A stretch of DNA of 64,000 nucleotides, from assembly GCA_963735925.1 (NCBI GenBank), contig CAVTMT010000005.1, positions 59,402-123,401 on the forward strand, given 5' to 3'. The notes beneath the pieces were generated by a model. The model worked only from the letters and a program-made list of their open reading frames with translations. It was not told the DNA's origin and made no database searches. Below are positions 1-64,000 of the stretch, in pieces. Positions within the stretch are counted from its first letter, which is position 1; each line of letters opens with the position of its first letter. Source of the DNA: an uncultured bacterium. Its GTDB lineage: Bacteria; Verrucomicrobiota; Verrucomicrobiia; Limisphaerales; J093. Position numbers and translations under genes: made by a program.

Positions 1-1
1 C

Positions 2-67
2 GTGCTCGACCGGCTGGCCCAACCGCAACGCCCGGTGGCGAGGCGCGTGGCGCCGCAGCCCGACTGA
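2..67 (+). CDS. 3' end of an upstream gene, possibly a NodU/SxtI-type carbamoyltransferase (partial)
   Basis: Open frame VLDRLAQPQRPVARRVAPQPD* ends at TGA 65-67. The product is inferred only from adjacency to an SxtJ-like gene. Confidence 0.3.
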   Translation: MLDRLAQPQRPVARRVAPQPD

Positions 68-69
68 AG

Positions 70-196
70 AACGCCAAGGCGCCCAGGCGCGGAGAGGAAA
101 TGACATGCAGTACTCAGAAGGAAGAAGTCGGAATTCAGAGGTCGCGATCTCGCGGACTCCAAAGCAGCCGGCTCGGCGGCCTCGCGTCTTGGCGGT
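70..196. repeat. Imperfect intergenic inverted repeat (REP-like)
   Basis: aacgccaaggcgcccaggcgcggag (70-94) resembles accgccaagacgcgaggccgccgag, the reverse complement of 172-196. Confidence 0.35.
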
Positions 197-208
197 AACA
201 GGCCGGCG

Positions 209-610
209 ATGAAACTGCGCCTTAAGGAAGACCCGCGGGAGTGGCGCAAGTTCGGGCTCAGCTCAAGCCTGGTTCTGGCGCTCCTCGTCGGCCTGCTGTG
301 GTGGCGCGGGAAGGTGTCGTCCGCGGAGGCCGTACCTGCTCTAAGCTGGCTGGCGCTGGTGGCTTTGCTGGCGGGCGTGCGGCCAGGTTGGTTCCGCACG
401 CCTTACCGGGTGGGCATGCGGGTGAGCCACTTCCTGGGCCGAATCGTCAGCCCGCTGATTCTCGGCCTCGTGTTCTTCCTGGTTGTGACCCCACTCGGAT
501 TGGTGATGCGCCTGCTGGGTAAAGATTTGCTGCGACTCCGGCGCAATCCGACCTCCGCGACGTACTGGCAGCCTGCGCGAAGCCACGGCGACCTGACGAA
601 GATGTTCTAA
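209..610 (+). CDS. SxtJ-family membrane protein
   Basis: WRKFG start, hydrophobic helices, and VFFLVVTPLGLVMRLLGKDLL...TYW...MF end typical of SxtJ-like proteins. Confidence 0.75.
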   Translation: MKLRLKEDPREWRKFGLSSSLVLALLVGLLWWRGKVSSAEAVPALSWLALVALLAGVRPGWFRTPYRVGMRVSHFLGRIVSPLILGLVFFLVVTPLGLVMRLLGKDLLRLRRNPTSATYWQPARSHGDLTKMF

Positions 611-766
611 CAACGCGGACCTTCACCGACACGACTGCGGCCGGTGTGCGTCAACGCTTCTGCCGGGCGGTGTGGTCGCCCTGAACCCGGCGCGTGCCCT
701 GGCACTGTCCGCCGCTCAGGCCCGGGGTTCCGAATCGAGCGCGCGGCCGGTCGGGCTTCTCCAGCG

Positions 767-1753
767 TCAAGCTCCCACGCCGGCGGTGGCGAGGAGCCAA
801 ACAGAGTGGGCTTCCGGAAGCAACGACACCGGACTGGAAGACGACGGCAGGAGGGCAAACTGCCCGGGGCGCAGGTCGAACTCCTGCCCACTGGCCGGGT
901 GGGCGGTTCGGACGTGGCCCGACACGACCCCCAAAACGGCCGGCCGGTCGTCTCTCCAAATTTGCCGCACGCCTTCCATAGCGCGGCTTTCGGTCACTTC
1001 GAACAGCGGGTCGTTGACCAGGCAGCGGCATTGGACCGCTCCCTCACGGCGCCATTCGGCCGGCAGCAAGTGTGGCTCGTGATCCTCGAAATCGATGCAC
1101 GCCAGCGCCTGCGAAACGTGCAATTCGCGCGGCTGTCCGTCGGCCCCGACGCGGTTCCAATCGAACACGCGGTAGGTGGTGTCGGAGTTCTGTTGAATCT
1201 CGAAGATGACCATGTTTGCCCCCAAGGCGTGAATCCGTCCGCTGGGCAGAAACATGGCGTCGCCGGCCCGCACCGGCACCTGGTGGATGCACCCGGCCAC
1301 CGTGCCGTCGCCGAGCCGGCGTTCGAGCTCGGATCGGGTCACGCCCGCCTTCAACCCGGCGCTCAATTGCGCGCCCGCCGCCGCGTGGGTGACGTACCAC
1401 ATCTCGGTTTTGGGTTCGCCGCCGAGGGACGCGGCGACCCGCGCCGGCGGGTGCACTTGCACGGACAGGATTTCGCGGGCGTCGAGAATCTTCACCAGCA
1501 GCGGAAACCGGTCGTGGGGCGCGGCGGCTGTGCCCATGACTTCAGCGCGGTGATGTTCCATCAACCACCGCAGATCCCGGCCGGCCAGCGGGCCATTGGC
1601 GATGACGCTGGCGTCGCCGGCACGGTCGCTGATTTCCCAGGATTCGCCGATCGGCACGGCGGGCGGCAGGGCCTTGCCATAGAGCGAGCCGAGCTTGCGG
1701 CCACCCCACAGGCGCGCTTTGAGGATGGGGGCGAAGAGGAGCGGGTAGAGCAT
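767..1753 (-). CDS. manA: Class I mannose-6-phosphate isomerase
   Basis: Motifs WGG, GESWE, FPLLVKILDA, LSVQVHP, KTEMWY, HALG, EIQQNSDTTYRVFDW. Confidence 0.9.
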   Translation of the reverse strand: MLYPLLFAPILKARLWGGRKLGSLYGKALPPAVPIGESWEISDRAGDASVIANGPLAGRDLRWLMEHHRAEVMGTAAAPHDRFPLLVKILDAREILSVQVHPPARVAASLGGEPKTEMWYVTHAAAGAQLSAGLKAGVTRSELERRLGDGTVAGCIHQVPVRAGDAMFLPSGRIHALGANMVIFEIQQNSDTTYRVFDWNRVGADGQPRELHVSQALACIDFEDHEPHLLPAEWRREGAVQCRCLVNDPLFEVTESRAMEGVRQIWRDDRPAVLGVVSGHVRTAHPASGQEFDLRPGQFALLPSSSSPVSLLPEAHSVWLLATAGVGA

Positions 1754-1825
1754 CGGAAAACCGCTGGAACGTGGGTGCCGTGGCCGGTCGCCAAGCTGGG
1801 TTGAGTCCGGCGGGACCGGCCGGCA

Positions 1826-2827
1826 TCAGGCGACCGGTGTGGGTACGGCGGGAGCCGCGGGTGGGGGGGCTTCCGCGAACGGTCCCATCGCCCGAAACTT
1901 GTCGTAACGGCGTTTCAGGAGTTCCGGCACCGACAATTCCGACAGTTCCTGCAAGTGCCGCCACAGATAAACCCTCAGCGTTTCGGAAGTAGTCTCCAGG
2001 TCGTTGTGCGCGCCGCCCACCGGCTCCGGCACAATTTCGTCCACCAGTTTGAGTTCGGCCAGTTCGCGGGCGGTGATCCGGAGTGCCTGGGCCGCCCGGG
2101 GGGCGGCGGATCGATCCTTCCAAAGAATGGCGGCACAACCTTCCGGGCTGATCACCGAGTAATAGGCGTTCTCGAGGATCAAAACGCGGTCGGCCACGCC
2201 CAGACCCAGCGCGCCGCCGGAACCGCCTTCGCCGATCACGGCCGCGACGATCGGCACCTCGAACAACGTCATCTCGCGCAGGTTCACGGCGATCGCTTCG
2301 GCGATATGCCGCTCTTCGGCGCCCACGCCGGGATACGCCCCGGCGGTGTCGATCAAGGTGATGATCGGCAGTCCGAACTTGTGGGCCAGGCGCATGAGGC
2401 GTAGCGCCTTGCGGTAGCCTTCCGGGTGGGCGGAGCCAAAATTGCGGAGAATGTTCTCTTTCGTGTCCCGCCCTTTCTGCGTGCCGATGACCATCACGCG
2501 CTCGCCTTGGAGCCGGGCGAAGCCGCCCACGATCGCACGGTCATCGGCAAAGGCCCGGTCGCCGTGCAGTTCCTCGAAATCGGCGAAGGTGGTGCGGAGG
2601 TAGTCCCTGCTGTAGGGCCGGCGGGGGTGCCGGGCGAGCTGGACGCGTTGCCAGGCGGTCAGATTCTCGAAAATCTCACGCCGGGTCTCCTCGAGCTTTC
2701 GCTCCATCAACGCGATCTCGTCCTCGAGGCTCAGCCCCAGAGAAGGCGTCTCCGCGTGGTGCCGCAGCTCCTCCAGCCGGCGCTGCAGTTCGACGATCGG
2801 CTTTTCGAATTCCAGGTGGTTTTTCAT
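1826..2827 (-). CDS. accA: Acetyl-CoA carboxylase carboxyltransferase alpha subunit
   Basis: MKNHLEFEKPI, ARHPRRP, ELHGDR, EGYRKALR, GEGGSGGAL, YSVISPEGCAAILW. Start placed at ATG 2827. Confidence 0.97.
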   Translation of the reverse strand: MKNHLEFEKPIVELQRRLEELRHHAETPSLGLSLEDEIALMERKLEETRREIFENLTAWQRVQLARHPRRPYSRDYLRTTFADFEELHGDRAFADDRAIVGGFARLQGERVMVIGTQKGRDTKENILRNFGSAHPEGYRKALRLMRLAHKFGLPIITLIDTAGAYPGVGAEERHIAEAIAVNLREMTLFEVPIVAAVIGEGGSGGALGLGVADRVLILENAYYSVISPEGCAAILWKDRSAAPRAAQALRITARELAELKLVDEIVPEPVGGAHNDLETTSETLRVYLWRHLQELSELSVPELLKRRYDKFRAMGPFAEAPPPAAPAVPTPVA

Positions 2828-3297
2828 GCAACACCGGGGCGCCGCGGCCCCGCATACCTTCGGTGAAACTAGGCCGGCCGCGGCGCCTCGGCAACGGCGA
2901 ATTCCGCCGGCGAAACGGCGGCTGGATGCCGCCGCCGCCCGGTCCTGCGCGGGCACCGCCGAGCCGGCGGACTGCATAAATAAACTGCAAGATGTACATA
3001 AACAAAATTTGCAATTTGTCCGTTGCGGGCTAGCTTCCGCAAAAGCAAAGACGGCGCGTAAGCGCATGCTCCCATGAACGGACACAACATCTGAAGAACG
3101 GCCTCCCGGCTGGCCCGGACCCGTTCCGGAGACACGGCGGGACTGGGATCCGGCGTTGCGAGCGGGCTCCGGATGTGTCCGGCGCCCGCCCACGCGCAAG
3201 CCGATCCGGCGAAGCCGAGCCCGACGAAAAACCCGGCCGCCCCGAACCGCCAGGCTGCAAACGGAGGATTCAGGTCGCGGCGTACTCCAAGACCCTC

Positions 3298-5028
3298 ATG
3301 ACCACCAGATCCCTCATCGAAAAGGCCACCGCCCTGGCGGCCAGGACGTACAAGCTCGAGAAACCTCATGTCGTGGACCGCAGCGACGCGATCCACCCAG
3401 CCACGGGAAAACCGATTCACCGTTTCCGAATCGTCAGCGCGGCCAACGCCAACGGTCCGGCCTTCATGCTGGTGCTCGACGATCGCGGCGAAGCCCTGGC
3501 GGACGCCCCTTCGCTCCTGTCCCTGTTCGAGCGAACCGTGCTTACCCCAACGGGCCTCCCGACCGGGACCGGCCTGGCAGCGGCGCCCATCACCGTTCAG
3601 CCGGACACCAACGTGCTCACGTTGAACCCGGGTCAGACGCTGGACGAAACCATCACGGTGACCGTCCCGAAGAGCGCCGGGCCCGCCAAGGTGGACGTGT
3701 ACTTTCTGGCCGATACCACCGCGTCGATGGGGAGCATTCTCAACGCCGTCCAGACCGGGGCGAACAACGTGCTGCTCGCGCTCAATGGTTTGGGAGCGGA
3801 CATGGTTTTCGGCGTGGGGAATTACAAGGACTTCCTGTCTGGCGACCCTTTCGCTTTCCAACACCAAGTGAGTCCGACGAACGTGGTGGCCACGGTCACG
3901 GCTGCGATCAACAGTTGGTCGCCGACCGGTGGCGGTGACACGCCGGAAGCCGCCCTGTTCGCGCTCGACAGTCTCGCGGTACCCCCGGGCGGGACCGTCG
4001 GTTGGCGGGCGGGCAGCAAACGCCTCATTGTCTGGTTCGGAGACGCCCCTTCCCACGATCCCATTTGCCCGGCGGCCTCGGGCGCGGCGGTGGCGGTCAC
4101 GGAAGCGAGCGCGACGGCGAAACTGGTGGCCGAGGGCATCGCGGTGCTCGCCATCTCGACGGCCACCCCCGGTCTGGACGATGATCCCACGCTGAGCGGC
4201 GGAGGTTACGCGGCGGCCTGCGGTGCGCCTGGCGGCCTGGCGGGACAGGGAACCCGCATTGCCACCCAGACCGGCGGGCAGTTCGTCACCGGCATCAATG
4301 CCGGCAATATCGTTAATACGATCATCAGCCTGGTGAAAGGCGCAGTCGGCGGCATCCAGAACCTGAAACTCGTGCCGTCGAGCACCATCGCACCGGTCGT
4401 CACCTCGATTACTCCCGCCACCGGCTACGGTCCGCTGGCCGCCGATCAGGAACACGTTCTCAAGTTCGAGGTCCGCTTCACCGGCCTGCCGTGCAAGGCG
4501 GAGGCTCAAGTCATCACCGGAACACTGGACGTGGTCGCCGACGGCTCGGTGGTGGCGGCCAAGCGGGTACAGATCACCATCCCGCCCTGTCCGGGCATCG
4601 TCTATGCAGCGAAGTTCGTCTGCGGCGTCCAACCCGCTTGCGAATGCAGTTGCGGGCCGGTGGTCCCCGGCCACTACGCCACCGAGATCAACATCCACAA
4701 CTACTCGCTCAAAGAGGTGACGATCCGTAAGCGGTTCGTGCCGCTGGTCCTCGCCGGCGCTCCCGTCGGACGCGAACCGCGGGTCGCCGCCCCGCGCGCC
4801 GAAGACAAGATCGTCCTGCCCCGGCAGACCGCCACCTTCGACGATTGCTGCCGCATCGTCGCGCTCCTGTTGGGTGGGACGCCGCCTTCGCCGATGCCCC
4901 TCCTCATCGGCTATCTTGAAATCACGGCCAGTGCGGAGGTCGCGGTGACGGCCGTGTACACCGCCAGTGGTCTCAAGGCCGGCGGCGTCTCCATCGAAGT
5001 CGTGCAGGTCACCGGTCGGCGTCTCTAA
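3298..5028 (+). CDS. vWA-domain protein with integrin-beta-like hybrid/vWA head and Cys-containing C-terminal domain
   Basis: MIDAS-like DVYFLADTTASM, GGGDTPEA and GWRAGSKRLIVWFGDAPSHD. The C-terminal YAAKFVCG...DDCCRI domain is shared with the next gene. Start ATG 3298. Confidence 0.8.
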   Translation: MTTRSLIEKATALAARTYKLEKPHVVDRSDAIHPATGKPIHRFRIVSAANANGPAFMLVLDDRGEALADAPSLLSLFERTVLTPTGLPTGTGLAAAPITVQPDTNVLTLNPGQTLDETITVTVPKSAGPAKVDVYFLADTTASMGSILNAVQTGANNVLLALNGLGADMVFGVGNYKDFLSGDPFAFQHQVSPTNVVATVTAAINSWSPTGGGDTPEAALFALDSLAVPPGGTVGWRAGSKRLIVWFGDAPSHDPICPAASGAAVAVTEASATAKLVAEGIAVLAISTATPGLDDDPTLSGGGYAAACGAPGGLAGQGTRIATQTGGQFVTGINAGNIVNTIISLVKGAVGGIQNLKLVPSSTIAPVVTSITPATGYGPLAADQEHVLKFEVRFTGLPCKAEAQVITGTLDVVADGSVVAAKRVQITIPPCPGIVYAAKFVCGVQPACECSCGPVVPGHYATEINIHNYSLKEVTIRKRFVPLVLAGAPVGREPRVAAPRAEDKIVLPRQTATFDDCCRIVALLLGGTPPSPMPLLIGYLEITASAEVAVTAVYTASGLKAGGVSIEVVQVTGRRL

Positions 5029-5057
5029 TTCACGCGCATTCAAAAAGGAATCCCGCC

Positions 5058-8000
5058 ATGTCCCATATCACCGGCACCGTCCAGGTCCTCGCTTCGCCCC
5101 AGACCATTGGGCCCGGGACCACTCTCTTCAACCCGCCCCCCGCTCCTGGGGGGACGAAACTGCTCATGCTGCACTTTCGGAACCCGGACTTCCGCCCGGG
5201 CGACCAGTTGCAGGTCAGCCTGGGCTATGACGTGGACACCTTCACCGCCGCCGATGGTCCGGAGTTCTGGACCCGCCCGATCAATGTGTACGCGTTCCCG
5301 GCCGGGGTGCCCGTCACCTACATTCCGGCCGGTCCACCCACCGGCAGCGTGCAACTGTTCGAATACGGGCGGGGAGAACGGCACCTGGCCGTGCCCGATC
5401 CCGGCCATTCCAGTTTCTCGAACTGCGACCCTTTCTATCAAGCGCCGGCCTACACGGAGCCGACCTACGATCCCTTCTGGTACTGCACGGAGCCGCCCGA
5501 CTGGGAGAACGTTGCCTGCACCACCCCGCCCACGGATGTCCGCGCCCGCGTCGCGCGCAGCGTCGGCATGATCCTGACGGTGGATACCCAGGCCGGCGTC
5601 CGGGGACTCTCCACCTGCTCCGTGACGTTGGTGGACGCGGACAAGGTCCTCACCGCCGGACACTGCCACACGCCGGAGGAGGCGCTGAGCAGCTCCGTCA
5701 TTTTCGACTATCAAACCGAATGCGACGGGAGCCGTCCGCCCGGCTACAATCCGCGGTTCTACAAGGTCAAGGCGGTGCTGGCGCACCACTATGATGGGGT
5801 GGGCGACTTCAGTCTGCTGCAGCTTGCCGAGGCCCCTGCCGGCATTCCCGCCATTCAAATGCGGCACGACCTGCCGACCGCTCCCTCCGGGGCGACGCCG
5901 GGCGAAGCCGTGTTCGGCATCCATCATCCCAATGGCGCCGTCAAGAAGCTCTCCCTGCCGCACGCGGAGGGATTTGCCCGGGTCGAGAGCAGCAGTCCGG
6001 CCGGCATCACGGTGCCCACCACCGTCGATGTCTCCGGCGGGAGTTCCGGCTCCGGCTTGTTCGACGCGGCGGGACGCATTGTCGGGGTGCTCTCCAACGG
6101 CGATCCCTGCCACGGCGGGAGGCTGAGCTATTTCCCGACGGCGACGATCCTGAGCGTGATCGCGCCCGCGCCGCCGCCGCCGCTGGTCCGCGACGTCATG
6201 CTGGTGTTCGACCGCTCCGGGAGCATGTCAATGGACGATGGTACGGGGCGCTCGAAGGTCGAAGCCGCGCGCGATGCCGTATCGCTGTTCGTGCAACTGG
6301 TGCGGGCCGGCACCGGGAATCGCGCCGGACTCGTTTCCTTCAGTACCGCGGCCAGTTCGCCCGTGGACTTCGGCATCGCCAACGTCACCGCGGGCCCGGG
6401 GGGCACGAAGACGGCACTGATCGGACCCGCGCCGTATTCCACCGGCGTGGTCGGTGGGTTGTTGCCCGCCGGCGCCACGTCGATCGGCGACGGGCTGAAG
6501 GCGGCGCAGTCGCAGTTCCCCGTCCCCGGCGGCAATCCGCGAGCCATCCTGCTGCTGACCGACGGTCTGGAGAACACCCCGCCAATGGTGGCGGGCCTCG
6601 AATCCGCGCACACGCTGGACGGCATCACGGTCCACGCGATCGGATTCGGCACGGAGACCAGTTTGGATGGTGCGTTGCTCACCGCGCTCACGGCCGCGCA
6701 TGGCGGCGTTTACATGCGCGCCGGTGGCGGCCTGGCACTCGAGAAGTTCTTCTCGCACGCCTTCGGAAACATCTTCGAAGCCGGCATCCTGCTCGATCCG
6801 GAGTTTGGGCTCCCCGCCAATCAGTCGTCGGGCAAGCCGGTCCCCTTCCGCGTCTGCGGCGAGGAGACGCTCACTGCGGTCGCCGGTTGGGATCGCACGG
6901 ATGCGGCGTTGTTCCTCCAGGCAACCACGCCGGGGGGAACGGTGATCACCGGAGCAACCCCCGGCGTGGAGACGGCGTCGGGACGAACCTGGACCTTTCT
7001 CCGAATCCCGCTCCCGATCGGTGGCGAACGCGATGGATTGTGGAGCGTCAACGTGGTCCGGCCGGGTGGCGGCGGAGAATTTCCACCGCCCGCGCCGGCG
7101 CTCCGTTATTTCCTCAATGTGATCCCGACGGGCGGCCCGCTCATGACCCGGCTACCCGATCCGAAGCGCTACTACACCGGCGACACGATCAATCCCGTCG
7201 TCCTCGTGCGGCACGACAACGGCGGCTGGCCGGACGGCATGGCGGCGTCCTTGACGATCACGCGCCCCGATGCCGGCGCGGGCAACCTCTTGAGCGCCGC
7301 CGGTCTCGGCGCTCCCGGGACGCTGGACGCCGATGGCATTCCCGCCCGCCAGGCGACCTTGCAGGCTCTGGAGCAGGCGCAGGGCAAACCCTTGATCCGC
7401 TATACGGAAACGACGATCGACCTGCGCGATGACTCCGAGAATACGCGCGGCAGCTTCGAGGCTACCGCGACGTTCGGCCGAGTGTTGCCGGACCTGCTGA
7501 CCGTCGAGGGCAACTACACCTTCCATGCCAAGGCGACGTACGGCGGGGATTGCTCCGGCATGCGAGAGCTGACGTGGTCCGTTTACGTGGAGGTCGGCAT
7601 CGATCCCGGCCGGACCACTGTCACCTCGACGCCGCTGCCCGCCACTCCGGGTGGCGTGCGCGTCACGTTCACGCCGCGCGACAAGTACGGCAATCTGCTG
7701 GGCCCCGGCCGGCTGGGCGCGTTCACGCTCGAACCGCGGCCCGGGAGCACGCCCACAGGCCCGGTGACCGACCTCGGCAACGGCTCCTATCAGGTCGATG
7801 TCGTCTCCGATCCGGCTTCCCTCGAACCACCGGGATTCGGCATCGTGCAACCCGGCCGGCCGGCGGTGGGACTCACCGTGCCGGACTTCAAGCTGTTCGT
7901 TTATAGCGTGAAGTTCGTGTGTGGCGAACAAGCCGGCGACGGCTGTGGCTGCGCACCCGTGCGGCCGGGCCGGTACGCCACGGAGATCAATATTCTCAAC

Positions 8001-8333
8001 TCCGGCGACAAAGAGGCACCGGTCCTCAAGGGCGTGGTCCCCTTGGTATTGGCGGGCGCGGTTTCCGGCCGCGAACCGGCATCCCGGGGCGTGGCGGCCT
8101 CCGAAGTCATCCGGCTGCCCGCGCACTCGGCGACGATGGACGATTGCTGTCGCATTCTGGAGCTGGCCCTCGGCGCACCGCCGGCGGGGCCGGTACCGCT
8201 GACCATTGGCATCCTGGAAGTCATCAGCACCGTTCAACTCAGCGTCACGGCCGTGTACACCGCCAGCGACGGCAGCGGCGCCGCGCCGTCGATCGACGTG
8301 CAACCGATCGGGCCACGGTTGTTGACGGTCTGA
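5058..8333 (+). CDS. Trypsin-like serine protease fused to vWA and beta-sandwich domains, with the shared C-terminal domain
   Basis: Catalytic triad in LTAGHC, GDFSLLQL and GGSSGSGLF. vWA motifs DVMLVFDRSGSM, TSIGDGL and ILLLTDGLEN. RBS AAGGA upstream. Confidence 0.85.
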   Translation: MSHITGTVQVLASPQTIGPGTTLFNPPPAPGGTKLLMLHFRNPDFRPGDQLQVSLGYDVDTFTAADGPEFWTRPINVYAFPAGVPVTYIPAGPPTGSVQLFEYGRGERHLAVPDPGHSSFSNCDPFYQAPAYTEPTYDPFWYCTEPPDWENVACTTPPTDVRARVARSVGMILTVDTQAGVRGLSTCSVTLVDADKVLTAGHCHTPEEALSSSVIFDYQTECDGSRPPGYNPRFYKVKAVLAHHYDGVGDFSLLQLAEAPAGIPAIQMRHDLPTAPSGATPGEAVFGIHHPNGAVKKLSLPHAEGFARVESSSPAGITVPTTVDVSGGSSGSGLFDAAGRIVGVLSNGDPCHGGRLSYFPTATILSVIAPAPPPPLVRDVMLVFDRSGSMSMDDGTGRSKVEAARDAVSLFVQLVRAGTGNRAGLVSFSTAASSPVDFGIANVTAGPGGTKTALIGPAPYSTGVVGGLLPAGATSIGDGLKAAQSQFPVPGGNPRAILLLTDGLENTPPMVAGLESAHTLDGITVHAIGFGTETSLDGALLTALTAAHGGVYMRAGGGLALEKFFSHAFGNIFEAGILLDPEFGLPANQSSGKPVPFRVCGEETLTAVAGWDRTDAALFLQATTPGGTVITGATPGVETASGRTWTFLRIPLPIGGERDGLWSVNVVRPGGGGEFPPPAPALRYFLNVIPTGGPLMTRLPDPKRYYTGDTINPVVLVRHDNGGWPDGMAASLTITRPDAGAGNLLSAAGLGAPGTLDADGIPARQATLQALEQAQGKPLIRYTETTIDLRDDSENTRGSFEATATFGRVLPDLLTVEGNYTFHAKATYGGDCSGMRELTWSVYVEVGIDPGRTTVTSTPLPATPGGVRVTFTPRDKYGNLLGPGRLGAFTLEPRPGSTPTGPVTDLGNGSYQVDVVSDPASLEPPGFGIVQPGRPAVGLTVPDFKLFVYSVKFVCGEQAGDGCGCAPVRPGRYATEINILNSGDKEAPVLKGVVPLVLAGAVSGREPASRGVAASEVIRLPAHSATMDDCCRILELALGAPPAGPVPLTIGILEVISTVQLSVTAVYTASDGSGAAPSIDVQPIGPRLLTV

Positions 8334-8529
8334 CCGGCCAAAGACCGGCGATCGGAAACGGCAAGGGCTGACAGCCGAATCAGTCGGGTCGGTCGCGACC
8401 AGCGTTTGGTTGACGATCGACCTACCCCTTCGCCGGGATCGGAAGGCCCGATCGCCGGCGGCGCACTGTGGTGTTTCTGTTGGCGGTTCGCCAACCGGTG
8501 GGAGGGCCGACCTCGCCGCCGGCACGCGA

Positions 8530-9402
8530 CTACCGGCCGCGCGACTTTCCAGCGAGTGCCTTCAGGACGCCTTGCATCCAATCCACGCTCCGGCGGGTGT
8601 TTTCTTCCGTGCCGCTGCATTCGAGCGAAACCACGCCCTCCCAACCGGTGCCGTGCAAGTAATCCATGCAGGCCCGGATGTGGTCGGCATTCACGCCGCC
8701 TCCGACGAAGACTTCCGAGCTGCCGATGCCGGTCTCCTCGCCGCGCGCCGCCGCGGCCAGCGCCGGACTGACGTCCTTGATGTGGCAATGGACGATGTAT
8801 TTGCGCAGCGCCCGGCAGTAGTCCAGCGGGTTGTGCCCGGCGATGAACGTGTTGCCCGTGTCGAAATTGCAGCGCAGCCACTCGGACTCGAAATACGCGA
8901 AGAGCCGCTGCATGAAATCCAGGTCGTTGGTGTACGGCCCGTGCGGTTCCACGTTGATGATGACCCGGTAGTCCTCGGCCCAGGCGAGGCACTGCCGGTA
9001 GTTGTCGCACGTGATGCGGAATACCTCCTCGCGGCTCAGGCCGGGCGTCTCGAACGCCCCGTCCACCGTATCGACCATCGGACAACCCAGTTCTGCGGCG
9101 AAGCGGATCGTCTGCGTGACGTATTGCACGCCGAAGGCGGAGCCGTTGGGCCCCATCATCGGATACGAGCCGTCGATCTGCGACACCTGAAGTCTCAACT
9201 GCTCGAGGAAACGGCGGATGGCCCGCGGGTTCGACTGCAGCGAAACGCCCGGATCGTAGCCGAGCGCCGCAATGAAGTTCTGGCCGTGGATGGCGCAAAA
9301 CTCGAGGTGCTCCAGGCCGGTGGCGGCGATCTTCTGGCAGGCGGCTTCGAAGCCCACGCTGAGCGGACGCCAGTTGTCCGCGTGAATGCCTAGGTGAATC
9401 AT
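8530..9402 (-). CDS. Sugar phosphate isomerase/epimerase family (xylose-isomerase-like TIM barrel)
   Basis: Metal-ligand pattern INVEPHG, NFDTGN, HCHIKD, VSLEC. Confidence 0.85.
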   Translation of the reverse strand: MIHLGIHADNWRPLSVGFEAACQKIAATGLEHLEFCAIHGQNFIAALGYDPGVSLQSNPRAIRRFLEQLRLQVSQIDGSYPMMGPNGSAFGVQYVTQTIRFAAELGCPMVDTVDGAFETPGLSREEVFRITCDNYRQCLAWAEDYRVIINVEPHGPYTNDLDFMQRLFAYFESEWLRCNFDTGNTFIAGHNPLDYCRALRKYIVHCHIKDVSPALAAAARGEETGIGSSEVFVGGGVNADHIRACMDYLHGTGWEGVVSLECSGTEENTRRSVDWMQGVLKALAGKSRGR

Positions 9403-9476
9403 CCGCTCCGTCTAAGCCGGTCCAGCGTCGCGGTCAAGCGTGACAACGTCGGCGACGCCGACCTAGCCTGTCCGGC

Positions 9477-10949
9477 ATGAATGCACCCCGGCACGCGGAA
9501 CGTTCACGGCTGGCTACGGTCGGGCTCCTGCTGATATCGCTCCTTGCCGGCGGCCTGTTCACGCCGTCGGCCCAGGCAGCGAACGCTGGAACCGAAACCC
9601 TCCCCGCGATCCCCGCCGAACTGCAATACCACCGCGTCGAACTGCCTTCCGAAGACAACGCCGTCATCGACTGGCTCAAAGCGGTGCCGCTCCGCCAGCC
9701 CCTGTCCGAGCCGGCGAAGACACGAGTCCGCGTCGCGTGGACGCCGGGTGCGCGGCCGTTGCCGCCGGAAGACTGGGCGCCGGTCGAGGCCTGGCTGCGG
9801 GCGAATGCCGAGGCCTTGCGCCTGATCGAAGACAGCCTGCGCAGGAAGCAGGCGCAGTGGCCCGTCCGGGGACCCGATGAGGTGCAGCCTGAACTCCTTC
9901 TTCTGCCTGAATTGGCGAAGGCGCGCCTGGCCCAGGCTGACGTGTTCGCGCGCACCGGCCAACCCGCGAAAGCCGTCGATTCGTTGTTGGGCACGCTGCG
10001 GTTGGGCCAACTGGCCGCCAGCGGTGGCGGGGCGCTGATTCATTACCTCGTGGGCTCGGCGATCCGCAGCCTGGCCCTGCAAGGCATGCAACGGCTGGCT
10101 GGCGAACGCGACGTCCCCGCGGCCGAGTTGCGCCGACTGCTGGACGGCCTGCCGTCGCTCGACGACGAACCCGACACGTACACCCAGACGATTCGAGTCG
10201 AATTCACGGATTACATCGTGAAAGCCATCGACCCGGACAAGTTTGCCCGGGACTGGACGGAGGCGTACCGAAAGAATCCGAACATCATGGCGCTCCTGGT
10301 ACCGGAGGAAATGCAACGCGCCTTCCCGATCTTCCTCACACCCGCGTTGGTCGCCGGGCATCCCCATGCATACGATCATGCCGCCGCCGTGCGCCGGGCC
10401 ATCCCGCACTTCCAACGGTTTCTCCGGAACGCCCGGGCCACGTGGAAGGCGCAGGAAAGCGATCCGGACGATCAAGCCGAGACGATGCACCGGTTCCTGG
10501 AAGCCGCGGAGCCGGTGTTGGAGCCGGTGAAAGGCGAGCCGTTGCCGTTGAGCCGGGCCGCCGCCGACCGGATTCGTGAGGCCTACAACGCTTTCGACAA
10601 TCCGCTCGGTCGCCTTCTGGAAGCCAAGCCGGACTTCATCGATTTGTCCGCCCGCCGCGTCTTCCAAGCACGCGTCGAGCACGAAGCGACGCGGGCCATC
10701 CTCGCCTTGCGCATTCACCAACTCCAACGCGGCGCGTTGCCGGTGCGACTTGAGGAACTTGTCGAACTGAAGCTGCTCCCGGCGCCGCCGCCCGATGGCT
10801 TCAGCGGCGGAAGCCTTCATTACGACCGTGCCCGTAAACGACTCTGGAGCGTCGGTGCCGACGGGGAGGACGATGGCGGCGAATCTCCGGCCGAGGGCCG
10901 CTGGCAGCAAGACGACGCGGTCTGGCTGCTGTCCTTCGAAAATCCCTGA
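9477..10949 (+). CDS. Secreted helical hypothetical protein
   Basis: Signal peptide ending AQA. C-terminal LPVRLEELV...DGFSGGSLHY...LWSVGADGEDDGG resembles a pilin/GspG-like tail. Confidence 0.65.
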   Translation: MNAPRHAERSRLATVGLLLISLLAGGLFTPSAQAANAGTETLPAIPAELQYHRVELPSEDNAVIDWLKAVPLRQPLSEPAKTRVRVAWTPGARPLPPEDWAPVEAWLRANAEALRLIEDSLRRKQAQWPVRGPDEVQPELLLLPELAKARLAQADVFARTGQPAKAVDSLLGTLRLGQLAASGGGALIHYLVGSAIRSLALQGMQRLAGERDVPAAELRRLLDGLPSLDDEPDTYTQTIRVEFTDYIVKAIDPDKFARDWTEAYRKNPNIMALLVPEEMQRAFPIFLTPALVAGHPHAYDHAAAVRRAIPHFQRFLRNARATWKAQESDPDDQAETMHRFLEAAEPVLEPVKGEPLPLSRAAADRIREAYNAFDNPLGRLLEAKPDFIDLSARRVFQARVEHEATRAILALRIHQLQRGALPVRLEELVELKLLPAPPPDGFSGGSLHYDRARKRLWSVGADGEDDGGESPAEGRWQQDDAVWLLSFENP

Positions 10950-10977
10950 GCCGGACGCGCGAGTCCTCCCGGCCCGG

Positions 10978-11634
10978 TCAGAGATCTAGGGGCCGGTAGG
11001 CTGCGCGCAGCGTCGGTTTGCCGGCGGCGAGGAACTCCACTTCGAAGTCGGTCACGACCGCCGCCAGTTCCGGAGGTGTCTCCCAAGCTGCAAAGCCCGC
11101 GTCGGCACCGAACACTGCCTGCATCTGCGCGAAGTAATCGGCGTCGTCGGTCCGGAGATAGACCGACCCGTGCGGCGCCAACGCGGCGTGGGCGAGGCGG
11201 ACGAATTCTGCATTCACGAGCCGGCGACTGCGATGCCGCTTCTTCGGCCACGGATCGGGGAAATAGATGTGAAAAACATGAACCGACCCCTTTGGAGTGA
11301 GGTACCGCAGCCAATACGCGGCGTCGATGCGCAGTCCACGCAGGTTGGTGAGTCCGAGTCGCGGTGCCTTACGCTCGAGTTTGCGGATGCGGCCGAGGAG
11401 TCGCTCGATCCCCAGAAAATTCCGCTCCGGGTGCAACCGGGCGTAACGCATCAGAAAACCGCCATCGCCGCTGCCCAGTTCCACTTCGGTCGGCGCCGGG
11501 CGCTCGAACACGACCCCAAGGTCGAGCGGCTCGAGGATCGAATCGAGCCGCAGCAGCACGTTTGCGGGCGGCGGCTGCGCCTGTCTGGCTGCGGGCGGCG
11601 GGGTGGGCCCGGCGGGTGGCAAAGGTGAATCCAT
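10978..11634 (-). CDS. trmB: tRNA (guanine-N7)-methyltransferase
   Basis: EVELGSGDG, NFLGIE, FPDPWPKKRH, LRTD, TDFE. Confidence 0.93.
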   Translation of the reverse strand: MDSPLPPAGPTPPPAARQAQPPPANVLLRLDSILEPLDLGVVFERPAPTEVELGSGDGGFLMRYARLHPERNFLGIERLLGRIRKLERKAPRLGLTNLRGLRIDAAYWLRYLTPKGSVHVFHIYFPDPWPKKRHRSRRLVNAEFVRLAHAALAPHGSVYLRTDDADYFAQMQAVFGADAGFAAWETPPELAAVVTDFEVEFLAAGKPTLRAAYRPLDL

Positions 11635-11691
11635 GGCGAGGCCAACGGACGGCGGGTTTCGATCGAGTGCCGCGCGCGGGCCAGACGGGCG

Positions 11692-12888
11692 CTACTTGGA
11701 GAGGAACAGTGCGAGCGACGCGGTGTAGCCGTGGAGGAAATTGCGTTTGCCGACCGGGCCGATCTCGCCGTTGCAGAAAAAGCCGGTCAGGCCGAGCGGT
11801 CCCAGGTGATGTTGGGCCAGGTGCGCGTCGTGGTTCGGGCTGCCGAACAGGCCCTGCCCGCGTCCGTTGCAGACGCAGAGACAGCCGCCGAACACCTGGC
11901 GTCGCGCGACCTGCTTCCGCGCGCGTTGCAGCAATTCCACCAGGTCCTCCGTGGCGGCGGCGGCGTCGCGACACTGGAACTGCAACGATTGCCCCAATCG
12001 AGGACGCGCCCCCACGGCCAGCGCGCCGGACGTGGGGTCGCCGCCCAGCAGGTTGCGGATCAGGAAATCCCCGCGGTGGAATTCCTCCTGATATTCGTTG
12101 ACCACGAAACCCACCATGAGATTGCCCTGCGCGCGGCGCTGCTGTTCTTCCGGGAGTTTGTTGAAGGTTTCGACCAGGACTTTGTAGGCCGGCTGGTTGC
12201 CGATCTGTTGAATGACGTTGCCGTCCACCTTGGTGATGGTCCACGGCTCGCCGATGGGCGTGCAGCCTTGCGAAATGACGGTCGCCAGCTCCACGTCGCC
12301 GCCAAACGAAATCGCCACGCCGCCTTCCTCGAAGACCTCGCCATCCAGGTACAACTGCGTGCGCTGCTCCTTGGCTCGTCCACTGGCGAGACCGCCGGCG
12401 ATCGGGATGGACGGGTACGCTTCGTTCCAGCCGTCCACCCAGTTCTCGCAATCCATGTGAAACGGATCCGCAAAGGCCAGCCAGCCGTTCGATTGCTCCG
12501 GGCCCACGCCGGCTTCGTGGTGCCAGTAGCCGGGGCCGTTGGCTTCTTCGACCTGGGCCTGCGTGAAATGAGTGGTCTTCAGTTCCGCGCCGGGCAGGTG
12601 GTAGAGCCCGAGGACCAGCCCGCCCTTGCCTTCGATCTCCTGGTCGGAGGCGATCAGGCTGGCGCTCGAACAGCCCGCCAGCACGCCCACCCGGCCATGC
12701 ACCTGGACCAATTCGAGGATCGTTTCCGCGTGTTCGAACAGCGGGGGCGAAATGAAGAGCAGGCCGAGCGTGGGTTGCTTTCCGCCCAGGCGCGCGCGCA
12801 AGTCTTCGACCCAAGGCTGCAATGCGCCCTCATCGAAACCTTTATCCCAATACCCGGTCACCGCGTGTTCCGTCACCTGTACTTGCAC
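11692..12888 (-). CDS. FIST-domain signalling protein
   Basis: GGLASG, SQGCTPIG, FLIRNL, CNGRG, GFFCNGEIGP, LHGYTA. Start codon uncertain. Confidence 0.88.
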   Translation of the reverse strand: MQVQVTEHAVTGYWDKGFDEGALQPWVEDLRARLGGKQPTLGLLFISPPLFEHAETILELVQVHGRVGVLAGCSSASLIASDQEIEGKGGLVLGLYHLPGAELKTTHFTQAQVEEANGPGYWHHEAGVGPEQSNGWLAFADPFHMDCENWVDGWNEAYPSIPIAGGLASGRAKEQRTQLYLDGEVFEEGGVAISFGGDVELATVISQGCTPIGEPWTITKVDGNVIQQIGNQPAYKVLVETFNKLPEEQQRRAQGNLMVGFVVNEYQEEFHRGDFLIRNLLGGDPTSGALAVGARPRLGQSLQFQCRDAAAATEDLVELLQRARKQVARRQVFGGCLCVCNGRGQGLFGSPNHDAHLAQHHLGPLGLTGFFCNGEIGPVGKRNFLHGYTASLALFLSK

Positions 12889-12947
12889 AACGCAAAGCTA
12901 TTGACCGGGGCCACAAAAGCAAACCCAACTCCGAGCCGGTTCGCGCC

Positions 12948-14348
12948 TCACGGCGAGCGGAGGCGGTAGAAGCGGGCGGGATAATTCGTCCACTGGGGAT
13001 CGCTGAAATAGGACGAGCCGCCGGCTGAGGGTGTTGGTTCTCACGCGGAGACCAGGTGGGATTGGCCAGGTCCGTGCAGGCTTCCACCACGACGACCAGG
13101 TTGTTGGTTCCCAGGTGATGGTGAAGCCGAACCGATTCGTCCGCACGCCGAAGTTGGCACCGCTGGTCGGTAGCTGCGGGTTCCACAGCACCGTCGGCCG
13201 ACCGCCAAACGTCGCGCCCCAGCCCGTGGTCCCCGGCAAGTAATAGACGGTCGCCTTATTGGCACCGTAAAACACTTCCGAACCAATGCCTGGGGGCGTT
13301 ACCTTGGAAATAGACGCTGCTCAGGCCGGAGCACCGGGAGAACGCACTGCCCCCGATGCTGGTGACGCTGTCGGGGATCGTGACGCTGGTCAGGCTTGGT
13401 GCAGCCATAGAACGCATTGTTCTCCGATGCTGGTGACGCTGTTGCCGATCGTGACGCTGGTCAGGCTGGAGCAGTAAGCGAACGCCCCGTCCCCGATGCT
13501 GGTGACGCTGTTGGGGATCGCGACGCTGGTCAGGCTGGTGCAGTAAGCGAACGCACAGTCGCCCGATGCTGGTGACGCTGTTGGGGATCGTGACGCTGGT
13601 CAGGCTGCGTGCAGCCATTGAACGCATTGTCTCCGATGCTGGTGACGCTGTTGGGGATCGTGACGCTGGTCAGGCTGGTGCAGCTTAAGAACGCACCGTC
13701 CCCGATGCTGGTGACGCTGTTGGGGATCGTGACACTGGTCAGGCTCCGGCATTCAGCGAACGCCGCGTCCCCGATGCTGGTGACGCTGTCGGGGATGGTG
13801 TAGCTCCCGGTCTTGCCCGCCGGGCAGGCGATGAGCGTGGTCTGCCCCTGGTCGAACAAGACCCCAGCCACACTGCTATAGGCGGGGTTGAGTGGCTCCA
13901 CCGTGATCGCCGTCAGGCTGGTGCACCGCCTGAACGCCGCGTCCCCGATGCTGGTGACGCTGTTGGGGATCGTGATGCTGGTCAGGCTGGTGCAGTCATA
14001 GAACGCCGCGTCCCCGATGCTGGTGACGCTGTTGGGGATCGTGACGCTGGTCAGGCTGGTGCAGCCAAGAGAACGCCCAGTCCCCGATGCTGGTGACGCT
14101 GTTGGGGATCGTGACGCTGGTCAGGCTTGGTCGCAGCCAGAGAACGCCTGGTCCCCGATGCTGGTGACCGGCAGGCCATTGATCGTGTCGGGGATGGTCA
14201 CCGCACCGCCGGGACCGGTGTATTGGGTGATGGTGATCGTGCCGTTATTGGTCGTGTAAGTGTAATCTTGGGCTTGCACCGCGGTGATAAGCGCCAGCAC
14301 CAGCAGCCACGGCAGGAGCCGGGCCGCGCCGAGAGGCTTGAGCTTCAT
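12948..14348 (-). pseudogene. Secreted BspA-type leucine-rich-repeat surface protein, multiply frameshifted (probably assembly indels)
   Basis: Signal peptide MKLKPLG...AVQA, then DYTYTTNNGTITIT, repeated [21 protein letters not shown], and C-terminal FSDPQWTNYPARFYRLRSP*. The pieces lie in different frames. Confidence 0.85.
13353..14170 (-). repeat. Coding tandem repeat, ~69-bp LRR units (about 11 TSIG motifs in two blocks)
   Basis: Core ccgatgctggtgacgctgttggggatcgtgacgctggtcaggctg recurs every 69-71 bp. Confidence 0.9.
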
Positions 14349-14606
14349 AGAAGGTTCGGTTGGGAAGGACCGGGCAACGTCGAGGCGAAGCGGCGGTAAG
14401 TCAATGGAAAGCAGGAAAGCGGATGAATTGGGTTCGGATCTACAGCCACGCTTAGCGTTGCCGGCAAGCGTACGCGGCACCGTGAGCGTTGGCCGCGGGC
14501 AGTGGTTGTGGCTCGCCCTGGAGGTTGCCGCACGTCGATCGCTTCTCCCTTCCCCGGGGAGAAATGCCACGGCCCGGGAAAAGCTGCGATCTGTGCCCTT
14601 GAACCT

Positions 14607-14657
14607 GGTAGGGACGCGCTGCCGCGCGTCCGGGCCGACCCGCAGGTCGGCCCTACC
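14607..14657. repeat. GTAG-type REP-like double-hairpin element, copy 1
   Basis: ggtagggacgcgctgccgcgcgtccgggccgacccgcaggtcggccctacc, flanked by gaacct/aggttc. Confidence 0.8.
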
Positions 14658-14747
14658 AGGTTCATGGGTGAAGGGGAACCGAACGTCTCGCAAACCGGCG
14701 GAGCAGCCGATTCCACGGATGGCACGGTAAGCGGACGCGCTGCCGTT

Positions 14748-14798
14748 GGTAGGGACGCGCTGCCGGGCGTCCGGGCCGACCCGCAGGTCGGCCCTACC
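14748..14798. repeat. GTAG-type REP-like double-hairpin element, copy 2
   Basis: One mismatch to copy 1 over 51 bp. Confidence 0.8.
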
Positions 14799-14850
14799 AG
14801 GTTAACCCGCGCGGTTGCCCACCGAAGCATCCGACGCTTAACTGCGCATC

Positions 14851-16446
14851 ATGCAGAACGAAGACAGCCTCGCGCCGCCGCCGACCAACCCGCGCCATCG
14901 CCCCGTTCGGTGGTGGCCGGCTTGGGTTATTCTGGGCCTGCTCGCGGTGGCGGTCGGGATCATCTGGCTGCGCTTTGATCTGCCGTACCAGAGCCGCAAT
15001 CTCGCCACGATGTTCACGCTGGCGATCGGCGGGGCGTTGCTTTGGTTGTGGTGGATGCTCCTTTCGCGCACGCCGTGGCATCAACGCTTGTGGATTGGTG
15101 GCGCGGTCGCGCTCGCGGTAGGATCGGGAGCCGTGCTCTTCCGGATTCGAGGCGTGAGCGGCGATCTGTTGCCGATCTTCGAATTCCGCTGGGCGTCCAG
15201 CGCCGTGCCAGTCGCCCCGCCTGGGGCGGGCACTTCCACGAACGCGCCGGCGAGGACCGCGCCCGCCATCGCCGGTCTGGTGCGACCGGACTTTCCCCAG
15301 TTCCTCGGCCCCACCCGCAATTGCGTCATTGCCGGACCGCGTCTCGATCCGGACTGGTCCGCGCACCCGCCGCAGATTCTCTGGCGCCAGCCGATCGGCG
15401 CGGCCTGGTCCGGTTTTGCCATCGTCGGCGGGCGGGCCCTGACGCAGGAACAACGCGGCGAAGAGGAACTGGTGACGTGCTACGACGTCCTCACCGGCCG
15501 CCAATTGTGGGCGCACGCGGACGCTGCGCATTACCAAACGACCATCGCCGGCGAAGGTCCGCGCTGCACCCCCACAGTGGTGAGTAACCGCGTCTTCACG
15601 CTCGGCGCCACCGGCATTCTGAATTGCCTGGACCTGACGGACGGCCGCTCGCTTTGGAGTCGCCAGCTCACGAACGACGCCGCCTGTTCCATGCCGGGCT
15701 GGGGTTTCGCCGGCTCGCCGCTATGCCTCGACGGCCGGGTGATCGTGAGCGCCGGCGGTCACGATAATCGCTCGCTCCTGGCCTACCGGGCGGACACCGG
15801 CGAAATCGCCTGGACCGGTGGCTCGGCGCCGGCGGGTTACAGTTCGCCGGTGCTGGCCGAACTGGCGGGCGTGCCGCAGATCCTGATGTTCAACCAGCGG
15901 CGGATCACCGCGCACGCACCGGCCACGGGCGCGGTACTGTGGGAATATCCTTGGGGCATCGGCCAACCGCACGTCGCGGTGCCGGTGATCGTGGGTACCA
16001 ATCGCGTGGTGTTCTCCAGCGGCTATGGCGTGGGCGCAGAGTTGCTCGACGTCGCGCCGGCCAGCGACGGTCACCTGGCCGCGACGCGGGTTTGGAAATC
16101 GATCCGCCTCAAGGCCAAGTTCGCCAACTTCATCGCGCGCGGCGGCTATTTGTACGGCTTGGACGACGGTGTGCTGGCGTGCGTGGACCTTCGGGACGGT
16201 TCGCAGAAATGGAAGGAAGGCCGTTATGGCCACGGCCAGATGCTCCTCATCGGCGACCTGCTGCTGCTCACCGCCGAGAACGGCGAGGTGATCCTGTTGC
16301 GTCCGACTCCCGAAGGCCCCAACGAACTCCAGCGGTTCAAAGTCTTCGACGAGAAGACCTGGAACCCGCCCGCGCTGGCCGGCGATTTGTTGCTGGTTCG
16401 CACCGACCAACACGCGGCCTGTGTCCGCCTCGCATTGGCCCCGTGA
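14851..16446 (+). CDS. Membrane-anchored PQQ-binding-like beta-propeller protein
   Basis: Three N-terminal hydrophobic helices, FPQFLGPTRN, LWRQPIGAAWSG, GPRCTP, GYSSP, TWNPPALAG. Confidence 0.85.
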   Translation: MQNEDSLAPPPTNPRHRPVRWWPAWVILGLLAVAVGIIWLRFDLPYQSRNLATMFTLAIGGALLWLWWMLLSRTPWHQRLWIGGAVALAVGSGAVLFRIRGVSGDLLPIFEFRWASSAVPVAPPGAGTSTNAPARTAPAIAGLVRPDFPQFLGPTRNCVIAGPRLDPDWSAHPPQILWRQPIGAAWSGFAIVGGRALTQEQRGEEELVTCYDVLTGRQLWAHADAAHYQTTIAGEGPRCTPTVVSNRVFTLGATGILNCLDLTDGRSLWSRQLTNDAACSMPGWGFAGSPLCLDGRVIVSAGGHDNRSLLAYRADTGEIAWTGGSAPAGYSSPVLAELAGVPQILMFNQRRITAHAPATGAVLWEYPWGIGQPHVAVPVIVGTNRVVFSSGYGVGAELLDVAPASDGHLAATRVWKSIRLKAKFANFIARGGYLYGLDDGVLACVDLRDGSQKWKEGRYGHGQMLLIGDLLLLTAENGEVILLRPTPEGPNELQRFKVFDEKTWNPPALAGDLLLVRTDQHAACVRLALAP

Positions 16447-16526
16447 GGCGGCGCGATACCGCCTCAACCTGGCCGATCTGCAATCCGCCACGAATGCCGC
16501 CTCACGCTACTTGAGCCCTTGAATCC

Positions 16527-16577
16527 GGTAGGGCGGCGCTGCTGCGCCGCCGGGCCGAGCGGCAGCTCGGCCCTACC
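16527..16577. repeat. GTAG-type REP-like double-hairpin element, diverged copy 3
   Basis: ggtagggcggcgctgctgcgccgccgggccgagcggcagctcggccctacc: same length and ends as copies 1-2, with compensatory stem changes. Confidence 0.75.
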
Positions 16578-16627
16578 AGTTCATGGCAGAAAGGGAAATC
16601 TCGTGCCTCCTCGGACGCGTTTCCGGC

Positions 16628-17944
16628 TCACCCGCGAAACGCCCAGCGCAGGATGGTTCCCAGACTCGGCGCCTTGCCTTGCATGAGCAGGCCGATGCGG
16701 AACACCCGCGCCGCCGCGAAGACCGCCAGCCAGGTGAACACGAACATCCCCGCCAGGCCGACCAGCGGTTGCCACAGCGGCACGCCGCCGGGTGTGCTTT
16801 GGCGCAGCAGCATCAGGACGGGCGTGAACGGCGGGACGAACGAGGCCCAGACCGCGAACGAACTGTGCGGTTCCTTGAGCAGCGGGCCCAGCAGGAACAT
16901 GGGCAGCATCACCGGCAGGAGCGCCGGCAGGGCCAGGTTTTGCGCGTCCTTGGCATCGTTGCAGGTCGATCCCAGCGCCGTCGAAATGGCGCCCACCATG
17001 AGGATGGCGAAGATGACGTAGATCAGAAACCACGGGATAAGGCCAAGCGGGAAGAAACCAAACGCGCCCAGTTGCAGCAGCCCGAAGGCGCCGGCACCCA
17101 CGTAAAACGTGGCGCCCGTCAACGCCACGCCCACGCTGCCCAGCAATTTGCCGAGCATCAATTCGAACGGCGTCGCGCAGCCCAGCACGACCTCGGTCAC
17201 CCGCAGCGTCTTTTCCTCCATCACGGCACCCAAGAGCGGCGAGGCGCCCATCATGACCATCATGAACATCATCACCGAGGCGATCACCGGCACCGCCACC
17301 GCTTCGGCCTCGCTGCTGCGCCGGGCCTGTTCCACTTCGCCGGTGCCTTCCTGCGCGGAAACCAACCCCATCGCCTCCGCGCGGGTCCATTCAAACAGAT
17401 TTGTCACGCGCGCCTCGTCGATTCCGGCCTCCGCCAGGCGCAGCCGACGCAATTCGTTGTTCGCGGGCGATTCGAGCCAGCGCCGCAGGTCGTCGAGCGC
17501 CGCCGCCTTGGCGTGATACGTGATCCGCGCGTTTTCGCGGTTCGTGCCGGGATGCAGGATGTCCGGGCCGATTTCCACAAAGGCGTGCAACTCGCCGCGC
17601 CGAACGCGGTCGGAGAGCGCCAGTCGCTGTGCCTGCAAATCGATTTTGTCCGGGGTGACCGCTTCGAACAGATAGGCGGGTTGGAGGTGCTTGCCGGTCT
17701 TCGCGTCCACGGTGTCCTCGCGGTTGCGCTTCTCCGCGGCCTGCGCCAGCGCCGGGGCCAACAGACCGGACCGGTCGAGGACTGCCACGCGCTTGTCGGT
17801 GACATCGACTTCATGGCGGAGCGCCACCATCGCAATGCCGCTCCCGAACATGAGCAGCGGCGCGATCAGCAGGCTGACGAGAAAACCCTTGGTCTTGACC
17901 GAGGCCAGGTATTCGCGTTTGGCGATGCACAAGGCTCTACGCAT
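16628..17944 (-). CDS. ABC-2 type permease (NatB/YhaP-like)
   Basis: IAKREYLASVKTKGF, VMEEKTLRVTEVVL, LMLGKLLG, SFVPPFTPVLM. Confidence 0.88.
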   Translation of the reverse strand: MRRALCIAKREYLASVKTKGFLVSLLIAPLLMFGSGIAMVALRHEVDVTDKRVAVLDRSGLLAPALAQAAEKRNREDTVDAKTGKHLQPAYLFEAVTPDKIDLQAQRLALSDRVRRGELHAFVEIGPDILHPGTNRENARITYHAKAAALDDLRRWLESPANNELRRLRLAEAGIDEARVTNLFEWTRAEAMGLVSAQEGTGEVEQARRSSEAEAVAVPVIASVMMFMMVMMGASPLLGAVMEEKTLRVTEVVLGCATPFELMLGKLLGSVGVALTGATFYVGAGAFGLLQLGAFGFFPLGLIPWFLIYVIFAILMVGAISTALGSTCNDAKDAQNLALPALLPVMLPMFLLGPLLKEPHSSFAVWASFVPPFTPVLMLLRQSTPGGVPLWQPLVGLAGMFVFTWLAVFAAARVFRIGLLMQGKAPSLGTILRWAFRG

Positions 17945-18134
17945 GGTTCGACTGGGCCACGACGGGCGGCGATTCGCAGGCGGGCGTTCGACTCGTCACC
18001 CGTTGGGGAAGCTGCAACCCGACCGGGCAACGAGCGGAGCATGCCCATCGGCAGTTTCGCGGCAAGCGGGAAAGCGTCGGTGGAGGGATGGCATCGTTGA
18101 CTTTCGGGCCTGGTTGCGACAGCCTGCCCATAAT

Positions 18135-18752
18135 ATGCCTAATCCGTCGGCTGCAGAAGAAAGCCGCCCTCGCATCCCTGGTGGTTGTGGCGGCCAGAGC
18201 GAGTCCCGGTCCAACGCGCCCAAACCGGCCGAGACGGTCCGCGGTCGTTGGAATGCCTATGCAGTTGGCGCCGGCCTGGGCGTGCTCAGTTGGATCGTCT
18301 TTGCCGTCGTGGATGACCCGCTGGGGATTTCCACCGCCCTGTCGGCACTGGCCGGGGCCTGCGCGGCGCCGGTGCTGGGCGCGGAGGCGGTGGCCCAGAA
18401 TCCCTATTGGACGAAGAACGCCTTTGCCTGGAACTACGGGACGTTGTTCCTGGTGGGGACGTTCTTGGGAAGCCTGGTCAGCGTCCTCGCCAGCCGAACC
18501 TTCCAGTGGGAAACCGTTCCCGCCACTTGGGCTCGGCGGTTTGGTGGCGGTGCGGGGCGCCGGCTTTTCATGGCCTTTCTGGGCGGCGTGGTGATCATGT
18601 ACGGGGCGCGCATGGCCGGCGGTTGCACCAGCGGACATGGCATCAGCGGATCGCTCCAGCTCGCGCTGAGCAGTTGGATTTTCTTCCTGACCATGTTCGC
18701 TGCGGGCGTGGCCACCGCCGCCCTCCTGTTCCGCACCCGTCCGAAACGCTGA
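18135..18752 (+). CDS. YeeE/YedE family sulfur-compound transporter subunit
   Basis: WNAYAVGAGLG, PLGIST, GARMAGGCTSGHGISG. Confidence 0.85.
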   Translation: MPNPSAAEESRPRIPGGCGGQSESRSNAPKPAETVRGRWNAYAVGAGLGVLSWIVFAVVDDPLGISTALSALAGACAAPVLGAEAVAQNPYWTKNAFAWNYGTLFLVGTFLGSLVSVLASRTFQWETVPATWARRFGGGAGRRLFMAFLGGVVIMYGARMAGGCTSGHGISGSLQLALSSWIFFLTMFAAGVATAALLFRTRPKR

Positions 18753-18770
18753 ACCCCAGTCCCCTCTCCC

Positions 18771-19343
18771 ATGCATTTGCCCATTATTGGTGAAACCGCC
18801 CGGTGGCTCGCGCTGCCGTTTGGCATGATCTTTGGCGTGCTCCTGCATCGCGGGGGCGTGGCCGACTACAACGTCATCGTGAACCAGTTTCGGCTTCGCG
18901 ATTTCACCGTCCTCAAGGTGATGTTCACCGCGATCATTGTGGGTGGTTTGGGCGTGCTGGCGCTGCACGCCGCCGGCCACGCGGCGTACCACGTGAAGCC
19001 CACGAACCTGCTCGGCGTGGTGCTCGGCGCGGCGCTCTTTGGGGTGGGGATGGTGCTCTACGGCTATTGCCCCGGCACGGGTATCGCCGCCATGGCCACC
19101 GGCAGCCTGCACGCAGTCGTGGGGGTGCTCGGCATGCTGCTGGGGGGCGTTTTGTACGCCTTGAGCTTTTCCTGGGTCGAAGCGCACATCCTCAAGGTCG
19201 CCGCCTTCGGCACGGTTCGATTGCCCGACGTGACGGGGGTGCCGGATGTCGTATGGTTTGGCCTGCTCATCGCCATTGCGACCGGCGTCTTCTGGTGGCT
19301 CGAGACCCGGTTCAAGCCCCGCCCCGAAACCGGGGCTCGTTGA
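18771..19343 (+). CDS. YeeE/YedE family sulfur-compound transporter subunit
   Basis: FGVLLHRGGV, FRLRDFTVLKVM, FGVGMVLYGYCPGT. Confidence 0.85.
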   Translation: MHLPIIGETARWLALPFGMIFGVLLHRGGVADYNVIVNQFRLRDFTVLKVMFTAIIVGGLGVLALHAAGHAAYHVKPTNLLGVVLGAALFGVGMVLYGYCPGTGIAAMATGSLHAVVGVLGMLLGGVLYALSFSWVEAHILKVAAFGTVRLPDVTGVPDVVWFGLLIAIATGVFWWLETRFKPRPETGAR

Positions 19344-19459
19344 TCGGCGGATCGGCGGATCGGCTCCCAGCCCCCGCGCCGATCCCCGCAGCGAAATCCC
19401 GCCCGCCCGCTTGCACGGTCAAGCTTATGGTTTACATTCGAACCGCAAACACAGCGGTT

Positions 19460-19837
19460 ATGACTATGAAAACCAAAACCATGAGATTATGCGGGGTGTC
19501 GCTGGCCGCGGCCGTTCTGCTCGGCCTGGCGACCCCGGTCCTGACGGCCCGGGCGGCGGAAACCAAGAGCATCAAGGGAGAAGTGGTGGACCTGATGTGC
19601 TACCTGGATCACGGCGCCAAGGGCGAGAAGCACGCTTCCTGCGCGAAGACCTGCATTGAGTCGGGCGGGCCCGTGGGAATCCTCACCGAGGACAACCAGC
19701 TCTATCTGGTCATCGGCGAGCACAAGCCCTTGAACGACAAGCTGGCTCCGCTCGCGGCCAAGACCGTGTCCTTGAAGGGCAAGGTCGTCGAACGCAACGG
19801 CATGAAGATGATCGAAAACGCCGAGATCGAAAAGTAG
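19460..19837 (+). CDS. Small secreted protein with Cys/His cluster
   Basis: Signal peptide followed by GEVVDLMCYLDHGAKGEKHASCAKTCIESGGPVG. Confidence 0.75.
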   Translation: MTMKTKTMRLCGVSLAAAVLLGLATPVLTARAAETKSIKGEVVDLMCYLDHGAKGEKHASCAKTCIESGGPVGILTEDNQLYLVIGEHKPLNDKLAPLAAKTVSLKGKVVERNGMKMIENAEIEK

Positions 19838-19920
19838 TCCGTGAACGCGGCATGCCCGCCCGCCAGGCATTTACCCGGCGGGCGGTGTCGCTTGCGGGTG
19901 TCGTTCCGTTTTCGCGGAGG

Positions 19921-20451
19921 GTGAGTGTGTTGAGCGTCCTTTCGAAAAGCCTCCAGCAACCCGAGTACGTCCACGTCGTGTTGAATCATCTGCCGATCAC
20001 CGGACTCGGCGTGGCGTTTCTGGGTTTGGTCGCGGGCCTGGTCCTTCGGCAACGCGCCCTGCTATTCCTCGGTCTCGTGCTGGTGAGCCTGCTCTCGTTG
20101 TCCGCCTGGCCGGTGGCCGAATACGGCGAGCAGGGTTACGACCGGGTGCTCTCCATGGCCGATGACGACGGCCAAATCTACCTGGAGCGACATCGAGACC
20201 TGGCGGAGAAGTGGTTGTTTCTCTTTTATCTTACCGCGGTCGCCGGTGCCGCGGCGATTGCGATCGGGTGGAAGTGGTCCCGCTTCCTTTGGCCGGCCTC
20301 GCTGGCCGTGGCGATCTTGTGCCTGGGCAGTCTGGTGGCCGCCACGTTCATCGCGGAATCGGGCGGGGTGGTCCGCCATCGCGAGTTTCGCTTCGGCCCG
20401 CCGCTGCACGGCGCGGGCAGTCAATCGAGTTCCGGACAACCGCTTCCTTAA
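19921..20451 (+). CDS. Membrane protein, DUF2231-like
   Basis: HVVLNHLPI, four hydrophobic helices, ERH, GGVVRHREFR. Start codon uncertain. Confidence 0.65.
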   Translation: MSVLSVLSKSLQQPEYVHVVLNHLPITGLGVAFLGLVAGLVLRQRALLFLGLVLVSLLSLSAWPVAEYGEQGYDRVLSMADDDGQIYLERHRDLAEKWLFLFYLTAVAGAAAIAIGWKWSRFLWPASLAVAILCLGSLVAATFIAESGGVVRHREFRFGPPLHGAGSQSSSGQPLP

Positions 20452-20568
20452 CGGACTCGACCGGCCCGCGAAAGGCGGCTCTTCGGCGGCGGCTTTTCGG
20501 TTGCACCGACGGGCCGACTGCCTACGATGCCGCCTCCCGTGCCCACGCGCGGGGCAGGATTCTCCAGC

Positions 20569-21627
20569 ATGAAGAGCTACAACATCGCAGTCATCGGCGG
20601 CGACGGCACGGGTCCGGAAGTCGTGCGCGAGGCCGTCAAGGTCCTCGACGCCGCCGCCACGAAGTACCATCTCAAACTGAACTACACGCCGTACGACATG
20701 GGCGGCGAGCGCTACCTCAAGACCGGCGAAATCCTGCCCGACAGCGTGCTGGCGGACTTGCGGAAGTTCCCGGCCATTCTGCTGGGCGCCATCGGTCATC
20801 CGGGCGTGAAGCCCGGCATCCTGGAGAAGGGCATCCTGCTCCGCACCCGCTTCGAGCTGGAGCAATACATCAACCTCCGGCCGGTGAAGCTCTACGACGA
20901 GCGCTTTTGCCCGCTCAAGGACAAGCGGCCGGAGCACATCGACTTTGTGGTTGTCCGCGAAAACAACGAAGGCCTCTACACCGGCGCGGGCGGTTTCCTC
21001 GCCAAAGGCACGCCGAACGAGGTTGCTACGCAGGAAAGCATCAACACGCGGCGCGGCGTGGAGCGATGTCTGCGTTACGCCTTCGAGTACACCCGCAAGC
21101 GGAATCGCGCCAAAAAGCTCACGCTCTCCGGCAAAACCAACGTGCTCACTTACGCGTTCGATCTGTGGTTTCGCGCGTTCGAGGAGATCGGCGCGAAGGA
21201 TTACCCGGACATCACCCGCGACTACGCGCACGTGGATGCCACCACCATGTGGTTCGTGAAAAACCCGGAGTGGTTCGACGTGATTGTCACCGACAACATG
21301 TTCGGCGACATCATCACCGACCTGGGCGCGATGATCCAGGGCGGCATGGGCATCGCCGCCGGCGGCAACATCAACCCGCAGGGCACCTCAATGTTCGAGC
21401 CGATCGGTGGCAGCGCGCCGAAGTACACCGGCAAGAACGTCATCAACCCGCTGGCGGCCATCTGCGCCGGCCAGATGATGCTCGATTTCCTGGGCGAAAC
21501 CGCGGCCGCCGCAGCCATCGAAACCGCCGTGATCAAGGTCGTCCGGGAAAAGCTCAAGGATCTTGCCGCCGGCAAGATGGGCTATTCCACCACCCAGGTG
21601 GGGGATTTGGTGGCGTCCCTGGTTTGA
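20569..21627 (+). CDS. leuB: 3-isopropylmalate dehydrogenase
   Basis: GDGTGPEV, LLGAIG, INLRPVKL, VVVRENNEGLY, DNMFGDIITD, MFEPIGGSAP. Confidence 0.92.
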   Translation: MKSYNIAVIGGDGTGPEVVREAVKVLDAAATKYHLKLNYTPYDMGGERYLKTGEILPDSVLADLRKFPAILLGAIGHPGVKPGILEKGILLRTRFELEQYINLRPVKLYDERFCPLKDKRPEHIDFVVVRENNEGLYTGAGGFLAKGTPNEVATQESINTRRGVERCLRYAFEYTRKRNRAKKLTLSGKTNVLTYAFDLWFRAFEEIGAKDYPDITRDYAHVDATTMWFVKNPEWFDVIVTDNMFGDIITDLGAMIQGGMGIAAGGNINPQGTSMFEPIGGSAPKYTGKNVINPLAAICAGQMMLDFLGETAAAAAIETAVIKVVREKLKDLAAGKMGYSTTQVGDLVASLV

Positions 21628-21701
21628 TCCGGCCCGGGTTTGTTGGTCACGGCCGCTCTGCGTTTACGGGGCGGCCGCATCGTTGTCATGGTGCCGCCGG
21701 C

Positions 21702-22307
21702 ATGTCGAAACCGAACAACCAGCCAATCGAAGGCGGACAGGTCCGATGCGAATGGTGTCTGGGGCACGAACTCTACCTCGCCTATCACGACGAGGAATGG
21801 GGTGTGCCGGAGCATGACGACCAGAAGCTCTTCGAGAAGCTCATCCTCGATGGCGCCCAAGCCGGGCTGAGCTGGCTCACGATCTTGAAAAAGCGGGAAG
21901 GCTATCGCCGCGCCTTCGACGGTTTTGACGCGGAGAAGATCGCCCGCTACCCGGCCCGAAAGATCGAGGCGTTGCTGGCCGATCCCGGCATCGTTCGCAA
22001 CCGGCTGAAGGTGCAAGCGGCCGTCCTCAACGCTCGCGCCTACCTCAAGCTCCGCGAAGAGGTGGGCAGCTTCGACCGCTTTCTCTGGCAGTTCGTGGAT
22101 GCCCAACCGCAGCGAAATGCCCGGCGCCACCGGGAGCAAATCCCCGCGCGCACGCCGGAGTCGGATGCGCTCAGCGCCGCATTGCGGGCACGCGGATTCA
22201 AGTTCGTCGGCAGCACGATTTGCTATGCCTTCATGCAGGCTGTCGGCATGGTGAACGATCACCGCACCGACTGTTTTCGATACGCTCAGGTCGCCGGCAT
22301 GAGGTGA
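21702..22307 (+). CDS. tag: DNA-3-methyladenine glycosylase I
   Basis: RCEW, YHDEEWG, QAGLSWLTIL, IVRNRLK, GFKFVG, MQAVGMVNDH. Confidence 0.95.
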   Translation: MSKPNNQPIEGGQVRCEWCLGHELYLAYHDEEWGVPEHDDQKLFEKLILDGAQAGLSWLTILKKREGYRRAFDGFDAEKIARYPARKIEALLADPGIVRNRLKVQAAVLNARAYLKLREEVGSFDRFLWQFVDAQPQRNARRHREQIPARTPESDALSAALRARGFKFVGSTICYAFMQAVGMVNDHRTDCFRYAQVAGMR

Positions 22308-22463
22308 GCCGGCCGGAGGACGCCCCGCCGCACGTATTGGACAGCCAGGTCGGTGCTCCCGGCGTGCCGGCTGAGGAAAGCCGCTGCCGCTGCGCAGCGA
22401 GCCCCACTTGATTCGCGGCCGGATGGGAGCACATTGCGGCGTGACTCCAAACCCAACGCCGGC

Positions 22464-22940
22464 ATGAACTCACCTCTCGCTACCCGCGCAATCGCCTCGG
22501 AATTTGGGCGGCTCCTGCTGCTCGGCTGCCTGCTGCTCGGCGGACTGGCCGCCACGTCCTGTCGGAGCACGAAGTTTCCCGACCATCCCCAGGAACACCG
22601 CCTGGCTGTCGAGTTGCGCCAGGCGCCGCACCCTTACTACCGGTTGCTGGCCAACGGCGTCTTCAGCCGTACGGTGGGCCTTCAACCACCCGAGGAGGCC
22701 AAGCGGATGCTGGCCGAGATCAAGACGGACCATTGGGCCGCCCTTGCCACGATGGACGCAGCCCCGGCGATCACGACGTACCTGCGGGGCCATGGCTTGA
22801 ATGCCGTTGCGGACGCGATCCAGGCGGCGATGGATGCGTTGGCGAATCAGCAGCCTTCACCGCTGGACGGAAAACTGGAGGCCGCGGCGGTCAAACAAGG
22901 CTTGATCCAAGCCTATTACGGGCTGTTCCCACCGACCTGA
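22464..22940 (+). CDS. Hypothetical lipoprotein
   Basis: Hydrophobic stretch ending LAATSC; GC-rich codon usage. Confidence 0.55.
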   Translation: MNSPLATRAIASEFGRLLLLGCLLLGGLAATSCRSTKFPDHPQEHRLAVELRQAPHPYYRLLANGVFSRTVGLQPPEEAKRMLAEIKTDHWAALATMDAAPAITTYLRGHGLNAVADAIQAAMDALANQQPSPLDGKLEAAAVKQGLIQAYYGLFPPT

Positions 22941-22990
22941 ACCTCGGTTACCCGGCCGGGAGAGCCGGCTGGACAACTCCAAACCATCCC

Positions 22991-23968
22991 ATGAAAAATG
23001 CATTGGTCATCAGCGGTGGCGGCGCGAAGGGCGCGTTCGCGGTCGGGGCGGTCGAGGAACTGCGCCGGCAGAACCTGACCTTCGACCTGGTTGCCGGCAC
23101 AAGCACCGGGTCGCTGATTGCGCCGCTGGTGGCGACGGACGACATCCAGGTGCTGCGCTTCATTTACACCAGCGTGCGCAACGCCGACATCATCACCGAG
23201 CGGACCGTGGCGGATATCCTGACGCACGACGCCATCTACGACACCAACCCGCTGTGGAGCCTGATCAACTCCTTCCTCGATCAGGCTCGCTATGACAAAA
23301 TCCTCGCGTCCACCACCGAGGTCTATCTCACCACTGTCAACCTGCAGTCGGGACGGATCGAGTACTGGAACCCGCACTCCAGCGGGCCGAACGGCCAGGC
23401 CCTCGAATTGCGCGCGTTTCAGAAGGCCATGCTGGCCTCGGCGAGCATGCCGGTGCTCATGCCGCCGGTGGAGATTCGCGATGGGGCCAGTCAGTACGTG
23501 GACGGCGGGGTGCGCGAAATTGCGCCGCTCAAGATCGCCATCGATCAGGGCGCCACGGACATCTATGCCATCCTGCTTGCGCCGACGGACGGCGCGCCGA
23601 AGACCGACAGATTCGTGTTCATCGTCAACACGCTGCTGCGCACGATCGATCTCTTCACCACGGAAATCCTCGCGAGCGACCTGGCGAACGCCGTGCTGTA
23701 CAACCAGGCGATCAAGCACCGGACCCGGCTCCGCGCCCGGGCCGAGCGGTTGCTCGACCCGGGAGAAGTCGCGGCGCTCTTCGACGATCCGCAAAACCCC
23801 GATCCGTTTGCGGGCAAGCGCTTGTTGAATTTGTATGTGATCCAGCCCGAGACCGAGTTGCCGCTCGACGCCCTGCAGTTCGATCCGGTGGCCATGTCCC
23901 AGATCATGGCCCTGGGTGGAGAAGCGGCGCGGCGGGCACTCGCCGCCGGCCCGCTGGTATCCACCTGA
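22991..23968 (+). CDS. Patatin-like phospholipase
   Basis: SGGGAKG, GTSTG nucleophile elbow, ASASMP, YVDGG. Confidence 0.92.
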   Translation: MKNALVISGGGAKGAFAVGAVEELRRQNLTFDLVAGTSTGSLIAPLVATDDIQVLRFIYTSVRNADIITERTVADILTHDAIYDTNPLWSLINSFLDQARYDKILASTTEVYLTTVNLQSGRIEYWNPHSSGPNGQALELRAFQKAMLASASMPVLMPPVEIRDGASQYVDGGVREIAPLKIAIDQGATDIYAILLAPTDGAPKTDRFVFIVNTLLRTIDLFTTEILASDLANAVLYNQAIKHRTRLRARAERLLDPGEVAALFDDPQNPDPFAGKRLLNLYVIQPETELPLDALQFDPVAMSQIMALGGEAARRALAAGPLVST

Positions 23969-24038
23969 GTCGGGTCGGGCGCGCGTGGGCAGCGGCTTGC
24001 GCGGTCGCGAGAACCAACGGAACGAAAGCGACTCAGAT

Positions 24039-25985
24039 TCAGGCCGGGCTCCGCAGTCCGGCCGGCGCGGTTTTGGAGTCCCCCGGGCCCTTGGCGGCGG
24101 GCGGCACCAGCTTCTGGCCCCGCAAGCTGGCCCAGTAACGCGGGGGCAGCAGACCCAGACCGATCAGCGCGAGCTGGCTGGCGATGAAGCTCCAGAGCCA
24201 GAACGCGGCTTTGTCCATGAAGCCGTACGAGTGCAGGCCCACGCCGAGCATGTTCACCCCGAACCACGAAAAGCTGGTGACGATGTTGCCAAAGACGGCG
24301 AGGTTCATCAGCCCGCGTTCCTTGACCATGCCTCCCCAGCGGGCATGGAGGATCAAGGCGTTCCACAGGACGATGATCAGCGCGCCGTTTTCCTTGGGAT
24401 CCCAGCCCCAGAAGCGGCCCCAGGATTGATCGGCCCAAATCCCGCCCAGCACGGTGCCGACAAAACTGAACAAGGTGGCGAAACAGACCGTGCCATAGAC
24501 CATGCGGTTGAGCGCGCTGCGCGCCTCGGCATTCAGGCCGCGCGTGAATACGCCGCGGAAGATGAACACGATCGCGAGGAAGCCCGCGACAAACGTGGCC
24601 GAATATCCGAGCGTCACCGTGATGACGTGCGTACTGAGCCAGAAATTGCTGTCCAGCACGGCCCGCATCATTTCCATGGTGTCGCCGCCCACCGACAAGT
24701 TGTGGGCGATGATCTGGGTTACGAAGCCGATGGCCGACGCCATCACCAGCCCGACGCTGTCGCGGTAGATGCGCTCCAGCACCACGCCCAGCACCACCGC
24801 GCCCCAGCCCACGAAGACCGCCGACGAATACAAGTTGGTCACCGGCGGCCGCCCTTCGAGCACGACCCGGAACAGGATGCCGGCCGTGTGAACGGTCAGA
24901 CCGAGCACCAGAAGATAGAACCCGCTGCGGTTCAGCATCCGCGGCCAGCCGAACCAGGAAGCGCAGCCGAACAGGAAGGCGACCACGTAAATGGTGATGC
25001 TCAGGTAGAACGGCTGCCACTGGTTGAAGAGATACTCTTCGCGGCCCTTCTTCACCTCCGGGGCAAACGGGCCGGCCAACGACTGGCGGTAGCTGTCCAG
25101 CGCCTGGTTGAACGCCGCCGGCTGATCGTGGCGGAAGGCCGTCACCATCGCGGCGTAAGCTAGGGCGGCGGGCGGCACCTGCTTCGTGCTCAGCGCGTCC
25201 AGGAGACCGGTGCCGAGGTTCGACCAGGCATCCCGCTGCAGCTCGGGATGGACGGGCGGGAGGATCATCGCGTAGGCCGTTTGCGCGAGGTCATTGTAGC
25301 GGCGCACATGCCCCACCAATGCATTGAGCGCCTTCTCGTCGTGCGCCTGGCCGGCTTCGCTCTGGGCCGCTGCGGCCAGACCGGGCGCCAGGTCGCGCTG
25401 GAAGGCCGCAAGTTCGGCACTGAAGTCATCGATGTCTTCGGGCCGCAAGGTGCTCTTGAGCCGCTGGTAGAGGATCAAGTTCTGCTGCAGCTTGAAGACC
25501 GCCTTCTCGAACGTCGTCCGGCTGGCCGGCTGGATCGCCGCCGCCCGTTGCCCCTGCTTGTCGATCTCCGCGAGCTGCGGCGCCAGATCGTGCAACGAAA
25601 AGTAGAACGGTCCGGCGGCCGGCAGGCGCAACAGGCTGAGCAGCTCGGGGTGGTCGATGCGGAACACCTTCCGGTGGTCCGCCTGTTCGGGTTTGGCGGC
25701 CAGTTCGAGCAACCACTCCAGGGCGCTCATCCGCGTGTATTTCGCGGACGGCTGCCACCACGGGGCGTCCGGGTTCTTCACCTCGGCGAAGGCCTGGCGC
25801 GTGCGGATTTGGAGCAACGCGTTGCGGGCGACCGAATCGAGCGGTTGCACGCGGCCGTTGAGCAACACCGGCAGCCGTCCGAAATCCACGAGGTCGAACG
25901 CCGTCTTCTCGGCGGGCGGACGCAAGCCGCCCAGCACCCACAAGGCAAAGACACCGACGACGATCCAAGGCACGTACTTTTTCAT
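24039..25985 (-). CDS. ccsA: Cytochrome c biogenesis protein CcsA (system II) with large periplasmic domain
   Basis: GRVQPLD, RPPVTNLY, WLSTHV, WADQSWGRFWGWDPKEN, GLHSYG. Confidence 0.92.
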   Translation of the reverse strand: MKKYVPWIVVGVFALWVLGGLRPPAEKTAFDLVDFGRLPVLLNGRVQPLDSVARNALLQIRTRQAFAEVKNPDAPWWQPSAKYTRMSALEWLLELAAKPEQADHRKVFRIDHPELLSLLRLPAAGPFYFSLHDLAPQLAEIDKQGQRAAAIQPASRTTFEKAVFKLQQNLILYQRLKSTLRPEDIDDFSAELAAFQRDLAPGLAAAAQSEAGQAHDEKALNALVGHVRRYNDLAQTAYAMILPPVHPELQRDAWSNLGTGLLDALSTKQVPPAALAYAAMVTAFRHDQPAAFNQALDSYRQSLAGPFAPEVKKGREEYLFNQWQPFYLSITIYVVAFLFGCASWFGWPRMLNRSGFYLLVLGLTVHTAGILFRVVLEGRPPVTNLYSSAVFVGWGAVVLGVVLERIYRDSVGLVMASAIGFVTQIIAHNLSVGGDTMEMMRAVLDSNFWLSTHVITVTLGYSATFVAGFLAIVFIFRGVFTRGLNAEARSALNRMVYGTVCFATLFSFVGTVLGGIWADQSWGRFWGWDPKENGALIIVLWNALILHARWGGMVKERGLMNLAVFGNIVTSFSWFGVNMLGVGLHSYGFMDKAAFWLWSFIASQLALIGLGLLPPRYWASLRGQKLVPPAAKGPGDSKTAPAGLRSPA

Positions 25986-26005
25986 GACATTCTGGGGAAA
26001 CAAGA

Positions 26006-27265
26006 TCAGCGGGCCAACGCCTTCGCGGGCTTGCCCTTGGCAGGCTGCAGCCGGGTCCCCCGCTCGCGCACCACGGCGGGAGCGGCCGCGGCCGTGACCT
26101 TGGCCAGACGGCGACGGGCAAACCCGACCAGGTGCGTACCGAACTGGACGAGCAGCCCCAGCCCGACCAGCACACAGGCGATGTACGGGGTCAGCCAGCC
26201 GGGATTGCGAACGACCTGCAGCGTCGAGGTCGGCTTCTGTCCCGCCTGCCGCAAGTCTTCGCCGGCCATCATCTGGTACTGATAAAACGTGTAGCCGCCA
26301 TAGCGGAGCGGCTCATTCATGCGGATCAGCACTTCGCGATCCTCGCCCGTGGCGGGATTCCGCACGCGCACGCGACTCGAGAAATTGCGCGGGATGTCGG
26401 TGCCCTTGTAATTGTCGTGCCGTGCCTCCAGGAGCGTGATTGAAAACGGGTGGTAGTAACGGGCCAGCCGCATGGACAACTCGTATTGCTTGCCGGCCAC
26501 CTCGACGGCTTGCGGCGCGAGCAGCCAATCGCTGAGCAGCCAGGTGCCCAGCGACCCGCGATCGCCGACGAGTTCGACCACCGCGGTGGGGACGTTCCGT
26601 TCGTCGGTGCTGGTGACCGCCGGTCGCTCAACGAACTGCTGGTTCCGTCCGGCGCCCTGGGTGGCCATCGGCACCACTGCGTTCGTCTGGCCCCGCCGCG
26701 GCGCGGAGTTGATCCAGAACTGCCGCACCTTGATGGCGAATGGCAGGCTGGGAAGTCGCACCTCGGCGCCGGGATGCAACTTCGATTCCGGGATCGCGAC
26801 CACCTGGTCATGGTTCGGATCGCTCACGTCCGCCACCGCCAGTTCCGTGTGGCGCTGCGATTCCGAGTAGCTCTTGGTCTCGCCCTCTTCCAGGCGCACC
26901 ACGCTTTCGCGTTGCGCGAAGTCGGTCCAAAGCTGGCCGAGCAACAACAACACCAGGCCCGCATGGATGAGCAACAGCCCGGCGTGAACCCGGCGAAAGC
27001 CGATGCGGGTGGCGTAGGCCACGACCAGGTTCACCAGCAGCAGACCGCCCACCAGGTACCCGCCGGGGAAGACGGGGATGTGCAGGGCCGTGCCCGGCAC
27101 CTGCCAGAAGATGAACAGGCTCTGAAAATAGTGCGCCTGGACCGCGTACAATCCTTCGTTGACCTGGGCCAGCGTCCCCACAAACACGAGCACCGTCGCG
27201 CACGCCAGGCAGGCGACCGTGAGCTTCAGCGAGGAGAAGAAGCGAACCAAAGGGTTAGAGCGCAT
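26006..27265 (-). CDS. resB: ResB/CcsB-like cytochrome c biogenesis protein
   Basis: FFSSLKLTV, GLLLIHAG, NFSSRV, IRMNEPLRYGGYTFYQ, VVRNPG. Confidence 0.85.
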   Translation of the reverse strand: MRSNPLVRFFSSLKLTVACLACATVLVFVGTLAQVNEGLYAVQAHYFQSLFIFWQVPGTALHIPVFPGGYLVGGLLLVNLVVAYATRIGFRRVHAGLLLIHAGLVLLLLGQLWTDFAQRESVVRLEEGETKSYSESQRHTELAVADVSDPNHDQVVAIPESKLHPGAEVRLPSLPFAIKVRQFWINSAPRRGQTNAVVPMATQGAGRNQQFVERPAVTSTDERNVPTAVVELVGDRGSLGTWLLSDWLLAPQAVEVAGKQYELSMRLARYYHPFSITLLEARHDNYKGTDIPRNFSSRVRVRNPATGEDREVLIRMNEPLRYGGYTFYQYQMMAGEDLRQAGQKPTSTLQVVRNPGWLTPYIACVLVGLGLLVQFGTHLVGFARRRLAKVTAAAAPAVVRERGTRLQPAKGKPAKALAR

Positions 27266-28388
27266 ACTTGACAGTCTCGACGAATTGAACGAAGGCGGCC
27301 TTCTCCTTCTCGGCGACGGCGGGTTCGCCATTCAGCTTGTAGAACCAGGTCTGGCCGCCGCGGCTGACGGCCGCCGCGATCATCCGGCGGTGCGACGCGT
27401 CGTTGGTGAGGTCCACCAGATACGCCTGAGCGCCTTCCACCTTCAAGGGCGTGGACACTTTCGCCGGGTCGGTTTCGGTTGTCGGCTCCAGGCCGAGTTG
27501 CCGTCGCCAGCGGTTGATGTTGGCGAGCTCGCCGCCGCCATCCCCCGGCAGGACGACGACCGTGACGTCGGCCTTGCCCTCGGCACCTTCCGGGACGTAC
27601 TTCACCAGTTGCATCGGGCCGGGCGCGGCTTCCTTCCAGTTCGCGGGGGGCGTGAAGGTGGGTTTGGCACCCGCGGTGGCCGGGGCTTCGGCCGGCCCCG
27701 GCGCCGTTGGCGGTACGGCGGCCACGGCAGGCACGTGCGCCGGGGAGCTTGCCCCGGGGGCGGTTTCGAAGGTCAAGGTCTTGAGGAAACTGACGTAGGC
27801 CGGTTTCTGCTGGGCGACCAAGGCGTCGTCCCCGGTCATCTTGAAGAACCAGGCGGTGCCTTCGCGCCGCAGAATCGCCGCGAGCATCCGTTTGCGCAGC
27901 TTCTGGTCTTCCGGTCCGGCGAGGTCAAACAACTGACCGTCGCCGCCGCCCACGCTGACCTTCTCCGCCAGCTTGCCCAGGGCCTCGGCGGTGATGGGGG
28001 CCGCACCCAACTGGCCGAGCCAACGGTTGACGTTCTCCAGGTCGCCGCCGGCCATGCCGGGCAGGGGAATGATCGACACGTCCGCTTTCTGCCCGTTCTC
28101 GCCCGTAACGGCGAACGAGCCCACCCGCATCTGGCCCGCCGGCAATTCCTGCCAGCCGGCGGGAAGCTGCCACTTCACCTGCGGAACGCCGGCCGCCGGT
28201 TCCGGCGTCAGCATGCCCGCGGGCGGGTTGGGCGCGGCGGCGGCGGTATCTTTGGGCGCCTGATACTGGCGAACGCCCTCGCGATCGCAGCCGGTAATCC
28301 CCAGGAACACCACGGCCAACAGGGCCAGCGCGCCGGGCGCCGGCGACCGCCGTGAACCCGGCCGGATGGTCGAATAAACAAAACGCAT
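27255..28388 (-). CDS. Lipoprotein with two tandem homologous domains, upstream of resB-ccsA
   Basis: Lipobox LGITGC. Duplicated motif GGxLxN(V/I)NRWxxQLG and WF(F/Y)K(M/L)xG. Confidence 0.75.
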   Translation of the reverse strand: MRFVYSTIRPGSRRSPAPGALALLAVVFLGITGCDREGVRQYQAPKDTAAAAPNPPAGMLTPEPAAGVPQVKWQLPAGWQELPAGQMRVGSFAVTGENGQKADVSIIPLPGMAGGDLENVNRWLGQLGAAPITAEALGKLAEKVSVGGGDGQLFDLAGPEDQKLRKRMLAAILRREGTAWFFKMTGDDALVAQQKPAYVSFLKTLTFETAPGASSPAHVPAVAAVPPTAPGPAEAPATAGAKPTFTPPANWKEAAPGPMQLVKYVPEGAEGKADVTVVVLPGDGGGELANINRWRRQLGLEPTTETDPAKVSTPLKVEGAQAYLVDLTNDASHRRMIAAAVSRGGQTWFYKLNGEPAVAEKEKAAFVQFVETVKYAL

Positions 28389-28575
28389 ACAGGATTGTTA
28401 CTTGGCAGCGCAATTTTGGCAAATACTCCCGGTGCGGTTTTTGAAGCGGGGACGAACCCGGCGACCGGCGGGATCGTGGCGGGGGTCCGCCTGCCCGGTA
28501 TGGCTCGTCCAACCGCGACGGTTCGTCCAAGCCACGCTTGCCCGCGGGGCGGGGATTCGCATACGTTCGCGCGGC

Positions 28576-29301
28576 ATGATCATCGCACCATCGTTGCTCG
28601 CCGCGAACGCCGGCCGGCTGGCGGCCGAGGCCGGGCGCGCCCAGCGGGCGGGCGCCGATCGGCTGCACGTGGACATCATGGATGGGCACTTCGTCCCCAA
28701 CCTCACCTTCGGCCCGCACATCGTGCAGGCGGTGCGCAAGGCCACCCGCCTGCCGCTCGAGGTGCACCTGATGTGCGACCGGCCCGAGACGCTGCTGGAG
28801 CCGTTCCGGGAGGCCGGGGCCAGCCTGCTCACCGTCCACGTCGAACTCGGCAAGCGCGTCGCCCCGTTGCTCTGGAAGATCAAGTCGCTCGGCGCCCTGG
28901 CCGGCCTGGCGATCAATCCACCGACCCCCATCGCCGAGGTGCGGCCATTCCTGAAGCAAATCGATTTGTTGCTGGTGATGACCGTGAATCCGGGGTTCGG
29001 CGGCCAGGCCTTCATCGCGGAAACCGTGCCCAAGATCCAACAGGCGGCCGCGTGGCGACGCGCGGCGGGGTTGGACTTCGACCTGGAAGTGGACGGCGGC
29101 GTGAACTTTCAGACGGTTGCCGAATGCGCCCGCGCCGGCGCCGACACGTTCGTGAGCGGCACGACCCTATTTGGCCAGCACAGCCTGCGGCGGGCGATTC
29201 GCAGGTTGCGGCAGATCGCCGAACGCCATGCGCCGCCCCCGGCCACGCACGCGGTCTCGCCCGGGTTGGCGGCGGCGGCCTTCGGTCCGGGCCCGGGTTG
29301 A
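28576..29301 (+). CDS. rpe: Ribulose-phosphate 3-epimerase
   Basis: IAPSLL, HVDIMDGHFVPNLTFG, MTVNPGFGGQ, EVDGG. Confidence 0.95.
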   Translation: MIIAPSLLAANAGRLAAEAGRAQRAGADRLHVDIMDGHFVPNLTFGPHIVQAVRKATRLPLEVHLMCDRPETLLEPFREAGASLLTVHVELGKRVAPLLWKIKSLGALAGLAINPPTPIAEVRPFLKQIDLLLVMTVNPGFGGQAFIAETVPKIQQAAAWRRAAGLDFDLEVDGGVNFQTVAECARAGADTFVSGTTLFGQHSLRRAIRRLRQIAERHAPPPATHAVSPGLAAAAFGPGPG

Positions 29302-29317
29302 CCCGAACGCGCCGCCC

Positions 29318-31462
29318 ATGAAGCGACCGTCGCCCAAAAACTACGTCAACCGCGAGTTGAGCTGGCTGGAGTTCAACCAACGGGTGCTCGATGAGGTGCT
29401 TGACCGGACGAACCCGTTGCTCGAGCGCGTGAAGTTCTTCGCCATCGTAAGCTCCAATCTCGACGAGTTCTTCGAGGTGCGCGTGGCGGGGTTGAAGCAA
29501 CAGGTGGCCAGCGCGGCGAACGAGCGCGGACCCGACGGGTTGACGCCCGGCGAAACGTTGCGGGCCATCGCGACGCGCGTCCGGCGGATGGTCGCCGCGC
29601 AGTACCAGGTCTGGCGCGACCAACTCGTGCCCGCCCTGGCGAAGCGCCGCATCCGGTTTCTCGATCCGGCCGCGCTCCCCAGCTCGGACCGGGAGTGGTT
29701 GGATGCGTTTTACCGGGCGCAGGTGCAACCCGTGCTCACGCCGCTGGCCATCGATCCGGCCCATCCGTTTCCCCGGCTACGCAACAAATCCCTCAACCTC
29801 ATCGTCCAGGCGCGACGCCCCGGCACCAAGAAGACCCGTCACCGCCTGCTGGTGGTGCAGGTGCCCCGCGTCCTGCCCCGGCTCATCGAACTCCCGCGTC
29901 CGGACGGCGAAAAGGCGTACCTCCTGTTGGAAAAGCTCATCGGACGCTATCTGGCGGACCTGGTGCCCGGCCAGGAAATCGAGGGCTGCTGGGCCTTCCG
30001 TGTGACCCGAAACAGCGAGTTGTACATCGACGAGGGCGATTCCGCCAACCTGCTCAAGGCCGTGGAAAACGAGGTCCACAACCGGCTCAAAGGCGAGGCC
30101 GTGCGCCTCGAGGTCGAAGAGGGGTGTCCGCCGGCCGTCCGCGAAGACCTGCTGGCCACGCAGCGGCTCGCCCCCGACGACCTTTACCTGGTGAACGGTC
30201 CGATGAACCCGTCACGCCTGATGACGCTCTGCTCGAGCATCGACCAGCCCGAGTTGCACGACCCGGCGTTCCTCGCGCCGGTCGCACCCGCCCTGCGCGG
30301 GCAGGCGGACCTGTTCGCCGCCATTCGGCGGGGCGACATCCTCTTGCACCACCCCTACGAGACCTTCGAGAGCGTCGTCACATTCCTCCAGCAAGCCGCC
30401 GCGGACCCGCAGGTGCTGGCGATCAAGCAAACGTTGTATCGCACGGGCGGGGACCCGCGAATCATCGGGGCGCTGATGGATGCGGTGCGAAACGGCAAAC
30501 AGGTGACGGCCGTGGTCGAACTCAAGGCCCGCTTCGACGAGTCCAACAACATCCGCTGGGCCCGCCAGCTCGAAGACGCCGGCGTGCACGTCATTTACGG
30601 CATCGTCGGGTACAAGATCCATTGCAAGACCACCTTGGTCGTGCGGCGCGACGAGGACGGCCTCCGCCGCTACCTGCACTTGGGCACGGGCAACTACAAC
30701 CCCGTCACCGCGCGCATCTACACCGACCTGGGCCTGCTGACCTGCCGGCCGGATTTGGGCGAGGACGCCACGAATCTCTTCAATCTCATCACCGGCCTCT
30801 GCCAATACCAGGGCATGCGCAAGCTCCTGGTCGCCCCGTTTGACCTGTTGACCCGCCTGCTGGAGAAGATCCGGCGCGAGACCGAGCACGCCCGGCGCGG
30901 CCTCCCGGCGCGCATCATCGCCAAGATGAACGCACTGGTGCTCCCCGAACTCATCGATGCCCTCTATGAGGCGTCCCAGGCGGGCGTGAAGGTGGACCTG
31001 ATTGTGCGCGGCATCTGCTGCCTGCGGCCGGGCGTGCGGGGTCTGAGCGAGCACATCACCGTGCGCAGCATTGTGGGCCGCTTCCTCGAACACAGCCGGG
31101 TGTTCTACTTCGAAAACGCGTGCCAGCCGGAAATCTTCCTCGGCAGCGCCGACTGGATGCCGCGGAACCTGTACAAGCGGATCGAAGTCGTCTTCCCGAT
31201 CGAGGATGGCAACCTGCGGGAACGGATTCTGAACGAACTGCTCGACGTGCAACTGGCCGACAACGTGAAAGCCCGGTTCATCCGGGCGGACGGCACCCAT
31301 CGCCGGGTCACGGTGCGGCGCGGCGAACGACGCTTGAACAGTCAGGAGGAACTGATCGGGCGGGCCCAGGCGGGGGCGGTCGCCGACGTCGGGGTGACTC
31401 CGGCCGCGGTCCGACGCAACCGGCTCACCCCCCTGCCCCGGCGGGCTGCGCCACCGGTCTGA
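29318..31462 (+). CDS. ppk1: Polyphosphate kinase 1
   Basis: NRELSWLEFN, SNLDEFFEVRVAGL, LLHHPY, ELKARFDE, GTGNYN, FLEHSR, SADWMPRN. Confidence 0.97.
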   Translation: MKRPSPKNYVNRELSWLEFNQRVLDEVLDRTNPLLERVKFFAIVSSNLDEFFEVRVAGLKQQVASAANERGPDGLTPGETLRAIATRVRRMVAAQYQVWRDQLVPALAKRRIRFLDPAALPSSDREWLDAFYRAQVQPVLTPLAIDPAHPFPRLRNKSLNLIVQARRPGTKKTRHRLLVVQVPRVLPRLIELPRPDGEKAYLLLEKLIGRYLADLVPGQEIEGCWAFRVTRNSELYIDEGDSANLLKAVENEVHNRLKGEAVRLEVEEGCPPAVREDLLATQRLAPDDLYLVNGPMNPSRLMTLCSSIDQPELHDPAFLAPVAPALRGQADLFAAIRRGDILLHHPYETFESVVTFLQQAAADPQVLAIKQTLYRTGGDPRIIGALMDAVRNGKQVTAVVELKARFDESNNIRWARQLEDAGVHVIYGIVGYKIHCKTTLVVRRDEDGLRRYLHLGTGNYNPVTARIYTDLGLLTCRPDLGEDATNLFNLITGLCQYQGMRKLLVAPFDLLTRLLEKIRRETEHARRGLPARIIAKMNALVLPELIDALYEASQAGVKVDLIVRGICCLRPGVRGLSEHITVRSIVGRFLEHSRVFYFENACQPEIFLGSADWMPRNLYKRIEVVFPIEDGNLRERILNELLDVQLADNVKARFIRADGTHRRVTVRRGERRLNSQEELIGRAQAGAVADVGVTPAAVRRNRLTPLPRRAAPPV

Positions 31463-31532
31463 GCCGCCGTGGACGGTTCGTGGCGGCGCGCAACCGCGCG
31501 GGTGGGGCACCCGGGCTGCGGACGCGGATTGG

Positions 31533-32288
31533 TCAGCGGGTGATGGGCCGCGCGTCCACATCCACGCCGTTTAGGCTGTTGTAAGCAAAATCGTCAAACA
31601 TCGTTTCGCTGTCAGCTTTGGTCCAAAGTCCGACCAGGCCGGCCTCGCCAAACGTCGAATCCTCGACCTCAAACCGCTTTCGGTCGTCCAGAAAGACCGT
31701 GTGCAAGCCCCCGACGAACTCGACCCGCAGCGTGTGCCAGACCATCGGTGCGACCGGCACTTCCACGCCGTAGCCACCGCTGCGCCCAACGATGTCGAGC
31801 GCCTTGCGCTGGCCGGCTTCCACCTTGTAGAGCACCAAGTTGTTTTCGAGCGCATTCGCCCGGCAGACGTAATAGTTTTGGGCATCCTGCGCCCGCCACA
31901 CCACGCCGCCGGCCTGGTCCTTCATGCCCGTAATGGCTTTGAACTTCACCTCCAAGTAGCCGTCGCGAACGCGGCTGCCGGTCTTGAGGCAGAGCGGAAA
32001 GGTCGCCACGCCGGATTGCTTGAGCACGTTCGGCGAACTGGGCGCCCAAGGGTCGCGTTCCACGCTCCACTGCGGCTGGCCCGTGCCGGTCAAAGTCGCC
32101 TCCCATCCCGACGGGACATTGCCAGCCGCGGTCGTGTCGAAGCGCTCCATCTCGGCCGGCGATGGGCTGGGGCTACCGGCGAGGTCGCTGGGATGCGTGA
32201 GTCGGGCCGGATCGGAGCCCTGCGCTTCGGCCGGCACGACCGGCAGCGCGAGCGATGCCAGAAGAATCCAAAGCCATCCGAGTTTCAT
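31533..32288 (-). CDS. Secreted concanavalin-like (DUF1080-like) protein
   Basis: Signal peptide, DQAGGVVWR, NYYVCRANALENN, GLWTKADSETMFDD. Confidence 0.7.
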   Translation of the reverse strand: MKLGWLWILLASLALPVVPAEAQGSDPARLTHPSDLAGSPSPSPAEMERFDTTAAGNVPSGWEATLTGTGQPQWSVERDPWAPSSPNVLKQSGVATFPLCLKTGSRVRDGYLEVKFKAITGMKDQAGGVVWRAQDAQNYYVCRANALENNLVLYKVEAGQRKALDIVGRSGGYGVEVPVAPMVWHTLRVEFVGGLHTVFLDDRKRFEVEDSTFGEAGLVGLWTKADSETMFDDFAYNSLNGVDVDARPITR

Positions 32289-32556
32289 GGCCCTCAGATT
32301 CACCCGGTTCACGGCAAAAGGGAAGTACCCAGACAATCGGGTGGTGTCCCTATCTGGTGGCGGCGGTGCAGCAGCAGCGCCCTGCGTCGCCGCCGGGGCG
32401 CAGCCACCCGTTCGAAATCAGGACACCACCGTCCATCGTGGTCCGCCGGCAGGAGGCGGGGCCGCGCAGAGCTCCAAATCGCATACGGATGCGGCTGCAC
32501 CCGCCGTGGAGAAGGAATCCTTTTCAACTGTTCGGCGTCAGCGTAGGCTGCCCGCC

Positions 32557-33926
32557 ATGTCAACACACCCATCGTCTCGTCCGGCTCCTCCGGCCGGAGA
32601 ATTCCCGTCCGCGACCGCCGGCAGCCCGCTGAGCCGGCGCCAATTCCTGACCCGCGCCGCCCTCGCCGGCGGGGCCGCGGCCGTGCCCCTGATCGTTCCC
32701 GCGTCCGTCCTCGGCCGGGACGGCGCCGTGCCCCCCAGCGAAAAGATCGTCCTGGGCGGCATCGGCATCGGCAACCGCGGTTCGGACGACCTGCGCTGGA
32801 TGTTGCCGGAGAAGGACGTGCAGTTCGTCGCGATTGCGATCCGCAGAAGGCCCGCCGCGAGGCCGTGAAGAAGATCGTCGATGCGAAGTATGGCAACAAC
32901 GACTTCCAACTGTACCGCGACATCCGCGAGTTCCTGGCGACGCGCACCGACATCGACGCGGTGTTGAGCACCACCGGCGACCGCTGGCACTCCTTGATGG
33001 CGGTCTGGGCGATGCGCGCGGGCAAGGACGTGTATTCCGAGAAGCCGTCGTCCATGACCATCGCCGAGGGCCAGGCGGTGGTGGAGACGGCGCGGCGCTA
33101 CGGCCGGGTTTATCAGACCGGCACGCAGCGGCTGAGCGAGGCGAACTTCGTCTTCGCCATCGAACTGGCCGCAGCGGCCGGTTGGGCAAGGTCCACACCG
33201 CGTACGCCCACATTGCGCCGTGGGACGCCGCGGAGATGCGCCACGACTGGCTGCCCGGCCAACCCGAGCCGCCCAAGGCCGAGTGGATTGGGACCAGTGG
33301 CTCGGCCCGTGTCCGTGGCGACCTTACAACGCGGAGTACTGCCGCGGCGGCTGGCGCGGCCACTACGATTTCCACACCAGTTGCATCGGCGAATGGGGCG
33401 CACACACCTTCGCCCAGGCCAGGCCGGGCTCGATTTGCTGCGAGCACCTCGCCGGTCGCATTACGAGTACGTGAACAACCCCACCGGCGACGGCATGGTC
33501 ACACACTTCGCCAACGGCGCGAAGATGATCCTCTCACGCGGCGACAAGTACTGGCACGGCTCCTGTGGCGTGCGGTTCGACGGGCCCGAAGGCTGGGTCT
33601 CCGTCGCCGACGGCTACTCGCGAGCCGGAAGTCTCGAATCCCCGCCTCGCTGGCCGACTTCGGCAAGATCGTCAACGACTACATCGCGCGCACCCAGCGC
33701 CCGATGAGCCACGTCCGCAATTTCCTCGAACTGCATCAAGTCGCGGCGCCCGACCGTGGCCAATCCGGTGGTGATGCACCGCTCCATGTCCACCGTGCAC
33801 GCGGCCAACATCTGCATGTGGCTCAAACGCGACATGAAGTACGACCCGGTCAAGGAGGAGTTCGTCAACGACGTGGAGGCCAACCGCCTCCGTTCCCGCG
33901 CCATGCGTGAGCCGTACATTTTCTAA
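32557..33926 (+). pseudogene. Tat-exported Gfo/Idh/MocA oxidoreductase, frameshifted (probable assembly indels)
   Basis: SRRQFL Tat motif, GGIGIGNRG, DRWH, DVYSEKP, QTGTQR, WDQWLGP, EWGAH and terminal MREPYIF* lie in different frames. Confidence 0.85.
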
Positions 33927-33963
33927 GACCAGGCCCCCAATACCCACCCAAGGAATCAAGACT

Positions 33964-35931
33964 ATGAAGTCAAATCACTCGCTCCTCGCCCTGGCCTTCA
34001 CCCTCGCGGTCAGTGCCGCGCTCGCCCAGGATCCCACCCCGCTCGTCACGCAAGGACCGGACCAACTGGTCGCCGTGCTCAAATCCGACGCGGGGCGCAA
34101 GGCCAAGGCCGACGCCTGCCGCGAACTGGCCGTGGTCGGCGGCCCGGAAGCCGTGCCGACGCTGGTCGGCCTGCTCCCGAATCCGGAAATGAACCACATG
34201 GCGCGCTACGCCTTGGAAACCATGCCTGACCCGGCCGTGTCCGATGCCTTGCGCGACCAACTCGGCAAGCTCAAGGGCCTGCCCCTCGTGGGCGTCATCG
34301 GCAGCCTCGGCGTGCGGAAGGACGCCAAAGCCGTCGAACCGCTGGCGGCGTTGCTGGCGGACAGCGACCCGGAAGTCGTCCGGGCGGCGGCACGGGCCCT
34401 GGGCAGCATCGGCACTCCCGCGGCAGCCCAGGCGCTGAAGGATGGGTTGTCCAACGTGACCGAAGACAACCTGCTGGCGTTCTGCGAAGGCTTTGCGCGC
34501 TGCGCCGAAGCGCTGGCCGCGAGCGGTCAACGCGATCAGGCGCTCGAAATCTACGGCGAGGCCTACAAAGACGACCGCCTGCCGCATCAAGTCCGGGCCG
34601 CGGCGTTAAGAGGCGCGGTGTTGCTGCGCGGCAAGGACGGATTGCCGATCCTCCGCGAAGCGCTGCACAGCGACGATTACACCCAGTTCGCGACGGCCAA
34701 CCGCATCGCCATGGAGATGCCCGGGCCGGAGGTGACGGCGTTGTTGTGTGACGAACTGGCCAAACTCAAGACCGACGAACAGGTGGTGGTCATCGGCACC
34801 CTGGCCGAGCGGGGCGACCCGGCGGCGTTGCCGGTGCTCGTGGCGGCCATCCAAAGCGGAGCCAAAGACGTCCGGATCGCCGCCATCCGTGCGTTGGCAC
34901 GCATCCCGCGCGCCGATTCCGTGCCCACGCTGGTCAAGCTCTTGACCGATGGTGACCGGGAGGCGGCGCAGGCGACCAAGGAAAGCCTGGCCAGTTTCGC
35001 CGACCCGGCGGCGGATGCGGCCATTGCCGGTCTCCTGGCCAGCAATCGCACCGGCGACCGGCTCACCGCCGTGGACCTGATCGGCCGACGCCGCTCGCTC
35101 GGGAGCGTGCCGGACCTGTTCAAAGCCACCGGTGACGCCGATGCGGATGTGCGCTCGGCCGCGCTGAAGCAGATTGGCGATCTGGGCGGCCCGGGCGAAG
35201 TGCCGAAGGTCATCGAGGTCCTGGTCTCGACCAAGGAAGCTCGCGATCGCGGCGCCGCCGAACAGGCCCTGGTCACGTTGTGCGGCCGGGCCGAGGATTC
35301 GCAGGCCAGTGCGGCCGCCATCTCCGGCGCCCTCGCGCAGGCCCAACCCGAGGCGAAGAGCGCGCTGCTCAACGTCCTCGCCTCGCTCGGCGGGCCGGGC
35401 GCTCTCCAGGCGGTTTCGGCCGCCGCGAAAGACAGCGACGCCCAGGTTCGCGGCGCGGCCATTCGGGCGCTGAGTTCCTGGAAGACGGCGGATGCGGCGC
35501 CCGCCTTGTTCGATCTCGCCCGCCAGGCGAGGAACGACACCGACAAGACCCTCACCTTGACGGGTTATCTCACGCTGGCTGCCAACACCGACCTGCCCGC
35601 GCCGCAGCGCCTGGAAATGTGCCGGCAGGCCGCGGGTCTGGTGACGAAGACGGGCGAGAAGAACCTGCTGCTCGCGGCATTGGGGGCACTGCCGTCGATG
35701 GACGCGCTGCCCTTGGCGCTGCCTTATCTCGATGACGCGGCCACGCGCGATGCGGCGGGCGCGGCGGTGCTGACGATCAGCGAGAAGCTCCTCCAGGACC
35801 AGACATCGGCGGCCACCGCCGCGGGCCTGATCGAGCCACTGCAAAAGGTCGCCCAGGTGACGACCAACGCCGACCTGGCAAAGCGCGCGAAAGCCCTCAC
35901 CCAGCGGGCCCAGGCCAAAGCCGGCAAATAG
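33964..35931 (+). CDS. Secreted HEAT/PBS-lyase repeat protein
   Basis: Signal peptide, KADACREL, ARYALE, and repeated DxxVRxAAxxAL. Confidence 0.85.
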   Translation: MKSNHSLLALAFTLAVSAALAQDPTPLVTQGPDQLVAVLKSDAGRKAKADACRELAVVGGPEAVPTLVGLLPNPEMNHMARYALETMPDPAVSDALRDQLGKLKGLPLVGVIGSLGVRKDAKAVEPLAALLADSDPEVVRAAARALGSIGTPAAAQALKDGLSNVTEDNLLAFCEGFARCAEALAASGQRDQALEIYGEAYKDDRLPHQVRAAALRGAVLLRGKDGLPILREALHSDDYTQFATANRIAMEMPGPEVTALLCDELAKLKTDEQVVVIGTLAERGDPAALPVLVAAIQSGAKDVRIAAIRALARIPRADSVPTLVKLLTDGDREAAQATKESLASFADPAADAAIAGLLASNRTGDRLTAVDLIGRRRSLGSVPDLFKATGDADADVRSAALKQIGDLGGPGEVPKVIEVLVSTKEARDRGAAEQALVTLCGRAEDSQASAAAISGALAQAQPEAKSALLNVLASLGGPGALQAVSAAAKDSDAQVRGAAIRALSSWKTADAAPALFDLARQARNDTDKTLTLTGYLTLAANTDLPAPQRLEMCRQAAGLVTKTGEKNLLLAALGALPSMDALPLALPYLDDAATRDAAGAAVLTISEKLLQDQTSAATAAGLIEPLQKVAQVTTNADLAKRAKALTQRAQAKAGK

Positions 35932-36299
35932 CGGGCAGCCCCGCGAGTTTGGTTGGCGCAACGAATTCAGCCACCGCTCTCCCCACCGCCGCCCGGGCGA
36001 AGGGAGAGCGGTGTTTTCATTCGCCCGCCCGGCGTCGCCGCCTGGAAAGTGGCGCACAACGGCCGGGATTCCGACGCCCGGCGGTTTGCCTCCGGCCGCC
36101 CATGACCGAAGCACACAGGGGCCGGGTCCGGGGGCCGGTCCTGACCCGGAATCTCCGGCTTGGATGGCTCTCCTGGAGGGGCGCCGGTGCCGGTGGGCTA
36201 AAGCGGGCCGGCAAGATCAGGCTTCCCAGAAGGCCCGCGTTCTGGCTTGATCAACCGATTGAATTCGCCGGCCCGCCGGCCAAGCCCTGTTTACAAACC

Positions 36300-37523
36300 A
36301 TGTTGCCACCGCATTCCACCCTCCCCACCGTTCTCGTCCGTCCCGGCGAAGCCGACCGTCTGGTCGCCGGACATCCCTGGCTTTACGAAGGAGGCGTCCT
36401 GCGCCTGACCCAGGCGGTCACCGACGGCGAGGTCGTCCAGGTCAAAGACCATCGCCAGCGCTTTCTCGGCGTGGGCTTCTACAACTCGAAATCCAAGCTC
36501 CGGGTCCGGCTGCTCTCCGCCGAACGCGAACCGCTCGACGCGGCGTTCTTCGAGCGACGCATCCGCGAAGCGCTCGCGCTGCGCCGCAAGTACCTGCCGG
36601 ACGCCACCTCGTTCCGGGTGGTGAACGCCGAGAGCGACCGGCTCAGCGGGCTGATCGTGGACAAGTACGGCGATGTCCTGGTCCTCCAGACCTCGTCGCT
36701 GGGGATGGACCGGCGCAAGCCGCTGATCGCGGACGTGCTCCAGCGGGTGCTCGAGCCGCGCGCGATCACCGAGCGCAACGACAGTTCCGGCCGGCGGTTC
36801 GAAGGCTTGCCCGAGGCGCACGGGTTGCTGGCCGGCGAGCTGGCCGGCGAGGTTGAAATCGAGTTGAACGGCTTGAAGTTCCAGGTGGACCTGCTGAGCG
36901 GGCACAAGACCGGATTGTATCTGGACCAGCAGGTGAACCATGCGCGGGTCGCGGACTTGATCCGGCTGACCCCGAACGCGCAGGTGCTCGATTGCTTCAG
37001 CTTCGTCGGCGGCTTTGGCTTGTCCGCCGCCCGAGCGGGCGCGGCGCATGTCCACCTGCTCGACCAGAGCGAAGAGGTGCTGGCGACGGCCCGCCGGCAC
37101 GCCGAGGCCAACGGCCTGGCCGACCGCTGCTCCTTCGAAGCCACGAACGTGTTCGACTGGCTCAAGGCGCGCACCGCGCGGGGCCCGCACGAGCAGCTCA
37201 TCGCGCCTTTCGACGCGATCATCCTGGACCCGCCTTCGTTTACGCGGACCCGCTCGGCGGTGGGCGACGCGCTGCGCGGGTATAAGGAGATTCACCTGCG
37301 GGCCTTGCGGCTCCTGAAGCCGGGCGGGCTGCTGGCGACCTTCTGCTGCTCGCACCACGTCGATGCCGGGACCTTTCAGGACGTGATCCTGTCGGCGGCG
37401 TTCGACGCGAAGCGGACGCTGCGGCGCGTGGCGGTCTTCCAGCAATCGCCGGATCACCCCGTGCTGCCGGCGATTCCCGAGACGGAGTATCTGAAAGGCT
37501 ACGCTTTCGAGGTGATCTCCTGA
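36300..37523 (+). CDS. rlmI: RlmI-like class I SAM-dependent rRNA methyltransferase
   Basis: GHPWLY PUA domain, [42 protein letters not shown]. Confidence 0.85.
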
Positions 37524-37626
37524 CGGGGCGGACCCGGCTGAGCTCGCGGCGCCGAGGGAAATAGCTTTACACCCCCGCAGGCGCCTCCTACTTTCTCGCT
37601 TCTATTTGGAAGTTCACTCGAACGGT

Positions 37627-37884
37627 ATGGAATCGAAGAGCAAGACGATCGCCGACTTTCGCATCCACGAGAAGGACACCGGGTCCGCAGATGTGCAGGT
37701 GGCCCTGTTGACGCACCGGATCAATCAGTTGACGGAGCATCTGCAGAAATTCAAGAAGGACCACAGCTCGCGCCGTGGATTGTTGATGATGGTCAGCCAG
37801 CGCCGGCGGCTGCTGGATTACCTCCAAACCACCGATCATGATCGGTATCAGGCGGTGACCAAGCGGCTGAAGCTGCGTCGCTAG
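37627..37884 (+). CDS. rpsO: 30S ribosomal protein S15
   Basis: [31 protein letters not shown]. Confidence 0.98.
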
Positions 37885-38113
37885 TGGCGCCGGTGGCGCT
37901 CTCGGTTCGCGTTTGAGCGCGGACTTCAGCGCTGCCAGCCTGCCCGCCGGACGGGCAGGCGGGGACGGCATCCGCGCGAGTCGTTCCCATCGGCAGCCAC
38001 AAACCCGATCGCGCACAACAAGACCCGTTGGCTTTGGGAAATTTCATTCAGCTCCTCGTCCGGGGGGTTGACTGAAGTTCCTCCAGGCCGACGGGTCGCG
38101 GTTCATCGTAGAT

Positions 38114-40627
38114 ATGCCAGAAAAAGTAACGATCCCAGTCGGATCCCAGCAGATTCACATTGAAACCGGTCGTCTGGCCAAGCAGGCCGACGGCTCGGTC
38201 ACGGTTCAACTCGGAGAAACCATCGTTGTGGTGGCGGCCGTGGCGGCCATCGCGCCCCGCGAAGGCCAGGAGTTCTTCCCGCTCACCGTCGATTATCGCG
38301 AAAAGGCGGCGGCGGTGGGGCGCTTCCCCGGCGGCTACTTCAAACGCGAAGGCCGGCCCACCGAGAAGGAAATCCTCACCTGCCGCATGACGGATCGGCC
38401 CATCCGGCCGTTGTTCCCGAAGGGCTGGTTCAACGAAGTCCAGGTGCAGAGCATCCTGCTCAGTGCCGACGGCGAGAACGACCCCGACGTCCTCAGCATC
38501 ATTGGCGCCTCGGCGGCGCTGATGGTCAGCGACATCCCCTGGGCCGGCCCGCTTGGCGCGGTGCGCGTGGGCCGGGTCAACGGTCAGTTCGTGGCCAATC
38601 CCACCCACAACCAGCGGAACGAGAGCGATCTGGATCTGGTCTATGTCGGCAGCGAGAGCGAGTTGGTCATGTTCGAGGGCGCGGCCAAGGAGATCAGCGA
38701 AGCGGACTTCGCCGCCGCGCTGCAATTCGGCCACGCCTGCTGTCAGCCGATCATCACCGCCCAAAAGGAGCTCGCGGCCAAGGTCGGCAGACCCAAACGC
38801 GAGGCCAAGGTCACGGTCGTGCCCGATGAAATCCTTGCCGAGGCCAAGGCGCTGGCCGGCGACCGCGCGGTGCCGGCCCTGCTCACGCCGGGCAAGATGG
38901 CGCGCGAAGCCGCCTGGCGCCAGGTCACCGAAGAGGTGGGGGCCAGGCTGGTGGAGAAATTCACCGCGGAGAAGGTGACGCCGTTCGTCCTCAAGGACGT
39001 GTTCTACTACCTCCAGAAGGCGGCGGTTCGGGACCTGGTCATGAGCCAGGGCAAGCGCCTGGATGGTCGCGGCATGGACGAAGTGCGCCCCATCACCTGC
39101 GCCGCCGGCCTGCTGCCGCGCGCACACGGCTCGGCCCTGTTCAGCCGGGGCGAGACGCAGGCGCTGTGCCTCACCACGCTCGGGACGACCGAGGATTCCC
39201 AGGACCTGGATGCCTACACCGGGGGCGAAACCGAGAAGCAGTTCATCCTCCACTACAACTTCCCGAATTTCTCCGTCGGCGAAACCGGGCGCATCTCCGG
39301 CCCCGGCCGGCGCGAGATTGGCCACGGCTCTCTGGCGGAGCGGTCCATCGAACCCATGGTGCCGTTGAAGGAGTTCCCTTACGCGGTCCGGGTGACGAGT
39401 GAGATCATGGAATCGAACGGCTCGACGTCGATGGCGACCGTCTGCGCAGGCACGCTGGCCCTGCTGGACGCCGGCGTCCCGCTGGTCCGTCCCGTGGCGG
39501 GCATCAGCATCGGCGTCTGCACGGAATCCGGTCCGCAAGGCGCGATCGCGCGGCATCAGTTGCTGACCGACATCATCGGCTGGGAAGACGCGTTCTGCGA
39601 CATGGACTGCAAGATCGCCGGCACCGAGAAGGGCATCACCGGCTTCCAACTCGATTTGAAACTGCGCGGTCTGCCGCACCAAATCATGGCCGAAGCGATC
39701 GAGCGCGCCCGGGTCGCCCGCCTGAAGATTCTGGCCATCATGGCCGAGACGCTGGCCGCCCCGCGCCCGGAACTCAGCAAGTACGCCCCGCGCATCCTCA
39801 CCTTGAAGATCAACCAGGACAAGATCGGTGCCCTCATCGGTCCTGGCGGCAAGAACATCAAGCGCATCTGCGACGAGTCCGGTTGCGAGATCAACATCGA
39901 GGACGACGGCACCGTGAAGATCTACTCCCACAGCTCGGAAGGGATGGACATCGCCAAGCGCGAAGTCGAGGCGTTGAGCGCCGAGATCGAGGTGGGCAAG
40001 ATTTACCGGGGCAAGGTGGTCACGATCAAGGAATTCGGCTGCTTCGTCGAGGTGCTACCCGGCAAAGACGGGCTGGTCCACGTCAGCGAGCTGGCGAATT
40101 TCCGCGTCAAACAGGTCGAGGACATCGTCAAGCTCGGCGACGAGATCTCGGTCAAATGCCTCGGCGTGGACGAGAAGGGGCGCGTGCGCCTCTCGCGTCG
40201 CGCCGCCATGGAAGATCGCGACCGGCAGGAGCGGGACAAGGACGGCGGGCAAGCGGCCCCTTCCGAACCATTGGCTGAAGGCGGAGCGGAAAGTTCGTTC
40301 GAAGGCGATTCCCACGCCCCGCGAGGTGCGGATCGTCCGGCAGGAGATCGTTTCGCGGGGGAACGTCGCGAGGATCGACCTTCCGGTGAACGACGCGAAG
40401 ACCGACCTTCCGGTGAGCGTCGGGAGGATCGACCTTCCGGTGAACGGCGCGAAGATCGACCTTCCGGTGAACGGCGTGAAGACCGACCTTCCGGGGAGCG
40501 TCGTGAAGACCGGCCACCCGGTGAACGACGCGAAGATCGGCCGCCCGGAGAACGGCGTGAAGACCGTGACCGTCCTCCCGGCCCTCGTCCGCAAGGGGAC
40601 CGCCGTGGACCCCGGCGCGGCCGTTAG
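38114..40627 (+). CDS. pnp: Polyribonucleotide nucleotidyltransferase with long charged C-terminal tail
   Basis: [38 protein letters not shown] (IGPGGK) and S1 (GLVHVSE) domains. Confidence 0.98.
40358..40573 (+). repeat. 8 x 27-bp coding tandem repeat (GERREDRP[S/P]) in the PNPase tail
   Basis: Units such as ggtgaacgacgcgaagaccgaccttcc, differing mostly at synonymous positions. Confidence 0.92.
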
Positions 40628-40709
40628 CCTCCGTCAGTTTTCGCAAACTCCCCTGTCTGGCTCGCCGCTGCGCGACCGGACAGGGGAATTCGCTGTTTCG
40701 ACGCTCAGC

Positions 40710-41687
40710 TCAACGCCGGTAAAGCTGGATTCCATCCGTGATCGCCTCCGCCAACCGGGCGCGATATTTCGGGTCGGCGATCTTCCGCGCTTCGTCCGGG
40801 GCGCTCATGAATCCGCCTTCGACCAACACCGCCGGCATGGTGGCTTCGCGCAGGACCACGAACCGCGCGCGTTTCACTCCGCGGTCGGCCAGGCTCAAGC
40901 GGCGGATCAAAGACTTCTGAACCTGATAGGCCAGCCGCAGGCTTTGGGTGGCCGACCGGTCGCCCGGCAGCGGTTCGCTCGAGACCGCCGCGGCGGGGGA
41001 ATGCGTCGAGGCGGCGGTCGTCGGCGTCAGGCAAAAGACCTCCAAGCCGCGCGCGGTCGCGTCGTCGGTGCCGCGCGCGTTGAAATGGAGGCTGACGAAC
41101 AGGTCGGCGTGGGCGCGGTTGGCGACGGCGGCGCGTTCGGCGAGGTCCACATAGGTGTCGCGACTCCGGGTGAGCAACACCTTGAAACCGGCGGCCTGGA
41201 GTTTGGCGCGGAGTTGCTGGGCGAGCAGCAGCGTGTAGCGCTTTTCCTGCATCCCTCCCTCCTCATTCCCCGGGTCCCGGCCGCCGTGTCCGGGATCGAG
41301 CACGATCGTCCTGATCGCGCCGGCCGGACGGAAACGCGTGGGTCCGAGCAGCGGGGCCAGCACCGTCCGCACGTCCAGCGCCGCGATGTGGACCTTGTTG
41401 CCCTGGACCGTCACCGGCAGCGACAGCCACACCTTCACCCCGTTGACGATCGACTGCTGCGAATCCACGGCGAACACCAGCCGCGCGGTACGGTTGGTGA
41501 GCTGCATCAGCCGCGTCTTTTGATGCCAGGCGAAGTGGAACTCGTTCGCGCGGGCCCAGGCGGCGAGATCGTACCAATCGCGGCCCAGGAAATTCACGGC
41601 GCTCGGAGCGGTAGCGGCGGTGGCCGGCAACCCCGCCCTCAGGACCAGTCCCAAGCAGCAGAGCAGCAGATGATACGAGCGCTTCAC
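40710..41687 (-). CDS. N-acetylmuramoyl-L-alanine amidase (Amidase_3)
   Basis: Signal peptide, [29 protein letters not shown]. Start GTG 41687. Confidence 0.92.
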
Positions 41688-41845
41688 GATGGCCCGACGC
41701 TGCCGGCCGGTCGCGGAGCGATCAAGCAAAACTGTGCCCGCCGCCACGGAGCGTCGCCCGGCGCGCAGACGGAACGCCGACGCCAGCGGGCATTTTGAAC
41801 GTTGAACGGGTCGGACCGTCCCGCCACACTGCGGCGGGTAATAAG

Positions 41846-43051
<1,206 letters not shown>

Positions 43052-43077
43052 CACGGCTTGGCCATGTGCCTGCCTCG

Positions 43078-43188
43078 CCCAACCGCGCGCTACGTCTCGT
43101 CCTGGAATGGACCACCTTGCAGCAGGCTGAACGTGCCAACCGGGCCGGACACATCGACGGCTTGACCCCGCTCCCGCCGCTGCCTTGA
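43078..43188 (+). pseudogene. C-terminal remnant resembling DUF4160-family toxin
   Basis: PNRALRLVLEWTTLQQAE...LTPLPPLP* matches the RALxLVxEW...PL end as recalled for that family; no N-terminal half. Confidence 0.45.
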
Positions 43189-43199
43189 TCTGCCAACGT

Positions 43200-43256
43200 A
43201 TGCTCAAGATCACCGAACTTGCCTTCGCCTGCTATGCCGTCACCGACGTGGCGCTT
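43200..43256 (+). pseudogene. N-terminal remnant of a VOC/glyoxalase-family gene
   Basis: [18 protein letters not shown] resembles the first strand and VxD motif of VOC proteins, then similarity stops. Confidence 0.4.
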
Positions 43257-43366
43257 CACCGGACCCCGGCGCAGTGGCGCGGAGCCCACCAGCGCGCGCG
43301 GCACCGGATCCCGGTACTTCTCTGACTTCAATCCGAAATCGGCAACCGACAATCAGCAATCCGGCC

Positions 43367-44267
43367 ATGTCCATCCTCGTTCAACCCGACACCAAGGTTC
43401 TCATCCAAGGCATCACCGGGGGCTTCGGCGCACGGCACGCCCAGCTCTCGCTCGAATACGGCACCCAGGTCGTCGCCGGCGTCACGCCCGGCAAAGGCGG
43501 CCAGGTCTTCGAGCACCAGGGCGCAAAGGTGCCCATCTTCGACACCGTGGCGCAGGCCGTGCGGGAGACCGGTGCGCAAGCCTCGGCCATCTTCGTTCCG
43601 CCCGCCTTCGCCGCGGACGCGGTTCTGGAAGGCGCCGACGCCGGCCTCGCGCTCGTCGTCTGCATCACGGAGGGCATTCCGGTGACGGACATGCTCAAGG
43701 TGCGGCGGGCCATGGAGGGCAAAGCCACGCGCCTCATCGGACCGAACTGTCCCGGTGTGGTCTCGCCGGCGAGCGGGCAGGGATTCGCATGGCGGCTGCC
43801 GCATCGGCATCTCGCCGGGATACATCCATAAACAGGGCCACATTGGCGTGCTCTCGCGCAGCGGCACGCTGACTTACGAGGCGGTCTGGCAGCTCACCAG
43901 CAAAGGCGTGGGCCAAAGCACCTGCGTGGGCATCGGCGGCGATCCCGTGCCGGGCATGTCGCACCTGGACGTGATCAAGCTCTTCAACGACGACCCGGAG
44001 ACGCACGGCATCATCATGATCGGCGAAATCGGCGGCAGCGCGGAGGAAGAGGCGGCGGCCTGGATCAAACAACATTGTCGCAAACCGGTGGCGGGCTTCA
44101 TCGCGGGCGCCACGGCGCCGCCTGGACGGCGCATGGGCCACGCGGGCGCCATCATCAGCGGGGGCAAGGGCACGGCCGCCGCCAAGATCGAAGCGATGCG
44201 CGCCGCCGGCATCGCCATTGCCGAAACGCCATCCGTGATGGCGGAGGCACTATTGAAACGGCTTTAG
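43367..44267 (+). CDS. sucD: Succinyl-CoA synthetase alpha subunit, with one +1 indel near 43770-43795 (likely sequencing error)
   Basis: [21 protein letters not shown] and LIGPNCPG in one frame; [15 protein letters not shown] and RMGHAGA in the next. Span is 901 bp. Confidence 0.93.
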
Positions 44268-44306
44268 TGCCCGGCGGCGGGGCCGGGCTGCCGCCGGAGT
44301 CTCCCG

Positions 44307-45101
44307 ATGGATCTGGTCAACTTCATCCTGAACCTGGTCGCACTGGTGCTTTGGGTCGGTTGGCGGCTGGCGGGGGCCGACGCGAATCTGCGGCACGCCG
44401 CACGTTGGCTGCTCCTGCCGGCGGTGGCGGTGCTGGTGGTGGCGCGTTCCTGGATGTACCGGCAGGTCGGGCAAGCTGTGCATTGGATTGCACCGTTGGA
44501 CCTCGGAGCGGTGCGCCTTGATTTCAACAGCGCCGTCCCCGAACGGATGCTGGCGTTTTCCACGGCCAGCTTCGTGCTGTTTCTGGGAACGTTCTACGCA
44601 TGGCTGCTGCTGCTTTCGGTCATCAACCGAGCCACCCGGGACCCGAATCCGTGGCTCAAGTTCATGTCGATTCAACTCGGCCGGCTGCGGAAGCTGCCGA
44701 CCCTGCTTCGGCTCATCCTGCCCGCCGCGTTGCTGGCTGTGGCCTGGGTGGGCTGCCAGGCCGCCTTGGTCGAGTCCGGACTGGTCGCCGCGCCGCGATC
44801 GACCGCGCATTTGTGGCAACAAGGTGGGGTGGTTGGCCTGGGGGCCTTGCTGGTCTGGAAACCCCTGCTGCTCGGACTGCTTGGATTGCACCTGCTGAAC
44901 TCCTACGTCTTCTTGGGGAATCGGCCGCTGCTGGCGTTCGCCAATCTCACCGCGCGGAATATCCTGGGTCCGGTGCGGCGGTTGCCCTTGCGCATGGGGC
45001 GGGTGGATCTGGCGCCGGCGATCGGGATCGTCGCCGTCTGGTTCGTGTTCGACTGGGGCAAATCCACCTTGGCCCGACTGTTCTTCAGCCTGCCGCTCTG
45101 A
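44307..45101 (+). CDS. YggT-like membrane protein
   Basis: Multiple TM helices, LNSYVFLG, LRMGRVDLAP; adjacent to a yggU-like gene. Confidence 0.6.
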   Translation: MDLVNFILNLVALVLWVGWRLAGADANLRHAARWLLLPAVAVLVVARSWMYRQVGQAVHWIAPLDLGAVRLDFNSAVPERMLAFSTASFVLFLGTFYAWLLLLSVINRATRDPNPWLKFMSIQLGRLRKLPTLLRLILPAALLAVAWVGCQAALVESGLVAAPRSTAHLWQQGGVVGLGALLVWKPLLLGLLGLHLLNSYVFLGNRPLLAFANLTARNILGPVRRLPLRMGRVDLAPAIGIVAVWFVFDWGKSTLARLFFSLPL

Positions 45102-45391
45102 TGGCTCCCTGTCTGCAAACCCGCGGCGACACGGTGTTGCTCAGCGTCAAGGCGCAGCCCCGCGCCGCGCGGAGCGAACTCGCCGGCCTGCTGGGTGGAG
45201 AGTTGAAGGTGCGCGTGGCCGCGCCGCCGGTCGAGGACGCTGCGAACGCGGCGCTGATCCGGTTTCTGGCGGACGTCCTGGGCTTGCCCCCGCGCGCCGT
45301 GCAGTTGGTGCGCGGACGCACCTCGGGCCACAAGACGTTCGCGATTACCGGCCTGCCCTTGGCGGAGGTCGCCCGGCGGCTGGGGCTGTGA
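45101..45391 (+). CDS. DUF167/YggU family protein
   Basis: VKAQPRA, LKVRVAAPPVEDAAN, GRTSGHK. Confidence 0.88.
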   Translation: MAPCLQTRGDTVLLSVKAQPRAARSELAGLLGGELKVRVAAPPVEDAANAALIRFLADVLGLPPRAVQLVRGRTSGHKTFAITGLPLAEVARRLGL

Positions 45392-45490
45392 CCTCCCGCC
45401 GCCCGCCTCCCGCTGCTCGGGAGTTGCCAGGCGCGGCCGATGGTTCCATTGTGCCGCCGGACCTGCGCGTCGAAGCGCGGCCTCGTTCTC

Positions 45491-46051
45491 ATGGCCAAAG
45501 TGCATCAGTCGTTGAAGGGCCAGTTGCTGCTGGACGGCGGCAGCCTCGCGGGGTCGTGGTTCAGCCGCACGGTGGTGCTGATCTGCCAGCACGACGCCGA
45601 AGGCGCCTTCGGTCTGGTGCTGAACCGCAGCAGCGGCAAGAAGGTCGGCGACGCGCTAGTGGCGGATCTGCCTGAATCGCTCAAGGAACTCGCGCTCTTC
45701 GTCGGCGGACCCGTGCAGCCCACGGCCATGAGTTTCCTCCATACCGACACGTTTCTGCCGGATGCCAACGTGCTGCCCAACCTCAGCCTGGGTCACTCCT
45801 TGGACGAATTGATCGAGCTCGGCGAGTCCTTCTCCGCCACGCGCCAGATCCGGCTCTTCGCGGGCTACGCCGGCTGGAGTCCGGGGCAGTTGGACAACGA
45901 GATGCAACGCAAAGCCTGGCTCACGTGGCCGGCGACGATCCCGCTCGTCTTCTCGACCGCTCCCGAGGATCTCTGGCGCTCGGTCCTGCTGCAGAAAGGA
46001 CCGTCCTACGTTCTGCTGGCCCATTCGCCGGAGAATCCTTCACTGAACTGA
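45491..46051 (+). CDS. YqgE/AlgH family protein
   Basis: FSRTVVLICQH, GLVLNR, GGPV, GYAGWSPGQLDNE. Confidence 0.92.
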   Translation: MAKVHQSLKGQLLLDGGSLAGSWFSRTVVLICQHDAEGAFGLVLNRSSGKKVGDALVADLPESLKELALFVGGPVQPTAMSFLHTDTFLPDANVLPNLSLGHSLDELIELGESFSATRQIRLFAGYAGWSPGQLDNEMQRKAWLTWPATIPLVFSTAPEDLWRSVLLQKGPSYVLLAHSPENPSLN

Positions 46052-46227
46052 GCCGGGAACGATCCGGCGGCCTGCGGTGCGTTTGAACCCGAGCCGCGAA
46101 CGACACCACGGCGGGAGGGACGCCTTCGGTCGGGGACGTTTTCTTGACTTGCTCGCCCCGACCGCTAATTAACGCGGGCACAACTCATATTCAGTTTTAC
46201 CTGCGACGCGCGCCTGAACCAATCCGC

Positions 46228-47715
46228 ATGAAATTCTTGTTCCGCCGCCGGCACGTGCACGACGTGCAGGCCGAGGCTGCCAACGACCAGCGTCTGCACC
46301 GCGCCCTCGGGCCGGTCAATCTCACCGCGCTGGGCATCGGCGCCGTGATCGGCGCCGGCATCTTCGTCCTGACCGGCCAGGCCGCCGCCAAATACGCCGG
46401 GCCGGCCATCGTGTATTCCTTCCTGCTGGCGGGCCTGGCCTGCGCCTTCGCCGGCCTGTGCTACGCCGAGTTTGCGGCCATGATGCCGATGTCCGGCTCG
46501 GCCTATTCCTATGCCTACGCCACGCTCGGCGAGTTCATTGCCTGGATCATCGGCTGGGATCTGATCCTGGAATACATGTTCGCCGCCTCGACCGTCGCGG
46601 TCGGCTGGTCGGGTTACGTGGTCTCTTTCCTGAAGGATCTCGGTCTCGTCATCCCCGCGGCCTTCACCGGCGCGCCGTACAACCACCTCGCGCCGACGGA
46701 CGCCGGCTGGAACATCTGGCGGCTCTTCACCGAGGGTTGGACGCACACCGGCGCCGTACTGAACGTTCCGGCGATGGTGATCGTTGCTCTCATCACGATC
46801 CTTCTGATCCTGGGTATCAAGGAATCGGCCACGTTTAACAACCTGATCGTCGCGGTGAAACTCCTCGTCATCCTCATCTTCATCGCGGTCGGCCTGGCCT
46901 ATCTCAACCGGCACAATTGGGTGCCGTTCCTGCCGCCGGCCCAAGGCCCGGGCACGTTTGGCTGGGGGGGGGTGTTGCGGGCGGCGGGGGTGATTTTCTT
47001 CGCCTACATCGGGTTCGATGCCGTGTCCACCGCGGCGCAGGAGGCAAAGAATCCCCAGCGTAACATGCCCATTGGCATCCTCTGCTCGCTGGCGATCTGC
47101 ACCATTCTCTACATCGCCGTGGCGCTGGTGCTGACGGGGATCGTGAAATACACGCAGCTCAACGTGCCGGATCCCATCGCCGTGGCGATTGATTCGCTGG
47201 GGCGTGGCGTGGCGTGGTTGCGGCCCATCGTCAAGATCGGCGCCATCGCCGGGCTGTCGTCGGTGATCCTGGTGATGATGCTGGGGCAGCCGCGCATTTT
47301 CTACTCGATGTCCAAGGACGGCCTGCTGCCGCCGGTGTTCAGCCAGGTCCATTCGCGCTTCCGCACGCCGTGGCTGGCGACGGTGCTGACCGGTTCGGTG
47401 GCGACTTTGATGGCCGGGCTGTTTCCCATCGGATTGCTGGGCGAACTGGTGTCCATCGGCACGCTGCTGGCGTTCCTGATCGTGTGCGTCGGCATTTTCG
47501 TGCTGCGTTTCACCCAGCCGGAGATTCATCGGCCGTTCCGCACGCCGCTGTTCTGGCTCGTGTGCCCGCTCGGTGCGTTCTTCTGTGCCTGGCTGATGTA
47601 CGGCCTGCCGCGCGACACCTGGGCGCGGCTGTTCATCTGGCTGTTCATCGGCCTGGTGATCTACTTCGGCTACAGCCACCGAAATTCCCGGCTGGCCAAG
47701 CACCCGGCCAAGTGA
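46228..47715 (+). CDS. APC-family amino acid permease
   Basis: GIGAVIGAGIF, CYAEFA, GSAYSY, FFAYIGFDAV, QPRIFYSM. Confidence 0.92.
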   Translation: MKFLFRRRHVHDVQAEAANDQRLHRALGPVNLTALGIGAVIGAGIFVLTGQAAAKYAGPAIVYSFLLAGLACAFAGLCYAEFAAMMPMSGSAYSYAYATLGEFIAWIIGWDLILEYMFAASTVAVGWSGYVVSFLKDLGLVIPAAFTGAPYNHLAPTDAGWNIWRLFTEGWTHTGAVLNVPAMVIVALITILLILGIKESATFNNLIVAVKLLVILIFIAVGLAYLNRHNWVPFLPPAQGPGTFGWGGVLRAAGVIFFAYIGFDAVSTAAQEAKNPQRNMPIGILCSLAICTILYIAVALVLTGIVKYTQLNVPDPIAVAIDSLGRGVAWLRPIVKIGAIAGLSSVILVMMLGQPRIFYSMSKDGLLPPVFSQVHSRFRTPWLATVLTGSVATLMAGLFPIGLLGELVSIGTLLAFLIVCVGIFVLRFTQPEIHRPFRTPLFWLVCPLGAFFCAWLMYGLPRDTWARLFIWLFIGLVIYFGYSHRNSRLAKHPAK

Positions 47716-47825
47716 AGCGCCGCGCCGAGCTCACGACGGTTGCCCACCCGCGCGGAGATAGAATTGTAAAGGCGATGTAAAAAGCCGGACGTTTCGCCGC
47801 CGTCGTGTTAAGCTCGCGTCCATCG

Positions 47826-48587
47826 ATGAATGCGACGGCTGCCAAAGAGCGCGACGAGGCCGATGTCGCTCCGGACCCCAACCGGACCCGGCTGCTGGTC
47901 ATCGATGACGACCGCAAGCTGTGCCGCTTGATCCGGGATTATCTCGAACCGCTGGGCTACGCCGTCGCCCTGGCGCACACCGGCCCGGAAGGCGTGGAAC
48001 GCGCGCTCGCCGAACCGTGGCAGGCGGTCATCCTCGATGTGATGCTGCCCGGTTTCGACGGCTTCGAGGTGCTGAAACGCATCCGTGCGAAATCGGAAGT
48101 ACCCATCCTGATGCTTACCGCCCGGGGCGACGAGGCCGACCGCATCGTCGGCCTGGAGATCGGCGCGGACGATTACCTGCCCAAGACCTTCTCCACGCGC
48201 GAACTGCTGGCGCGCCTCCGGGCCGTGATCCGGCGCTCGGGACGACCGACCCAGCCCACCCCGGCGGCCGAGCCGGAGATCGTCGTCGGACCGCTGCGCA
48301 TCAACGACGGCGCGCGGGTGGCGGTCCTGGATGACCGACCGCTGGAGTTGACCGCCGTCGAGTTCGACCTGCTGACCGCGCTGGCGCGGGCGCGCGGGCG
48401 CGTGAAAACCCGCGAGCAATTGCTCGAGGAAATCCGCGAACGCGACTACGAGGTGTTCGACCGCTCGATCGATGTCCACATCTCCGCGTTGCGGAAGAAG
48501 CTCGGTGACGATGCCCGCGAACCGCGGTTCATCCGGACCATCCGGGCGGTGGGTTACCTGTTCATCCGGCCCGGTGAATCCGGTTGA
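47826..48587 (+). CDS. OmpR-family response regulator (CpxR-like)
   Basis: VIDDD, LDVMLPG, MLTARG, GADDYLPK, DRSIDVHISALRKKL. Confidence 0.93.
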   Translation: MNATAAKERDEADVAPDPNRTRLLVIDDDRKLCRLIRDYLEPLGYAVALAHTGPEGVERALAEPWQAVILDVMLPGFDGFEVLKRIRAKSEVPILMLTARGDEADRIVGLEIGADDYLPKTFSTRELLARLRAVIRRSGRPTQPTPAAEPEIVVGPLRINDGARVAVLDDRPLELTAVEFDLLTALARARGRVKTREQLLEEIRERDYEVFDRSIDVHISALRKKLGDDAREPRFIRTIRAVGYLFIRPGESG

Positions 48588-48591
48588 TGCC

Positions 48592-50118
48592 GTGAAACTG
48601 CGCTTTCCGCTGCTGGCGCGAATACTGGGTTGGTTCTTCCTGAACCTGCTGCTCCTGGTTGGGATCGGCTACGCCATTTTCCGGGCCCAGTTCAGTTTCG
48701 GCCTGGACCTCCTGCTCGCCGGGCGCTCGGGCGACCGGCTGCAGGCGCTGGCGGACAGTATCGCGGCCGAGGTGAGCGAGCAACCGCGGGCCCAGTGGGA
48801 CGCGGTACTGGCCCGATTCGGCGAGGCGCACGGCGCGAGGTTTCTGCTGTTCCGCCAGGACGGTACGCAGCTCGCCGGCCAGCTTGAACCGCTGCCGCCG
48901 CGTGTCCGCGAGCGATTCGGGGCCGAGCGACGCGGGCCGCCGGGCCGCCGCGGTCTTTCCGGCGACGATTTCCGCGGCCCGCCGGCGCAGCGGCCGGGCC
49001 TGGGGCTTGGTCCACCGCATTCGCCGTTCAACCCACCGCTCCGCGACCGGCCGCCGTTCATGGTACGTACCGAAGGCCCCACCCAGTACTGGGTGGGCAT
49101 CAGCGTCGGCGTGCGCGAACCGGAGCTGCCGCGGTTGGTCCCGGCCGTACTGTTGATCGTTTCGGGCAGCGTCCACGGCGGTGGACTTTTCTTTGACTTC
49201 AAGCCGTGGATTGTGGTCGGCAGCGCGGCCGTGGCCGTGTCGGTCTTCTTTTGGCTGCCGTTGGTGCGCGGCATCACCCGCGCCTTATCTCAAACCACCC
49301 ATGCGACCGAGCAGATTGCCGAAGGCAAGTTCGACGTCCGCGTGCCGACGCGGCGACGCAATGAACTGGGCCACCTGGGCGAGGCGGTCAACCGCATGGC
49401 CCAGCGCCTCGAAGGGCTGGTGAATGGCCAGAAGCGCTTCCTGGGGGATATCGCTCACGAGCTCTGCTCACCGATCGCGCGCATCCAGATGGCGCTGGGG
49501 ATTCTCGAACAGCGCGCGGATGCCCGGCAGCAAGGCTACGTGGACGACGTGCGCGAGGAGGTGCAGCACATGTCGGTACTGGTCGCGGAACTGCTGTCGT
49601 TTTCCAAAGCTTCGCTCGGTTCCGGCGCGGTCAAGTGCGGCTCTGTGAACCTCCGGGCCATCGCTGAACAGGCGCTGAGCCGCGAAGCCCAGCGGGGGGG
49701 CGACGTGCGTTTGGAGGTGCCCGCCGATCTGCAAGTCGCAGCCGCGCCAGATCTGCTGCAACGCGCGCTCGCGAACGTCATCCGCAACGCCATCCTGCAC
49801 GCTGGCGACAGCGGCCCGATCCAGGTCGCCGCCCGCTGTGAAGGCGACGCGGCGGTGGTCACGGTTGCCGACTCCGGCCCCGGGGTGCCCGCCGAGAGCC
49901 TGCCGAAACTATTCGATCCGTTCTATCGCGTGGACCAATCCCGGGCACGCGAGACCGGCGGCGTAGGGTTGGGCCTGACAATCGTGAAGACTTGCGTCGA
50001 GGCCTGCGGTGGCCAGGTCGCTTGCCGCAACCGCGAACCTCGTGGGTTCGAGGTCAGATTCGTGTTGCCCATCGCACACGCGGTTTCGGTGGCGGCAAAC
50101 CCGCCCGGTGCGGTTTGA
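48592..50118 (+). CDS. HAMP sensor histidine kinase (CpxA-like)
   Basis: Two TM helices, HAMP, DIAHELCSP, NVIRNA, DSGPG, GGVGLGL. Start GTG 48592. Confidence 0.92.
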   Translation: MKLRFPLLARILGWFFLNLLLLVGIGYAIFRAQFSFGLDLLLAGRSGDRLQALADSIAAEVSEQPRAQWDAVLARFGEAHGARFLLFRQDGTQLAGQLEPLPPRVRERFGAERRGPPGRRGLSGDDFRGPPAQRPGLGLGPPHSPFNPPLRDRPPFMVRTEGPTQYWVGISVGVREPELPRLVPAVLLIVSGSVHGGGLFFDFKPWIVVGSAAVAVSVFFWLPLVRGITRALSQTTHATEQIAEGKFDVRVPTRRRNELGHLGEAVNRMAQRLEGLVNGQKRFLGDIAHELCSPIARIQMALGILEQRADARQQGYVDDVREEVQHMSVLVAELLSFSKASLGSGAVKCGSVNLRAIAEQALSREAQRGGDVRLEVPADLQVAAAPDLLQRALANVIRNAILHAGDSGPIQVAARCEGDAAVVTVADSGPGVPAESLPKLFDPFYRVDQSRARETGGVGLGLTIVKTCVEACGGQVACRNREPRGFEVRFVLPIAHAVSVAANPPGAV

Positions 50119-50246
50119 AGCTACCCCACCCGCTCGCCCTGCCCGTACCGACGGCGAGAATCGCCGGCCCGACCCCCGCCGGTACTGCCGGGCCCGTGCA
50201 TAGGGGCTGATCGGGATTGCAGCCCGTTTCCATTCCAACAGCATTA

Positions 50247-50308
50247 TGAGTCATTACGACACTTATTGCGACTCACCATCGCTCGCCTAAATGAGACTAT
50301 ATGGCTCG
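50247..50308. promoter_or_regulatory. Candidate enhancer (UAS) sites for a sigma54 activator
   Basis: Imperfect palindromes TGAGTC-N5-GACACT (50247-50263) and TGAGAC-N5-GGCTCG (50292-50308), upstream of the IHF site and -24/-12 promoter. Confidence 0.45.
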
Positions 50309-50341
50309 TTCATGATTAATCCAAGGTTTGATCTGTTTTAG

Positions 50342-50354
50342 CAACCACTTGATT
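50342..50354 (-). promoter_or_regulatory. IHF-binding site
   Basis: Reverse strand AATCAAGTGGTTG matches the WATCAANNNNTTR consensus exactly. Confidence 0.6.
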
Positions 50355-50393
50355 GCAAAATGGTTAATAAACAAGGACAATTCGTGAATCGAA

Positions 50394-50411
50394 TTGGCAT
50401 ATCGGAAGCTA
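50394..50411 (+). promoter_or_regulatory. sigma54 (-24/-12) promoter for the hsp20 pair
   Basis: TTGGCATATCGGAAGCTA has GG-N10-GC spacing in an AT-rich region 45 bp upstream of the ATG. Confidence 0.65.
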
Positions 50412-50455
50412 TCAAATGGTCACGTTAATAAAAACAATCTGAAAAGAGAAAGGCA

Positions 50456-50929
50456 ATGAACATGAAACTGGTTCGATACACGCGACCGGATGTGTGGAGC
50501 GTCTCCCCGTTCGAGCAGATGAACACGCTGCGCGACGAGATCAACCGGCTCTTTGAGATGCCGTTCGGCGAACTGACCCGGCCGGGCGAGTTCTTCACCG
50601 GCTGGGCCCCGGCGCTCGACCTGCGCGAGGACAAGGATCACCTCGTCGCCACCGTCGAACTGCCCGGATTGAAAAAGGAGGACATCGAAGTCTCCGTTCA
50701 CGAAGGCGTCTTGAGCGTTTCCGGTGAACGGTCTCAAGAGAAGAAATCCGAGTCGGGCGAAACTTACCGCAGCGAACGCTTCTACGGGCGGTTCCATCGC
50801 ACCCTCGCGCTGCCCAAGCCGGTGAAGGTCGAGGGCATCAAGGCCGCCTACAAAGACGGCATCCTCACGATCATCATGCCGAAGACGGAAGAAGCCAAGC
50901 CGAAGCAAATCGCCGTGAACGTTGGTTGA
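50456..50929 (+). CDS. Hsp20/alpha-crystallin small heat-shock protein
   Basis: PALDLRE, ELPGLKKEDI, ERFYGRFHR, AAYKDGILTI. Confidence 0.95.
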   Translation: MNMKLVRYTRPDVWSVSPFEQMNTLRDEINRLFEMPFGELTRPGEFFTGWAPALDLREDKDHLVATVELPGLKKEDIEVSVHEGVLSVSGERSQEKKSESGETYRSERFYGRFHRTLALPKPVKVEGIKAAYKDGILTIIMPKTEEAKPKQIAVNVG

Positions 50930-50991
50930 AAACACCCCTGTGCCCGGCGTGGTCTGCACGGCCCGCCGGGCACGTCAAACCCTGGAACATC

Positions 50992-51369
50992 ATGAACACA
51001 CTGACTCCCGTCGAAAAGAAACGCGAAATCGCCAAGGCTGAACCCAGCTACGTGGCCCCGGACGTCGATGTCTTTGAAACCAAGGACGAGTATCTGCTCG
51101 AGGCCGACATGCCAGGCGTCAACAAAGCCGGACTGGAAGTCCTGCTGGAAGGGAATGAACTGACCCTCACCGGCCGACGACAGCCGGCGAGTGGCGAAGG
51201 CACCTACCTCCACCACGAGAGCGCCCGGCACGATTTCCGCCGGACCTTCGTGCTCGATCCGGTCATCGACGCCGCGCGCATCAGCGCCCAGATCGATCAA
51301 GGCGTGCTCCGCGTGCGCCTGCCCAAGGCCGAGATGGTCAAGCCGCGCCGCGTCGCGGTGACCGATTGA
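50992..51369 (+). CDS. Hsp20/alpha-crystallin small heat-shock protein
   Basis: PDVDVFET, ADMPGV, FRRTF, QGVLRVRLPK. Confidence 0.93.
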   Translation: MNTLTPVEKKREIAKAEPSYVAPDVDVFETKDEYLLEADMPGVNKAGLEVLLEGNELTLTGRRQPASGEGTYLHHESARHDFRRTFVLDPVIDAARISAQIDQGVLRVRLPKAEMVKPRRVAVTD

Positions 51370-51538
51370 GCGCGCGCCGTCTGACACACCGGCCCGTGAA
51401 CCTCGTGGGAGGTTCGCGGGCCGCTTTGCTTTCCGCGGGCAAAAACGGCGCCTGGACGTGGAAACGGATTGAATTCTGGCTTGCGCGGTCCAGAGTTCCA
51501 CCTCGTCTTTCGATCGAAACCAAGAGACCGCCTTGCCT

Positions 51539-52639
51539 ATGTCCACCCTGCACGTCAAACCTGCCGCCTCCTGCCAATACGACCTCCTTTCCTTGGGCGA
51601 AATCATGCTCCGACTCGACCCCGGTGAAGGCCGCATCCGTTCCGCGCGCGAATTCAAGGTCTGGGAAGGCGGGGGCGAGTACAATGTCGCTCGTGGCCTC
51701 CGGCGCTGCTTCGGCCTGAAGACCGCGGTGGCCACCGCCTTCGCCGATAACGACGTCGGTCGCTTGATCGAGGACTTCATCCTGCAAGGCGGCGTCGCCA
51801 CCGAATTCATCAAGTGGCAACCGTTCGACGGCGTGGGTCGGGTCACCCGGAACGGCCTCAACTTCACGGAGCGTGGCTTCGGCGTGCGCGGGGCGGTGGG
51901 CATTCCCGACCGTGGCCAAACCGCCGCCAGCCAGCTCAAGCCCGGTGATTTCGATTGGGATCACATCTTCGGTCGGTTCGGCGTGCGCTGGCTGCACACC
52001 GGCGGTATCTTCGCCGCGCTCAGCGACACCACCCCGCCCCTGGCCATCGAAGCGGTCAAGAAGGCCAAGGAACACGGGACGATTGTCAGCTACGACCTGA
52101 ACTACCGCCCAAGCCTCTGGAAGTCCATCGGCGGCCAGCAGCGCGCCCAGGAGGTCAACCGGGAAATCGCCAGGTACGTCGATGTCATGATCGGCAACGA
52201 GGAAGACTTCACCGCCTGCCTCGGCTTTAAAGTGGAAGGCGCCGACGAGCACCTGCTCCACATCGACGTCACCGCGTTCAAGCGGATGATCGAAACCGCG
52301 GTGAAGACCTTTCCCAACTTCAAGGCCACCGCCACGACGCTGCGCGCTGCGCACACTGCCACGCGCAACGACTGGGCGGCCATCGCTTGGATGGATGGGA
52401 AGTTCTACGAAAGTCGTCCGTACCCCAATCTCGAAATCCTTGACCGGGTCGGTGGCGGCGACAGCTTCGCATCCGGTTTCATCTACGGCTTGCTGACCAC
52501 CGGCGATCCGCAGAAGGCGGTCGAGTACGGCGCCGCCCACGGCGCGCTCGCCATGACCACCCCCGGCGACACCAGCATGGCGACCAAGGCCGAAGTCGAG
52601 AAGCTCATCAAGGGCGGTGGGGCGAGGGTACAGAGGTAG
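51539..52639 (+). CDS. kdgK: PfkB-family sugar kinase, 2-keto-3-deoxygluconate kinase-like
   Basis: LGEIMLRL, GGGEYNVA, YDLNYRPSLW, DRVGGGDSFASG. Confidence 0.85.
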   Translation: MSTLHVKPAASCQYDLLSLGEIMLRLDPGEGRIRSAREFKVWEGGGEYNVARGLRRCFGLKTAVATAFADNDVGRLIEDFILQGGVATEFIKWQPFDGVGRVTRNGLNFTERGFGVRGAVGIPDRGQTAASQLKPGDFDWDHIFGRFGVRWLHTGGIFAALSDTTPPLAIEAVKKAKEHGTIVSYDLNYRPSLWKSIGGQQRAQEVNREIARYVDVMIGNEEDFTACLGFKVEGADEHLLHIDVTAFKRMIETAVKTFPNFKATATTLRAAHTATRNDWAAIAWMDGKFYESRPYPNLEILDRVGGGDSFASGFIYGLLTTGDPQKAVEYGAAHGALAMTTPGDTSMATKAEVEKLIKGGGARVQR

Positions 52640-52890
52640 GCCGGCGGCTGCGGTGGTATCCCCGACCCTTGCTTGAGCTGGAATGCCGCCGTCGGATGCA
52701 AGCGTGGCGCCCCGCGCTGGGATTCAGCAGGTCCCGATCAGGGCCGCCTCGTTGCTGCGCCACGGCGGACATTGGGCGGCATTCCCAGGCGGCAACGTCC
52801 CGCCCAAAGCGCCACGGGCATCTGGCGCGAGACCAGCCACAGACCTCCTGAGCCGTGAGCATGGAGCGGCGGGAGGCGAGGCAACCGGCG

Positions 52891-53037
52891 ATGGCGATGC
52901 TGCTGGGAGCGATCTACGAGGAGGCGTTCTACGACTTCTCCGACGGGTTTCGGCCCGGACGCTCGCCGCATCGAGCGCTGGAAGCCTTCTGGCAGCAAGT
53001 CACCGGTCTCGGAGTGCGGTGGGTGCTGGAGGTGGAC
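52891..53037 (+). pseudogene. Fragment of a group II intron reverse transcriptase
   Basis: LLGAIYEEAFYDFSDGFRPGRSPHRAL...WVLEVD matches the RT2a-3 region (FxxxSYGFRPGRS..AL..WVxxxD). No YADD motif. Confidence 0.8.
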
Positions 53038-53060
53038 AACCACCGGCTCTACCCGGAAGG

Positions 53061-53282
53061 CTTCTTGCCGATCAGGATTTCGCGCACCCGAGCCCGATCG
53101 GCAGTTACTTGGATGCTTGCGTCTTCTTTGCGACGCTTTCGGGCCAGTCCCCGGTGGGACTACCGGCAAAGATGAAGGTCGAAGGCAGTACTTGGGATTC
53201 TACCGCAGTCTTGGGAGCGGAACGTCTCGGTCAGTTAAGGCGAATTGCCCAGTACTGTTCCCAGGAATCACGGAGGGAGTGA
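53061..53282 (+). pseudogene. C-terminal fragment of an SGNH/GDSL-like hydrolase
   Basis: DFAHPSPIGSYLDACVFFATLSGQSPVGLP resembles block V (DxxHP...GSYLAAC); no N-terminus. Confidence 0.55.
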
Positions 53283-53690
53283 ACCGACTTGCCCAAGTCA
53301 GGCAGTCTCGTTCGGAAATCCGCTCAACGTCCAGTTCCTCCAGTTCCGACCACGACTTCAACAGTGCCTCGATACACTTCCGGCGGTGAGGCTTCGACGA
53401 AAATTTGACTGCCGGCTTCCGTCAAGTTGAGATCGGTAGAGGTTCAAGACCTCGCCGAAGATCGTCCGGCCCTTACTTGCCTTGCCGCGGGCTTCGAGCT
53501 TTTCGCGTTCCTCCTTGACCAGATCGTTGAGCCGTAGTCGGGCGATGCTGATCTTGTCGGTGCGGAGTGACTGGTGAATGAGCTTGCCCCCGACTCGTAC
53601 GCGGGCAAAGTACGCCCCCGAGGGCACGTAACGGGTCAAGTTGGCGACGGGGGCTTTCACCCATTGAGGGTCTGCGCCGGTCGTTCTCAT
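53276..53690 (-). pseudogene. Truncated, frameshifted tyrosine integrase (N-terminal part only)
   Basis: VANLTRYVPSGAYFARVRVGGKLIHQSLRT...ARLRL continues in another frame as IEALLKSWSELEELDVERISERDCLTWASRF. No catalytic domain. Confidence 0.7.
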
Positions 53691-53770
53691 GCAGGCAGTA
53701 TCAGACTGCAGTGTCAAAATCGGATACCGTCTGAAATCCAAATCTGTAAGTGTTCTATTCTTAGTATTTT

Positions 53771-53846
53771 GGGCCCATAGCTCAGCGGTTAGAGCAGGCG
53801 ACTCATAATCGCTTGGTCGGGGGTTCAAATCCCTCTGGGCCCACCA
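53771..53846 (+). tRNA. tRNA-Ile2 (anticodon CAT, lysidine type)
   Basis: Cloverleaf GGGCCCA...TGGGCCC-ACCA. Anticodon arm GGCGA-CTCATAA-TCGCT as in ileX-type tRNAs; T-loop TTCAAAT; encoded CCA. Confidence 0.9.
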
Positions 53847-53859
53847 TACTTACGCAAAC

Positions 53860-53893
53860 TGGCCAAGGTCTCTTGGCCACTTCTTGGCCACTT
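53860..53893. repeat. Candidate integrase arm-type sites
   Basis: tggccaag followed by two tandem tcttggccactt copies, 14 bp after the tRNA CCA. Confidence 0.4.
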
Positions 53894-54191
53894 TTCGAGC
53901 GCCCGTGGCGGTCGTCCCGAATCGAACACGCCCGCGCTTCGGATCCGGCGAGTGGTGCCAGACCAGCAGTTCGTGTCCGTTCAGAACAGCGTATGAGTCG
54001 ATTGGATGCATGATTCCAGGATGCGCAAACGAGTCGCGCGCCCCAACGAATCAAAGCACAGCGGGGCGCTGAGGTCAACTTCAGCCAAAGTTCAGAAGTC
54101 CGGCGCAGCGAAGTGCTGGATGAGCGATGCGGGCAGATCGAAACAGGGGGTGAGCGAGTCCCGACGAATGAGACCGATTTTCGCGGTAAGC

Positions 54192-54389
54192 TTACCGTGA
54201 AGACAGATACCGTTGGAGTTCTGCTTTCGGAATCAAGATTCGCCTGAGCCCGGGCAGTTTCCGCAAGACTTTTCGTCGGACAAGGCGTCGCACGGTCTCC
54301 TCGCACACACCCAGCTCGACGGCGCTGCTCTTTACGTCGAACGTCTGGCATTCAGGGATCGCTGTCGTATTCATGGCTGTCAAGCTCAC
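54192..54389 (-). CDS. Small HTH DNA-binding protein, excisionase-like
   Basis: FDVKSSAVELGVCEETVRRLVRR...ILIPKAELQRYL. Start uncertain. Confidence 0.75.
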   Translation of the reverse strand: MSLTAMNTTAIPECQTFDVKSSAVELGVCEETVRRLVRRKVLRKLPGLRRILIPKAELQRYLSSR

Positions 54390-55296
54390 GACGACAGCCT
54401 ACGACTCATCGCGATTCTTCCGGTGTAGCTGCCACACAATATTCTCCACACCTGTGGTCCGCACGGCATCCGTCCGGGGCGGCGTTGCACAGGCTCGGAG
54501 CCGAATCAATCAATTGCGGTGATCGCAGTGGCACGCATCGCTCATCGAGTCGGCCCGCATTCGGTCGGGACTTCGAGTGCTCATGCCTTCGCGGGTTGGC
54601 GCCTCTGGTTGCTCCGCGCACCGGCGCGCCGGCATCAGCCGTCACGCCGCTGCTCCGGCTCCGCGCCCGCCGACGCCAATCCGCTCAGGTGTGTTTCGGC
54701 GGAGCGGTCGTGCTCTCTCGGTCCGGGGTGAAGAGAGCACTCCCGCTCCTTCACGAAACACAAAAACATGAGCACCAACGAAGTCATCACCCCGACCGCA
54801 AACCAGTCCGTCTCAACCCCAATGATGGAGGCGATTCAATCAGTCACCCGGCAAGGCGCACGCGCGCTGAGGAACTACAATCAACCCCAGGAATGGAAGC
54901 TGATCTCACTTCGAGAATGTCCAACACCCGAATCTCTCCAACTCTGCGACACGCCGGATATGGCGGCAAATTATTGGCGGGCGAACGTCGTCACCAACCC
55001 CTACTTCAACCCCGAGTGCGAAACTCTCGCGGTTCTGATGCTGAACACCAGGCGTCGTGTCAAAGGTCACTGCGTCGTCTCAATTGGAACGATGGATACC
55101 ATTCTCGTGCATCCTCGCGAGGTCTTTCGATTGGCAGTCATCGCCAGTGCTCATGCCATCATAATTATGCACAACTTATGTGCTGCGGCACATAAGTTGT
55201 GTTATGTGCAGCGCCGGTTTATGTGGTGCTGGATTGCTGCCACCTCGGAGTGGAGCTGATGAATGAAGTGTGTCTTGGGTGCGACGCTGCACATAA

Positions 55297-56310
55297 TCAG
55301 AGCCCCGATAACCACGAAAGGATGTCGGGGCTTTTCTGCCACGAGCTTCCGTGCTTGCCCTGAGTTGGGATCAGTTTCTCCGCCGACTGAAGCGTCTTGC
55401 GTTTCATCTCCAGATCAATCTCGACGTAGCCATGGGTCGTCTCGATGGAAGCATGGCCCAGCCAGGAACGGATCATGTTGAGATCGACATTCGACTGGAG
55501 CAGGTGCATCGCCGTGGTGTGGCGCCAGGTGTGGGGAGTTACCTTCCGGGTGAAGAGCGACGGGCATTCGGTTGCAGTTTCGGCCACTCGATGGGCAATG
55601 ATGTGCCGCAAACCGAAACGCGAGAGCCGATTCCCCTCCGTGTTGACGAACAGGGGGACGGCTTCATCCAGGCGCACCGGGCGCGCCGCCAAGTAGGTTT
55701 TGATGGCTTGGACTGTTTCCGTCCACAGCGGGCAGGTTCGCTCTTTGCGGCCTTTGCCAAGGATGCGCACGTGGTAAGGCCGGCTGAAGCGGACGTGGTT
55801 GACATCCAGGTTCACCAGCTCTTGGGCACGCATGCCCGTGTTATAGAGCAGCCGGAGCAGGCCGTCGTCGCGTCGTCCCAGCGGCGTTCGGCAGTTGATC
55901 TGCGCGAAGATCTTCAGGACCTCCGACCGCTCCAGGTATTCGGGCACGCGCTGCGCATGGCGCTTGAACGGAACCGCGAGAATGGATTCGCAGTGGGCCA
56001 GGTAACGCGGGTCGGTCTGGGCCACGTATTGAAAGAAGGAGTGAATGGCTGCCAACCGGTTGTTCCGCGTGGGCACCGCATTGTGCCGCTCGCGCTCCAA
56101 GTAGGCCAAGAAGTGACGGACCGTGTCCGGTGTCAGCTCTTCCAACGTCAGACCGATGCTGGTTTTACGATGTCGCCTGGAGGCAAACTGCAAGAAGAGC
56201 TTCCAGGTGTCGCGATACGCCAGCACGGTATGGCCGCTGAGCCCCCGCTGCGAGACCAGGTATTGCTCGAAGAAGTTCCGAATCAGAGTTCCGAGGTCAG
56301 GCCGTGTCAT
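55297..56310 (-). CDS. Tyrosine recombinase, third gene of RIT1
   Basis: LYNTGMRAQE, GKGRKER, TPHTWRHTTAMHLL, WLGHASIETTHGY. Start MTRPDLG. Confidence 0.92.
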   Translation of the reverse strand: MTRPDLGTLIRNFFEQYLVSQRGLSGHTVLAYRDTWKLFLQFASRRHRKTSIGLTLEELTPDTVRHFLAYLERERHNAVPTRNNRLAAIHSFFQYVAQTDPRYLAHCESILAVPFKRHAQRVPEYLERSEVLKIFAQINCRTPLGRRDDGLLRLLYNTGMRAQELVNLDVNHVRFSRPYHVRILGKGRKERTCPLWTETVQAIKTYLAARPVRLDEAVPLFVNTEGNRLSRFGLRHIIAHRVAETATECPSLFTRKVTPHTWRHTTAMHLLQSNVDLNMIRSWLGHASIETTHGYVEIDLEMKRKTLQSAEKLIPTQGKHGSSWQKSPDILSWLSGL

Positions 56311-57283
56311 GGCGTTTGGTCCGAGGGCGGAGTGGAATGGCAAAATGGGCGTGAAAACGCTGGCCGGCGCTCTCCAGCAACTGGGCTGTGGCCTGGAGGT
56401 AGATTTCCGTGCCGGTGATGGTGCTATGACCCAGATAGGTTGAGAGCAGCGGAAGTTTGGCCGCGAGATTGGCGCCCTGCCGATACCACGCCAGGAGGCG
56501 ATGCACGGCAAACGTGTGGCGCAAGTCGTGGATGCGCGGGCCGGATTGCCCCTTGGGACCGCGCAGGCCAAGGCTGCGCAGCAGTTCCAGAAAGAGCGTC
56601 ACGAAGCCCGGATGTCCGTGCCGGGTGCCGATGATATTCAGGAACACCGGCGCCGTGGGAGCGATTGAAAAGCCAGCGCTCCGACGCTGGCGCAAATACT
56701 TTTTCACCCGCCGGGCTGCGGAGGGCGAGAGGGGCACGTATCGGGACTTTTGGAACTTGCCCTCGCGAACCTCAATGACCCGGCGCTGGAGATCAACATC
56801 CCGCAGCGTCAAATTCAAGGCCTCCCCGATGCGGAGGCCCGTCGCGTAAAGAAGCCCGATCAAGTTCGCGGCCACGACTGGTCGCAGGCTTCCCGACGGG
56901 CCGAGTTGCCGTGCCGCTGCCATGAGGCGGCGGATGTCCTGACGAGTATAGATGTGAGGCGCCGGCCGGGTCCGCCGCGGCGAGAAGCTTTGATGAATGA
57001 GGCAGGTCTCGGGATCAAAATAGTGCAGGTAGCGGCAGAACCGGCGCAGAATACAAAGCCGATTGATCCGGGTGTTTGGACTCAAGGAAGCCATGCTTTC
57101 ATTCCAGCGCTCCACAACTGGGCGACTGATCGTTTGCCCCGGTTTGAGTTCGCCAGTCAGGAAGCGATCCAGGTAAATCAGGATTTTCTGATTGCTGAGT
57201 CCACCCCGGCTTCGTGCGTAATGCGTTTCCCAAAAGGCCTGGAGCCGAGGCGCCAGCGGACTGCGAAAAAGACATGTGCCCAT
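56297..57283 (-). CDS. Tyrosine recombinase, second gene of RIT1
   Basis: PHIYT, YATGLRIGEA, GKFQKSR, HDLRHTFAV, LSTYLGH...TEIYL. Confidence 0.92.
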   Translation of the reverse strand: MGTCLFRSPLAPRLQAFWETHYARSRGGLSNQKILIYLDRFLTGELKPGQTISRPVVERWNESMASLSPNTRINRLCILRRFCRYLHYFDPETCLIHQSFSPRRTRPAPHIYTRQDIRRLMAAARQLGPSGSLRPVVAANLIGLLYATGLRIGEALNLTLRDVDLQRRVIEVREGKFQKSRYVPLSPSAARRVKKYLRQRRSAGFSIAPTAPVFLNIIGTRHGHPGFVTLFLELLRSLGLRGPKGQSGPRIHDLRHTFAVHRLLAWYRQGANLAAKLPLLSTYLGHSTITGTEIYLQATAQLLESAGQRFHAHFAIPLRPRTKRHDTA

Positions 57284-57287
57284 AAAC

Positions 57288-58544
57288 TCAGTCCTTGACT
57301 GGCCACGGCAGGGCGACCTGACGAAGTGAGGCGAGGTTGGCCTTGGCGTAAATGAAAGTCGTGTCGATGTAACGATGGCCCAGAACATCGGCAATAGCCT
57401 TGATGGGCGAGTCATGGGCCAGAGCGCGAATCGCCCAGGAGTGGCGGAGGCTGCGTGAGCCGCTGCCGGCGGTTTTGACGCCCGCGTGTTCGAGGTGGCG
57501 GCGCACGATCATGGAGATGGCGACGCTGTCGAGCGGACGAAAAGGAGCTTTGGCGCTGAGAAAAAGCTGGCGGCACAGGGTCTGTCCTGGGCGATGTTGC
57601 AGGTATTGAATCAGGGCTTCACCCACCGCCTGCATGAGCGGCAAGACCACTTCCTTGCCGCCCTTTTGGGCGCGGATCCGGATCCGCGAGTGCTGCCAGT
57701 CTAAATCATCCAAAAGCAATTGGGCCGCTGAAACACCCCGGATGCCGTAGGCCATCAGCAGCACGAGGATCGCATGGTCCCGAGCCCCAACGGGTGTGTC
57801 TCGCGGGATCGCCTTGAGCATTTTTCCCAGCACCGAGTCATCCAGCCCCTTGGGCAGGGAGGCATGCCGATAGCGACGGATGGGCGGCACCAACCCCGAG
57901 AAGTCGGCGGGGGCGTGACGCCGGGATGCGCAGTAGCGGAAGAATCGGCGTAAGGTTCCAGCCAAGGCTTCTGGGGCCGTGCTGATTCGGAGCAACTCTT
58001 TGACGAAGCCCTCGACCGTGGCGGCCTTGAGGGCTGGGAACCGCTCGCGCTGCGCGCTTCGGCCCATCGCCTCAAGCAAGGAGCTGACTTGGACGCGGCA
58101 CCGTTTGATCGTAACCTCGGAGAACTGGCACTCGACTCGGAGATAACGCGTATAGGGCTCCAGGAGCCAGTCAAAGGGCTGGACGATCCGTTCAGGCTTC
58201 GGTGGCTTCAGGACTTGGATCTGAATCAGGTAATCGAAAAGATGCCTGATCGCGGCCCGCGCCGTGTGAAGGGCTGAATAACCCCGGGGTGGGTTGGGAA
58301 GATGGGCGAAATAGGCCCGCAAGAAAGCTTCGACCTGGGCCTCGCCCAGTTGGTCACAGTGCGAGACGCGTTGCTCCACCAGGAAGCCATTGAGTTGGCA
58401 ACACTTGGCGAGAATGACGCAGCCTGTGTGGGGAGCGTAGCCTTTGGCTTGGAGATAAGCGGCGAAGCCGTCGAAATGAGGTCCGAGCAGGCCTCGGCGG
58501 AAATCGACCAACGTGCGTTTTTCTTTGAACCAGAATTCGAGCAT
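57288..58544 (-). CDS. Tyrosine recombinase, first gene of RIT1
   Basis: RDHAIL, YGIRG, QKGGK, SLRHSWA, IADVLGH...TTFIYAK...LRQVALPWP. Confidence 0.9.
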   Translation of the reverse strand: MLEFWFKEKRTLVDFRRGLLGPHFDGFAAYLQAKGYAPHTGCVILAKCCQLNGFLVEQRVSHCDQLGEAQVEAFLRAYFAHLPNPPRGYSALHTARAAIRHLFDYLIQIQVLKPPKPERIVQPFDWLLEPYTRYLRVECQFSEVTIKRCRVQVSSLLEAMGRSAQRERFPALKAATVEGFVKELLRISTAPEALAGTLRRFFRYCASRRHAPADFSGLVPPIRRYRHASLPKGLDDSVLGKMLKAIPRDTPVGARDHAILVLLMAYGIRGVSAAQLLLDDLDWQHSRIRIRAQKGGKEVVLPLMQAVGEALIQYLQHRPGQTLCRQLFLSAKAPFRPLDSVAISMIVRRHLEHAGVKTAGSGSRSLRHSWAIRALAHDSPIKAIADVLGHRYIDTTFIYAKANLASLRQVALPWPVKD

Positions 58545-58732
58545 ACGGGTTGACCGTTTGGGATTGAAAACGGCGGAGCCAAAGTGAACGGTTATGGTTT
58601 TGAAGTTGCAGTGTCCAAAATCCGCCGCGATCGCCCCGGCCTTGCCACGCGCAGTCCCGCCTTCTGGAAAAAGCCGCTGCGTCCCGAAAGAACGCAGCGG
58701 TTATGTGGAGTTGTGTCGAGCTGAGGATCGCG

Positions 58733-58999
58733 TCACAACGGATGTTCGGACTGCCCGGATGAGGTCGGCTTCGATTCATCCGGCGCGGCGTCAGAGGCGC
58801 GGAGCTCAATCATTCCGGGAGCAACGCACGTGACATGAACGCGATTCCCCGGTCGGAACCCAGCTCGCTCAAGCCAGCGTCCCATGAGCCGGATTTTCGG
58901 TATTGTGAGGCCCTTCCAGAAATCGCCCACAGCCTCGATCCTCAATCTGCGAACGGGCGGGTCTGGCGGAGGACGCAGGAGTGATTTACCTTCAAGCAT
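58733..58999 (-). CDS. SymE-like (AbrB-fold, type I toxin family) protein inside RIT1
   Basis: PKIRLMGRWLERAGFRPGNRVHV matches the SymE signature; strong RBS AAGGAGG before ATG 58999. Confidence 0.75.
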   Translation of the reverse strand: MLEGKSLLRPPPDPPVRRLRIEAVGDFWKGLTIPKIRLMGRWLERAGFRPGNRVHVTCVAPGMIELRASDAAPDESKPTSSGQSEHPL

Positions 59000-59371
59000 A
59001 ACCCTCCTTTCGCCGTAAAACCCGCGCGAACGTCAGCACCGCCGATCGGTGGCTGCACATAAATCGGCGCTGCACATAACATAATCATCCAAGCGGGGAA
59101 CCAGCTCCGTCCGAGGCGGACATCCGCATCACCCGCGATCTCATCCGCGCCGGACAACTCCTCAAGGTCGAAATTCTTGACCACGTGATCCTGTTATCCA
59201 AATGTTTGGATAAGATGATTTAGGCCAAGTGCCGGATTATCCCAAGTGGGTGACGGATCTAGCGTGAACACTGTGCCGCCACCTGATTGGCACTTGGCAT
59301 AATGTGAAGGTGGCGGAGGACCGGCGACTTCGGCTGGCGGCGATGTGAAGTTGATGCCGTGATGGGGGTCT

Positions 59372-60586
59372 ATGATCAAACGACCCCGTTACGGACCATA
59401 TCACATGGGCCGGAACGTTTGTTCCTCCGACCTTCAGCTCATTGACGGAGCGTTCGCCAGGCATATGCGTGAGCACGGCTATTCAGTGAGCTCAGTGGCA
59501 CAATATCGGAAGCACCTCGTTCGCGTCGCGGGTTGGCTTGCGGTCCATCATCGCCGATTGACCAGTCTTACCCGCAAGGAACTCCCTCGACTTGCGCGCC
59601 TGATGGTGCCGCAGGCGACATATCCCGCACTCTTTGGTGCGCTCAATCGGTGGCTGAAGTTCCGCCAATGCTACGCAACAGAACCGCGCGAGCCATGGGC
59701 CTCTTCGCTCAACGACTATAGGGCATTCTTGCAGAACCACCGTGGTTTCGTGCGACTGACCGCTGACGGATATGTCGCCTTTGCACGGCGTTATCTCTCG
59801 TGGCAGTTCGGCGACCGCGAAGCACGGTGGGCCAATGTCCGCGCTCACGATATCTGGCGATTCGCGGAGCTTTGTGCCCAGGGTCACACTTCCGGCTACG
59901 CCAAGTCCTTTCTCAGTGCGTTGCGACGGTTTCTCGGTTTCGTTCAGCTGCGCGGCGCCTGTCCCGCGCAACTGGTGCAGGCGATCCCCACGGTCGCAAA
60001 CTTTCGCCAACACTACAGCCCCGGCGGACTCACAGGCACTCAACGGAAGAAGTTGCTGCGCTCCTTCGATCGGCAGACCGCCCAAGGCTGCTGTGAGCAC
60101 GCGGCGGCGCTCTGCATGATCGAGTTGGGGCTACGCAACTGCGAGGTGGTCCAGCTTCGGTTCCAAGACATCGACTGGGAGGCAGGTTTGGTTCGTGTGC
60201 CGGTGATGAAGAGCGGAGTCGCCCGAATCGTCCCGCTCCCTGCACCAATGGGCGACGTGTTGCGCCACTATATCCAACGCTTTCGCGGAGGCAGCCAGAG
60301 TGACCGTGTGTTTCTGCGGCACGCCAAGATGGTCGGAACCCCGGTCAGTACCCATTGCGTGCGGATGGCCATGCGGCGCGCTTACCGGCGTTGTGGGTTT
60401 CCTGGAGCCTACGGTGGGACGCACGTGTTGCGGCGGACTTTCGCCACCCGCCTACACGCGCGCGGTGCAGACCTGCGCGAGATCGGCGATCTCCTTGGCC
60501 ACCAAGACCTGATGACTACCAGCCTCTACACTGACCTCACCGTCTCCGACCTGCGCGTGCTGGTTCAACCCTGGCCCCTCCCATGA
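59372..60586 (+). CDS. Tyrosine recombinase, first gene of RIT2
   Basis: LGLRNCEV, MKSG, GTHVLRRTFAT, IGDLLGH...TTSLY...VQPWP. Start uncertain. Confidence 0.9.
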   Translation: MIKRPRYGPYHMGRNVCSSDLQLIDGAFARHMREHGYSVSSVAQYRKHLVRVAGWLAVHHRRLTSLTRKELPRLARLMVPQATYPALFGALNRWLKFRQCYATEPREPWASSLNDYRAFLQNHRGFVRLTADGYVAFARRYLSWQFGDREARWANVRAHDIWRFAELCAQGHTSGYAKSFLSALRRFLGFVQLRGACPAQLVQAIPTVANFRQHYSPGGLTGTQRKKLLRSFDRQTAQGCCEHAAALCMIELGLRNCEVVQLRFQDIDWEAGLVRVPVMKSGVARIVPLPAPMGDVLRHYIQRFRGGSQSDRVFLRHAKMVGTPVSTHCVRMAMRRAYRRCGFPGAYGGTHVLRRTFATRLHARGADLREIGDLLGHQDLMTTSLYTDLTVSDLRVLVQPWPLP

Positions 60587-61539
60587 AACCCACCACCATG
60601 CATTCTCGGGTGCGCGCGTATCTCGCGCACCGTCGCAAGCTCGGGTTCGTGCTGAGCAGGCAAGCCTATCACCTGCGCAAATTCGCCTCCTTCGCCGACA
60701 AGACAGCATCGGGGCAGCCACTAACCGCCGCCCTCGCGTTGCAATGGGCCACGTCGGTCGGCCACAACCGATGCGGGTATCACGCCATGCGCTATCAGTC
60801 GGTACGCGGCCTGGCGCGCTACCTCGCCGCCCTCGATCCTCACACGGAGGTGCCACCGGCACGGATGCTCGGTTCGACCTGTATTCGGCGCCAGCCGCAC
60901 ATTTACACCCTTGAGCAGGTCCGGCTCATGATGAAGCAGGCGCGGCAACTCCCGCATCGGTTCCGCCACATGGCACTCCGGTCACGGACGTTTGAAACAA
61001 TGATCGGGTTGGTGTTCTGCACCGGCCTTCGCCCGGCCGAGGTGTGTAAGTTGCGGCTCGTTGACTTTGACCCTCGGGCACGCACGATCGTGATCAGCCA
61101 GACCAAGTTCAGTCCGCAGCGGACCTTGCCCTTACATTCGACCGTCGTGCGTGCGCTGGAACGTTACCAAAAGGCGCGACGGCGGATCATCCCGTTCGGG
61201 GATCATCTCTTCGTCGGCCGGCGCGGGGTCCCTTTCACCTCCGAAACGATTGGCGCTGTTTTCCGCTCCATCGTCCGAGGCATCGAGCCCAACGGCGCGC
61301 GGCCCGTCGTTCGCTTTAGCGACCTGCGCCATACGTTTGCCTCCCGATTGATTTCCGCCTGGAGCCGCCGAGGCGAATCGGTGCCGCACTATTTGGTGCT
61401 GCTGTCGCGCTACATGGGGCACAAACGGTTCAACGCCACCTGGTGGTACGTATCGCCTGACTGTTCGTCGCTGAGCAAGGCGGCGCAGCTCTTTCAACGC
61501 TTCCAGCAAAATCAACCATCCCACGATTCCCCACTATGA
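60583..61539 (+). CDS. Tyrosine recombinase, second gene of RIT2
   Basis: YLAHRRKLGF, PHIYT, TGLRPAE, TKF, DLRHTFA, LSRYMGH...TWWY. Confidence 0.9.
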   Translation: MKPTTMHSRVRAYLAHRRKLGFVLSRQAYHLRKFASFADKTASGQPLTAALALQWATSVGHNRCGYHAMRYQSVRGLARYLAALDPHTEVPPARMLGSTCIRRQPHIYTLEQVRLMMKQARQLPHRFRHMALRSRTFETMIGLVFCTGLRPAEVCKLRLVDFDPRARTIVISQTKFSPQRTLPLHSTVVRALERYQKARRRIIPFGDHLFVGRRGVPFTSETIGAVFRSIVRGIEPNGARPVVRFSDLRHTFASRLISAWSRRGESVPHYLVLLSRYMGHKRFNATWWYVSPDCSSLSKAAQLFQRFQQNQPSHDSPL

Positions 61540-62531
61540 CCTCCAATCCCTTTCCCACTCTCATCGAACGATTCTTTGTCGATCATCTTCGCACCCAACG
61601 CAACGTGAGCCCGCGGACGATTGAGGCCTACAGCGACACCTTCCGCATTCTGCTGAGGTATCTCGCCGAAACGCATCACCAGACGATTGATCAGCTCACC
61701 TTCCGTGAGTTCGGGGCCGACGATATTCTGGGCTTCCTTGACCATCTCGAACGCGTACGTGGAAATTGTGTGCGTTCCCGCAACGCGCGCCTGGCTGCCA
61801 TCCGGGCTTTCGCACATTTTGCCTTGGCCTATTCCGGCCCAGCTTTTGCGGTCGCCAGCCAACGGATTCTGTCGATCCCATGTAAGCGCACCACGAAGCC
61901 AGTGTTGACCTTCATGACCCGCGAAGAGGTCATGGCGCTCCTCGCCGCCATCGACACGACGACGAACTCCGGCCGACGGGATCACCTGCTCTTCAGTCTG
62001 CTGTATCAGACCGGTGCTCGCGTTTCGGAGGCGTCACAACTTCGCCCCAGTGACGTTCGGGATAGGTTTGTGCGCCTGCATGGCAAGGGCCGAAAGGAGC
62101 GGGCGGTTCCCATCGCGAACGACTTGCTGCACCGACTGCACGAGCATGTCAGGACCAACAAGGTGTCACCAGACTGCCCCTTATTCGCCAACCGGCAGGG
62201 TCTCGCGCTGACCCGTGAAGGCATCGCGCTCCGGCTTGATCTTGCGGTCCGCAGGGCGGAGCAAACTTGTCCGTCCCTGCGAGGACGCCGAATTACCCCG
62301 CATACCTGGCGGCACTCAACGGCGATGCACCTGCTGCAAGCCGGCGTGCCGCTGGAAGTCATTGCTCTCTGGCTCGGCCACGAGCAACCGGCAGCGACGC
62401 ATCCCTACGTGCAAGCCGATATCAAAATGAAGCGGGAATGTATGAAGCTCCTTGAACAACCCAGCAAGCCCCGACGCAAAAGCGACCCGCTGCGGTTCTC
62501 CCGGCTGTTGTCATTTCTGGAGGCCCAATAA
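61536..62531 (+). CDS. Tyrosine recombinase, third gene of RIT2
   Basis: RNARLAAI, YQTGARVSE, HGKGRKER, TPHTWRHSTAMHLL, WLGHE...THPY. Confidence 0.92.
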   Translation: MTSNPFPTLIERFFVDHLRTQRNVSPRTIEAYSDTFRILLRYLAETHHQTIDQLTFREFGADDILGFLDHLERVRGNCVRSRNARLAAIRAFAHFALAYSGPAFAVASQRILSIPCKRTTKPVLTFMTREEVMALLAAIDTTTNSGRRDHLLFSLLYQTGARVSEASQLRPSDVRDRFVRLHGKGRKERAVPIANDLLHRLHEHVRTNKVSPDCPLFANRQGLALTREGIALRLDLAVRRAEQTCPSLRGRRITPHTWRHSTAMHLLQAGVPLEVIALWLGHEQPAATHPYVQADIKMKRECMKLLEQPSKPRRKSDPLRFSRLLSFLEAQ

Positions 62532-62729
62532 TTATCCCAAGTTCCAATCGGCTATCCGTGCTGTCTTTGCTCGAAATCACACATTGGACTATCACTAACT
62601 TGGGATAATCCGGCACTTGGCCTAAATCGTGGGGCATGGCAAACATGCCAGTCTTCGAGAATTGGGGTTCTTCTATAGCTGAGCGATTCGCTCCAATGCT
62701 GGCCGCAGCACAGCGGACCAGCCGAATCG

Positions 62730-63587
62730 TCATTGGCGCAGGCCAGAGATGAACTCGGCGACGCGCGAGAACGCAGCCGCCAAATCCTGGCTCAGCCCGC
62801 ACTTGCCGGCCATCTCCGCAAACGGTCCGGCCCAAGCCTGGGGAGGAGGTTCGAGCGACGACGGGACGGGGTGAGTGTCGCGGCGGCGGAATGTCGCCTC
62901 GATGCACTGGCCCACGCGGTCGACATCGAGCGTGCCCGATTCGATCAACAGCAGCAGGTCCACCAAGTCCTTCACCCGCGAATTCGGTCGGCCCTCACGG
63001 GGCAATGAATAGGCATGCAACTTCTCAGCGAACTGTTCCTCCCGGGAAATCGCTGGCACTTTCGAGGGCGCAATCCCAGCGAAGCCCATCCAGTCCTGCC
63101 CTTCCAGAAGCTCGAAGGGTTCTCGGAGCACGTCGCCCGAACTCACATCCAAGTGGAAGCTGGCGAAACTCCGGTCGCCCATGGAAGCTTCGACCGGAAA
63201 TCGTGATCCGCCATAGGGCGCCGCGTCCAAATCCATGGTCGGTTCGCCAATAAGGAACTCGAAACCATCGCCCAAGTCTGCATTGGCGAGGTCCTGAAGA
63301 AGAAGTCGGACTGCGGCATCACCCCATGGACCGCCGCTCCCTGGCATCAACCTCACGGCAAGGTCAATGTCCCGTGTTGTCCGGGCCGACTTAATCCGCA
63401 ACTCCATCGCATAACCGCCCTTGAGCAGCCATGGCGCATTCGGATTGGCGAACAAGCGGCACAGGAGTCGATCGAACGCGACCTGTCGCCTCATCCTTGG
63501 GAGATCGCCACCTCCGTGCCGGGACGTGGCAATCAGCCGGTCCTCCAGCGCGCGGCGAAGTGCTTCCGGTGTTCGATAGGTCTTCAT
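62730..63587 (-). CDS. AbiEii-family nucleotidyltransferase toxin (type IV TA)
   Basis: FDRLLCRL, WLLKGGYAM, RTTRDIDL, AEKLHA, SRVKDLVDL. Start MKTYRT overlaps the upstream stop (ATGA). Confidence 0.9.
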   Translation of the reverse strand: MKTYRTPEALRRALEDRLIATSRHGGGDLPRMRRQVAFDRLLCRLFANPNAPWLLKGGYAMELRIKSARTTRDIDLAVRLMPGSGGPWGDAAVRLLLQDLANADLGDGFEFLIGEPTMDLDAAPYGGSRFPVEASMGDRSFASFHLDVSSGDVLREPFELLEGQDWMGFAGIAPSKVPAISREEQFAEKLHAYSLPREGRPNSRVKDLVDLLLLIESGTLDVDRVGQCIEATFRRRDTHPVPSSLEPPPQAWAGPFAEMAGKCGLSQDLAAAFSRVAEFISGLRQ

Positions 63588-64000
63588 GGCAGCACGGCCT
63601 TCAGCAGTGAATCGGTCTCGCACTCCTTGTGCTTGGCTGCAAGCTCCCGTTCGGTGACTAGCCCTCGCCGCCGCGCATCGGATACAACCCGGCGCAGATC
63701 TTCAATGGCGGTGGGATTGGCCTTGGCCAGATCCATCACTGCTCGCAGCGCCCGGCAAACGGCAAATCCCCGCAGACGGGTGCATTCCGCAGCCGGTACC
63801 GTCCCACGATGGAGAACGACGCCTTTCGGAACGGGGCCATTCCGGCGAAAAGTCAGTGGCACGATCATGTGCAGATCCGCCGGGTTGAAGTCTCCGAGGT
63901 CGAACACACTCAGTGCCGTCTCGTGGGAGTACACACCCACAGGCTTTTCGTCCCGTCCCCGCGACCACAGATACCAGGCCACTTTGTCACCGTCCTCCGG
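63584..64000 (-). CDS. AbiEi-like antitoxin (5'-truncated by window edge)
   Basis: VYSHETALSVFDL.DFNP..LHMIVP, VVLHRG; coupled to the AbiEii gene. Confidence 0.8.
   Translation of the reverse strand, partial: PEDGDKVAWYLWSRGRDEKPVGVYSHETALSVFDLGDFNPADLHMIVPLTFRRNGPVPKGVVLHRGTVPAAECTRLRGFAVCRALRAVMDLAKANPTAIEDLRRVVSDARRRGLVTERELAAKHKECETDSLLKAVLP

Follow-up and report, generated by a model that had tools for sequence, protein, structure and literature searches.

Two adjacent genes in the analysed DNA, a stretch of 64,000 nucleotides called the window here, encode proteins of different architecture that end in the same domain, and the question raised by this locus is what the common end does for both of them. 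The preliminary description had offered two answers, namely an export or sorting tag for proteins lacking a recognisable signal peptide, or a module for hetero-oligomerisation.

Locus and gene products

Both genes lie on the + strand and are referred to as A (3298–5028) and B (5058–8333). Gene A encodes 576 aa from the ATG at 3298, a vWA protein of integrin-beta-like type with the shared domain at its C-terminus; the open frame (3175–5028, +) extends back to a GTG at 3175, and the ATG is supported as the start by homologues that align from this methionine. The vWA domain of A (3634–4160, +) belongs with the integrin beta I-like vWA proteins, lying above the Pfam cut-off for both PF00362 (E 4.7e-9, 36.8 bits against a cut-off of 24.8) and the SibA-type PF24909 (E 7.8e-8), and it weakly matches solved integrin beta chains. 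Its MIDAS-like motif reads D-T-T-A-S, with a threonine at the second position of DxSxS. Unlike integrin beta, A is bacterial, has neither a transmembrane segment nor an integrin alpha partner and carries another C-terminal part, namely its copy of the shared domain (4567–5025, +; 153 aa by BLASTP), which groups with the A type in the domain tree.

Gene B follows after a spacer of 29 nt (5029–5057, +), as had been claimed, with an AGGA approximately 8 nt before its ATG. No terminator-like site was found between the two genes, and the promoter and terminator scan of positions 2900–8900 gave sites no more numerous than in shuffles. The 1091-aa product of B begins with a region without signal peptide or Pfam match (residues 1–175; 5058–5582, +), for which a feature-based match of 0.93 to a cluster with PF27052 in 15% of its members provides a weak lead only, towards the N-terminal region of lysyl endopeptidase. 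The following trypsin-like S1 peptidase domain (5598–6134, +) exceeds the cut-offs of PF13365 (Trypsin_2; 45.7 bits, cut-off 27.6) and PF00089 (30.6, cut-off 20.6). Its triad motifs TAGHC, D.SLLQL and GGSSGSG are at least 90% conserved in 98 aligned sequences, and B is apparently an active serine protease with an intact catalytic triad, as judged from these motifs. In the same alignment, Cys187 and Cys203 are 100% conserved, and their spacing is that of the chymotrypsin His-loop disulfide, which is typical of secreted S1 proteases. The vWA domain of B (6192–6725, +) matches PF13519 (VWA_2; 38.8 bits against a cut-off of 27) and, also above cut-off, PF00092, and has a canonical MIDAS motif, DRSGS, that is conserved among orthologues. 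A beta-rich middle part (residues 557–936; 6726–7865, +), likewise conserved among orthologues and of no named family (no Pfam match for 6801–7865), leads to the B copy of the shared domain (7866–8330, +; 155 aa), the sequence used for the structure model.

The neighbours of the two genes in the window are accA and a sugar-phosphate-isomerase-like (AP_endonuc_2) TIM-barrel gene, and the Rfam search of the whole window returned a single tRNA, distant from A and B. The genome holds only two copies of the shared domain, those of A and B. In the closest relative sampled, collinearity with the window on the accA side ends at position 2922, and the TIM-barrel gene is located on another contig. A simple insertion of the cassette was considered and set aside; no clean insertion site can be demonstrated. 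The sequencing-run listing comprised four soil or wetland DNA runs with small shares (0.07 to 0.13) and no RNA runs.

The shared domain and its predicted fold

By BLASTP, the ends of A and B share 78 of 153 residues (51%, E 2e-37) between residues 465–617 of the A frame (from approximately 4567) and residues 937–1088 of B (from approximately 7866), and all remaining segments between the two proteins have E values of 0.4 or above. The preliminary description had given the last ~143 aa, aligned without gaps at roughly 50% identity; the identity holds, while the similarity starts about ten residues earlier and includes one gap near the end. All five motifs listed there occur in both copies, and the N-terminal parts are indeed unlike, with an integrin-beta-like vWA domain in A and Trypsin_2 plus VWA_2 in B. 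It was also right to place the domain outside the named sequence families, as no match was obtained in the copies of Pfam and NCBIfam searched or among PDB sequences: hmmscan against Pfam returned nothing at E ≤ 10 for the domain, nor at E ≤ 1 in 67 members, and searching PDB sequences with the profile of the domain gave matches at chance level only (E 0.21 and 0.5). The domain nevertheless has relatives, as its predicted fold matches TM1070/ASRT.

With a 67-row alignment, the AlphaFold model of the B copy is a beta-sandwich with a pLDDT of 95.5 and a pTM of 0.88; this alignment replaced the two window copies alone, from which the pLDDT was 38. The model is eight-stranded and has the TM1070 topology. 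When it was compared with 48,161 chains by VIA-align, 1nc7_A ranked first (Z 10.2, rmsd 4.4, 112/116 residues aligned), followed by 2ii7_A (Z 7.7) and then by a value of 6.3. Foldseek likewise found 1nc7 (E 6e-4, probability 1.0, TM-scores 0.46/0.59), and a language-model feature search pointed to PF07100 clusters at 0.92, independently of the structure search. In the viral structure library nothing appeared at E ≤ 0.001, the top entry being a BACON-annotated phage protein (E 1.2e-3, TMq 0.29). TM1070/ASRT is a known sugar-sensing protein. A sequence-profile tie to PF07100 was not detected by hhalign against 14 ASRT sequences (probability 0.35%, E 0.17), which leaves the language-model search as the one link at the sequence level.

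The likeness to ASRT/TM1070 (PF07100; ASRAH superfamily, De Souza, Iyer and Aravind 2009, PMC2739507) extends beyond the beta-sandwich. According to the accessible part of that work, strand 2 of ASRAH proteins ends in an almost invariant Asn, and an Asn also closes the highly conserved second strand of our domain. This residue, N45, ends strand E35-45 of the model, is invariant in one domain alignment (A3) and at least 90% conserved in another (A2), and the best hhalign segment, although non-significant, places it opposite the ASRT Asn. At the start of strand 1, where ASRAH proteins have a conserved Trp, the window copies read F-V-Y and I-V-Y; many members of the signal-peptide type carry a W two or three residues before YSVKFVCG. 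Both families also comprise versions with and without signal peptide, stand-alone or fused. Compared with ASRT, the domain is larger by approximately 30 residues, a helix (94-102) and a loop (23-34) being inserted, and it has its own motifs (KFVCG, YATEINIxN, GREP, ATMDDC) as well as two invariant cysteines, C19 and C94. It occurs as one C-terminal copy per protein, whereas the other ASRAH families are described as always forming dyads or tetrads in the part of PMC2739507 that was available, and its context is vWA and protease domains rather than sugar metabolism. Based on the model, we take the domain to be a new family with an already known, ASRT/ASRAH-like fold; against homology at the sequence level speak the missing profile match and TM-scores of only 0.46 to 0.59. 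The literature on ASRAH, ASRT/TM1070, vWA/trypsin-like conflict systems and integrin beta/bacterial vWA proteins does not describe it in the titles, abstracts and passages covered.

Family members, signal peptides and pairing

A profile search (E ≤ 1e-3) yielded a family of 1041 clusters at 50% identity, the best 150 of which were examined; signal peptides and cysteines were counted in those of the 152 sequences that begin with M and match the domain in full, 105 in all. Among these complete representatives of the best 150 of 1041 matches, the domain is C-terminal (tail of at most 30 aa) in 103 of 105, that is, almost always, and it is found on diverse N-terminal parts as well as in the form of a free-standing small protein. 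Only one of the 152 sequences (P0265) contains a tandem dyad. Across this very diverse family, some 20 positions with polar or charged residues show little or no variation. The invariant residues include K16, Y37, T39, N42, N45, K55, R69-E70-P71 and D93. The cluster members of ten representatives bear no informative names.

A and B were assigned to the leaderless members by a heuristic of our own, the best N-terminal 12-residue Kyte-Doolittle mean with a threshold of 1.9. The values of 0.50 for A and 0.70 for B give no N-terminal hydrophobic stretch, in agreement with the initial view that neither has a recognisable Sec signal, and no 19-residue segment of either protein scores above 1.71. By contrast, 49 of the 105 complete representatives (best 150 of 1041) carry a Sec-like signal peptide ahead of the domain, often with nothing else; an A-like vWA protein, a CBM96 protein and an SdrD_B protein are among them. 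None of these 49, as opposed to most of the 56 without signal peptide, has the extra cysteines at positions 25/27/29 and 95. These could form a metal site suited to a reducing cytoplasm, but the link between signal peptide and cysteine pattern may be a mere reflection of two clades. The clues to where A and B act are in conflict, with the extra cysteines suggesting the cytoplasm and the conserved His-loop Cys pair of B suggesting the outside.

The two genes form a conserved pair in many genomes, as the preliminary description had supposed. Another domain-bearing gene adjoins B in 30 of 34 assessable loci: the partner is a full A in 21, an A without vWA in 2, a domain-only or cut version in 4 and another B in 3, and none is present in 4. 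Conversely, A occurs without B in 23 loci, and no B-sized frame was found in five such genomes that were searched whole; in two close relatives, the domain-only partner of B has been precisely lost. Since A is found alone in 23 loci, B in 4, and a partner was lost in these two relatives, hetero-association cannot be obligatory. When all ORFs of at least 100 aa were clustered over 74 loci plus the window, no third gene and no transporter was conserved; A, B and their antisense frames were the only conserved neighbours in the 74 loci.

In the domain tree (91 rows; tblastn hits that contain stops or align over fewer than 125 residues, such as the frameshifted A copy of locus L005, were excluded), the B copy of the window sits in a clade made up of 24 B rows (support 100/98), and the A rows stand apart. 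The two domain types represent distinct, old lineages, so the pair has long been maintained. Its occurrence is sporadic (0/60 relatives), the cassette is scattered across phyla, and taxa are mixed in the tree. Cultured bacteria that carry it include Paraburkholderia, Pseudoduganella and Thauera isolates.

Possible roles of the shared domain

If the domain were an export or sorting tag, some transporter would recognise it at the C-terminus and export the leaderless A and B. Such a role would suit two proteins that lack signal peptides and are built of extracellular-type domains, the retained His-loop Cys pair of B, the start MSH in 87 of 95 full-length B orthologues, and the nearly constant C-terminal position among the representatives (best 150 of 1041). 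Yet we hold that the domain is not an export tag because about half of the family already has a Sec-like signal, often followed by the domain alone (49/105; best 150 of 1041), and because no transporter co-occurs with it, neither in the 74 loci nor in the window, where accA and the TIM-barrel gene are the neighbours. Homologues with signal peptides had been named in the preliminary description itself as an outcome that would refute its idea. A well-folded sandwich of 145 aa with many conserved polar residues is, moreover, unlike the known short secretion signals; profiles of known C-terminal sorting and secretion domains in Pfam and NCBIfam did not match, and no transporter or sortase is conserved nearby. 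We consider this role highly improbable. A passive structural cap, which would only stabilise or terminate proteins brought together by domain shuffling without any coupling, also appears improbable: A and B do occur singly, and the domain exists as a free-standing small protein, but the adjacency of B to a domain-bearing gene in 30 of 34 loci, with some partners consisting of the domain only, argues for coupling. The roughly 20 polar or charged positions that are (near-)invariant across so diverse a family are more than a cap would need.

More weight is given, while still judging it rather unlikely, to a cytoplasmic sensor-effector for defence or regulated proteolysis, in which the domain would sense a metabolite and control the protease, with the extra cysteines as a metal site replacing a disulfide. 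Metabolite sensing has been proposed for solo ASRT proteins, neither A nor B has a signal peptide or membrane helix, and the cysteines at 25/27/29/95 occur only in members without signal peptide (best 150 of 1041), although this pattern is perhaps a feature of one clade only. The patchy distribution and the mixing of taxa resemble those of many defence genes. The vWA-MoxR ternary conflict systems (Kaur et al. 2020, PMC7159879), as far as the accessible part of that paper describes them, similarly combine vWA and trypsin-like peptidase domains, are patchy and lack signal peptides. However, no MoxR AAA+ ATPase, VMAP or iSTAND adjoins A and B in the window or in the 74 loci, no STAND or other NTPase partner is conserved in the latter, and PADLOC returned no match. 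The window neighbourhood consists of housekeeping genes, and the His-loop Cys pair of B and the signal-peptide-bearing relatives of A and of the domain point outward.

On balance, and with slightly more confidence than doubt, we favour A and B as a two-gene cassette in which the ASRT-like domain is a common binding and/or oligomerising module and not an export signal. Both A, the integrin-beta-like vWA protein, and B, the protease-vWA protein, carry one copy of approximately 145 aa; by analogy, these copies would bind to one another, share a ligand, or do both, and either way the protease and its partner would be brought to one place. The analogy is to solo ASRT proteins, which are tetramers with a ligand cleft formed partly from the subunit interface; for TM1070, the available part of PMC2739507 describes a tetramer in which the cleft walls include the dimer interface. 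A module role is favoured because B adjoins a domain gene in nearly all assessable loci and this partner is sometimes the domain alone. The hetero-oligomerisation idea, as far as coupling is concerned, is compatible with B's partner keeping the domain when all else is lost; the complex prediction of the B and A domains, each with its alignment, counts neither way (score 0.27, mark 0.32). The ligand would most probably be a carbohydrate or another small molecule. As part of this favoured reading, the cassette appears to have moved between distant bacterial phyla.

A lectin-like domain would recall UmbA of the Streptomyces umbrella toxin particles (PMC11062931), in which a trypsin-like domain also precedes a C-terminal module; in the accessible part of that paper, the C-terminal carbohydrate-binding domains are the proposed source of the target specificity of the particle. 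Features that set B apart from UmbA are its vWA domain and a catalytic triad that appears intact, and no UmbB- or UmbC-like or other third gene is conserved near A and B. A more daring version, to which we attach little credence, would have A and B as leaderless extracellular-type proteins that hetero-oligomerise via their ASRT-like domains and exit without an N-terminal signal, the CxC...CC version marking the leaderless branch. In an even bolder variant, the invariant exposed GREP loop of one subunit might supply the acidic ligand for the MIDAS site of the other.

Implications

This work defines a large domain family (more than 1000 clusters at 50% identity) outside the copies of Pfam and NCBIfam searched and ties it, by predicted structure, to the small and poorly understood ASRT/ASRAH group. 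If the domain proves lectin-like or self-associating, it would be usable as a targeting or assembly tag. It also gives a handle on hundreds of "hypothetical" protease-vWA proteins of 1080 aa in soil Acidobacteriota, Pseudomonadota, Planctomycetota and others. It further poses the questions of whether proteins with secreted-type parts and no signal peptide remain inside the cell, and whether a cysteine cluster may substitute for the disulfide of their exported relatives.

The Shared C-Terminal Domain and Its Two Genes

Two neighbouring genes, A and B, were confirmed to encode proteins with a common C-terminal domain. In a BLASTP comparison, the single significant segment between them was the last ~153 residues (78/153 identical, E 2e-37), which contained all motifs given in the preliminary description, and the source genome harbors only these two copies. 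The view that the domain lies outside named families was upheld as well: Pfam returned no match for the domain at E ≤ 10 and no meaningful match at E ≤ 1 for any of the 67 aligned members, NCBIfam gave nothing for the domain part, and a PDB sequence search with the domain yielded chance-level rows only.

Gene A (3298–5028, + strand) has an open frame that extends back to a GTG at 3175; homologue alignments begin at the Met of ATG 3298, which was taken as the start. The open frame of gene B (5058–8333, + strand) follows after 29 nt, with an AGGA approximately 8 nt ahead of its start. Upstream of A, an accA-like frame of 457 aa is located on the opposite strand (1826–3199). Homologues from nine genomes in the genus show no alignment before about residue 86–120, so the true start of accA is probably near 2870, which would leave about 430 bp up to gene A. 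A convergent xylose-isomerase-like TIM-barrel gene (8536–9439) lies downstream of B. Beyond it, long open frames on both strands compete for one gene (9477–10949, + strand; 9504–10910, − strand; no Pfam match for either), and 10978–12888 (− strand) holds a TrmB-like methyltransferase gene (PF02390) and then a gene for a FIST N/C-domain protein. The sole Rfam match in the whole 64-kb window was one tRNA (53771–53843, + strand).

Protein A comprises an integrin-beta-like vWA domain (PF00362 and PF24909 in Pfam), which also weakly matches integrin beta chains of solved structure. Protein B combines an S1 peptidase domain of the trypsin type with a vWA domain, and its matches all exceed the Pfam cut-offs. 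In the alignment of B with 97 relatives, TAGHC, an Asp, GGSSGSG and the MIDAS motif DRSGS were conserved at 90% or more. Cys187 and Cys203 were conserved at 100% and are spaced as in the His-loop disulfide of chymotrypsin, C42–C58 of that enzyme. For the first 175 residues of B, a single weak lead pointed to the lysyl endopeptidase N-terminal region, and 87 of 95 B orthologues start with MSH.

Size and Architectures of the Family

A profile built from both copies and searched against 1.84 billion representatives matched 1041 proteins at E ≤ 1e-3; 320 of them passed a cut-off of 1e-10 and 90 one of 1e-30. Architectures and signal peptides were counted in the best 150 of these 1041 matches together with A and B, 152 sequences in all; the domain match was full-length in 126, of which 105 begin with M. 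The domain ends no more than 30 residues from the C-terminus in 103 of these 105 representatives, and the question whether it is always C-terminal can therefore be answered with nearly, two of 105 being exceptions. One protein among the 152 (P0265, 321 aa) carries two tandem full copies (24–163 and 167–309). A word-based search for longer proteins gave 782 matches, the best 120 of which were mostly B orthologues of ~1080 aa with few named organisms (Bradyrhizobium, Bryobacteraceae, Janthinobacterium and Paraburkholderia). Elsewhere in the family, the domain is preceded by, among others, DUF6923/DUF4394 repeats, CBM96 or SdrD_B, or it ends an A-like vWA protein that bears a signal peptide; 13 of the 20 members scanned had no Pfam match whatever. 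A third leaderless architecture of about 555–590 aa with the domain at its end (P0128, P0133 and L014:237–1892) has a conserved N-terminal part without a Pfam match.

Predicted Fold

The AlphaFold2 model of the domain, built on the 67-row alignment, reached a pLDDT of 95.5 and a pTM of 0.88 and is a beta-sandwich with one helix (94–102). Foldseek against the PDB ranked TM1070 (1nc7) first (E 6e-4, probability 1.0, TM 0.46 by query and 0.59 by target) and the Anabaena sensory rhodopsin transducer (2ii7) second. VIA-align, a method independent of Foldseek, scored 1nc7_A at Z 10.2 among 48,161 chains (112/116 residues aligned), followed by 2ii7_A (Z 7.7) and the next chain at 6.3, and PF07100 clusters came up at 0.92 in an ESM Atlas feature search. 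A profile–profile comparison with 14 genome-derived ASRT sequences was not significant; its best local piece aligned the family NIxN with the strand-2 Asn of ASRT.

De Souza, Iyer and Aravind (PMC2739507) defined the ASRAH superfamily by four features: this fold, a strand-1 Trp, an Asn at the end of strand 2 that hardly ever varies, and a ligand cleft to which strand 2 contributes the lining and the dimer interface part of the walls. In their account, solo forms are intracellular tetramers, and fused secreted forms are dyads or tetrads. The domain is therefore filed as ASRT-like by its predicted structure, not as a sequence-based member.

Gene Context and Spread

A scan of species-representative genomes yielded 74 loci with the domain in Acidobacteriota, Pseudomonadota, Planctomycetota, Verrucomicrobiota, Cyanobacteriota, Chloroflexota, Myxococcota, Actinomycetota and Bacteroidota. 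B is present in 38 of them, and 34 were assessable for pairing, as four are cut at the 5′ side and were left out. A full A directly adjoins B on the same strand in 21/34 loci (in the order B–A in four Thauera-like loci), so the two genes do co-occur. The same-strand neighbor is an A-like gene without the vWA domain in two loci, a gene for the domain alone or a partner truncated at a contig end in four, and a second B only in three, while four loci have nothing there. Thus, another domain-bearing gene adjoins B in 30/34 loci, and the constant part of the partner is the domain itself. Tandem B paralogues (A–B–B or B–B) occur in some loci (L018, L019, L030, L032, L024, L029), the last two of which have an additional vWA-like fragment ~2 kb downstream.

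A occurs without B in 23 loci, and searching five of these genomes whole for B-sized frames returned A-sized frames only. In a Duganella locus (L012), a 145-aa domain-only gene (4721–5152) lies directly upstream of B; in two close relatives (L016, L017) exactly this gene is missing through a ~456-bp indel with otherwise collinear flanks. In a Planctomycetaceae MAG (L005:4639–5078), the A-type copy of the domain is split over two frames at ~4827/4833, either by a frameshift or by an assembly error. Identical stand-alone domain sequences were found in MAGs labelled Bryobacteraceae and Chthoniobacterales (L064:8001–8420 and L065:534–953), reflecting either a binning error or a very recent transfer.

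In a tree of 91 domain rows, the B copy of the window belongs to a clade that comprises 24 B rows (support 100/98); A copies group apart from B, with phyla intermixed inside each group. All 60 related genomes searched (same genus, family or order) lacked the domain. The window is collinear with the accA contig of its closest sampled relative (G005) only up to position 2922; the two contigs compared show no DNA match to 2923–8535, and the TIM-barrel gene matches a different contig, with no match to it past 9439. The cassette is thus old, and it has been maintained as a pair and spread horizontally.

Signal Peptides, Cysteines and the Role of the Domain

Signal peptides were called by a heuristic other than SignalP (12-residue Kyte–Doolittle mean ≥ 1.9 ahead of the domain, with K or R before that stretch). 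By this measure, 49 of the 105 representatives from the best 150 of 1041 matches look Sec-exported and 56 do not, so the domain is not confined to cargo lacking signal peptides. Five Cys positions of the domain were compared (19, 27, 29, 94 and 95), of which Cys19 and Cys94 are invariant or nearly so. All 49 signal-peptide members have Cys at 19 and 94 only, and 39 of them have exactly two Cys in the whole domain; the simplest reading of this sequence pattern is a disulfide between the two. Among the 56 others, 17 carry all five, 13 carry 19, 29, 94 and 95, and eight the basic pair only. A and B are of the Cys-rich, leaderless kind, whose extra Cys may bind a metal in the cytoplasm or form further disulfides outside the cell. 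As the link between Cys pattern and signal peptide may be nothing more than a split of two clades, it was left out as independent evidence.

The preliminary description had proposed either an export/sorting tag or a hetero-oligomerisation module joining a vWA and a protease subunit. The former fails, since many family members have signal peptides and no transporter accompanies the domain: clustering of ORFs of at least 100 aa over the loci and the window gave no third gene shared across taxa. Such a tag is thus the least probable reading, very unlikely at best, and a passive cap appears only slightly less improbable. That A and B form a cytoplasmic sensor–effector module is a more serious alternative, but still a doubtful one. 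Hetero-oligomerisation would fit both the pairing pattern and the behavior of ASRT proteins; however, it cannot be obligatory, as each gene is also found without the other.

Among known systems, UmbA, from the umbrella particles of Streptomyces, has a trypsin-like domain linked to lectins at its C-terminus (PMC11062931) and is no more than a design analogue. The vWA–MoxR ternary systems (PMC7159879) differ in that their defining ATPase is missing around A and B. By a modest preference, the domain is seen as a shared binding and/or self-associating module with a putative ligand and stoichiometry, which would bring the protease–vWA protein B and its partner together.

Follow-up and report, generated by a model that had tools for sequence, protein, structure and literature searches.

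RIT (recombinase-in-trio) elements carry a general end module in which a 6-bp core, a 20-bp palindrome and a second, inverted 6-bp core follow one another (6-20-6), and the palindrome of this module is DNA of the element, not of radC or another target. The 6-20-6 stretch is probably a conserved junction module, with a joined form of the element that has two usable cores explaining both arrangements found, i.e., the palindrome beside the ritA end or beside the ritC end. From comparison of the sequences, we argue that the two arrangements would arise by separate insertions via alternative cores and not by flipping in place.

Two RIT elements inside one radC gene

The window, i.e., the whole stretch of 64,000 nucleotides that was analysed, contains a radC gene (PF04002) split by two RIT elements, RIT1 and RIT2, and the pieces of this gene translate as ...AIIIMHN / HNHPSGEPAPS...LDHVIL / IVGHGKHASLRELGFFYS*. 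All coordinates and letters given for the ends of both elements in the first-pass annotation were found in the sequence, and the layout core(6)-palindrome(20)-inverted core(6)-TIR...TIR-core(6) was present in RIT1 and in RIT2. The parts are as follows (c1 and c3, outer cores; c2, inner core; TIR, terminal inverted repeat):

54768..55169, + strand: radC 5' part, PF04002 RadC-like JAB domain (E 1e-13); its last codon precedes the first core
55170..55175, + strand: RIT1 outer core c1, CACAAC
55176..55195: RIT1 20-bp palindrome, TTATGTGC-tgcg-GCACATAA, 8-bp arms and 4-nt centre TGCG
55196..55201, + strand: RIT1 inner core c2, GTTGTG, the exact reverse complement of c1
55202..55229, + strand: RIT1 ritC-side TIR, motif repeats from 55202 and 55219, inverted copy at 55290
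55297..56571 (longest ORF), - strand: RIT1 ritC, PF00589 (E 7e-32)
56297..57415 (longest ORF), - strand: RIT1 ritB, PF00589 (E 2e-23), without the SAM-like N-terminal domain
57288..58544, - strand: RIT1 ritA, PF00589 (E 3e-22) and PF02899
59052..59079, + strand: RIT1 ritA-side TIR, motif copies at 59056 and 59073
59080..59085, + strand: RIT1 outer core c3, CATAAT, which doubles as radC HN codons
59080..59187, + strand: radC middle part, translated as HNHPSGEPAPS...LDHV
59188..59193, + strand: RIT2 outer core c1, ATCCTG
59194..59213: RIT2 20-bp palindrome, TTATCCAAA-tg-TTTGGATAA, 9-bp arms and 2-nt centre
59214..59219, + strand: RIT2 inner core c2, GATGAT
59220..59253, + strand: RIT2 ritA-side TIR, motifs at 59220 and 59237, inverted copy at 59293
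59372..60586, + strand: RIT2 ritA, PF00589 (E 2e-28)
60583..61539, + strand: RIT2 ritB, with 4-bp overlaps with ritA (60583-60586) and ritC (61536-61539)
61536..62531, + strand: RIT2 ritC, PF00589 (E 3e-29)
62592..62625, + strand: RIT2 ritC-side TIR, motifs at 62599 and 62616, inverted copy at 62532
62626..62631, + strand: RIT2 outer core c3, ATCGTG
62626..62682, + strand: radC 3' part, translated as IVGHGKHASLRELGFFYS*

RIT elements (Van Houdt et al. 2009, 2012; Ricker et al. 2013) have in common three neighbouring, overlapping genes for tyrosine recombinases, ordered ritA-ritB-ritC, together with TIRs, a length of ~3.4-3.9 kb and identical copies within a genome. RIT1 and RIT2 are members of this family, and nothing sets them apart from it. 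Their gene trios point in opposite directions (RIT1 on the - strand, RIT2 on the + strand), all six recombinase genes match PF00589 (Phage_integrase), and in both elements the middle protein of the trio is without the SAM-like N-terminal domain; an alignment of five RitB members shows no variation in the catalytic columns (R, K, H, R, H and Y). The RIT1 ORFs were listed as longest frames only, and the true starts of ritC and ritB are probably near 56300 and 57290, respectively. Among the matches listed, the top-scoring RIT1 match of each RIT2 protein was the one at the same trio position (A-A 113, B-B 100 and C-C 214 bits), and the best own-genome match of RIT1 ritC was RIT2 ritC, with 39.5% identity and 214 bits. 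The TIR arms are 29 nt long and 93% complementary in RIT1 (55197-55225 / 59056-59084) and 37 nt long and 95% complementary in RIT2 (59217-59253 / 62592-62628).

The whole 32 bp of the RIT1 module form a perfect hairpin with a 14-bp stem, the sole perfect one in the 64-kb window with a stem of at least 12 and a loop of at most 6. As single-stranded DNA, this 32-nt module folds with -15.6 kcal/mol (z -7.4), and 0 of 200 shuffles were as good; the corresponding values for the 32-bp module of RIT2 are -5.8 kcal/mol and z -3.5. The outer cores are imperfect direct repeats, identical at 4/6 positions in RIT1 and 5/6 in RIT2. Only 4/6 positions match between the RIT2 inner core and the reverse complement of either outer core, and the reverse complement of this c2, ATCATC, is the c1 of a related element, L022. 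Exact complementarity of c2 to c1 was found in 20 of 38 element sides.

The idea that each palindrome is built from the TIR motif of its own element held across RITs, in which the arm was identical to its own terminal repeat at a mean of 7.89 of 10 positions, against 6.66 for shuffled partners, with 0 of 5000 shuffles reaching the observed sum. It did not hold for the terminal repeat of RIT2: the palindrome arm there is unlike this repeat, TTAGGCCAAG (59220), and is similar to the subterminal repeat, TTATCCCAAG (59237), minus one base.

Distribution of the module and source of the palindrome

The module was found in all five analysable RIT families of the window's genome and, among 30 fully flanked RITs of other phyla, in 27. 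The latter came from a survey of 80 loci kept, from which 22 without flanks for the TIR search and 19 with a TIR score below 19 were set aside, leaving 39, of which 30 had both flanks. The palindrome lay on the ritA side only in 18 of these RITs, on the ritC side only in seven, on both sides in two and on neither in three, after seven loci had been re-read by eye or by a second criterion; the automatic criterion alone gave 17, 6, 0 and 7, respectively, and was passed by 48 of 3000 random control windows (1.6%). Additionally, pSHV1 and pMSHV, two named plasmids of Sphingobium herbicidovorans MH, carry the module, as does a Cupriavidus oxalaticus plasmid. When a fixed frame of 20 bp plus 6 bp was applied, the bases that follow aligned with the opposite end's terminal repeat in 36 element sides (28 distinct). 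Thus, the 6-20-6 geometry with three 6-bp cores, first noticed in RIT1 and RIT2, is real and conserved beyond them. The ratio of ritA-side to ritC-side palindromes is ~3:1, which a fully symmetric junction does not predict, and the TIR-core-TIR junction of one locus (L151) lacks the 20-bp palindrome.

Empty sites were represented in metagenome contigs of run X3, two of which join 55169 to 59080 (84 nt on the shorter side), and one of which joins 59187 to 62626 (28 nt on the shorter side). The empty sites hold one core, with RIT1 c1 missing and the c3 version kept, and three uninterrupted radC paralogues likewise carry a single core and no palindrome. The proposal that the outer direct cores bound a mobile unit including the palindrome is borne out by these contigs, which are without the unit and retain one core. 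RIT1 is present in four copies with 99-100% identity in the window's genome (RIT2 is single-copy); copies A and B have an identical module in different radC genes, and the RIT1 palindrome of the window recurs unchanged at copies B and D.

Of 401 genomes searched in the phylum, five contained matches to the RIT1-type pattern, with 0 control matches, and every listed and inspected match adjoins a RIT end (one further match is unlisted); at the same time, no solo palindrome was present in the window's genome. Together with the empty sites devoid of the palindrome and with its orientation, which tracks the body in 5/5 pairs (see below), this makes it very improbable that the palindrome is a relic or landing pad, i.e., a miniature solo element or earlier footprint beside which the RIT was inserted later, even though it resembles the first 8-10 bp of both TIRs set back to back, and a near-solo case at C5:259452 in the window's genome consists of the palindrome and only ~60 bp of TIR.

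Palindrome side, orientation and core exchange

The first-pass annotation had placed the palindrome on one and the same side of the target irrespective of the direction of the trio, and this was found to hold within single families and genomes. In the complete genome G189, four copies occupy four radC genes, and the palindrome adjoins the radC 5' part in all of them, lying by the ritC/cargo end in two and by the ritA end in two. Both arrangements within a family were also found for L056/L147, L148/L149 and L093/L100. Where the palindrome is asymmetric, its orientation was constant relative to the body and flipped relative to the target in 5/5 informative pairs, a small sample in which two pairs come from one genome and the RIT3 pair depends on the inferred end identity of a 60-bp fragment. 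In radC and IS3 orfA targets, the palindrome lies on the 5' side, but in IS66, IS256 and tyrosine-recombinase gene targets it lies on the 3' side of the gene, so that its position is not tied to the direction in which the target is transcribed.

The cores at c1 and c3 can trade places. In one family of G402, c1/c3 read TCGCTA/TCGGTG in three copies and TCGGTG/TCGCTA in two, with c2 constant. CATAAT, which the run X3 contigs show as native sequence of the radC in the window, is kept at all four RIT1 copies; elsewhere it is c3 of copies B and C and adjoins the ritA-side end in copy D, which begins at a contig edge. Copy C has ATTGAG as its left core, which does not belong to the element and is not a plausible radC core either.

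In the mechanism proposed here, the mobile unit would be core-palindrome-core'-body; it would enter at a 6-bp target core and would therefore be flanked by the direct cores c1 and c3, which would behave as exchangeable crossover ("coupling") sequences. The element ends would meet as TIR(ritC end)-coreA-P.P'-coreB-TIR(ritA end), and each core would then lie between a TIR repeat and a palindrome arm bearing the same kind of motif, resulting in two complete crossover sites of opposite orientation. Crossover of the target core with coreA would leave the palindrome beside the ritA end, and crossover with coreB would leave it beside the ritC end; in either case, core polarity would force the palindrome to the same target side, and its orientation relative to the body would stay unchanged. 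Rit proteins would bind the palindrome arms and the TIR repeats, and cleavage would fall at the core boundaries. The body-following orientation of the palindrome fits such a putative joined form, TIR-core-palindrome-core'-TIR, crossing over at either core.

An in-place flip had been suggested earlier, in which the inner inverted core recombines with the far outer core and the palindrome stays fixed, as a two-step route or as an on/off switch relative to the radC promoter. The inner core is indeed an inverted copy of the outer cores, and bodies do occur in both orientations relative to the target, but the suggestion predicts a target-aligned palindrome, the opposite of the body alignment in the five pairs, and we regard the flip as quite improbable. 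The switch fares no better, since radC is broken in either orientation and other targets carry the palindrome 3'. Invertible switches such as fim, Hin and shufflons have a segment that occurs in both orientations between inverted crossover sites; RITs differ from these in that the palindrome flips with the body and is not fixed outside the segment. The metagenome contigs, in which rare forms are invisible, contained no strand-changing joint of a flipped body and no back-going joint of a joined form (circle junction or hairpin).

The side on which the palindrome lies also bears on the view that it is a transcription terminator or insulator shielding the recombinase genes from target-gene read-through. 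The hairpin is stable and promoter-proximal in radC, as such a function would have it, but no T-run follows the palindrome, its position is downstream-side in IS66, IS256 and tyrosine-recombinase targets and possible at either end of the trio, and its arms co-vary with the TIR binding motif, which is expected for a protein site. A role of this kind appears extremely improbable.

A possible folded-strand substrate and comparison with known systems

It is conceivable, but rather unlikely, that the substrate is one DNA strand, in which TIRs, cores and palindrome arms pair into a long hairpin that serves as the crossover site. The palindrome centre would be the loop, and the stem would be one complete duplex site (TIR repeat, core and palindrome arm); one strand would be exchanged with the target, and replication would then lead to the observed product, as for integron attC, and exchange at either stem arm would yield both insertion orientations. 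If the palindrome were absent, the core would be unpaired in the hairpin loop; if present, it would keep the core double-stranded and supply a second binding arm, and would therefore have a reason to exist. The exact c2-c1 complementarity noted above, the good in silico folding of the 32-nt module and the tolerance of non-identical outer cores all count for a folded strand. So do the TIRs of 90-100 bp, which are identical within an element and differ between related elements at up to 36/90 positions (L032 versus L049: 36 mirrored changes, 0 one-sided), although copying between the ends could equally produce mirrored changes. The excerpted text of Nielsen et al. (2017; PMC5737581) describes RIT DNA as enriched after exonuclease, with no circle junction detectable by read pairs. 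A duplex circle yields the same products, however, and the data obtained here do not tell a single-stranded from a double-stranded substrate. The test for strand-specific G.T pairs in the TIRs was weak (8 G.T, 21 A.C and 18 other on the gene strand, with related families non-independent), and related SE elements use nicked double-stranded circles (PMC10214605, excerpt).

The attC site is a single-strand, palindromic one, as given in the abstracts of PMC2095811 and PMC3053210. The likeness to it lies in the imperfect palindrome, which could fold from one strand into a duplex tyrosine-recombinase site; the RIT hairpin would far exceed attC in length (TIRs 30-100 bp), and both of its arms appear usable. 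The attP(+) hairpin of CTX phage shares this folded-palindrome likeness, with strand exchange on the folded hairpin likewise followed by replication. If folding were true, RITs would join integron cassettes and CTX-type phages as a third and very widespread example of tyrosine recombination on a hairpin substrate, and the folded strand would account for circle junctions not having been found.

No description of the 6-20-6 module was found in the literature searched, with the main RIT paper (Ricker 2013) outside it, and the description of this end module may be the new part. Insertion of a RIT in radC of Tn6054 has already been recorded (PMC3414803, excerpt), and TIRs of 47 and 51 bp are named "palindromic repeats" in the excerpt of PMC5737581; these TIRs scored 47 and 43 in the TIR search used here. 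Target specificity, empty site and movement of RITs are given as "NT" in the excerpt of PMC10214605.

The Tn554 family (Tn554, Tn558, Tn559, Tn5406 and Tn6188), with site-specific insertion at a conserved radC site, resembles the RITs described here at the gene level in targeting radC, and also in moving 6-bp junction sequences from site to site, in the lack of true target duplication and in having more than one tyrosine recombinase (excerpts of PMC3788773 and PMC10214605). Tn554 has two recombinases and TnpC (tnpA, tnpB and tnpC) and no inverted repeats (PMC3788773, excerpt), whereas a RIT encodes three proteins with recombinase domains and has long TIRs as well as the palindrome module. Assignment of RIT1 and RIT2 to the Tn554 family does not fit their three recombinase-domain genes and clear TIRs.

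SEs (strand-biased circularizing integrative elements) and GInts (three-integrase genomic islands) are similar to RITs in carrying several tyrosine-recombinase-type genes and a 6-bp "fingerprint/footprint" that moves between sites, and in their joined form, attS, short imperfect inverted repeats surround a 6-bp spacer (PMC10214605, excerpt). Their joint has one spacer and two motifs, whereas the putative RIT junction would have two spacers around the palindrome. Moreover, RITs, unlike SEs and GInts, are found inserted in both orientations.

Two RIT elements in one radC gene

The radC gene (PF04002) of the window is split into three pieces by two unrelated recombinase-in-trio (RIT) elements, RIT1 and RIT2, and a Phage_integrase domain was found in all three genes of each. 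Translation of the radC pieces reads ...AIIIMHN / HNHPSGEPAPS...LDHVIL / IVGHGKHASLRELGFFYS*, which places RIT1 within the conserved motif HNHPSG and RIT2 within LDHVI-G. The genes were named ritA, ritB and ritC from the trio-to-trio matches between RIT1 and RIT2 and from the middle protein, which has no SAM-like N-terminal domain. Each element carries a module of core (6 bp), palindrome (20 bp) and core' (6 bp) beside one terminal inverted repeat (TIR); the outer direct cores are called c1 and c3, and the inner inverted core c2.

Features of the split radC region:
54701-54749, 18-nt inverted repeat (89% complementary, 13 nt apart), immediately upstream of the radC start codon
54768-62682, radC, in three pieces
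RIT1, gene trio on the minus strand, ritC thus closest to 55202; ends CACAAC / TTATGTGC tgcg GCACATAA / GTTGTG / TIR ... TIR / CATAAT
RIT2, gene trio on the plus strand, ritA thus closest to 59220; ends ATCCTG / TTATCCAAA tg TTTGGATAA / GATGAT / TIR ... TIR / ATCGTG
62730-63623, minus strand, gene of an AbiEii-type nucleotidyltransferase toxin (PF08843, E 1e-29), immediately downstream of radC

The letters and coordinates that the first-pass annotation had assigned to both end modules were all correct on re-reading of the sequence. The 32 bp of RIT1 form a perfect hairpin throughout with a 14-bp stem, and no second perfect hairpin of this size exists in the 64-kb window; their folding energy as DNA is -15.6 kcal/mol (z -7.4). 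Pairing of the outer six bases is poorer in RIT2, whose 32 bp reach -5.8 kcal/mol (z -3.5). At each of the four ends, the motif stands in two direct copies, 17 bp apart, and a third, inverted copy is located ~70-95 bp inward at three ends and ~380 bp inward at the ritA-side end of RIT1. RIT1 and RIT2 are ordinary RIT family members by every feature tested.

Distribution of the end module and its targets

RITs are common across bacterial phyla, and the module is confirmed as a general feature of them. In G000, the genome from which the window comes, core(6)-palindrome(20)-core'(6)-TIR was found at one end in all five analysable RIT families: RIT1 (four copies), RIT2 (one), RIT3 at the end of contig C1, RIT4 (locus L019) and RIT5 (L020). 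A RitB-alignment scan with one genome per species gave 574 confirmed places; the best 80 of these 574 were retained, and their record titles cover Verrucomicrobiota, Actinomycetota, Acidobacteriota, Pseudomonadota, Bacillota and others. Too little flank for the TIR search was available at 22 of the 80 loci, and 19 of the 58 searchable loci were dropped with a TIR score below 19; 30 of the 39 remaining loci had flanks of at least 30 bp on both sides and formed the set for the palindrome tally. The TIR finder failed or gave chance matches at L103-L106 (short TIRs or cargo) and L021, the scores of 12-13 at L143, L145 and L152 were at chance level, and a 596-point repeat at L153 was set aside as not RIT ends. 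L087 was left uncounted as a possible assembly fold-back: its 3.9-kb contig begins within the palindrome and has an identical asymmetric palindrome at each end.

With an automatic criterion (stem of at least 12, no more than 2 mismatches, loop no longer than 6, directly adjoining the TIR tip) that only 48 of 3000 random windows passed, the palindrome was assigned to the ritA side only at 17 loci, to the ritC side only at 6 and to neither at 7. These seven loci were re-read: the palindrome of L093 and L100 is imperfect (8 of 10 pairs), that of L031 and L079 occurs on both sides, concealed within the called repeat, and L024, L034 and L050 have none, with the same target half flanking both sides. 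The final tally for the 30 loci was thus 18 on the ritA side, 7 on the ritC side, 2 on both and 3 with none. The bases after a fixed frame of 20 bp + 6 bp can be aligned to the other end's terminal repeat in 36 element sides (28 distinct). The palindrome arm agrees with the element's own terminal repeat at 7.89 of 10 positions; shuffled partners gave 6.66, and none of 5000 shuffles was as high. The module, its palindrome degenerate, is also present in RITs of a Cupriavidus oxalaticus plasmid and of the Sphingobium herbicidovorans MH plasmids pSHV1 and pMSHV, the latter being the elements studied by Nielsen et al. 2017 (PMC5737581).

The module is undescribed in the literature surveyed, and an earlier description, for instance in Ricker et al. 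2013, the principal RIT paper, is possible. The closest mention in the parts of the sources covered is a single line on a palindromic sequence (PMC3414803, section 11), and the TIRs themselves are termed "palindromic repeats" in the part of PMC5737581 consulted.

Besides the two radC motifs of the window, insertion sites lie in genes of other mobile elements, where each of several RIT families uses a single conserved coding motif (L024, L029, L030, L034, L036, L050, L056, L066, L073, L076, L086, L093, L100, L147, L175 and L176). The targets are the IS66 transposase (..ALG|RKNWLF), an IS256-type transposase (..Q.C.VH), the end of IS3-family orfA (..VLWV|KEATK*) and the HxLRH motif of tyrosine-recombinase genes. 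RIT1-like elements at L105, L107 and L108 (genome G189) and L104 (G225) have a cargo of ~1.7 kb, a MerR-like regulator gene included, located between ritC and the terminal repeat, and RITs are therefore able to carry passenger genes. At L151 (G404:C13), a 31-bp inverted copy of the terminal repeats replaces the 20-bp palindrome and abuts the ritA-side end over a 6-bp spacer (TIR'-core-TIR), which may represent the junction of a second copy, tandem or truncated.

Extent of the mobile unit and exchange of the cores

The palindrome is a constant part of the mobile element and not target DNA. In metagenome run X3, 55169 is connected directly with 59080 (2 contigs, shorter side 84 nt) and 59187 with 62626 (1 contig, shorter side 28 nt). 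These radC alleles contain one core but no palindrome and no body; as they may always have been unoccupied, they fix the boundaries and are not proof of excision. A single HN-codon core (CACAAC, CATAAC or CACAAT) is likewise present in the three uninterrupted radC paralogues of G000 (C3:1827818, C8:32818 and C9:227639), whose HN codons differ synonymously at the RIT1 target. RIT1 copies A (in the window) and B (contig C8), located in different radC genes, have identical CACAAC-palindrome-GTTGTG ... CATAAT.

Two other roles for the palindrome were considered. A solo palindrome serving as a landing pad was rejected: G000 has no solo case, and a search of 401 genomes of the phylum for the RIT1-type pattern gave matches in 5 (0 control matches), where every listed place inspected adjoins a RIT end, one match not being among those listed. 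A transcription terminator or insulator was also rejected, as the palindrome is followed by no T-run, keeps to no fixed side with respect to target transcription and has arms that vary together with the TIR motif.

The empty alleles of run X3 retain the c3 versions of the cores (CATAAT and ATCGTG), so c1 in the window arrived with the element. CATAAT is also found at c3 of RIT1 copies B and C and beside the ritA-side end of copy D. In a seven-copy family of genome G402 with five copies resolved, c1/c3 is TCGCTA/TCGGTG in three and reversed in two, with c2 constant, and c2 of RIT2 is the reverse complement of ATCATC, the c1 of a related element at the same radC site in another genome (L022). 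Across the elements, c1 and c3 are identical in 19 of 37 element sides, and c2 is exactly complementary to c1 in 20 of 38. With such exchange, the 6-bp cores behave like the carried junction hexamers of Tn554 and SEs, as these are presented in the sections of PMC10214605 and PMC3788773 consulted. Of the nearest other systems, the Tn554 family resembles the RITs described here in its radC target and carried hexamer but has no inverted repeats and a different gene set; SEs and GInts have one 6-bp spacer between two motifs. Since cores are exchanged with the target, some of the HN-codon variants of the paralogues could be marks of past RIT visits.

Two arrangements and a proposed route of insertion

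Both ARRANGEMENTS are present within one family, and the palindrome keeps to one target side. In the complete genome G189, four RIT1-like copies occupy four radC genes with the palindrome beside the ritC/cargo end in two and beside the ritA end in two, and the radC 5' part adjoins the palindrome in all four. The same was found for L056 and L147 (G403; IS3-family orfA), for L148 and L149 (also G403), and for L093 and L100, located on one contig in a tyrosine-recombinase gene. In the IS66 transposase targets (L029, L030, L175 and L176), two elements are ritA-sided and two ritC-sided. The side of the palindrome thus has no fixed relation to the genes within families, and the earlier proposal that the body inverts in place between the inner and far cores, the palindrome staying fixed to radC, came through this tabulation.

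It did not come through the DISCRIMINATING test, in which a palindrome made asymmetric by its centre or a mismatch was compared with the target and with the body. Inversion in place predicts an orientation constant relative to the target, and a joined form opening at either core predicts one constant relative to the body. Five pairs were informative, and their two readings are reverse complements in every case.

Pairs compared for palindrome orientation, each read from target to element:
Pair 1, RIT1 copies A and B (centre TGCG) and the right end of copy D (centre CGCA)
Pair 2, RIT3 at C1 and fragment C5:259452, the end of the fragment inferred from its likeness to the ritA-side end of RIT1
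Pair 3, L093 and L100
Pair 4, L056 and L147
Pair 5, L149 and L148

The orientation went with the body in all five pairs, and inversion in place was rejected, as no pair had the predicted orientation. Of the first-pass interpretation, the cores and the mobile unit therefore stand, and the in-place inversion does not; nor was an on/off switch relative to the radC promoter upheld, the palindrome lying, for example, beside the 3' part of the gene in all four IS66 targets. Metagenome contigs of runs X1, X2, X3 and X6 (Logan; best share 0.40) contain empty-site joints, and no circle junction or flipped body was found in these contigs, a data type blind to rare forms. Homologous recombination was rejected as the source of the alternative arrangement, since two like-arranged copies cannot produce it, as worked out on paper.

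The better and most likely reading of these sequences is a double crossover site around the element-borne palindrome. Rit recombinases would bind the TIR repeats and the palindrome arms, and the two ends would be joined as TIR(ritC end)-coreA-palindrome-coreB-TIR(ritA end), each core thereby lying between a TIR repeat and a palindrome arm. Strand exchange would take place at the boundaries of the 6-bp cores, and the target would cross over with the joined form at coreA or at coreB. As coreB is an inverted copy, the palindrome would come to lie on the same target side either way; its orientation with the body, the opposite of that expected from inversion in place, fits a junction crossing over at coreA or coreB.

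The joined form might be a duplex circle or a folded single strand, the sequence being compatible with both. In the latter case, the substrate may be one strand folded as a hairpin through its TIRs, which would give the palindrome a purpose, as without it the core would be an unpaired loop of the TIR hairpin. A folded strand also fits the concerted evolution of the TIRs (L032 and L049 have 36 mirrored differences in 90 nt and no one-sided ones, a count that partly restates the perfect TIRs within each element) and the exonuclease-resistant RIT DNA without circle junctions reported in the consulted part of Nielsen et al. (PMC5737581). Related SEs, however, work through nicked duplex circles, according to the sections of PMC10214605 covered, and a wobble-pair test on the TIR mismatches was weak: on the gene strand of 37 elements, 8 were G.T, 21 A.C and 18 other, a weak bias in which related families are counted more than once. 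The A.C-type mismatches would be G.T wobbles on the opposite strand.

In the consulted parts of PMC3414803 and PMC10214605, RIT movement is without experimental demonstration, and the ends, the targets and the need for three recombinases are called unresolved; table 1 of the latter has "NT" for target specificity, empty sites and movement. The comparative data delimit the RIT mobile unit with single-base precision, reveal which 6-bp crossover sequences are exchanged with the target and establish the 20-bp palindrome of putative binding-site arms as a constant part of the element; they fit a double crossover site with insertion through either of two cores. The open question of RIT movement thereby becomes a concrete experiment with defined substrates.

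Some copies have two palindromes or none. RIT1 copy D (C13:1-3936) has the module on both sides, with both palindromes in the same orientation on the body strand; the end with assembled flank abuts a radC 5' part, and contig C13 begins inside the other palindrome. In copy C (C5:255296-259211), the module is absent and the flanks are two inverted radC 3' parts. Copies C and D would be the reciprocal products expected when two copies, one in each arrangement, undergo homologous recombination. L031 and L079 resemble copy D in having palindromes on both sides, and L024, L034, L050 and L076 resemble copy C in having none; it is only such two-palindrome or palindrome-free copies that this recombination can explain. 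For annotation, this means that recombination between oppositely inserted RIT copies leaves copies with two palindromes or none, and that assemblies break at the palindrome and TIRs. In the G000 assembly, three contig ends (C13, the C1 end and the C8 end) lie within RIT ends or palindromes, and part of its fragmentation is therefore due to RITs. The RIT3 copy at C8:302441-306041 follows the radC 5' part of RIT1 copy B with only ~190 bp upstream of ritA, where no recognisable terminal repeat was found, and an end fragment matching RIT3, with the palindrome, is located elsewhere in G000 at C5:259420-259483.
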